Source: Prasinococcaceae sp. CCMP 1430
Taxonomy: Eukaryota > Plantae > Prasinodermophyta
Length of the DNA: 34,697 bases
Direction: 5' to 3'
Assembly: GCA_013416795.1 (NCBI GenBank)
Contig: RQSC01000016.1
Location: 244,740 to 279,436 of the forward strand
The notes under the pieces were generated by a model. It searched no databases, was not told the origin of the DNA, and was given only the letters and a program-made list of their open reading frames with translations. Shown here piece after piece: positions 1 through 34,697 of the stretch. Numbering within the stretch: the stretch's first letter is position 1; the number at the start of each line of letters is the position of its first letter. The position numbers and the translations under genes are program-made.

Positions 1-68
1 CGCGCCCGCCCGCCTGCGGGCGCCCGGCTGACCGGCCTGCGGCCTCGCGCGCGCGCGCGACCGTGCAG

Positions 69-1552
69 GGCCTGGGGCCGTACGCGACGTCCATCAAGGA
101 CAAGGAGAAGGACCTCAAGGACCTCGTCAAGAAGATTAATGACATGATTGGTGCGTGCGCGCGCGCTCGAGGTGTCGGTGCGCGGGGCGCGCACTGCGGC
201 TGCGGCGCGAGCGCGCGAGCGCGCGCGAAGGAGCGCTGACGCGCGCGGCATCGGCGCGCGCGCCCCAACTGGCGCGCCTGCGCCTCGCAGGCGTGAAGGA
301 GTCGGACACGGGCCTGGCGCTGCCGTCGCAGTGGGACCTCACCGCGGACAAGCAGATGATGCAGGAGGAGCAGCCCCTCCAGGTGCGCGCGGTCGCGCCG
401 AGCGCTCCGGGCTCCGCGCGCGGCGGCCATAGATCCTCGCGCTGACACCCGTGCGCGGCGCCCGCCCCGCGGCGCTCGGGTGGACTCGGCCGGCCTCGCT
501 GCCGCGGCGGCGCGCGTGCGTGCTCGCAGGTGGCCCGCTGCACGAAGATCATCAACAAGAATGCGGGGGAGGATTCTCAGTACGTGATCAACGTCAAGCA
601 GATCGCCAAGTTCGTGGTGGGCCTCGGCGACCGGGTCGCGCCGACGGACGTCGAGGAGGGAATGCGCGTGGGGGTGGACCGCACCAAGTACCAGATCCAG
701 ATCCCGCTGCCGCCGAAGATCGACGCCAGCGTGACGATGATGACGGTCGAGGAGAAGCCCGACGTCACGTACGGCGACATCGGCGGCAGCAAGGAGCAGA
801 TCGAAAAGATGCGCGAGGTGGTGGAGCTGCCCATGCTCCACCCGGAGAAGTTCGTTCAGCTCGGCATCGACCCCCCCAAGGGCGTGCTGTGCTACGGGCC
901 GCCGGGGACGGGCAAGACGCTGCTCGCGCGCGCGGTGGCCAACCGCACAGACGCGTGCTTCATTCGCGTCATCGGCAGCGAGCTCGTGCAGAAGTACGTC
1001 GGCGAGGGCGCGCGCATGGTCCGCGAGCTCTTCCAGATGGCGCGCTCGAAGAAGGCGTGCCTGGTCTTCTTCGACGAGGTGGACGCCATCGGCGGCGCGC
1101 GCTTCGACGATGGCGCAGGCGGGGACAACGAGGTGCAACGCACGATGCTCGAGATCGTCAATCAGCTCGACGGCTTCGACTCGCGCGGCAACATCAAGGT
1201 GCTGATGGCCACCAACAGGCCAGACACGCTCGACCCGGCGCTCCTGCGCCCCGGCCGCCTCGATCGCAAGGTCGAGTTCGGCCTCCCCGACCTCGAGTCG
1301 CGGACGCAGATCTACAACATCCACTCGCGGCCGATGAACTGCGAGCGCGACATTCGCTGGGAGCTGCTTGCGAGGCTGTCGCCCAACGCCACGCCCGCGG
1401 AGATCCGCTCGGTGTGCACCGAGGCCGGCATGTTCGCGATCCGCGCGCGCCGCAAGACCGTGTCGGAGAAGGACTTCCTGGAGGCGGTGAACAAGGTCAT
1501 CAAGGGCTACAAAAAGTTTTCCTCGACGGCGAAGTACATGCAGTACAACTAG
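69..1552 (+). CDS. RPT1: 26S proteasome AAA-ATPase regulatory subunit 7 (5' partial; exons 69-150, 291-382, 530-1552)
   Basis: Walker A GPPGTGKT, Walker B FFDEVD and [25 protein letters not shown]. Upstream exons ([10 protein letters not shown]..., [17 protein letters not shown]...) join in frame through GT-AG introns 151-290 and 383-529, each with a CTGAC branch point. Confidence 0.97.
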
Positions 1553-1708
1553 CCGTTTTTGTACAACAGAGCGTGGCCTTTGCCACCGGCGGCGGCGGGC
1601 GCGGGCGTAAATACGGACGTGATACACGCGCGCGCGCACCCGGCTGCGGACCAGCGCGCGGTGTACAAAAGGCGAGGCGCAATTACTCCGTTGCTTGGCG
1701 CGGCGGCC

Positions 1709-2137
1709 CTACAGCGGCAGCCCGCCCTTGCGCGTCATGCCAAGCTGCATTTCCATCTGCTCGTGGACCGTGTGCTGCGGGGCCCTCTCCGACACGGCGA
1801 AGTCGCCGCCGAAGAAGTCGCCCATCGGCAGCTCGTCCAGCTCGCCGTTGAGCGCTTGCAGCCCGAGCATCGCCGAGGGCGTCGCGCCGCCCGGCAGCCT
1901 TTGCACGCGCCCCAGAATCTGCTTGTCCAGCCCCGCCTTTGCACCCAGCGCGGTGCCGTAGAGGGCCGTCTTCGCAACAGCATCCTCGCGCTGCGCCATC
2001 TCAGCGGAGCGGCGCTCGGCCGCCTGCACCGGGTGCGTGTCCACACCGGCGTGCTTCAGGTTGGCGCCCGGGCCCTGGCGCAGGGTGTCCACCGGCGCGC
2101 TCAGCACGGGCAGCGAGCCGCCGACATTGGTGGAGGC
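1709..2137 (-). CDS. UMP1: Proteasome maturation factor UMP1/POMP (main exon; first exon uncertain)
   Basis: The translation has the UMP1-family pattern DTLRQG..HPV...YG....ILGRVQRLPG..SAMLGLQALNGELD...H..MEMQLG. There is a CAG acceptor at 2140-2138 and CTGAC at 2177-2173. The best start is ATG|GTGCGT at 2550 (inferred). Confidence 0.88.
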   Translation of the reverse strand, partial: ASTNVGGSLPVLSAPVDTLRQGPGANLKHAGVDTHPVQAAERRSAEMAQREDAVAKTALYGTALGAKAGLDKQILGRVQRLPGGATPSAMLGLQALNGELDELPMGDFFGGDFAVSERAPQHTVHEQMEMQLGMTRKGGLPL

Positions 2138-2610
2138 CTGCGCCGCGGCGAAGCGCGCGAGTCAAGCGCGGGGTCAGCGAGGCCAACGGCGGAGGCGCTC
2201 ATCTTCGTTGGGCGCTGGCGCAGCACGCAGCGGCGCGCGCAGACGAGCGGCGCGCGTGGCCGACGGCGGCGGCGCATCCTTCGCCGCGCTCCCGATCGTG
2301 CACGCCCACGCCCGCCCCGCTCCCCCCACAAGCCAACCCCCCCTTGCTCACACACACACGACCACCACCACGAGCCACCAGAGGATCTACTCAGCACGCG
2401 CAACCCGAAAATGGCCACCGCGGCGCCCCGCGCGTGCGGCGCGGGCGCCCGACCCTTCCCCTCAACCCGCGCGCGCGCGCGAGCACGCGCGTGACGAGTG
2501 CGAGCGCGGCCCCCTTTCCCCCCCCCCACCACACCCGCCTCACGCACCATGGCGTCCGCCCGCGTAACGGGCCCATCGGCGGCGGCTTCCGCCGCGACGA
2601 GCCGCCTACG

Positions 2611-3003
2611 ATGGCCGGCGCGCGCTCGGGCGCGGCTCAGCGTCGGCTGGAGGCGGCCGCGGACGCGCTGGTGGCGCTCGTGCGCGAGGCGCCCGATGAC
2701 ATCTCGCGCTACACGCTGCTGCGCGCCGTGCAGGCGTCCGCGCCGTCGGCGTTCCACGCGGCTCTCGCGCGGCGCACCGCCGAGCTGCTTCCGCTCGTGT
2801 ACACTCCCACGGTCGGCGACGCGTGCGCGCGCTACCACACGCTCGACCTGCCGCGCGCAGGCAGCCGATACGCGGGGCTGTACCTGAGCTCTGCAGATAA
2901 GGGCAACGTGCTGGAGGCGCTGCGCTCGCGGTGGCCGTCGGACGGCCGCGACGTGCGCGTCGTGGTGCTCACAGACGGCGAGCGCATCCTCGGGCTCGGC
3001 GAC
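2611..3003 (+). pseudogene. Truncated malic enzyme fragment (N-terminal domain only)
   Basis: ELLPLVYTPTVGDAC and VVVLTDGERILGLGD are malic enzyme signatures. Homology stops after GLGD at a (GC)n tract with no GT donor, and the rest of the enzyme is absent from the window. It may be an assembly artefact rather than a pseudogene. Confidence 0.75.
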
Positions 3004-3446
3004 CGCGCGCATGCGCGCGCGCGCGCGCGCGCTCCGGTTTCGTAGCGCACACTTTCGACCTCGCATCACTCTCATTCACGTATACATCAAATACACCCAC
3101 GGGCGACATTTGGTTGATTTTGATGGTCGATCTGATCAGACCAGACCAGATCAGACGTCGCGTCGCAAAAAAAAAAGAGTTACGTGCCCGTGGTTCTTTG
3201 TGATGTAGATCCTAATTTTGTGGGGCGTCGGGAGGGGGCGCAGCAGAGGTCTTTCGCGAGGACTCAAAAAAAAAAAAAAGGCGTACGGGCACGCCACGTC
3301 GAAAGCGACAGCAGTGCAGAGCGGCGAGGGTCACACCTTGTGCGAGGGGCGCCACACCCTCTCCCCCCCCCCCCCCTTGCCTTCCGTGGCCCAAGGCCCC
3401 CGGCTCCGGCGGGGCCTGCGCCCGCGCCCGCCGCGCGCCGCGCGCC

Positions 3447-5158
3447 ATGGACGTGGTGAGGAACTACTTCGACCGGGTGCGTGCCCTCGCGGCGCGCCGC
3501 GCGCGCGCCGGGCCCCGATTTCGTTGCGAGGCTCGCGCGGTCGTCGCGAGCGCGGACGCCCCGGCGGGCGGGTGCAGCGCGCACTGCGGGGCGGGCGGGC
3601 AGCGTGGACGGGCGTAGACAGGTGGCGCATGCGCGCGGATCCTTGCTTGGGCGCGCACCCCTGTGCATGGTCTCCCGGGCGTTTGTCGGCCGAGCCGGGC
3701 GCCGCGAAAGACGCGCGTGTGCGATCGCGACGCCCTCGCCCCGCGAGCGCGCGCTGACTGCGCCGGCGCCACCGCCACTCCGCGCCCGCCGTCTGCGCCG
3801 GCGCCACCGGCACGCAGGTTGGCCGCGACCCGGCGTCGCGCATCAAGTTTGGCCTGACCGCCGTGCTTGGCTTCACCGCCTTCCTCGTGGCCTGTGTGGA
3901 GCTTGGCAAGGCCGGCGAGGGGGGCACGCTCGTGAGGAAGTTCGATTCGAGGGTGGAGAGCCATGCCGAGGCCGGCACGCACATGCTCGTCGCCACTGTG
4001 TGTCCCATGCCCTTTAACTGCCCCGACTGGTGCACCGACGACAAGAACGATAAAGGCCCGAAGAAGTACTACTGCAAGTGCGTGGACAACAAGTCGACCA
4101 TGGAGTGGAAGTTTGCCCCGAACAACAAGGGCGACCACATGTGCCAGTTCATCGAGGAGGCCACTCCGGGCCACAAAGCGCCCAAAATGCACCCAGTGGC
4201 GGTCCACAAGGCCGCCGACAAGGTGCCCGTCACGCTGTGGGATGGGTACGCGTTGGAGCAGGAGCACTGCCAGCAGGTCAACTGGGTGATGAACGAGACC
4301 CAGAGGTCGAGGGACCAATTCATCGTTTGCTCCTTCCACTCCAACCTCCACCCGGACGACGAGCCCTACCCCACTGCGCTGCTGGACATGAAGGGTTCGT
4401 GGGCGCCCGCGCAGGCATGAGCGAACGCTCGCTGGCCCGCTCGCTGGCCCGCTCGCTCGCTCGCTCGCTCTCGCGCGCGCGTGTGACGGCGCGCGCCGAC
4501 GAAGCCCTCGGCCTGGCGCACCTGACTGACGCCGCCCACCCGTCGCCACTCCCACTCCGCAGTCTCGTTGCAATTCCACAAGAATCCGAAAGGCCCATGG
4601 AAAATCCCCAGCTACGAAAAGAAGTTTACCGACATGGCGACCGGCGTCATCAATGCCGGGCAGGCGTGGCTGCACCTCCCCGGCTGGCACTTCATTTCGT
4701 ATGACATTGAGATTGACCTGTTCAAGACCAAGAAGCACGACTTCTGGATGCACAAGCCCAGGCCGCGCTTCGAGCACATGATGTTCGACTCGCGCCTCGC
4801 ACTGAACCGGTCGACCTGGGACAACCCCCCGGCATTCTCCCTCGCCTACAGCTACGACAACTTCGAGGTCGTGCGTGAGTGGGAGGAGGAGACCATGTAC
4901 AGCAGCCGCCGTGCTCTGGGCGTGGCAGGTGGCATCGCGTTTCTGCTGTCGCTGCTCAACGTCGCTCTCTTCGCGTGCGCCACCGCTGCTTTCAGCCTCA
5001 ACACCTCGGAGGTGGAGGGCACGCCGTACGAGTACACCTACAACACGAGCGCCGATGTGGACACCCCCGGTCCACCCGTGTCTCAGCCGGCGGGCGACGC
5101 TGAGGGTGGCTACAAAGTCACGGGGGGCTCGGGCGGGGGCTACGGCTCCATCGCGTAG
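3447..5158 (+). CDS. Uncharacterised 400-aa two-TM protein with a Cys-rich extracellular loop (exons 3447-3476, 3818-4394, 4563-5158)
   Basis: Good ATG context (gccATGg). Introns 3477-3817 (GTGCGT..CTGAC..CAG) and 4395-4562 (GTTCGT..CTGAC..CAG) give a continuous 1203-nt frame joining the ORFs at 3863 and 4568. Hydrophobic segments lie near both ends. Confidence 0.8.
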
Positions 5159-5359
5159 AGCGGAGCGGCTTCATTATTCTTCTGTACACCCTCGCCGCGC
5201 GGCGCCAATCGCATCAAGGATGCCAAGTAATTTCTCATTTTGTTGCCCGGCGTCTCCCCGCGCGACCCCAGCTGCCGCCGCTTGGCGCTGCACTCGCTAG
5301 AGAATCCGTGCGCGCAAGTGAATCTCACCGAGTCTTACAAGGGGGGAAAACGGTCCTGC

Positions 5360-5423
5360 TCACGTCTCGTCCAGCGCGCTCACGGCCCGGGCCGTGGCCT
5401 CAATCGCCTGTGCGGAGCGCGCG

Positions 5424-5476
<53 letters not shown>

Positions 5477-6787
5477 GGACGGTCAGCTGACGAGCGGGCG
5501 CGGCAAAAAAGTGCGAGGAGGCTGGGGCGGGGAGGCGCAACATACCTTGTCGATCTCCTCGTCCGAGATGATGAGCGGCGGCACGAAGCGCAGCACGAAG
5601 CCCCTGCCCGCTGGCACTGCCAGCACATTCTCCTTTGCGCGCAGCGCCTCCACGAGCGGGCCAACGGAGCAGTCGAACTCGACGCCAACGAGCAGGCCCG
5701 AGCCGCGCACGTCGACCACGCGCTCGCACTCCTTGAGCGCTTCGGCGAGGCCCGCGCGCAGCCTCTCCCCCTTGGTCAGGACGGCCTCGAGGAACGCCGG
5801 CTGGGTGGCGCGCTGCACCACCTCCAGGGCGGCAGCGCACACGAGCGGGCCGCCTGCGAAGGTGGAGCCGTGGTCGCCCGGTGCCATCGCCTGGGCCACC
5901 TCGTCAGTGCACAGCACGGCGCCGATGGGGAGGCCACCCGCGAGCGGCTTGGCGGCGGTGAGGATGTCTGGCTCGACGCCGTAGGCCTGGTGCGCCCACA
6001 CATGCCCCGTGCGCGCCATGCCGCACTGCACCTCGTCGAACACAAGCGCGGCGCCCGCCTCGTCGCAGATCTCGCGCAGGCCGCGCAGGAAGTCGCGCGT
6101 GGCCGGGTAGCACCCGCCCTCGCCCTGGACGGGCTCGACGAAGACCGCGCACGTCTCGCCGGGCTTGATCACGGCGCGCGCGCTCTCGAGGTCGCCGTAG
6201 GTGGCGAAGCTGACGCCGGGCACCAGCGGCTCGAAGGGCGCGCGGTAGCCCTCCACCGACGTCAGCGACAGCGCGCCCATCGTGCGGCCGTGGAAACCAG
6301 ATGTGAACGCCACCATGCCCGTGGCGGGCGCGGCGCCGCTCTCGGCGGCCTTCGCGCGCGCGAGCTTGCGCGCAAACTTGAGCGCGCCCTCGTTGGCCTC
6401 GGTGCCCGAGTTGCAGTAGAACACCTTGTCGGCGAAGCTCGTCTCGCACAGGAGCTTGGCGAGGTCCACCATCGGCTGCGTGTGGTAGAGGTTGCTCGTG
6501 TGCACGAGCGTGGCCGCCTGGCGCGCGACCACCTCCGCCCACGCCGCGTCCGAGTGCCCCAAGATATTGACGGCGATGCCCGCGGCCATGTCGAGGTACT
6601 CCTCGCCCTCGGTCGTGTACAGGTTGCACCCCTCGCCGCGCTCGAACACCATCGGCGGCCGGCCGTACGTCTGCATGACGTACTGCGCCTCGTCGGCGAT
6701 GACGCGCTCCGCGCCGGCCGCGGCTGTGTCCGTGGCGGCGGCTCCCGCCGCCGCGCGGCGCGCCGCACGGAGTGCCATCGCCGCCAT
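5360..6787 (-). CDS. argD: Acetylornithine aminotransferase, class III PLP enzyme (exons 6787-5546, 5407-5360)
   Basis: Motifs YLDMAAGIAVNILGH, FYCNSGTEANEGALKFARK, FHGRTMGALS, VFDEVQCGMARTG, AKPLAGGLPIGA and HGSTFAG. Intron 5545-5408 (AAG|GTATGT..CTGAC..CAG) gives a last exon AIEATARAVSALDET*. Confidence 0.93.
5428..5475. repeat. 48-nt poly-G (poly-C on the argD sense strand) inside the argD intron
   Basis: Direct count. It lies between the branch point (5486-5482) and the acceptor (5408). Confidence 0.9.
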
Positions 6788-7027
6788 CGCTGCCGCCGCG
6801 CAGCCGGTGCGCGCGCGCGCTGTGGCGCGGGCGCGCGAGGGTCTCCTCGAGGACGCCCGCGCATATTAGGGCGCACTCATTCAGGGTTCAATACTTTGAT
6901 CACATCGCGTTTGTCAAGCGCGGGTTTGACTCGCAGGTTTGGGTTGCGAAGCTGCCGACGTGCCGTGCGCTGTAGCCGCCGTCTGCCCGATGGTGACGAT
7001 CCCGGACTGCCCGTTTCCAGTCCGGGT

Positions 7028-7444
7028 CTACCCGTCGGATGAACCGGGAGAGGCGTCCGAAAATCCGGTTTCTTCGAGGCGAGCCCTCGCGTGAACCCTA
7101 GCAAGGCGGAGCGAGCGAGGCCTGGCAACAGAAACGAGGCAGCCTCCTTCCCACACCCCACGCCACACGCACCTCCCCCGCCCGCGACCGGGGCCGGAGG
7201 CGGCGCAGGCGCTGCCCGGGACCGTGGCGGCCGCGGCGGCCGCGTCTTCGAACAGCCGCGCGGTCTCCTCCGCCTTGGCGTGCGCCGCGCTCGCCTCGTC
7301 GCGCGCCTCCGCCAGCTCCTCGCGCAGCCGCCCCACCTCGGCCGCGCTCACCTCCGCCCGCGCAGCGCCCCCGCGCCTGTGGTGGCCGATGACGCCGTCC
7401 ACCGCGCCCTTGAGGATCGCGCCCGCGCCCGCGGCGAGCGCCAT
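7028..7444 (-). CDS. Small hypothetical coiled-coil protein (possible intron 7172-7098)
   Basis: ATG at 7444 and strongly G/C-ending codons. Sequence MALAAGAGAILKGAVDGVIG followed by a helical EVGRLREELAEARDEASAAHAKAEE segment. There is an AG|GTGCGT donor at 7172, and the frame stays open whether spliced or not. Confidence 0.55.
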   Translation of the reverse strand: MALAAGAGAILKGAVDGVIGHHRRGGAARAEVSAAEVGRLREELAEARDEASAAHAKAEETARLFEDAAAAAATVPGSACAASGPGRGRGRCVWRGVWEGGCLVSVARPRSLRLARVHARARLEETGFSDASPGSSDG

Positions 7445-7551
7445 GCGGCCGCCGCGAGGCGCCCTTGCGGGGCGGCGCGGCGCGGGGCCGGGCGAGAGAG
7501 GGGGAGCGGCAAGGGAGCGACGCCGCGCCGCAGCCGGCGGATGCTTTGAGG

Positions 7552-8646
7552 ATGGCGGCCCCGGCCTGGGCTGGTGGACGTGAAGGCGGGGCCGATGGAG
7601 GCGCGGCTGCTGCTGGAGGCGGCGGTGGGGGCGACGGAGGCGCGCGCGGAGAGAGGCCCGGTGGGCGCCTGGCGGCACTGCCAACGCCTGCCGCGCAGCC
7701 GGTGCAGCGGCGGGGCCGCCCGCAGGTGCCCGACTCGCTTGTCAACACGCGGTGCGTTCTCGCATCGCACCGCCAGCGCGGCAACCCCGTGCTTCAGCAC
7801 ATTCACAACATCCGCTGGGTGTATGCGGACATCGTCCCGGATTACGTCCTTGGGGAGAGCACCTGCGCGCTCTTCATATCGTTGCGCTACCACGCGCTGC
7901 ACAGGGGCTACCTCACTTCGCGGATGCACGAGCTCGCCGATGCTTTTCGCACGCGTATCGTGCTCTGCTACGCGGACTCTGAGGACGGCAGCGCGGCGCT
8001 CGAGGAGATCACTGGGCTGTGCGTGCAGCGTGGTTTTTCGCTCATAGTCTGCTGGTCGCCACAGGAGGCCGCGCGCTACCTGGAGACCTTCAAGGTGCGC
8101 AGACGCGCATTTCCCCCGCGTGCCCGCGCGCAAACACACCCCGAGGACTGGCGTGCGAGGCTGCGCGCCCTGTGCTGACCTCGATGCCGCGCTGCTACGC
8201 ATCCCTAGCTCTACGAGAAGAAGCCTGCGGATGCCATCATGACACGTGTGGAAGGCGACTTCCACTCGAAGGTGGAGGCGTTCCTCACTTGTGTCAAAAC
8301 AATCAACAAGACGGACGCGCACATGCTGCTGCAGGCATTTGGCACCGTCGCCAAGATAATCAGCGCCGAGCCTGCCGAGTGGGCTGCTGTCCCTGGCATC
8401 GGGCCTACCAAGGTGAAGATGCTCACGGAGGCGTTCCACAAGCCGCTCAAGAGGCAAGCACAGCAGCCACCGCCGCAACAGGGGCTGGGGCAGCAGGCGC
8501 AGCGGGGGCAGCAGGCGCAGCAGGGGCAGCAGGGGCAGCAGGGGCAGCAGGCGCAGCAGGGGCAGTCGCGCCAGGCAACGCCGCCGCTCACGACGCAGCA
8601 GACGTATGACCTCCAGCGTTTCGAGCCCTCGGGGAGCTGGCGGTAG
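7552..8646 (+). CDS. ERCC1: DNA excision repair protein ERCC1 (exons 7552-8094, 8209-8646)
   Basis: QRGNPVLQHI..VPDYVLGESTCALFISLRYH...WSPQEAARYLETFK|LYEKKPADAI, plus a C-terminal HhH pair (KTINKTDA..VPGIGPTK). Intron GTGCGC..CTGAC..TAG keeps the frame. Confidence 0.95.
8488..8563 (+). repeat. Imperfect 9-nt tandem repeat (CAGCAGGGG/CAGCAGGCG) encoding the Gln-rich ERCC1 tail
   Basis: Directly visible; it encodes GQQAQRGQQAQQGQQGQQGQQAQQGQ. Confidence 0.8.
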
Positions 8647-8793
8647 CGACGCGTGTTTGCGGGCATTGGATCTAATGTATTTGAGTGTACCAAGAGCTTC
8701 GTTCACCCGCGCATGGCGCCTGGGGTGCATTACACGAGCAAACGCGGCGGACGAGCCCACGCGATTTTCGGGTGGCTAGGTGCGACGAGGCGC

Positions 8794-9747
8794 CTAGTCG
8801 AACAGGTCGAAGCCCATGTCCTCCTCCTCCTCCTCCTCTTCGGGTTCGGGCTCGGGCGCCGCGGCCGCGGCGGCCGCACCGCCGGCGGCGGGCGCGGCGG
8901 CGACCACGAACTCGCCCGAGGCGATCTTGGCCAGGGTGTCCTTGACCTTGTCCGCCAGGGGGTACGAGTACGTCTCCAGGCCGAGGGTAACCGCGAGCAC
9001 GTCCTTGAAGGTGTTGACGATGTGGTGGGGCACGGTCGAGAGCGCCGGGTACTTGGCGGCCATCGCGAACGCGGTCAGGCGGTTCAGGGTCTCGCTGAAC
9101 TTCGCCGCCATGTCGTCGTCGGTGATGTCGAGGACCTTGGCCGAGTAGTGGTCGCCGTCCTCGATCACCTCGAGCACCTCCAGGCCATAGCTGAAGGGCT
9201 TGAGGCCCATCTTCTGCATGAGGATGGCCTCCGACCCGCCGACCTTGTCGCCGGTGGACACCACCTTCACGTCCTGGATGATCTCGACGGTACCCTTGGT
9301 AATCTTGGTGGGCACGTTGAGGGCCTGGAAGAACGAGGTCTGCGAGGGGTCCATGCCAGTGCCGCCGGCCTCGATGATGACGTCGCACGGCGCGATGGCA
9401 CCGACGCGCGCGGGGGCGGGCAGCTTGAACTCGCTAATCTTCGCGCGGATATCGGTGAGCGCGCTGTTCGTGAAGACAAGGCCGACGTTGCCCTGCATCA
9501 TGTCCGGAAGGCAGCCCCACTTGGAGTCGGCGTTGTCGGCGTTGAAGTTGCGGATGCACTTCTTCATGAGCGTGTTCTTGCCCATGAGGATGACCGAGTC
9601 GAACGCGCGCAGCGCCATGCGGATGTCCGCGAACTGCTTCGAGCCAACGTTGTCGGCGTGCACGAGGAAGGCCTTCGAGTACTTGCCGAGGACGTCATTG
9701 ACCTTCTCGGCATAGGCGATCTTCTTCTGGGCGGCAGCGTTCGACAT
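8794..9747 (-). CDS. RPP0: 60S acidic ribosomal protein P0 (uL10), intronless
   Basis: DNVGSKQFADIR, MGKNTLMKKCIR, GTGMDPSQTSFFQALNVPTKITKGTVEI and an acidic tail ending EEEDMGFDLFD. Confidence 0.97.
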   Translation of the reverse strand: MSNAAAQKKIAYAEKVNDVLGKYSKAFLVHADNVGSKQFADIRMALRAFDSVILMGKNTLMKKCIRNFNADNADSKWGCLPDMMQGNVGLVFTNSALTDIRAKISEFKLPAPARVGAIAPCDVIIEAGGTGMDPSQTSFFQALNVPTKITKGTVEIIQDVKVVSTGDKVGGSEAILMQKMGLKPFSYGLEVLEVIEDGDHYSAKVLDITDDDMAAKFSETLNRLTAFAMAAKYPALSTVPHHIVNTFKDVLAVTLGLETYSYPLADKVKDTLAKIASGEFVVAAAPAAGGAAAAAAAPEPEPEEEEEEEDMGFDLFD

Positions 9748-10866
9748 GGCTGCAGCGGGCGAGAAGGCGAAGGGGTGTCGCGCGAGCGCCGCCGCGTCAG
9801 CAGGCTTGCATGCGTCGCGGGCCCTCGCTCAATCTACACGGCGTCCGCGGGTGGGGCGCGCATGCCGCGCTCGCGCAAGGGCTCGCGCGCGCGAGAGCGA
9901 GCGAGCGGCGGAGGCGGACGCAGCCACGAGCGTCCCGTCGACTGGAGCCTCGGGCAGCGAGCCGTGTCCGTCGTGAGGGGCGGAGGAGCAACGGCGTCCG
10001 CTGCGCGCCCGGCCGCGCCCCCTGCCGCGCACGCCGCCCGTCCACCCCTGCCCCAAAAAAACTAGGGCGGCGAGCGCGCGCGCGCGCGCGCGACGCGCGC
10101 GACGCGGCGCGCCGCACCTGAAGCGCGGGGGGGGGTCTCCTTTAATTCCCTGGGGAAGCCCTGCGAGTCTGTGCTCGGCAAGGCTGGAGTGGCACCCGCG
10201 CGCCGCAGGCGCGCCACCCCCCTGCGCGCGCGCGCCCGCCCCCTCCCCCCCACCCCCACCCCCCTGCGCCCCCTCCGGCCTTCCCCACGCCCCACGCGCG
10301 CGCGCGCGCCGCCGCCCGCCGCATGGCGTTTTACGTGGGGCCGATTCGCCCGCATCAAAACCCAAACCTCATCGCAAAACCACCATTTAGGATACATTTT
10401 CCAGTCTCTCAATAGGGTCCCTGTCAATCCCGTTTTGCACTGTTTCACACCGCAAAGCATTGAATACGTATGCGTGCCGCGCACGTGCGAATTGACCTCC
10501 GTTTTTTTTTTTTTTTTGCCGGGGCCGACTCCGACTGGGGGCGCTCGTCACCGCCCGTGGAGCGACGAGTGAGCGCGCGCATTTTTTTTTTGTAGGCTGC
10601 CGCTGCACACACACATTCTGTAATACATTACCGTCGTTTGTGACATTATAGTTTATATACATTCATAAATAACGGGGATGACCCATTTTATGGAGCGAAT
10701 CCGGCGCGTGCGCGCCAGCCGAGCAAAAAAAGCGGAGGAAAATGACGAAGAAAAGGGGGCAATGAAAAAAGGCCGCGCTCGGCAGGATCGCGCGCGCGCG
10801 CGGAGCCCAACTGAATTCGCCGCGGGTCCGACTTTCCGCCGCGCGGTTTCGCGCGGGCGCGGGCGG

Positions 10867-10877
10867 NNNNNNNNNNN
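10867..10877. other. Assembly gap (11 N) interrupting the 5' end of PPD4
   Basis: Run of N. Confidence 1.
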
Positions 10878-11619
10878 GCTGCTGCTCGGCGGGGGCGCGG
10901 TCGCCGCCGCAGCCGCGCTGGACCTGCGCGCGCCCGCGCCCGCGCACGCTGTCAATGGCACGGTGCAGGGGCGCATCCCCGGCGTCTCCGAGGAGGCCGA
11001 TGAGGAGGGCTTCCGCATGTACACGCGCCCCGAGGGTAAGGGCGGCGGCCACGGCGTTGGATGGTCCGAATTCCCGCCGTACCAGTTCCTGGTGCCGCCC
11101 GGCTGGGAGGAGCAGCCGGTGTCCATCGCCGACCCGGCGGGCACCGAGCTCGACCTCAAGTTCGCCTCCAAGGCCAAGAAAGGCGGCGGTGAGGCGGCCG
11201 TGCTCATCGAGCCAGTGCTGCGCTTCATGGACGTCGGCTTCAACGCCAACGTGGTGGTCACCGACGTCGGCCCCCCGCAGAAGCTCGTCGACGGCTTCGG
11301 CCCCGAGCTCATCGGCGGGCCCGTCGAGGAGTTCCAGCTCGCGCAGATGGACATCGTCACGCTGGACAACGGCCTGCCGGCGTACCGCTACGAGATCCTG
11401 CCGGCCTTCAACGGCGACCCGCACTGCTTCGTTACCATCACCGCCACGCGCAACAGGGTGTACATCCTCAACGTCAAGACGCCCGAGCCGCTGCTGCAGT
11501 TCCGCGAGCCCATGCTGCGCAAGATGGCCGAGTCGTTCAGCCCCGTCATCGCGCCCGAGGTCGAGGCGGCCCTCAAGGCCGGCACGGAGCTGCCGGCGGC
11601 CAACGTGGAGGAGGCGTAA
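10878..11619 (+). CDS. PPD4: PsbP domain-containing protein 4-like thylakoid lumen protein (5' partial)
   Basis: GRIPGVSE....GFRMYTRPEGKGGGHGVGWS..PYQFLVPPGWEEQPVSIADPAGTELDLKF matches the plant PPD4 pattern as I recall it. It is preceded by a hydrophobic signal ending in an AHA cleavage-like motif. The start is lost in the gap. Confidence 0.85.
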
Positions 11620-11737
11620 GCGCTCATGCGGCGACTAATAGGCACGGAGCCACAGCGAGCGCGGACGCGCAGCAGCGAGCGACGCTCGGCGCGTAAAGCA
11701 GTAGTGTACGACGGACCGCGCTCGTCGCGCGCGTGCA

Positions 11738-12400
11738 TTGGTCGTGTGCGCGTGCGCGGGGGCGCGGGCGTGTGTGCGCGGGCGTGTGCGAGTGCCTGCC
11801 TGTGCAAGCGTGCGTCTGCGCGTGTGTGCGGGGGCGCACGCGTGCGTGCGCGCGTGCGATGATACCGTCGAAATGAATGGACGCGTGCATTCGCGGCGTC
11901 GACGGCCTCCACCTGCGCCGACCCGTCGGCAGCCGCGCCACCTCGGCCCTCACGTCCCAATTCGGGGTGCAGGTGCTTCGCCTTCTTTTGTGATGGTCCG
12001 CGCACATTTGCGCCTCCCACACATTGCTAAGGCATGTAGACAAACATGACTGTCATATGCGAATGTGACGTGACATCTCATTGTCACATAGCCTGGTCTC
12101 AGAAAAGTCCTTTGCGCACACATGCATACAAAAAGAGACCGCACGCGCGCGCACACGCGCCCACGCCTGCACACTCGCACGCGCCTGGCCACGACGCGCA
12201 CGCCCGCGCCCACGCGCCCACGAGAGCATGCGCGTACGTCACAGCCCGCACGCGCACGGCGCACGCGCCTGGCCAGGCCGCACGCGCGTAACGCACACAC
12301 ATGCACCCGCACGTGCGCACGCGCAGCACACAACACAGAGCACACCCGCATCTGCCCGCGTCCCTGCCCGCTGCACACGCCCGCGCTCCGCGTCCGCCAC
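11738..12400. repeat. Low-complexity alternating purine-pyrimidine arms (GT-rich 11738-11860, CA-rich about 12138-12400) around a less GC-rich core
   Basis: Visible composition switch; no credible protein in any frame. Confidence 0.7.
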
Positions 12401-12770
12401 GCTGGCGGTCCCACCTCTTCGCCGGCGGCGGCGCGGCGCTGCCGCCCGCGTGCCGGAACGCATGCGCGCCCGCGCGCGCTGAACTCTCCCGTGGGTAGTA
12501 CTAGGCGCGCGTAAGAGCTGGCGCCGGCGCGCACCGCGCGCGCGCGCCCCGTCCAAACCCGAACCCCGCGCCGAATTTCACACCTCAAAAAGCATTCGCG
12601 AATCGCTTCATACAAACCCTGAACAGTGTGCCGGGCTGGCGCCGCGCGCGGCGCGCGAACGCGGGGTCCGGGGTCGGAAGAGGATCATGCGCGCGTGAGC
12701 ACGTGGTCGCGTGAACACACGCGTGTCAGGTTGGTTGGTTGTGTGGGTGGGGTGGCGTGGGGTGGAGTGG

Positions 12771-12819
12771 NNNNNNNNNNNNNNNNNNNNNNNNNNNNNN
12801 NNNNNNNNNNNNNNNNNNN
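12771..12819. other. Assembly gap (49 N) at the 5' end of putA
   Basis: Run of N. Confidence 1.
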
Positions 12820-15800
12820 GAAGCGCGCGCCGCGGACGCGCGCGCCGCGGGCGCGCGGCCGCTCCCGCCGCTCCCCGAGATGCCGGCCGAGGACGCCGTC
12901 AAGCGGCACGGAAAGCGCGTGCTCAACGCAGCGCGCGAGAAGCGCCGCGGGGAGCGCTGGACGGTGAGCAACTGGCTCACCAAACAGGCCGAGAGTGACC
13001 CCAAGTTCAAGGTGCCCCTCTTCCGCCTCGTCGATGTGCTCCCCAGGCTGCAGTCGAGCGCGTCGGTGCTGCAGCACACCAGGGAGTACATGTCCGAGCA
13101 GGGCGCCCCCGCGAAGCTCAAGTTCATGCTCGACGCGGCCAGCACGAGCGTGGCGCGCATGGCAGGCGCGGAGACCATTGTCAATAAGAGCGTCGTCATC
13201 CCCATCGAGGAGATGGGCAGGACCTTCATCGCCGGCCAGGACGCTACGACCGCCGCGCCCGCGCTGCGGAAGCTCTGGCAGTCGGGCGTGGGCTTCAGCG
13301 TCGACCTTCTTGGCGAGGCCGTCGTGCGCAAGGAGGAGGCGGACGCGTCCCTGTCGCAGTACGCCAGCCTCATCGACCAGCTGCCCGACCTTGCGGCAGG
13401 CTGGGCGCCCAACCTGACGCTCGAGAACGACCACCTGGGCATCGTGCCGCGCGCCAACGTGAGCGTGAAGCTATCCTCGATGCTCGAGACGCTCGACCCC
13501 GTGGCCACCGAGAAGTCCATCGCCGAGCTCAAGGCGCGCTTGCGACCGCTGCTCATCGAGGCCGGCAGGAAGGGCGTGCATGTCAACTTCGACATGGAGG
13601 AGCATAAATTGAAGGACCTCACGCTCCGCATCGTGCGCGAGCTGTGTGAGGAGGTGGACTTCTCCGCGGGCTACTCGCATCAGGCGTACCTCCGCTCCAC
13701 GGAGCGCGACGCGCAGGACATGATCGACTGGGCGCGCGCCAGCGGGCGCATCATCCAGGCGCGCCTCGTCAAGGGTGCCTACTGGGACCACGAGACCATC
13801 CACGCGGAGCAGATGGGGTGGCCTACGCCGGTGTGGAGCCGCAAGGTGGAGACCGACGCCGCCTGGGAGCGCACCGCGTGGCGCATGCTCACGCAGTATC
13901 CTCGCGAGCCCGGCGAGGGCGGCGTGACGCTCGCGCTGGGCACGCACAACGCGCGCTCGATCGGATTCGCGCTCGCGGCGCTCGAGCAGCTTGAGCTGAA
14001 GGAGAACGCCATCGAGGTGCAGAACCTGCGCGGCATGGCCGGCGGCATCCGCGACGCCTGCGCGGCGCTGGGGCTGCGCACGCGAGAGTACGTTCCCATC
14101 GGCCAGGTGGTTCCCGGCATGAGCTACCTCGTGCGCCGCCTGCTGGAGAACACCTCCAACCAGTCGTGGCTGCTGAACGCCGAAGGCGCGAACCGCGGCG
14201 CGGACGACTTGGCGCTCTTGGCGTCCCCGCACGCGGCCATCCCGGTCGCCAGTGAGTGCAGCCCTAGCCCGAATTCAGACCAGGCCATCTGGCACGAGCT
14301 CTCGGTGGCCGTCGAGGGTGTGGGCGATGGCAAGCCCTTCGTGAACGAGCCGTCGCGCGACTTCAGCGACGCCGCGCAGAGGGAGGGCCTAGCGGCGGCC
14401 ATCGAGCGCCGCTCGGCGCAGTTGCTGAAGGATGGTCCACCCGCGCCGGCTGAAGCGAGCGCGGCCGATGCCGACGACGCCGTCGCGCGCGCGGTCGCCG
14501 CGGCGGCGGCGTGGGCCGCCGTGTCGCCGAGGGAGCGTGCGGCGATCGCCGTGCGCGTGGCTGCGATCATACGCGAGCGTCGGGACGACGTGACGGCGTG
14601 CATCATGCACGACACCGGCAAGGGCTGGGCAGACGCCGATGCCGAAACGGCCGAGGGAATCGATTTCCCGGAGTACTACGCTCGCGAGGCCGTGCAGCTC
14701 TGCGAGCCGCAGTCGCTGGGCAAGTTCGTGGGGGAGGAAAACACGCTCCTCCACCGGCCGCGCGGCGTTGCGGTGGTCATCGCACCGTGGAATTTCCCCT
14801 TCGCCATCCTGTGCGGCATGACCGTCGCGGCGCTCGTCACGGGCAACCCTGTCATCATGAAGCCCGCCGAGCAGACGCCCGCCACCGCCGAGATGCTGCA
14901 CTCCATCCTGCTCGAGGCTGGCGCACCGCCCAGCTGCGTGCAGCTGCTGCACGGCCGGGGCGAGGTCGTGGGCGAGGCGCTCACCTCCAACACGGACGTG
15001 GCGACCATCCTCTTCACTGGCTCGAAGGATGTGGGGCTGCACATCGCTCAGAAGGTGGCGGCGGTGGACGAGGGACTGAAGCAGTGCCGCAAGGTCATCG
15101 CTGAGATGGGCGGCAAGAACGCCATCATCGTCGATGAGTCCGCCGACATGGACGAGGCCGTGCAGGGCGTGGTGCGCGCCGCTTTCGGCTTCCAAGGCCA
15201 AAAGTGCTCGGCGGCCTCGCGCGTGGTGGTGCACGAGGCCGTGTACGACGAGTTCCTGGAGCGCCTCGAGGGGGCCACGCGCGACCGTGTGGTGGGCGAC
15301 CCGCGCGATCCTGCGACCGACATCGGGCCCATGATCGACGCGGATGCGCGCGCCAAGAGCTTGGGCCATGTTGCCGACGCTATGGCAGCATGCCAGGCCT
15401 CAGGCCACGACGAGGCTGCCGAAAACGGCGCCAGGCTCGTCTTCGCGGGCGTGGCGCCCACGCCGGGCGCCGAACTCATGCCCGGGAGGCACTACGTGCC
15501 CCCGCACATCTTCGCCGTCAACGGGGACTCTCCAGTTGACCTGTGGCGCTCGGAGGTCTTTGGTCCCGTGCTCGCCGTCGCCAAGGCGCGCGAAATCGAC
15601 CACGCCATCGATCTGGCCAATGACTCGGACTACAAGCTGACGGGCGCGCTGTACTCGCGGACGCCGAGCCACATCGAGGCGGTGCGCAAGAAATTCAAGG
15701 TCGGCAACCTGTACATCAACCGTGATCCCACGGGAGCCTTGGTGGGCAGGCAGCCTTTCGGGGGAGGAGGTATGAGTGGGGTGGGGCCGGAGAAGGCCGG

Positions 15801-15891
15801 CGGCAAGAATTATCTGCCGGCGCTCGTTGAGCCGTATGTAGTCTGCGAGAACACGCAGCGTAGGGGGTTCGCGCCCGGGATGGTCCAGTGA
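12820..15891 (+). CDS. putA: Bifunctional proline dehydrogenase / P5C (GSA) dehydrogenase, bacterial PutA type (5' partial, no intron in the visible part)
   Basis: PRODH motifs SVDLLGE, NVSVKLS, FDMEE, RLVKGAYWD, LGTHN and YLVRRLLENTSN are fused to ALDH motifs IAPWNFP, KPAEQTP, FTGS, EMGGKN, GQKCSAASR (catalytic Cys), EVFGPVL and QPFGG in one open frame of about 3 kb. Confidence 0.96.
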   Translation, partial: EARAADARAAGARPLPPLPEMPAEDAVKRHGKRVLNAAREKRRGERWTVSNWLTKQAESDPKFKVPLFRLVDVLPRLQSSASVLQHTREYMSEQGAPAKLKFMLDAASTSVARMAGAETIVNKSVVIPIEEMGRTFIAGQDATTAAPALRKLWQSGVGFSVDLLGEAVVRKEEADASLSQYASLIDQLPDLAAGWAPNLTLENDHLGIVPRANVSVKLSSMLETLDPVATEKSIAELKARLRPLLIEAGRKGVHVNFDMEEHKLKDLTLRIVRELCEEVDFSAGYSHQAYLRSTERDAQDMIDWARASGRIIQARLVKGAYWDHETIHAEQMGWPTPVWSRKVETDAAWERTAWRMLTQYPREPGEGGVTLALGTHNARSIGFALAALEQLELKENAIEVQNLRGMAGGIRDACAALGLRTREYVPIGQVVPGMSYLVRRLLENTSNQSWLLNAEGANRGADDLALLASPHAAIPVASECSPSPNSDQAIWHELSVAVEGVGDGKPFVNEPSRDFSDAAQREGLAAAIERRSAQLLKDGPPAPAEASAADADDAVARAVAAAAAWAAVSPRERAAIAVRVAAIIRERRDDVTACIMHDTGKGWADADAETAEGIDFPEYYAREAVQLCEPQSLGKFVGEENTLLHRPRGVAVVIAPWNFPFAILCGMTVAALVTGNPVIMKPAEQTPATAEMLHSILLEAGAPPSCVQLLHGRGEVVGEALTSNTDVATILFTGSKDVGLHIAQKVAAVDEGLKQCRKVIAEMGGKNAIIVDESADMDEAVQGVVRAAFGFQGQKCSAASRVVVHEAVYDEFLERLEGATRDRVVGDPRDPATDIGPMIDADARAKSLGHVADAMAACQASGHDEAAENGARLVFAGVAPTPGAELMPGRHYVPPHIFAVNGDSPVDLWRSEVFGPVLAVAKAREIDHAIDLANDSDYKLTGALYSRTPSHIEAVRKKFKVGNLYINRDPTGALVGRQPFGGGGMSGVGPEKAGGKNYLPALVEPYVVCENTQRRGFAPGMVQ

Positions 15892-16557
15892 GCTCGCAGC
15901 TGGGACACGACAGTATGCTGCACCGTGGTTGATTGCGCCTGCGCAGTGGAGCGCCTTCAGAACATGCACGACCAGGGGCATATCTGCACTTGAAATTTCA
16001 TGCATTAGATGCATGCGACATTATATTTGAATGTAAGTTTGTCTTTGGAGAGTCACAGACGAGGCGTCGGTGGCGAGGGGGTCGAGCGCGCCGCGCGCCG
16101 CCGCCTCGGCCCTTCCCCCCACCCCCTCCGGCCACGTCCCCGCGATGGCGGCAGGCCTCGCCCCCGCCGGCAGGCCCGTCGCGGGCCTCGGCCGGCAACG
16201 ACCAGAGCATTCACGCACTGTACCTCTTCGTGCGCGCTTGCGTTTTGATGGGGGTTTGGCGGCATCCGAAGTGACATGGCTCGGACCTCCGCCCATTCGC
16301 GCGCCGCCCGCGAATCGCCGCGAGCGTTTACGTGTACGCAACGCAAATTCGCGCGCGCGAATTGACCGGTCGATGGCGGTGCGCGCCGCCGCGCGCGCGC
16401 GCGGCCGTTTTTTTTTTTTTTGCGAGGGGGGGCTGTTTCTGTTTCTGCTCCGCGACCTCCGACCGACCGACCGAAGTGATGCGAGAAATGATCCGACCGG
16501 CGGGTTTCTTTCGGCAGGTTGGGTCGCGGCTTTCTTTTTTTTGGGTTTGTTTGTGCA

Positions 16558-16585
16558 CTGTCTGTCTGTCTGTCTGTCTGTCTGT
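16558..16585. repeat. (CTGT)7 microsatellite upstream of the RING gene
   Basis: Direct count. Confidence 0.95.
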
Positions 16586-16707
16586 GTTCGCCGTCTGCGC
16601 CGCGCGCATTTGCGCGAGCCCCCGGAAGCTGCGGCGCCGCGCGCCACAGACAGCGCGCGCGCTGCGCGGCGCGCGTCGGCGGCGCGGCGGAGGCGCGCGG
16701 CGCGGCG

Positions 16708-18375
16708 ATGGCGGCGCCGTACTTCTGCTTCGTGTGCAATGCGGAGGTTGCCGTTGCAGACCCCGCCGCCGCGCTGCGCTGCCCGAGGTGCGGCGGCGAG
16801 TTCCTCGAGGAGCTGCCGCAAGCAGGGGGTGGCAGCGGCGATGCGGGCGCAGACGCCGCCCGGGCCGCCGGTGCCGCGGGCGGCGAGGGCGGTGTGGCTG
16901 GCGGGCCTTACGACGACCCTCGCGAGTTCATGCGCCGTCCACAGCAGAACAGGGCAGCTGACAGCTTCGGATTCGGCTTCGGGCCGGCCCGCGACGCCGC
17001 GGACACGGGCCCCGCGTTCGTGCATCCGTTCCAGCTCTTCGCTGGAGACCCGATGAGAGACTTTGGCCGTTACGGCGGCGCTGCCGCCGCGGGGGTTCCA
17101 GGGGGGCGGGCAGCTGCCGATGGCGGGCCGCACAACGACGCGCGGGGCGCACCGCAGCAGCCGCTCGATGGGGCCGCCGGGTTGGAGCAGGTGTTCGCCG
17201 ACCTGAGGGGAATGCTGGCTCAAGCGCGGACGCGTCTGCGCGAGGCGGAGCGAGAGTCGGAGCGGGGGCGTGCGGGCAGGGGCGAGCGAGCCGCCGCCGC
17301 CAACGCGATGCCTGAAGAGGGGCGCACGGGGGCGTCCGTCGACGCGGATGCGCATGGCTCGCTCCCTGGCAGCAGGGGCGCGCGTGGCGCGCAGCAGCAG
17401 AGCGCGCAGGCGGGGAGAGGCCGGCGGCCGGCGGGTGATCCCCGACTCGACCCGCTCCTGCAGATGATGGGGCAGTTGTTCGGAATACACGTGCATGTGG
17501 AGGGGGTCGATGCCGCTCCGATGGCTGGCAACCTCGGAGATTACTACACGGGCAGCCTGGACCGTCTGGCAGAGCAGCTCGCCGAGCAGTTCCCTGCGAG
17601 CGCGGCCGGCCCGCCACCTGCTTCCAAGGACGCTGTAGCTGCTCTGAAGAGCGTGACGGTGGATGCTGCGAGGGTGGCGGCCGGCGAGATGTGCTACGTG
17701 TGCCAGGAGGCATACACCGAGGGCGAGGTGGACGTGCTTGAGATGCCGTGCGGCCACCTGTTCCACAGCGCGTGCCTGAAGCCGTGGTTGGAGATACACA
17801 ACAATTGCCCAGTGTGCCGGCACGAGCTACCTACGGACGACGCCGATTACGAGAGGCAGCGCGCGGCCAGGTCGACGGGGGGGCGACGGCAGGGGGACGC
17901 TTCGAGCGACGCTGCCGCAGGGGCTGCCGCGGCCAGCGCCACCCCCGGAAGCGCCGCCGAGCAGTCGGCGGAGCGCGCCCGTGAGCAGGAGGCCGAGCGC
18001 GCCTCTGAGCGGGCGGCCGAGCGGGCCGCTCGCGGGGCGCCTGGCTCCCTCGCAGCGGCGCTGGCGGGGGCGATTGGTCGCGCGTTCGGGCAAGGCGTGG
18101 ACGCCAGCGACGGCGGCGGGGACGCCGCCAGGCGCGGCGCGGAGCGCGCCGTCGCTGAGGCCGCAGGCCGCGTCGCCGACACGGTCGCGGACTCGGTCGC
18201 CGATGCCATCGCGGACTCGTTCGACGGCGCGTTCGCCGGAGGCGATAGCCCCACGCCCGTCGATCGCACGGCCGAGCGCGCGATCTTCGACGCCAGCGAC
18301 GCCATCGCCGCCGCCGCGGATGCCGTCGCGGACGCCGTCGACGCCCTGGACAGCGACGCCGACGCCGTCGCATGA
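16708..18375 (+). CDS. RING-H2 E3 ubiquitin ligase, RNF115/RNF126 type
   Basis: N-terminal zinc ribbon YFCFVC...CPRCGGEFLEEL, then GPPPASKDAVAAL, then RING-H2 CYVC..MPCGHLFHSACLKPWLEIHNNCPVCR, and an Ala/Asp-rich tail. Confidence 0.93.
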   Translation: MAAPYFCFVCNAEVAVADPAAALRCPRCGGEFLEELPQAGGGSGDAGADAARAAGAAGGEGGVAGGPYDDPREFMRRPQQNRAADSFGFGFGPARDAADTGPAFVHPFQLFAGDPMRDFGRYGGAAAAGVPGGRAAADGGPHNDARGAPQQPLDGAAGLEQVFADLRGMLAQARTRLREAERESERGRAGRGERAAAANAMPEEGRTGASVDADAHGSLPGSRGARGAQQQSAQAGRGRRPAGDPRLDPLLQMMGQLFGIHVHVEGVDAAPMAGNLGDYYTGSLDRLAEQLAEQFPASAAGPPPASKDAVAALKSVTVDAARVAAGEMCYVCQEAYTEGEVDVLEMPCGHLFHSACLKPWLEIHNNCPVCRHELPTDDADYERQRAARSTGGRRQGDASSDAAAGAAAASATPGSAAEQSAERAREQEAERASERAAERAARGAPGSLAAALAGAIGRAFGQGVDASDGGGDAARRGAERAVAEAAGRVADTVADSVADAIADSFDGAFAGGDSPTPVDRTAERAIFDASDAIAAAADAVADAVDALDSDADAVA

Positions 18376-18413
18376 CCTCCCCTCCCCGTACGCTCGGGCC
18401 GCGCACGCGCGTT

Positions 18414-18967
18414 CGATTTTGTAGACCCTACATGTAACCTAAATTGCTTCGAGGACGAACCTGAATCCCAATGACCGGAAGCTCTCGCATGGATGGAACC
18501 GTGTGGCGCTCAACCCAGGCAGGAGACGTTGAGTTGTTAGCGCCCCACCAACCATCCGACGCCACCGACCGACCGAACCGAACCGAATACCCCCGAACTG
18601 AGAACGGGATCGATGCGCGGGGCTCGCCGTGCGAACCCTCGACGCTCGGACCACTCCCCGGGAGTCACCCGGGTCTGCACGGGACTCGCGCCGGACGCGG
18701 GCGCCGAGGGGCGATGGTGCGCTCGCGCGGGCGTCCGGCGCACATGGGGTCTACTCCTATGAGGGTCTACACGAATCGTTCGTGGAGTGCATTTTGATCA
18801 TGAGACTCCATGCGTTTTTGGGAGCGATGCGTTTAGGTTGTGTCGCGTCGCCTTCGGGCGTCCGTCCGGCGTACATGGGGTGTACGCCTGCAAGGGTCTA
18901 CAAGAATCGTTCATGCAGTGCGTTTTGATGTGTTTTTTGTGGGGGATGCGTTTGGGTTTCGGCGCGG
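18414..18967. repeat. Non-coding element with an inverted repeat and a diverged 131-bp-period tandem duplication
   Basis: Copies start at 18732 and 18863 and align by eye. CGATTTTGTAGACCCT (18414-18429) is the near reverse complement of AGGGTCTACAAGAATCG (18893-18909). Confidence 0.8.
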
Positions 18968-19186
18968 CGCGCGCGATCGCCGCCGGGCACACTTTTGGAA
19001 CGCCGGGCGCGGCGGGTGCGATACCGCCTCTTCCCGCGGGCCGGGGGCGTGGGGGGCAGGTGTGGGTGCGTTTGATGTAGTTTTGTAATGCTTTGACCCG
19101 CGGGCGGATCGGCGCGCGGTCGCGGCGCCCTTATGCGCTTATTATGCGCGCGCTCGTCGCGCTCCCGGCGGGCGCGCCACACAGCG

Positions 19187-19378
19187 CGCGCGCCGCTTCG
19201 CCAGCTGCCACTTCGTCACGTTGTGCACTACGTCGATCATCAGCGGGCGGCCCCACACACGTTTGTCGAGCGCCGCACTGCCCACGACTTCGCCGTGCCA
19301 GTTGTGAACCGGGTGCGCACCCACGCGCTCCATGCGCTTTGAGCGCTCGCGTGGGTGCTTAGTCAGCGCGCGCTCGTC
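19187..19378 (-). pseudogene. Fragment of mitochondrial ribosomal protein uL4m
   Basis: HPVHNWHGEVVG...VWGRPLMIDVVHNVTKWQLAKRR matches the organellar L4 motif D(I/V)(I/V)HxVVxWQLAKR. The expected GTxxTK continuation is absent. The fragment is bounded by the N at 19380 and a (GC)n tract at 19184-19192. Confidence 0.75.
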
Positions 19379-19827
19379 CNCGCGCCGCGCCGTGCCCGCG
19401 GTTGACCGGCGCGATTTCGCGGCGCGCCGTTATTTCGCGCGGCGACTCCGCGCAATGTGCGACTGACATCGGCCGGCCTTCGCGCGCAGGCTCCCACGCG
19501 ACGCGCGCGAGCACGCGCGGCGCCCCTCCCCCCTACCTCCCGCGCGTCCCCGCGGCGCGGGCGACCCTCCGCCCCCGACCTCGCCCCCAGGAGCGCGAGG
19601 CGGGCGCCGCGCCGCCCCCCCCCTCCAATCCCCTGCCGGACCGACGCAGCCCCGCGCGCGCGGCACGCGCGAGGCTCTTTTTCTTTCCTTTTCTTGCGCG
19701 GCGCCGCTCGCGGGCGGCACGCCCGCGCGCGCCGTCCCTTAGAAGGGGGAGAGGGAGCCAGTTCCCGTCGACGCTCGCGAGCGAGTGCCCTCGCGGCGCC
19801 TCGCGCGCGACACCCCAACCAGCGGCC

Positions 19828-20100
19828 ATGGTTGAGGGCCACGAGAGCAGCCGCTGGGCGACGGCCGTGTGCGACAGCGATGACGAAGGCAAACGCGGGC
19901 ACTCCAACAGTGCGTGCGCGCTCGCTCGCGCGCGCCCTGTTGCGCGGGGGCATGGCGCGCTTCGGCGAAGCCCCCGCGACGGCGGGGTGCCTGGGGAGCA
20001 CGCGGAGCGCCTAGCCTTTCTCCAACGCCTGCGCCCAGCGCGCCTCCCTCGCTCGCGCCTGCGACGACAGGCTGACCGCTGACGGCTCGGCCCTTCACTC

Positions 20101-20135
<35 letters not shown>

Positions 20136-21859
20136 CACACCGCCCCCCACGCCCGCGCGCATGGACTCCCCCCCGCGCGCACACACAAACGGAACCCATC
20201 TCACTTGCAGCGGGTCGCAAGAAGATTCGCATCGAGCGCATCACCGACGAGCGCAACCGCCAGGTCACCTTCACAAAGCGCAAGAACGGCCTCATGAAGA
20301 AGGCGATGGAGCTGTCCGTGCTTTGCGACTGCGACATTGCCCTGGTGATCTTCAACTCGAACTCGAAGCTCTTCCAGTACAGCTCGAGCGAAATAGAGAC
20401 CATCCTCGAGAAGTACGCGCGCATGGAGGTCGAGCCGCACGAAAAGCGCAACAACCACGACCTCTTCAACCAGCACTTCAGGGGGCAGATTGCTGAGGAC
20501 CGCAAGGAGGCGCAGCGGGCGGGCAAGGCGGTGGATGCCGCCACTGGCCACCTTCCGGAGTCACACCCGAAGGTGCTCAAGAGTGACCTCGCCCTTCTGA
20601 AGCAGAAAGGCGCAGCGGGCGCTAAGGGCGCGGCATCGGCGGGTGGCGCCACGAAGGATGTGAAGCTGGAGGCGAGCAACGCGGCCCCGGAGGACGACAA
20701 GGCCAAGGCGGTCGCGATGGCCGCGGCCAACAAAGCGAAGCGAAAGAAGCCGGGCTCCTCCGGGAAGGCCGCCGCGGGAGGAGAAGAGGCTGCGCCGCTG
20801 TCTGCGCAGCCCACGGACATCGACGATGACCTCGATAATGACCGATTCATGGAGGAGCTCCGCAACGCGGGTGCCGCCGGCATGGAGGCGAATGGGCTCG
20901 GGCTCGGCCTGACCCCCAGAACAGAGCAGGCGTACCAGCAGCTCAACCGCGACTTCGAGGACATTCAGAACTCGGTTGGCGGCGCGCCTGGCATGGGGGG
21001 TCTCTTCGAAGGGTTTCTGGGTGGCGTCGAGGTGGTGAAGGGAAAGCGAACGCAGCTCACGAACGGCAAGGGCAAAGGTGCCGCCGCACCGGGCGGTGGC
21101 GCGGCCAATGGCGAATCTAATAAGGGCGCGGCGCCAGGCGGCGGCGCCAAGGGCGGCGCCGCTGCCGCTGGCCTGCCCCCGGCGAAGGGCAACCCCGTCA
21201 CCAAGCGGCGCTCAGCTTCGAAGGCCAAGGCGAAGAAAGATCTCTCCATCCTCGTTCCGGAGAACAAGTCCAAACAGATCGTGACCCTCGAGGGCGGTGC
21301 GCCCACGGGCCGAGTAAAGGACGCGGCGGCGAGCTCGGGGCTGGGTCCGGGCATCACGCCAGGCAGGGGGGACATCGGAAGCGCCAAGACAGGGCTGACG
21401 CCTACCGGCATCTCCCCGCCGAACATGCTGAAAGAGCTTGGCCACTCACAGGGACTCGTTGGCGTGCTGCCCAGCCCAAGTGGCCTCGGGGCTCTAGCGG
21501 CGCTCTCGCCGCCCGGCTCGGGCGGCGGGAGCTTGCTGGCGCAGGGCATGCTGACAAGTGGCATAAACCTCGCAACGCCTCTGGGCGTCGCGTCGTTGGA
21601 CTGGCCATCGCCGCGGGCGCTCGGGGACTCGACGCGGATAACAGAGACAAGCGGCGGGGGCACGGAGGCTGGGCAGTCGAAACCTAGCAACGCGAAAGAC
21701 CCTGACGGCGATACCAAGACAAACGCGGTGCAGGCCAACGCGAACGGCTCGGCGGCGCGGTCCGCTGCAGCGGACGAGAAGGCAGGGGCGAAGCGGGGCG
21801 CGGACGAATCTGGCGCCGCGCCCGGCAGCAAGCGCACTCGATCGTCGGCAAAGACGTGA
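19828..21859 (+). CDS. MEF2-type (type II) MADS-box transcription factor without a K-box (exons 19828-19909, 20211-21859)
   Basis: [47 protein letters not shown], followed by a MEF2-like segment. The phase-1 intron GTGCGT..CTGAC..CAG splices in frame. Confidence 0.92.
20102..20131. repeat. 30-nt poly-C inside the MADS intron
   Basis: Direct count; it lies just 3' of CTGAC copies at 20072 and 20079. Confidence 0.9.
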
Positions 21860-21956
21860 TAGCGTAGTGTATATAATTCATCGTACGTTTCACTTCCAGG
21901 CGCGTGAGGCGGGGTGTGGTGTGCCAAAGGCGTGTTGGTTACAGGGCCACTCGCAA

Positions 21957-24083
21957 TCACTTGAACTTGCGCGAGCGCACGGTGTTGGTCTTGATGCCCG
22001 TGCCCTCCCCACCGTAGCCCGCGCCACCGCCGCCTGCGGCGGAGGGCCCACGGCCCGACATGCGCACGGAAGCCTTGCGGAACTTCTCGCGCGCCATCGC
22101 GCGCGGGTTGCGGGCGAGCTTCTTGCGGTGGGGCGTGAGGCCTTTGTTCTTGGCCATGGTGCGCGTGAGCGCGCGGCGGCCGCCCTCCTCCGCGAAGGCC
22201 TCATCCTTCGAGTCCAGCGCGTACTGCTGGGCGCGCAGGTTGGCGGTGTCGTACGCGTCCGCGCGGTCCGCCTTGCGCTTGCGCGCAGCGCCCGCGGCCC
22301 TGGCATACGTCTCCACGTCGTCCATGTCCGGAATGTACGTGCCGGGCATCCCGTCATCGCCATCGTCGCCGTGCGACACCGGCGGTCTAGAGCGGTCCAT
22401 CTGCGAGCGGCGCTCGCCGAGCGACGGGCGGTTGACCCCCGCGTCGGCGTCGCCAGACTTGGCGGACGCGCGCGCGCTCGCGGCCACCGCGCGCGCGCGC
22501 GCGCCCGCGGCCGCCACGGCGTCGCTGAGCCTGCGGCGCTTGCCGTCGGCGCGCATGGCATCCATGTCCTCGGCCATGCCTGCGACGGTGTCGCCGAGCG
22601 CGCCGCTCCCCAGGTCGGCAAACTCCGACAGCGCCGACCGCATCCTCCCCTGCCTCTCGCCGGCCGCCCTGGCCAGCCTCTCCTTCTTGGTGAGGTTGTG
22701 GCGCACAAAGAGCTCCTCCTCTGCCGCAGCGCGCCGCTCCGCGCGCCGCCGCTCGCGCAGCGCCCACCCGCGGTCCTCGCGCTCGGCGAGCTCCTCGGGC
22801 CCGTCGCCGACGTGGCCCACCACGTCGCGCAGCTCCTCGTTGCGACCAGTGCGGCGCCCGCGGCGCCCGCGCCGTTCCCCGCGCTCGTCCTCGTCCTCGT
22901 CCAGACCCTCGCCTGCCATCGACATCGCGCGCATCTTCGGCGGGCGGTACACGTCATCACCCTCACCGCCCCCGCCAGCAAGCGCGTCCGCGTCACCGTC
23001 CAGCAGGCGTTCGAGCCCGCTTGCGCCCCTGCCACCCGCGCGCCCGTCACCCATGCGGTCGGGGCGCGGCGCCAGCAGCGCGTCGTCGTCTTCGACGCCC
23101 GCGTCCTCCCCGTCATCGCCGCCGCCCGCCGCCAGCTGGGCCGCGCCCGCCGCCAGCAGCTTGTCGACCAGATACTGCAGCTTGCGGTCGATGGGGCGCG
23201 CCTTCTCGAGGTACAGCCTGAGTTTCACGAGGCGCTCAACGACGGGGTGTCTGCGCACGGACTTGCCCTCGGCGCGGAGCAGCACGTAGAAGGCGATGTT
23301 GGAGCAGTACGACAGCAGCAGCATGTGCTTCGCCTCGAGGTACGAAAGCCCCTCCGCAGTGGCGTACTCGCCCGCGCGCACGGCCGCGAGCAGCGGCTCG
23401 GCCTTTGAGCGCACCTCCTCGAGGCACGTGCGCAGCTCCTCCAGCAGCGCGGCGAGCTCGGGCGCCGCGTCGGCCACGCGCGCGGCCCGCGCTTCCGCGG
23501 CCTCGGCGTCCTCGTCGAAGTCGTCATCCTCGTCGCCCTCGCCACCGTCCTCGTCACCGCTGTCGTCAAAGTCGGCGTCGTCGAGCTCCTCGAGCTCAGC
23601 CTTCTGCAGGCGACGCGCCTCGGCTGCCTCCTCGCCGAGCGCCTCCTCGTCCTCCTCGTCCGCCGCGGCGTCGGCGCCATAGTACGCGCCGCCCCGCGCG
23701 CCCCAGCCGTCGCGCCCATCCCCCTCGTCCCCCTCGTCCTCCTCGCCCTCCTCATCGACGCCCGCGCCTCGCAGCGAGCCGCGCATCGCTTTCTGCTGGC
23801 GCCTCAGCGCCGCGATGGTCTCGTCGTCGCCGTCGCCGTCGCTGCCGTCGTCCTCGTAGTCCTCGCCATCCTCGTCCTCTTCCTCCTCTTCCTCCTCGTC
23901 GTCGTCCTCGCTGCCAGCGCCGAGCGCGTCGACGCCGTCCTCGTCCTCGTCCTCGTAGTCGTCGCTCCCTTCGTCGTCCGAGGAGCCGCCGCCCTCCAGC
24001 GCGACGCTCGCGTCGCGGCCGCGCGCGCGCGCGGCGTAGAAGCGGTCCACCTCGTCGCCGCGCGCTGCCTCACGCAGCGCGGC
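21957..24083 (-). CDS. SAS10: SAS10/UTP3 small-subunit processome component (5' partial)
   Basis: Acidic N-terminus, a Sas10/C1D-like region GLSYLEAKHMLLLSYC...HPVVERLVKLR.YLEK.RPIDRKLQY, and a C-terminal Sas10 domain KNKGLTPHRKK..RNPR...GYGGE.TGIK. The frame is open up to the gap. Confidence 0.93.
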   Translation of the reverse strand, partial: AALREAARGDEVDRFYAARARGRDASVALEGGGSSDDEGSDDYEDEDEDGVDALGAGSEDDDEEEEEEEDEDGEDYEDDGSDGDGDDETIAALRRQQKAMRGSLRGAGVDEEGEEDEGDEGDGRDGWGARGGAYYGADAAADEEDEEALGEEAAEARRLQKAELEELDDADFDDSGDEDGGEGDEDDDFDEDAEAAEARAARVADAAPELAALLEELRTCLEEVRSKAEPLLAAVRAGEYATAEGLSYLEAKHMLLLSYCSNIAFYVLLRAEGKSVRRHPVVERLVKLRLYLEKARPIDRKLQYLVDKLLAAGAAQLAAGGGDDGEDAGVEDDDALLAPRPDRMGDGRAGGRGASGLERLLDGDADALAGGGGEGDDVYRPPKMRAMSMAGEGLDEDEDERGERRGRRGRRTGRNEELRDVVGHVGDGPEELAEREDRGWALRERRRAERRAAAEEELFVRHNLTKKERLARAAGERQGRMRSALSEFADLGSGALGDTVAGMAEDMDAMRADGKRRRLSDAVAAAGARARAVAASARASAKSGDADAGVNRPSLGERRSQMDRSRPPVSHGDDGDDGMPGTYIPDMDDVETYARAAGAARKRKADRADAYDTANLRAQQYALDSKDEAFAEEGGRRALTRTMAKNKGLTPHRKKLARNPRAMAREKFRKASVRMSGRGPSAAGGGGAGYGGEGTGIKTNTVRSRKFK

Positions 24084-24590
24084 NNNNNNNNNNNNNNNNN
24101 NNNNNNNNNNNNNNNNNNNNNNNNNNNNNNNNNNNNNNNNNNNNNNNNNNNNNNNNNNNNNNNNNNNNNNNNNNNNNNNNNNNNNNNNNNNNNNNNNNNN
24201 NNNNNNNNNNNNNNNNNNNNNNNNNNNNNNNNNNNNNNNNNNNNNNNNNNNNNNNNNNNNNNNNNNNNNNNNNNNNNNNNNNNNNNNNNNNNNNNNNNNN
24301 NNNNNNNNNNNNNNNNNNNNNNNNNNNNNNNNNNNNNNNNNNNNNNNNNNNNNNNNNNNNNNNNNNNNNNNNNNNNNNNNNNNNNNNNNNNNNNNNNNNN
24401 NNNNNNNNNNNNNNNNNNNNNNNNNNNNNNNNNNNNNNNNNNNNNNNNNNNNNNNNNNNNNNNNNNNNNNNNNNNNNNNNNNNNNNNNNNNNNNNNNNNN
24501 NNNNNNNNNNNNNNNNNNNNNNNNNNNNNNNNNNNNNNNNNNNNNNNNNNNNNNNNNNNNNNNNNNNNNNNNNNNNNNNNNNNNNNNNNN
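24084..24590. other. Assembly gap (507 N), probably holding the starts and shared promoter of SAS10 and the Tudor-UBA gene
   Basis: Run of N flanked by divergent open frames. Confidence 1.
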
Positions 24591-24608
24591 GGCGGCGCCG
24601 GGCGCGAG

Positions 24609-25751
24609 ATGCCTCGGCCGACGCCGGCGCGCGCCGCGTCGGAGTCGGCGTCGTCGGCGTGGAACTTAAAGGAAAAGAGGGGAAGGCTCAAGCGCGAGTG
24701 CTCCCGGGTCGCCGCGTTGCGCGACGCGCACGCCGACAGCCCGCGGAGCATGCCGCTCAAGAAGCGACGGAAAAGGCCCGCTGCGGGGGGAGGGGGGCGA
24801 CCCAAGACCAATGGATCCTGCGAGCCGCAGCTGCTACCGCCGCTCGGTGGGCACATCAAGGTATACTGGGACGGTGAGAGTGCGTGGTACGAGGGCATCG
24901 TCGTGGAAATCAAAGAGAGCTCTGACCCCAGCACGAGCACATACACCGTCTTCTACCCTGTTGACGAGGTGACGACTGAGCATGCGCCCACTGAGCTCTG
25001 GCAGCTCGATCGCAATCGAGACTCCGTGCAAGGGGCGAACGGCAAGCGTCTGATAGGGACATCTCCAGCGCCGGTTCCCTCGTCGGCGCCCGCTGTCGAG
25101 GAGACCGATGTCAACGATGAGATCCCACCAATGGCGGAGCCCGCGCCCGAGGCTCCGGCAGCTGTCAAGGTGCACGGGAAAAGAGGTGGCCGAAAGCCAC
25201 GGGTGCGGTCACCGAAGGCCAAGCAAGCACGCCCCGTGGAGCCTGCGCCCGCTGAGCAAGCGTTGGGGCGACGACCTTCGAGGAGGAAACTTCCTGCGCC
25301 GACACCATCGGCCCCGCCGCCGCCCGGCCGCGGCCGATCACGGAAGGGCGCGCGCGCGCAAGCGGAGGAGCCTGCAGAGCCTGCCCCCCCCCTGCCGCCG
25401 CTGCCGCACGTTGGCACCACCGTGCGCGTTCACTGGGCCGGCGATGGCGAGTGGTACACCGGCAACGTTGTGTCTGCGGACCATAGCACCGCGCAATACC
25501 TGGTGCACTACCCTGAAGACGACATGACCGTCGCGCACGACGCCAGCGAGCCATGGGAGGTCCTCGCCGACGGCGCGCGGCGCGAGCATGTGCACATTCG
25601 CCCCCCGAACATGAGCGAGCTGCCTGCGGGCCCGCTAGGCCATCTCATGCAGCTCGGATTCGAGAGGGGAGCCGCACAGCAGGCCCTTGACCTTCACCAG
25701 GGCGACGCGGTCGCAGCCATCGACACGCTCTTTGCCTCGGCGCCCAGGTAG
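24609..25751 (+). CDS. Protein with two Tudor/Agenet-like domains and a C-terminal UBA-like domain (possibly 5' partial)
   Basis: GGHIKVYWDGESAWYEGIV..YTVFYPVDE, VGTTVRVHWAGDGEWYTGNV..YLVHYPEDD and LMQLGFERGAAQQAL..HQGDAVAAIDTLF. Confidence 0.8.
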   Translation: MPRPTPARAASESASSAWNLKEKRGRLKRECSRVAALRDAHADSPRSMPLKKRRKRPAAGGGGRPKTNGSCEPQLLPPLGGHIKVYWDGESAWYEGIVVEIKESSDPSTSTYTVFYPVDEVTTEHAPTELWQLDRNRDSVQGANGKRLIGTSPAPVPSSAPAVEETDVNDEIPPMAEPAPEAPAAVKVHGKRGGRKPRVRSPKAKQARPVEPAPAEQALGRRPSRRKLPAPTPSAPPPPGRGRSRKGARAQAEEPAEPAPPLPPLPHVGTTVRVHWAGDGEWYTGNVVSADHSTAQYLVHYPEDDMTVAHDASEPWEVLADGARREHVHIRPPNMSELPAGPLGHLMQLGFERGAAQQALDLHQGDAVAAIDTLFASAPR

Positions 25752-26055
25752 TGTGGGGGCCGCCCGCCCGCCGCGCGCACACCCCAACCTGTACACGTAC
25801 CATCCCTTGTGTGTAGCGGCACCCCCCAGGCGCGCACGCGCCGGGCCCCTCGCCACTCCCCCAGCGCGCGTAGCATGTGCTGCACACGGGCACTCCCGCG
25901 AGCGCACACGCGTGCTCGCCCCTGTCCATGCGTCGGTGCCTGGGGCTGCCCGCATGGACCCCTTGGGTGGGAGCCCTCTGCATATCAAAACCCATGTGAG
26001 TGGCTGCGGCACGCCACACACCGCGCGCGGAGCGCAGCGCGGCACTGCCGCGGCC

Positions 26056-26940
26056 ATGGCGGGGGAGGCTGGAGAGGTCGGCGGCACTGGCGCTCCCCGG
26101 CCAAGGTGGATCCTCGGGCGAGCGGTGGTGGTCGCGCTTGTCGCTGCAGCTGCACGCACGCGTGCCGCCAGCGCGGCGCCCGCCGATGCGCCTGCGGTCG
26201 CGCCAGGCGTGGTGGCTGCTGCTGCGGGCGTGCCGTGCAGCCGCAGCCGAGCGCGCCAGGCGCGCGCGATCGCGTCCGAGTTCGTGGTCGCGCCTGCGCT
26301 TGCGCTTGGCTACGAGCTCCCCCCCGCGTGTGCCCTGGCACCTTCGAACGACGTGTACGCCGTGCAGGAGGCTGGCAAGCGCATGCGGCGACGCGGGCAG
26401 TGGCAGTGCGCACACTGCGGCAAGCTCTTCCGCACGGAAGAGCACCTGGACAAGCACTTGGGCAATCGTCACTCTGATCTGATACCTGAGGGGGCACACG
26501 TGTGCCTGGCGGACCTGTGCGACGTGTTGCACTGCGACGCGGTCGAGGTGGGCGCGGAGGCCATGCTGCGCGCCCCGTGCCGCGAGTCGGACATGCAGCG
26601 TGCGCGCCACGCCTGCGAGGCCCATGCGCACCAGTGCTATCCGGCGGGCGCGCCGCCGCCGCTCGGTCGCGCATTCAACGAGCGCTTCTGCGCACTGCTC
26701 ACGTGCGAGCGCCGGCATGAGGCAGCCAGCTTGCTGCGCCCGCACGGGACGAGCGCCGTACGCGTGTGGTGGTGGATCGGTCTGGTGCTCGCCATCATCG
26801 CCAATGTCGCTCTGCTGGGCACACTCACATACAGGAAAATGCAGCTTGCCACGCGCAGGGACCTGCGGCGCGTCGCAAAGGGCAGCCTGCTCGATCGCGT
26901 GGCGCAGGCTTTTCTCGGGAAGAAGAAGAAGGTCTACTGA
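26056..26940 (+). CDS. Plant-type Cys-rich single-C2H2 protein with an N-terminal signal and a C-terminal TM
   Basis: CSRSRAR...C.L.PSND, WQCAHCGKLFRTEEHLDKHLGNRH, CLADLCDVLHCD, a C-terminal hydrophobic helix and a KKKKVY end. Confidence 0.82.
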   Translation: MAGEAGEVGGTGAPRPRWILGRAVVVALVAAAARTRAASAAPADAPAVAPGVVAAAAGVPCSRSRARQARAIASEFVVAPALALGYELPPACALAPSNDVYAVQEAGKRMRRRGQWQCAHCGKLFRTEEHLDKHLGNRHSDLIPEGAHVCLADLCDVLHCDAVEVGAEAMLRAPCRESDMQRARHACEAHAHQCYPAGAPPPLGRAFNERFCALLTCERRHEAASLLRPHGTSAVRVWWWIGLVLAIIANVALLGTLTYRKMQLATRRDLRRVAKGSLLDRVAQAFLGKKKKVY

Positions 26941-27191
26941 TCAGCCAGGCGTACCCTGGCAGCGCGTCCCCCGCGGCGCCCTTGTACAATAGTCATTCGC
27001 ACGACGCACACGGCAGCGAGCTGCGCGCACGGCTGCGGTGCAGCGTGCGGTGAGGCCACGTGGGGTGCGCCGACTGCGCCTCTCTCCGGCGCGCCGTGCG
27101 CGCCGCGCGGACCAGGCCGCCTGCCTCGAGCGGGCGCAGGGAGGCGGACGTCGGCGCCGTCCTCGCAGGCTCGCAGCGCTCGAGCGTGAGG

Positions 27192-27235
27192 TTAGGGTAC
27201 GTTCAGAGTATTTAGGGTCAAATTACAATTAGGGT
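27192..27235. promoter_or_regulatory. AT-rich island with three TTAGGGT (telomere/telo-box-like) motifs
   Basis: TTAGGGT at 27192, 27212 and 27229, upstream of the phosphatase ORF. The function is inferred. Confidence 0.4.
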
Positions 27236-27355
27236 GTGGACGTGAGCCGAGGATCGAGGGGGGTACCGATTGCCCCGGCGGTGGCAGACGAGCGCGCACA
27301 GGCGGGCGTGTGGGGTGGCTGTCTCGTGCCCGCCGCGGCGTGGGCGGCGAGGTCC

Positions 27356-28711
27356 ATGCAGCGCCACGCGCACGCGCACGCCTGCGCGCAGCGCAAGCAC
27401 AGGCCGGGCCCCTTGTCCGCGCCGCTGCTGGGGGGCGCGCCCGCGGCGGACGCCTCCGCTGCGGGATACGCCTCGAGTGACCCGTACTGCGTCGCGCAAG
27501 CGCCACGCGGCGCGGGCGCACCGCCGCCGTCGGTCGCACGCACCGGCACGGCGGCCGGTATCGTACGTCGCGCAGGGGAGCCCGCCCCCCGATACGCACT
27601 CGCGCGCGCGGCGCTCGTCGCGCGGCATGGGGATCGCTCTCCGCTCACGGTCTACGACGGTGACGGCTACGACGCCGCGTGGGCGAGCCCGATGTGCCCA
27701 CGCGCAGACACGCCCGCTGGCGCGGGTGAGGGTCAGGGTAGCGGCGTGTGCTACCCAGGCCAGCTCACCGCGCGCGGCGCTGCGCAACTGCGGCGCAACG
27801 GGGAGGCGCTGCGCGCTCGCTTCGGCCGAGCGCCCGCCGTCGAGGTGCACTGCACACACATTCCGCGCACGCGCGACAGCGCGCATGCCCTGCTCGCGGG
27901 CCTACTCGGCGACACGCGCGCAGCAGAAGTCGAGGTGCAAGCGCAGCCGGAGGGGCCGCTCACGTGGCTCTATCCCAATCGCAAGCACTGCGCGGCGCTC
28001 GGGAGCACCCCCGCCGCCCACGCCCTCGGCGAGGCCGCCGCGGACGCGGCAGGCTACGAGCCGGTCTCGCACTGGGAGCTCGGCGAGCACATGGGGAGCT
28101 ACGACGACAGACGCGTGAGGCTCTTCGACCTGTATGCGACGCGGCGCTGCCACCAGCCCGCGGCGCAGAGCTCCGGCTTCCCCTGCGGCGGCGAGTGCGG
28201 CTTTGGCCAGCTCAAGCGGGCGGCGACCGCTGCCGAGGTCGCGCCGTTCCTGCAGGCTCGCGCGAGCGGCGAGGCAGCGATGGCGATGCAGGTGGGCCCG
28301 CTCATGCACGGTCTCACCACCTTCCTCGCGGGCGAGCACAGAGATCCGTCCGTGGAGCTGCTCTACTTTTCCGGGCACGATACCACCCTAATGCCGCTGC
28401 TCGTCGCGCTGGGCGTGTGGGAAGCGGAGGGGGTCGACGGCGTGTGGCCGCCATACGCGAGCACCGTGCTCTTCTCAGTGTGGCGCGCCGAGAGTAGCAG
28501 CAGCACCGAGGGTGTGCGCGCGCCGGTGGCGCCGGAGGAGGTCGTGCTCGTGGAGTACAACGGCCGCGAGCTCGTTCTCCCCGCATGCGCGGAGCCGTGC
28601 ACACCCACGGCGCTCCGCGAGGGGCTCGCTGGCCTGGCACTCACTGAGGAGGCGTGGCTGCAGCGCTGCAGTGATGCGAACGCTGCAAATGTCCACGCAA
28701 AGAGCGCGTGA
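27356..28711 (+). CDS. Histidine acid phosphatase (branch 2; start uncertain)
   Basis: Catalytic RHGDRSP, GQLTARG, THIPRTRDSA, SGHDTTL and WPPYAS motifs. Confidence 0.9.
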   Translation: MQRHAHAHACAQRKHRPGPLSAPLLGGAPAADASAAGYASSDPYCVAQAPRGAGAPPPSVARTGTAAGIVRRAGEPAPRYALARAALVARHGDRSPLTVYDGDGYDAAWASPMCPRADTPAGAGEGQGSGVCYPGQLTARGAAQLRRNGEALRARFGRAPAVEVHCTHIPRTRDSAHALLAGLLGDTRAAEVEVQAQPEGPLTWLYPNRKHCAALGSTPAAHALGEAAADAAGYEPVSHWELGEHMGSYDDRRVRLFDLYATRRCHQPAAQSSGFPCGGECGFGQLKRAATAAEVAPFLQARASGEAAMAMQVGPLMHGLTTFLAGEHRDPSVELLYFSGHDTTLMPLLVALGVWEAEGVDGVWPPYASTVLFSVWRAESSSSTEGVRAPVAPEEVVLVEYNGRELVLPACAEPCTPTALREGLAGLALTEEAWLQRCSDANAANVHAKSA

Positions 28712-28936
28712 GCGCACATGCACAGGTCCAATTACGGATGATTGGGTGGCACTCTTCGCGAGCGCGCGGGATGTAAGTCTGCGCCGCTGCTGTGAGGATG
28801 GAAGACCTCTGCAGTGGCGCGCATCGGGGGCGTGCCTGCCATCACCATCACACCAAGTGATACAGAGACGCCAGTGCCGCCCGCTGCGCGTGCGCCACAA
28901 AACAGACCAGCTTCTGCGCCCGCGCGTGAGCGCGCC

Positions 28937-30436
28937 TCAACGGTCGTATCTGGCACGCCCACCGCGGTAGCCACGCCCACCCCCACCCCTTCGTCCGCCG
29001 CGCCCGCCACGACCACGCCCACCACCGCCGCCGCCCTTCTGCTCGACAAGAATACGCCAGTGCGGCACGCGACCAATGCCACGGCGCCCGCGCCGTCAGC
29101 GAAGGGCTTCCTCATCCTGCGCTGAGGCGGGCGAGCACGGATGCACACGCGCGCGACCGCGCGCGCGCCGCACCTTGGGAAGGTAGTCCTCCACCTTGAT
29201 GTTGCGGATGTGCTCTGGACGCTTGTCGGGCTCGAGGAAGTACGGAAAGCTCGTGGTGTTCAGGCCCTTCAGGAAGAGGGCCACGGTGCCCTCGAGCACT
29301 TCGGTACGCGCCATGTGCGGGTACATGTGTTTGAGCTTGAAGGCGTCGGTTTGGTCTCGGTAGTCAGTCATTGAGAGCTCCCCACTGTCGTGGTGCCCTT
29401 GTCCCCACTTGTCATTGTACGCCTTAAAGACGCACTCGTGCAGGAACAATCCTAGCTCGGGTGCGAGCGGCGTGTTGATGGGCACCGGCGAGCTCAGTGC
29501 CTCTTTCATGTAGTTTTCGCAGGCCGAGCCGCGCACGGTGGCCAGCATGGCACCAATCATCTTGCGAATTTGGTTGAGCATGAAGGACTGACCCAGGACG
29601 GTGCAGCGCACCAAGCGCACGCCGCACACCTCGAAGGGCTCCGAGACGTCGAAACGCACCATGTAGCGCTTGGCGTTTGAGTCGGTGTACTTGACACGTG
29701 CGGCGAAGTTGTGGAAATTGTGCGTGCCCAAGTACTGCGAGAGCGTATCCTTGACGCGCTGGCGCACATCCTCGGTCCATTCCCAACCGCCCGCGGACTC
29801 CTCCTTGCGTAGCTCCTCCAGCTTGGCAGCATACCGTTCTTCCTCAGTCTTCCCATCGAATTCGTCCCCCTCCTGTTGCCGCGCCTGCTCCTCGCCCAAT
29901 GCGCTCTTCCTGGCCTCGAATGCCGCCACGCGCTCCTCACGCGAGAGCTTGGCGCACGCGTGCGGGTTGAAGGCGAACACCGGCAGCACGTACTCATACA
30001 GGCGGCGGTCGCATTGCTGCTTGGCGTTAAAGCCATTCGTCACTCGACGGATACCCAGCACACGCACGGTGTCGGGCAGCTTCGCGTTGATGCGCTCTCG
30101 AAGCGCGTCCATGGTAGCGCCCGCTTCCATCTGCATGCGCAGGGCCACCACCTGCCCCACGGCGCTTACGCCCTTGTCCGTGCGCGCTGCGCGCGACCAC
30201 TGGACCTTGGCGGGGTCGCCGAAGTTCGAGTCAGAGATGACGCCTGCCTCGTGGAACGCGCGCTCGAGCTCAGACTCGATGGTCTTCTGCCCGGGGTTCC
30301 GCTGCATGCCAGCGTAGCCCAGCCCGACGTACGCGATGAACACGGCCACCTTACGCTTGGGCGCCTTTGCGGGTGCGTCTGTGTCGCCGTCCGCGGCCTC
30401 GTCGCCGCCCGCGGCGCCGCCCGCGGCGCCGCCCGC
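28937..30436 (-). CDS. PUS1: tRNA pseudouridine synthase, TruA/PUS1 type (5' partial; exons 30436-29174, 29038-28937)
   Basis: KRKVAVFIAYVG.GY.GMQ, RAARTDKGVSA (catalytic Asp), YEYVLP, YLGTHNFHNF, GQSFMLNQIRKMIG and APELGL. The intron AAG|GTGCGG..CTGAC..CAG leads to an RGG-rich last exon. Confidence 0.92.
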
Positions 30437-30439
30437 GNG

Positions 30440-30532
30440 CCCGGTTTCATCACCTCCAACCTCGTGGGCAAGGCCGCCGACGGCTCCCTCATCAAGGAGT
30501 TCTCGCCAACCGCGCTGCGCCGCCACCCGCGC
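30440..30532 (+). other. Orphan coding fragment PGFITSNLVGKAADGSLIKEFSPTALRRHPR
   Basis: 29 of 31 codons end in G/C. It starts at the N at 30438 and ends at GTGCGC/(GC)n. PGFIT weakly resembles the SDR-family PG.I.T motif. Confidence 0.4.
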
Positions 30533-30714
30533 GTGCGCGCGCGCAAGAGAGAGAGAGAAAGAAGGGTGGAGGACGGAGGAGGGAGTGGAGTGCGGGGTGG
30601 AGGGAGTGCGTTGGCGGCGGCTGCAGGCCCGGGGCCGCGGCGCAAAGCCGCGGTGGGCGGGCGCCGCTCCCCTGGCGCCAGCACCGGCCGAGGCACACGC
30701 GGCAGCACTCGTTC

Positions 30715-31530
30715 ATGGATGCTGTTCCCCCGCCGCCCACGGTGAACTTCGGCGCGGCGGGCATCTGCGCCGTCCCCCTGCCTCCGGCCCTCGCGCCTGA
30801 GCCGAGGGCCGGTACGCTCGAGGATCAAGGGGCGGAGGTCCCGCCTCCCGGCTGTCCTTCTGCCGACGGCGGCGACACCAACTACGAGCATGTGCCGCGT
30901 GCGCAGCTCGTCGCCGACGCCGTGCGCAAGCGCGGCGCGGCGCTCGCATCGGCATCAGCCCCGAGGGACCGCCGCGCGGTCGCGCTGGAGCTGTGCGAGG
31001 AGGCGGAAGTCGGGGCAAGACGCGAGGGGCTGTGGATAGACGACGGCAACGAGTCGCTCATGGACGTGATCATGGCTGTTGTGGACGGCCTCGAGACGCT
31101 GGACAAGCGCAGGGGCGGCGCCAGCGGCGGTGGCCCCGTGGCAAAGGCGTCTGCCGCGAAGCGAGCTTCCACGCACGCCAAGACCGGGCGAAAACGAGCC
31201 CGCATCAAGCAGTCAGACTGGACCATTGAGAACTACCACTCGACGTGGGAGCGGGCGCGGGAGGCGGCGGACGCGCTCGCCAACGCAGAGGGCCTCCTGT
31301 CGCTGGGCGGCACGAGCACGCCGCCGGCGGCGCGCGCGATGAAGGGGTCCCTCAAGCGCAAATACAGGAAGTACAACGAATGCACGTTTTGCGGCCCCAA
31401 GCGCGCGCACCTGTGCACGCGAGCAATCGCCGCCGAGGAGCGCCGCGCATCCGAGGACGCCGAGTGGACGTTCGTGGTGCTGACATACGGCGAGCACGCC
31501 CCGCTGTCGGCGGCCGGCGACGCGGTCTGA
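30715..31530 (+). CDS. Hypothetical protein with a degenerate WRKY-like zinc-finger C-terminus
   Basis: Open frame with coding-like codon usage and a basic NLS-like KTGRKRAR. The C-terminus is MKGS....RKYNECTFC......C...EERR.SED....VVLTYGEH. Confidence 0.6.
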   Translation: MDAVPPPPTVNFGAAGICAVPLPPALAPEPRAGTLEDQGAEVPPPGCPSADGGDTNYEHVPRAQLVADAVRKRGAALASASAPRDRRAVALELCEEAEVGARREGLWIDDGNESLMDVIMAVVDGLETLDKRRGGASGGGPVAKASAAKRASTHAKTGRKRARIKQSDWTIENYHSTWERAREAADALANAEGLLSLGGTSTPPAARAMKGSLKRKYRKYNECTFCGPKRAHLCTRAIAAEERRASEDAEWTFVVLTYGEHAPLSAAGDAV

Positions 31531-31720
31531 TTCGTCCACTGCCGCGTGTGCATGTGCGTGTGTGGTGGTGGTGGTGATGGTGGTGGTGGGGTGTCCGGGG
31601 CAGCGCGTGGCCGGCATCGCAGGCCTCCTGCGCGCGCGCCACGACAGCTGCCGGGCCCACCCCGCGCGCTCGCCTTCCCCTGGCTTCATGCACGCCCTCT
31701 TATTAATGAACTGGACAACA

Positions 31721-32980
31721 CTACCCTCCGGCCTGCCCGCTCGCCTGGAAGGCGCGGGCCCGGGCGACCGCCCGCCGCCCTGCGAGGAAGCGCGCGACGT
31801 TCCTGTACCTGCGCGGACGCACGCGCCGCAGCGGCGCGCCCTCCTCGCCGCCCCCCTCCTCTGCGCCCCACCCGAACTCCTTCGCCCCTTCCTCTGTGGC
31901 GTCATCGACGCTGAATGTGTACCTGAACTCGTTGGTGGTGTGCCCCTCGCCTGTTCGCGGGTTGACGACCTCGGCGCTGACGGCAACAGCCATCGAGTTG
32001 CCCTCGACGTACGTGACCAGGGCACTCGTGCGCAGGATGGCGCCGATGGGCACCGGGTGCGTGAAGGTGATTTCATCGACGTGCCGCAGCACGGGCGGGC
32101 GCAGCGCGTGCAAGTGCCCGGTGCACCACGCGAGCTCGAAGGACTTGCGCATGAGCCAGCCGCCGAAGAGCTGGCCGTGACTGTTGCGGTCCTGCCCGTG
32201 CACCACCTGTACATTCTCACACAGCGTGTTCTCGATATCCGTCCAGTGCCCGGGGATGCCGGCGTCCACGCCATCCTGCTGCTCGACGGGCGATGCCGAC
32301 GCATGCACGAACGCAATCTCCTCGGCGGTGGGGGTTCCCCGCTCGCCCCGTTCCGCCTTGTACTGTCGATAGAGACGCTGCCCTTGCACGAGCAGCGCGC
32401 GCTCGTTGCTGCTCTCGGCGACCAGTGCGGGCACGCGCGGGGGCGGCGGCGCGACCTCACGGCCGCTGTGGTCCGCCGCCTCCGCCGGGCGCCGCACGAA
32501 CACGAAGCGCGCGCCGCCGACGCGCCGCGCAACCTCCCCATCGCTCCCGTCCTCGGGCGCGCGCACCGAATGCAACTCGAGTAGCACGTCCATGCTCGTG
32601 AGGCCCGCGCGGCACACCGCGCCGCGCAGCACGAGGTCGTCGCGCACGGTGGGCACGCCAGCGAGGCCGGGCCGGACTGCCTGGCCCGCCTCCTCCTTCT
32701 CTTGTCCCTGCTGCCGTTCGTGGGCGCGCTCGGAGACGCCCCACTCGATGTTGTCGACGGTGGCCGTCACTACATTGGCCGTCGGGTCGCCCGTGTGCCT
32801 CACGGCGATGTCAGCCGCGAACGTGTCCATCACCTCCATGACCGGGCCCACGCGCATGGCGTCGGTGCGGAATGCGCGGAACGCGTCGCGCAGCGCGGCG
32901 TCCGAGCTGAATGGCAGGCGCAGCTCGAGCCAGCTGCGCGAGGGCGGCACAGCATCCAGCCTCTGCGAGTACGTCTCCAT
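31721..32980 (-). CDS. Double HotDog-fold acyl-CoA thioesterase (ACOT9-like)
   Basis: SWLELRLPFSSD...RVGPVMEVMD.FA...VTATVD, GLTSMDV, QDRNSHGQLFGGWLMRKSFELAW and FTHPVPIGAIL. Confidence 0.9.
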   Translation of the reverse strand: METYSQRLDAVPPSRSWLELRLPFSSDAALRDAFRAFRTDAMRVGPVMEVMDTFAADIAVRHTGDPTANVVTATVDNIEWGVSERAHERQQGQEKEEAGQAVRPGLAGVPTVRDDLVLRGAVCRAGLTSMDVLLELHSVRAPEDGSDGEVARRVGGARFVFVRRPAEAADHSGREVAPPPPRVPALVAESSNERALLVQGQRLYRQYKAERGERGTPTAEEIAFVHASASPVEQQDGVDAGIPGHWTDIENTLCENVQVVHGQDRNSHGQLFGGWLMRKSFELAWCTGHLHALRPPVLRHVDEITFTHPVPIGAILRTSALVTYVEGNSMAVAVSAEVVNPRTGEGHTTNEFRYTFSVDDATEEGAKEFGWGAEEGGGEEGAPLRRVRPRRYRNVARFLAGRRAVARARAFQASGQAGG

Positions 32981-33169
32981 GTCGACAGGCACCCTCGCGG
33001 GTTGCCGCGCGCCGAGCCGCGCCCACCCCACCTACGCAGACCTCGCCTGCGGCACGTCCAACCGTTTTTTTAACTACCGCGGCAGCTCGAAGGACGGCGC
33101 GCTCCGGGGCGACGCGCGCGCCCTTGTGCGCGCGCTTGCGCGCACGCATGTATTCGACGCGCGCCCCGC

Positions 33170-34696
33170 CTACGTCGCGGCGACGCCGCGCTTCGCCTCG
33201 ATCCACCTCGTGATGGCCGCCAGCTCGTAGCGTCGCGCCTCGACGGCGTCGGGGGGGTCCCTCTTGTGGGCGAACATGAGATCCAAGTGGTGCGCTCCGT
33301 TCGGCAGGACCACGGCCGTCACGTCGCGCGCGAGGCTCACATTCTTCGTCACGCCGCCGGCCGACCAGGGATCCAGCTCGCCGTTGCTGAACACGATGTT
33401 GGAGGCGCGGCTGAGGTCGCTCCCCCACCACGTCGTCGCCGCCCAGAGCGGCCGCGGCGTCACCCCCCACTGCGCCTGACACGACGCGAACGCCGCTGTC
33501 TGATTGTACGCGGACAGTGGGTAGAACATATCGGCCGCGGTGCCCTGCGTGAACGGCTGGTGCATCTCCGTGCACCACTGCCAATCCCAATTGCCGACAC
33601 ACGTGTCATCGCGGACGTCGGCGACGCTGGCGGCCGGCGCGTTGAAGAAGCAGCCCTCGCCTCCTGTGTTGTTGTAGTACACAGCGACGGCGGCGCGCAG
33701 CGCCTCGAAGAGGGGGGCGTCTTCGCCGGACGCGAGCGCCGGGTCGCGCAGCGGCTCGCACGCGGCTCGCACGGGCCACGCTGGCAGCAATGAGAGCCCG
33801 TGCATCAGGTAGGTCGACGGGTATGGGAAATTGCCCATGGCCAGCGTCGCCCAGGGAGCCTGCGCCCACGAGTTGAGCGCCGCGGCGGCCGCCGCGTCGC
33901 GCAGCGGCGCGCATGTGCGGAAGGCCTCCGCCAGGAGCGCGCGCCCCGCGGCGGTCTGACCCGCCTTGAGGATGCGCCGAAAGGCTTCCTTGGCGTTCGC
34001 CGCGCACGACGGCGCGGCGCCACCGGCAGCCTGCGCGTCGCGCGTCACCACCCTCATGAAGCCGTCGGCGTCGTACGCCGGCGTCAGCCCGAAGAAGCTC
34101 CAGATGGGCGCGCTCGCGCTTATGACGCCGTCCACCAAGTGCGGGAACTTCAAGCGAAACCACGCTGCCATCATGCCGCCGTAAGACCCGCCGAAGCCCA
34201 CCACCGGCGTCACGCCGCGCCTTGCGCCTGGCAGCACGCTGTCCAGGCTCATAAGCACCGTCGCAAAGTCCGCCAGCGCCTGGTCGGTGGTGAGGTAGTT
34301 CAGGCACGACGGGTTGCGCGGCAGCGTGCCATTGGGCTCGGCGGGCGGCACCGTGCTCTCGCCGTAGTACCTGTGCTCCACGAACAGCAGCGCCGCACCC
34401 AGCCGGTCTGCGTTCTCCCACATGAGGCCCGTGTGGTTGACGTAGAGCTCAACGTTGTCCTCATTGCCGAAGTAGAACAGCACGGGCCGCTGCGCGGGCG
34501 GCAGCGGCGACGCCTTCCAGCTCTTGACGCACAGGAAGTACCGCTGCCGAAAGCGGGGGGCCAGCGCGCCGCCCGCGGGCGGCGCGAACCCGAAGTGGTC
34601 GGTCGTCTGCGCGAACCAGCGCTCCTCGCACGACGACACATCTGCCAGCTGGTGCGCGGGCGCGCGCGGCGGCGCTCCGCCGCCCGCCGCGGCGAG
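33170..34696 (-). CDS. PRCP: Serine peptidase S28, lysosomal Pro-X carboxypeptidase-like (5' partial, runs off the window)
   Basis: QTTDHF..FRQRY, EHRYYGES, nucleophile GGSYGG, ASAPI, NGELDPW and GAHHLDL. The frame is open to the window edge. Confidence 0.93.
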   Translation of the reverse strand, partial: LAAAGGGAPPRAPAHQLADVSSCEERWFAQTTDHFGFAPPAGGALAPRFRQRYFLCVKSWKASPLPPAQRPVLFYFGNEDNVELYVNHTGLMWENADRLGAALLFVEHRYYGESTVPPAEPNGTLPRNPSCLNYLTTDQALADFATVLMSLDSVLPGARRGVTPVVGFGGSYGGMMAAWFRLKFPHLVDGVISASAPIWSFFGLTPAYDADGFMRVVTRDAQAAGGAAPSCAANAKEAFRRILKAGQTAAGRALLAEAFRTCAPLRDAAAAAALNSWAQAPWATLAMGNFPYPSTYLMHGLSLLPAWPVRAACEPLRDPALASGEDAPLFEALRAAVAVYYNNTGGEGCFFNAPAASVADVRDDTCVGNWDWQWCTEMHQPFTQGTAADMFYPLSAYNQTAAFASCQAQWGVTPRPLWAATTWWGSDLSRASNIVFSNGELDPWSAGGVTKNVSLARDVTAVVLPNGAHHLDLMFAHKRDPPDAVEARRYELAAITRWIEAKRGVAAT

Positions 34697-34697
34697 C

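What the first reader, a model, noticed from the sequence alone, without database searches (positions are those of the whole stretch)
12820..15891. Bacterial-type fused PutA in an algal nuclear gene neighbourhood (HGT candidate)
Seen: complete PRODH and P5CDH catalytic motifs in one visible 3-kb frame without introns. It has an Ala/Arg-rich N-terminal extension running into a gap, host-like G/C-ending codons and a TGTAA at 16032. Its 3' side is contiguous with a eukaryotic RING gene. Known: plants, fungi and animals use separate ProDH and P5CDH genes, while the fused substrate-channelling PutA is typical of bacteria. The N-terminal FKVPLFRLVDVLP...HTREY pattern and the lack of a ribbon-helix-helix domain recall minimal Geobacter-type PutAs (from memory). 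Inference: a horizontally acquired, probably organelle-targeted channelling enzyme, relevant to proline as osmolyte or nitrogen source.
Basis: partly seen in the sequence, partly recalled or inferred. Interest (0 to 1): 0.82.

Follow-up and report, generated by a model that had tools for sequence, protein, structure and literature searches.

The report
Bacterial fused PutA in green alga
A marine green picoalga (Prasinoderma coloniale) carries and transcribes, in its nuclear genome, a complete bacterial-type fused enzyme that turns proline into glutamate; the gene came from marine Phycisphaerae bacteria, and this is an unusual but not revolutionary case of gene transfer, because eukaryotes normally use two separate enzymes for this pathway.

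Summary
Window 12880-15891 (+) is an intact 1003-codon ORF with PutA_N, Pro_dh and Aldedh domains. It is colinear over its full length with the minimalist PutAs of Bdellovibrio (5ur2) and Geobacter (4nm9), and it has no RHH domain and no extra C-terminal domain.

It is not a contaminant:
- It lies in one gap-free stretch (12820-19379) with a eukaryotic RING gene.
- Its DNA depth equals that of its flanks.
- At least 14 runs from more than 10 studies hold it.
- It gives a discrete, unspliced transcript that ends 19 nt after TGTAA.

A neighbouring gene's product carries the EukProt label PRCOL, which points to Prasinoderma coloniale.

A 68%-identical orthologue occurs in an uncultured marine relative. 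There the gene has a 664-nt GT..AG intron inside the PutA_N region and a 53-residue Arg/Ala/Ser-rich N-terminal presequence. The end of that presequence aligns with the window's in-frame stretch that runs into the gap.

A careful ML tree nests the two algal genes inside marine Phycisphaerae PutAs (support 100/99 and 100/98). An AU test rejects the alternative (p 0.00045).

Best reading: a single old transfer from Planctomycetota, now a working, probably mitochondrion-targeted channelling enzyme. Still open are the true 5' end, which is hidden in the gap, the compartment, and whether the genome keeps separate ProDH and P5CDH genes.

The parts
12771..12819 (.). Assembly gap (49 N) that hides the 5' end of the gene. 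The real gap is longer than 49 nt.
   Evidence: N run seen. DNA contig X1 record 3 continues 512 nt upstream of 12820 without matching window 12258-12770. RNA depth just left of the gap is about 3, against about 180 in the gene.
12820..12879 (+). Twenty in-frame codons upstream of the annotated ATG (EARAADARAAGARPLPPLPE). This is probably the tail of an N-terminal targeting presequence; the alternative is 5' UTR.
   Evidence: The frame is open back to the gap. BLASTP aligns the window's PLPPLPE-MPAEDAV with the relative's PSSQLPPLPAEESV, at the end of the relative's 53-aa extension. The RNA contig covers the stretch from 12820.
12880..15891 (+). PutA coding sequence as publicly modelled (1003 codons plus TGA). 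It is intronless here.
   Evidence: Own protein P0001 is 100% identical. Pfam domains. RNA contig colinear with no joints. AlphaFold model pLDDT 79.8, TM 0.83-0.86 to 5ur2/4nm9.
12889..13227 (+). PutA_N helical arm domain (PF18083), which contains the FKVPLFRLVDVLP motif.
   Evidence: residues 24-136 of the 12820-based translation, E 1.2e-15. The relative's intron interrupts the orthologous K-T-Q|L-F-R site. The window has no intron there.
13261..14169 (+). Proline dehydrogenase (FAD, beta8-alpha8 barrel) domain.
   Evidence: PF01619, E 2.6e-74. VSVKLSS, FDMEE, LVKGAY and YLVRRLLEN lie on invariant columns (K197, D238, K298, R419, R420, E423).
14449..15819 (+). P5C / L-glutamate-gamma-semialdehyde dehydrogenase (ALDH) domain.
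   Evidence: PF00171, E 2.8e-122. N638 (WNFP), E742 (EMGGKN) and C776 (GQKCSA) are invariant.
15892..16055 (+). 3' UTR with TGTAA at 16032-16036. The transcript contig ends at about 16055.
   Evidence: The neighbouring PsbP-like transcript shows an A11 tail at 11712, 16 nt after CGTAA, which is the same spacing logic.
16519..18375 (+). Downstream eukaryotic RING-H2 / zinc-ribbon gene. It is not part of PutA; it is the linkage evidence for a nuclear location.
   Evidence: Pfam zf-RING_2 and Zn_ribbon_19. No N between 12820 and 19379. Logan contigs from PutA and from the RING gene both run into the (CTGT)n repeat at 16530-16593: 55 + 39 - 64 = 30 letters of overlap, which would equal k-1 if Logan used k = 31 (not checked here).

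Best explanation
This is a nuclear gene of the green picoalga Prasinoderma coloniale (Prasinodermophyta). It encodes a complete minimalist (Geobacter/Bdellovibrio-type, branch 2, no RHH, no C-terminal domain) proline utilization A enzyme.

An ancestor of P. coloniale and of at least one uncultured marine relative acquired the gene once from a marine Phycisphaerae-like planctomycete. The gene was then domesticated: it has host-like codon usage, a eukaryotic 3' end after TGTAA and an N-terminal presequence, and in the relative it has gained a spliceosomal intron.

Inferred mechanism, by homology with solved PutAs:
1. The FAD-dependent PRODH barrel oxidises L-proline to P5C and passes the electrons to a membrane quinone.
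2. P5C / glutamate semialdehyde travels through an internal tunnel to the NAD+-dependent ALDH site.
3. That site makes L-glutamate.

The most likely location is the mitochondrion, which has the quinone pool and is the canonical site of eukaryotic proline catabolism. There the enzyme would let the cell use proline as a nitrogen, carbon or energy source, or clear proline that had accumulated as an osmolyte.

Shown here: gene integrity, nuclear linkage, transcription, the orthologue with intron and presequence, and the phylogenetic nesting. Inferred: enzyme activity, channelling, compartment and physiological role.
For: - Architecture and conserved motifs.
- Full-length homology to 5ur2 (E 3.7e-199, residues 42-982) and 4nm9. 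Predicted fold TM 0.83-0.86 to both.
- Organism and eukaryotic context: the own Sas10 protein is labelled PRCOL_00003416-RA in EukProt. MADS-box, Sas10/Utp3, S28 peptidase, RING and PsbP-like genes share the window.
- Not a contaminant: it sits in one N-free stretch with the RING gene. DNA contig depth is 413.6 against 368/399/456 in the flanks (X8), and 32.5 against 38.9/43.8/33.2 (X1). Fourteen DNA-type runs hold it at a word share of about 1.0.
- Transcription: a 3238-nt RNA contig covers 12820-16055 with no joints. RNA depth is zero in both intergenic spacers. The transcript ends 19 nt after TGTAA.
- Orthologue: P0002/P0327 is 68-69% identical. Transcript L001 compared with Tara genomic contigs L083-L086 shows a 664-nt GT..AG intron. 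The orthologue has an obligatory upstream ATG and a 53-aa R/A/S-rich extension whose end aligns with the window's upstream frame. Its contig also holds an intron-split HisIE gene.
- Phylogeny: in the quick LG+G4 tree of 98 rows and the careful LG+C20 PMSF tree of 51 rows, the algal pair has 100/100 support, is sister to a Phycisphaerae MAG group (100/99) and then to a Phycisphaerales group (100/98), all inside a 100/100 Phycisphaerae-dominated clade. Zero of 200 bootstrap trees and the AU test (p 0.00045) allow a bacteria-only clade.
- The sister bacteria sit on 90-107 kb marine Tara contigs with bacterial neighbours.
- Constraint: dN/dS is 0.34 between the two algal copies.
- All named hits in the whole-length and ProDH-half searches are Planctomycetota. 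ESM Atlas clusters are 100% Bacteria.
Against: - The 5' end lies in an assembly gap, and the RNA contig stops at exactly 12820. A start at ATG 12880 with no presequence cannot be excluded.
- No targeting predictor or localisation data were available.
- No poly(A) tail was seen directly on the PutA transcript, only on its neighbour.
- Codon usage does not discriminate, because the Phycisphaerae relatives are equally GC-rich (GC3 0.91-0.94).
- The group used in the AU test was defined after the tree had been seen.
- The relative's taxonomic identity is inferred, not shown.
- Activity and channelling are untested.
- The long algal stem (0.97 substitutions per site) could slightly distort its exact sister position within the Phycisphaerae.
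Confidence: 0.88

Rival explanations
1. The PutA stretch is DNA of a culture-associated planctomycete, a common algal associate, that was mis-joined to an algal scaffold.
For: The nearest homologues are Phycisphaerae. The gene is intronless in the window. An N gap sits at its 5' side. Donor-like GC content means composition cannot exclude this.
Against: - There is no N between the gene and the RING gene.
- Independent Logan contigs run from PutA 640 nt past its stop into the RING gene's 5' region.
- Depth equals that of the flanking algal contigs in two runs.
- The stretch is present in all strain and sample runs listed.
- Identity to any bacterium is only 53%.
- The transcript ends after the algal TGTAA signal, with silent spacers on both sides.
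- The orthologue carries a spliceosomal intron.
Confidence: 0.02
2. The enzyme is nuclear and functional but is not mitochondrial. Either translation starts at ATG 12880 and the protein stays in the cytosol, or the presequence is a chloroplast transit peptide and the enzyme feeds plastid glutamate and plastoquinone.
For: ATG 12880 is what the public model uses, and it matches the bacterial N-terminus. The RNA contig ends at 12820. Green-algal chloroplast and mitochondrial presequences have similar composition (general knowledge), and the extension is Ala/Arg/Ser-rich.
Against: - The relative has no Met at the equivalent position, so it must use the upstream ATG, which gives a 53-aa extension.
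- The window's upstream frame is open and aligns with the end of that extension.
- The break at 12820 coincides with a low-complexity GC-rich stretch where DNA contigs also break (12841 in X8). That points to an assembly cause rather than a transcription start.
- PRODH needs a respiratory-type quinone acceptor, and eukaryotic proline catabolism is mitochondrial (established knowledge).
Confidence: 0.3
3. The fused gene is an old, vertically inherited eukaryotic or green-lineage gene, or the transfer went from alga to bacteria, rather than a transfer from bacteria into Prasinodermophyta.
For: Two algal species share it with a long common stem. Public eukaryotic sampling is thin, and the search tools list only the best 120-150 hits.
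Against: - The algal pair is nested three nodes deep inside a large bacterial radiation. That radiation itself sits among Myxococcota, Bdellovibrionota, Verrucomicrobiota and other Planctomycetota PutAs.
- A bacteria-only clade is rejected.
- No other eukaryote-labelled sequence appeared.
- Eukaryotes otherwise use separate ProDH and P5CDH genes (established knowledge; reviews found).
Confidence: 0.03
4. The gene is a decaying relic with no function.
For: None directly. The stem branch is long.
Against: - The 1003-codon frame is intact in two species that have diverged to 69% identity.
- It retains every column that is invariant across the 21 aligned PutAs, including the conserved catalytic motifs.
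- dN/dS is 0.34.
- RNA depth is comparable to that of its neighbours (180.8 against 210 and 114).
- It is present in seawater metatranscriptomes.
Confidence: 0.03

Closest known systems
Minimalist (type A, branch 2) PutA of Bdellovibrio bacteriovorus (PDB 5ur2) and Geobacter sulfurreducens (PDB 4nm9)
   Same: It has the same domain order (N-terminal arm, PRODH barrel, linker, ALDH domain) and about the same length. It is colinear over residues 36-1000, with E 3.7e-199 and 3.9e-185. All conserved motifs known as catalytic are kept. The predicted fold has TM 0.83-0.86.
   Different: - Identity is only 35-37% in the structural alignment.
- It is encoded in a eukaryotic nucleus.
- It has extra N-terminal presequence-like residues.
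- It has Ala-rich inserts in the inter-domain linker and near residues 835-850.
- In the orthologue the gene is interrupted by an intron.
PutA of marine Phycisphaerae / Phycisphaerales MAGs (P0005, P0012, P0003; then P0013-P0015)
   Same: These are the closest sequences (52-53% identity over 98% of the length) and the sister group in all trees. They share the marine planktonic habitat (Tara contigs).
   Different: They sit on bacterial contigs of 90-107 kb with bacterial neighbours. The closest group is 997-999 aa long, and nothing suggests an N-terminal extension or an intron in them. The algal genes sit on a long stem (0.97 substitutions per site).
Eukaryotic monofunctional ProDH (PRODH/POX) and P5CDH (ALDH4A1 / plant ALDH12)
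   Same: They carry out the same two reactions, and the inferred compartment is the same (mitochondrion).
   Different: In other eukaryotes these are two separate genes and proteins with no fixed tunnel. The window's protein is a single chain and groups with bacterial PutAs, not with eukaryotic enzymes.
Trifunctional PutA of Escherichia coli and other Pseudomonadota (RHH plus C-terminal ALDH-superfamily domain)
   Same: The PRODH and P5CDH catalytic cores are shared.
   Different: There is no ribbon-helix-helix DNA-binding domain, no Pro_dh-DNA_bdg (PF14850) hit and no C-terminal extra domain. The relationship is much more distant (E about 1e-100).

Membership tests
Bifunctional proline utilization A (PutA), minimalist type | PRODH flavoenzyme barrel domain with the conserved proline/FAD-binding motifs | tested here: met
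   PF01619, E 2.6e-74. K197, D238, K298, Y404, R419, R420 and E423 lie on columns invariant in 21 PutAs. The residue roles come from published PutA structures (my own knowledge).
Bifunctional proline utilization A (PutA), minimalist type | ALDH-superfamily P5CDH/GSALDH domain with catalytic Cys, general-base Glu and oxyanion Asn | tested here: met
   PF00171, E 2.8e-122. C776 (GQKCSA), E742 (EMGGKN) and N638 (WNFP) are invariant.
Bifunctional proline utilization A (PutA), minimalist type | Both domains in one polypeptide, with the PutA N-terminal arm, colinear with solved PutAs | tested here: met
   PF18083, E 1.2e-15. A single HMMER stretch covers 36-1000 of the query against 42-982 of 5ur2. 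AF2 model TM 0.83-0.86 to 5ur2/4nm9 whole chains.
Bifunctional proline utilization A (PutA), minimalist type | Buried tunnel that channels P5C/GSAL between the two active sites, and coupled proline-to-glutamate activity | not testable with these tools
   Inferred only from homology and the overall fold. It needs enzyme kinetics or a structure.
Trifunctional / long PutA (RHH repressor, C-terminal ALDHSF domain) | N-terminal ribbon-helix-helix DNA-binding domain and/or C-terminal extra domain | tested here: not met
   There is no RHH or PF14850 hit. The protein ends where the 5ur2/4nm9 chains end. The algal N-terminal extension is a low-complexity R/A/S stretch, not an RHH.
Bacterium-to-eukaryote horizontally transferred nuclear gene | Nested with support inside a bacterial clade, with no closer eukaryotic homologues | tested here: met
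   (100/99 and 100/98). AU p 0.00045. No eukaryote-labelled hits other than its own lineage.
Bacterium-to-eukaryote horizontally transferred nuclear gene | Physical linkage to bona fide eukaryotic genes, and read depth equal to the host genome | tested here: met
   The stretch 12820-19379, which includes the RING gene, has no N. Contig depths match the flanks in runs X8 and X1. The upstream join across the gap was not verified.
Bacterium-to-eukaryote horizontally transferred nuclear gene | Eukaryotic gene features: spliceosomal intron, polyadenylated transcript, targeting extension | tested here: inconclusive
   In the window itself there is no intron and the 5' end is in the gap. The transcript ends 19 nt after TGTAA, but no A-tail was read. 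In the 68%-identical orthologue, a GT..AG intron and a 53-aa presequence are shown.
Bacterium-to-eukaryote horizontally transferred nuclear gene | Shared by more than one host species (fixed, not a recent insertion) | tested here: met
   The orthologue cluster P0002/P0327/P0320 occurs in Tara metagenomes and a JGI transcript contig. The contig is eukaryotic, with an intron-split HisIE. Its taxon was not identified.

The most novel reading that the evidence does not exclude
Prasinodermophyta may have replaced the canonical two-enzyme mitochondrial proline catabolic pathway with a single planctomycete-derived, presequence-bearing PutA. That would make this the first documented eukaryotic organelle that runs a substrate-channelling PutA, and a natural experiment on whether channelling of P5C/GSAL matters in a eukaryotic cell. 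The transfer would predate the split of at least two prasinodermophyte lineages.
Probability: 0.3. Interest if true: 0.65.

Novelty: new member of a known kind. Interest (0 to 1): 0.55.

Why it matters
Reviews of proline catabolism treat fused PutA as a bacterial enzyme and separate ProDH and P5CDH as the eukaryotic solution. Here a bona fide PutA is fixed, expressed and under constraint in a nuclear genome. In the sister species it has an intron and a presequence. This gives enzymologists a eukaryotic PutA to test for channelling, quinone coupling and membrane association in an organelle.

It also gives evolutionary biologists a clean, datable transfer from Planctomycetota into a green alga, in the deepest-branching phylum of green plants. 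Donor and recipient share the oligotrophic ocean habitat, which fits the genome paper's suggestion that bacterial gene transfer aided adaptation. Ecologically, it points to use of dissolved proline by a picoalga.

It is nevertheless one more metabolic gene transfer into an alga, not a new kind of system.

Tried and rejected
- Literature: seven full-text searches and three papers read found no description of a fused PutA in Prasinoderma or any alga.
  - The OtV5 paper concerns a monofunctional host-like ProDH.
  - The 'PutA' in Nosenko & Bhattacharya 2007 is the COG name for generic aldehyde dehydrogenases, not the fused enzyme.
  - The P. coloniale genome paper mentions neither proline nor this gene.
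- The metagenome-contig scan with the single protein returned only one 48% bacterial locus.
- AFDB cluster search returned PutA-like folds, but organisms were masked, so it gave no information on other eukaryotes.
- A tblastx synteny comparison of the relative's contigs with the window was swamped by GC-rich low-complexity matches and was dropped.
- Codon usage as evidence of amelioration was rejected as non-discriminating, because donor-clade genes have the same GC3.
- The long hits P0179 and P0220 were checked as possible eukaryotic fusions. Both have bacterial-looking gene neighbourhoods, and P0179 comes from a MAG assembly.
- The two earlier-findings look-ups returned nothing on this gene.


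Full report
**Observation.**
The window is about 70% GC throughout. One frame is open from 12739 to 15891 (+) and is interrupted only by 49 N at 12771-12819. Translated from 12820, it carries PutA_N (PF18083, E 1.2e-15), Pro_dh (PF01619, 2.6e-74) and Aldedh (PF00171, 2.8e-122) in that order. It has no RHH or Pro_dh-DNA_bdg domain. The public model of this gene (own protein P0001) starts at ATG 12880 and is 1003 aa long. In an alignment of 21 PutAs, the window's protein keeps every invariant column. These include K197, D238, K298, R419/R420/E423 (YLVRRLLEN), N638 (WNFP), E742 (EMGGKN) and C776 (GQKCSA). No N lies between 12820 and 19379.

**What kind of PutA.**
The best solved relatives are the minimalist PutAs of Bdellovibrio bacteriovorus (5ur2, E 3.7e-199, one stretch covering 36-1000 of the query and 42-982 of the chain) and Geobacter sulfurreducens (4nm9, 3.9e-185). 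Rhizobial, Bradyrhizobium and longer PutAs score around 1e-100. An AlphaFold model built on the 21-sequence alignment (pLDDT 79.8, pTM 0.82) superposes on whole chains of 5ur2 and 4nm9 with TM 0.83-0.86.

**Whose genome.**
The window also encodes a PsbP-like protein, a MADS-box protein, Sas10/Utp3, a pseudouridine synthase, a histidine phosphatase and an S28 serine carboxypeptidase. The window's own Sas10 protein is labelled PRCOL_00003416-RA in EukProt, and its next named relatives are green algae. This points to Prasinoderma coloniale. Its published genome paper (PMC7455551) describes a 25.3-Mb picoplanktonic green alga of a separate phylum. It invokes bacterial gene transfer in general terms but mentions neither proline nor this gene.

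**Contaminant or nuclear gene.**
Fourteen DNA-type runs of two coded organism labels, from more than ten studies, hold the 3.7-kb stretch at a word share of 0.99-1.00. Four RNA-type runs hold 0.59-0.87 of it, and two seawater metatranscriptomes hold parts. I laid two RNA and two DNA runs on 11400-17300, with these results:

- A 3238-nt RNA contig (depth 180.8) covers 12820-16055 with no joints, so the visible gene is unspliced.
- RNA depth is zero across 11794-12384 and 16128-16324. The RNA signal is therefore not DNA carry-over, and PutA is a discrete transcription unit between the PsbP-like gene (depth 210) and the RING gene (depth 114).
- The transcript contig ends 19 nt after TGTAA. The neighbouring PsbP-like transcript shows an A11 tail at 11712, 16 nt after CGTAA, so the library does carry poly(A) tails. 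No tail was read on PutA itself.
- DNA contig depth for PutA equals the flanks: 413.6 against 368, 399 and 456 in X8, and 32.5 against 38.9, 43.8 and 33.2 in X1.
- DNA contigs run from PutA 640 nt past its stop to 16529 and on into the (CTGT)n repeat at 16530-16593. The contig carrying the RING gene enters the same repeat from the other side. The overlap of 55 + 39 - 64 = 30 letters would equal k-1 if Logan assembled with k = 31 (not checked here).

Together with only 53% identity to any bacterium, this excludes a contaminant.

**The 5' end.**
The 20 codons between the gap and ATG 12880 are open. Whether they are coding cannot be settled from the window. The RNA contig stops at 12820, but DNA contigs also break near there (12841 in X8), in a low-complexity GC-rich stretch. 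One DNA contig continues 512 nt further upstream without matching the window's left side. The gap is therefore much longer than 49 nt and hides the true 5' end.

**An orthologue that settles the eukaryotic status.**
The only sequence closer than the bacteria is cluster P0002 (68-69% identity). For comparison, the window's Sas10 has a 69%-identical relative in similar data sets.

- Its transcript-like contig L001 (3605 nt, a single gene with an AT-richer 3' tail) has an in-frame ATG 53 codons upstream of the bacterial-type start. Other members of the cluster are called at 1056 aa with that extension (P0327/P0328).
- The relative has no Met at the position of the window's M1, so it must use the upstream ATG.
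- The extension (MSSMARRRGASAALEAAA...) has 7 Arg, 15 Ala, 10 Ser and 3 acidic residues in 55, which is the composition of an organellar presequence.
- Its end (PSSQLPPLPAEESV) aligns with the window's PLPPLPEMPAEDAV.
- In five Tara Oceans metagenome contigs the same gene is genomic. Compared with L001, four of them (L083-L086) contain a 664-nt insertion bounded by CAG|GTGCGC...ACATACAG|CTC. This is a canonical GT..AG intron between the codons K-T-Q and L-F-R of the PutA_N domain. The fifth contig (L087) starts inside the intron and shows only the acceptor site.
- The same contig holds a HisIE gene split by an intron.

The window has no intron at that site. The gene family is therefore fixed in at least two eukaryotic species, and it has acquired an intron in one of them and an N-terminal extension.

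**Origin.**
Eighty PutA loci from GTDB species genomes were fetched with their taxonomy, and the nearest metagenomic proteins were added.

- A 98-row LG+G4 tree and a 51-row tree under LG+C20+F+G4 (PMSF), both quick and careful, agree.
- The two algal proteins are sisters (100/100) on a long stem (0.97).
- Their sister is a group of Phycisphaerae MAG proteins (P0005, P0012, P0003, P0009; 100/99).
- Next comes a Phycisphaerales group (P0013-15; 100/98).
- All of these lie within a 100/100 clade made up of Phycisphaerae and unclassified Planctomycetota, apart from two MAG rows filed under Planctomycetia families (L009, L061). Myxococcota, Bdellovibrionota, Verrucomicrobiota, Thermodesulfobacteriota and other Planctomycetota PutAs fall outside.
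- None of 200 bootstrap trees makes the bacterial members a clade without the algae. The AU test rejects that constraint (delta lnL 38.2, p 0.00045). The caveat is that the group was named after the tree had been seen.
- The 50%-identity representative library puts the window's protein in the same cluster as a Phycisphaerae-type sequence (52%), with the next representatives at 45% or less.
- A search with the ProDH half alone, done as the operators advised, found only Planctomycetota-labelled fragments. ESM Atlas neighbours are all bacterial.
- The sister bacterial gene lies on 90-107 kb marine (Tara) contigs among bacterial genes such as GuaA and DnaX. Donor lineage and recipient thus share the open-ocean habitat.

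**Constraint and composition.**
GC3 is 0.895, against 0.81-0.96 in the neighbours, and the RSCU correlation with them is 0.98. Phycisphaerae PutA genes have GC3 of 0.91-0.94 and RSCU correlations of 0.86-0.92 with the window's PutA (one lower-GC Phycisphaerales MAG gives 0.57), so composition says little either way. dN/dS between the two algal copies is 0.34 (pS 0.46). This is probably an overestimate, given the strong codon bias.

**Mechanism.**
By homology with solved PutAs (established knowledge of the family), the FAD-dependent PRODH barrel oxidises proline to P5C and reduces a membrane quinone. The intermediate then moves through a buried tunnel to the NAD+-dependent GSALDH site, which yields glutamate. 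I consider a mitochondrial location most likely (about 0.55-0.6). The reasons are the presequence-like extension, the need for a respiratory quinone, and the fact that eukaryotic proline catabolism is mitochondrial. Plastid or cytosolic locations remain open. A role in using dissolved proline as a nitrogen, carbon or energy source, or in clearing osmolyte proline, is inference.

**Comparison and novelty.**
As an enzyme, this is an ordinary member of the minimalist PutA family, and every defining feature that can be tested from sequence is met. What is unusual is the host. I found no paper describing a fused PutA in any alga or other eukaryote. The library is incomplete, however, and the gene model itself is already public. 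I therefore rate it as a new member of a known kind, with moderate interest.

**Not done.**
I could not check whether the genome keeps separate ProDH and P5CDH genes, because only this window was available. I could not close the gap, run a targeting predictor, or identify the Tara relative taxonomically.

Noticed in passing
L088:2001-8888 (MAG GCA_964506845.1, protein P0179): A 2295-aa bacterial ORF joins a glutamate dehydrogenase domain (ELFV_dehydrog) to a complete PutA (PutA_N, Pro_dh, Aldedh). It would be a possible three-step proline-to-2-oxoglutarate polypeptide.
   Followed up: partly
L089:2001-11882 (Logan SRR22386049 contig, protein P0220): A 3293-aa bacterial protein carries a PutA module in its C-terminal third, behind about 2000 residues with no Pfam assignment. 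DsbD and peroxiredoxin genes are its neighbours.
   Followed up: no
L083:5142-6280 (minus strand): On the relative's Tara contig, the HisIE gene (PRA-CH/PRA-PH) is split between ...EGKATFW and SRSRQSLWTKGE..., which implies an intron. This is independent evidence that the contig is eukaryotic.
   Followed up: partly
window 16530-16593: A (CTGT)n microsatellite lies in the 5' region of the RING gene. All Logan contigs break here, and the reads tool skipped it as a repeat.
   Followed up: partly
window 10678-11712: The PsbP-like gene (PF01789, with an 11-N gap inside it at 10867-10877) has a poly(A) addition site at 11712, 16 nt after CGTAA. This suggests a TGTAA-like polyadenylation signal with variants in this genome.
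   Followed up: partly
window 24084-24590: A 507-N assembly gap explains the apparent drop in GC (0.34) in the 24001-25000 composition bin. It is not a real compositional island.
   Followed up: yes
window 13193: There is a single T>G difference in one RNA-type run (X16, whole contig depth) but not in the other three runs. It is probably a strain polymorphism inside the PutA coding sequence.
   Followed up: no
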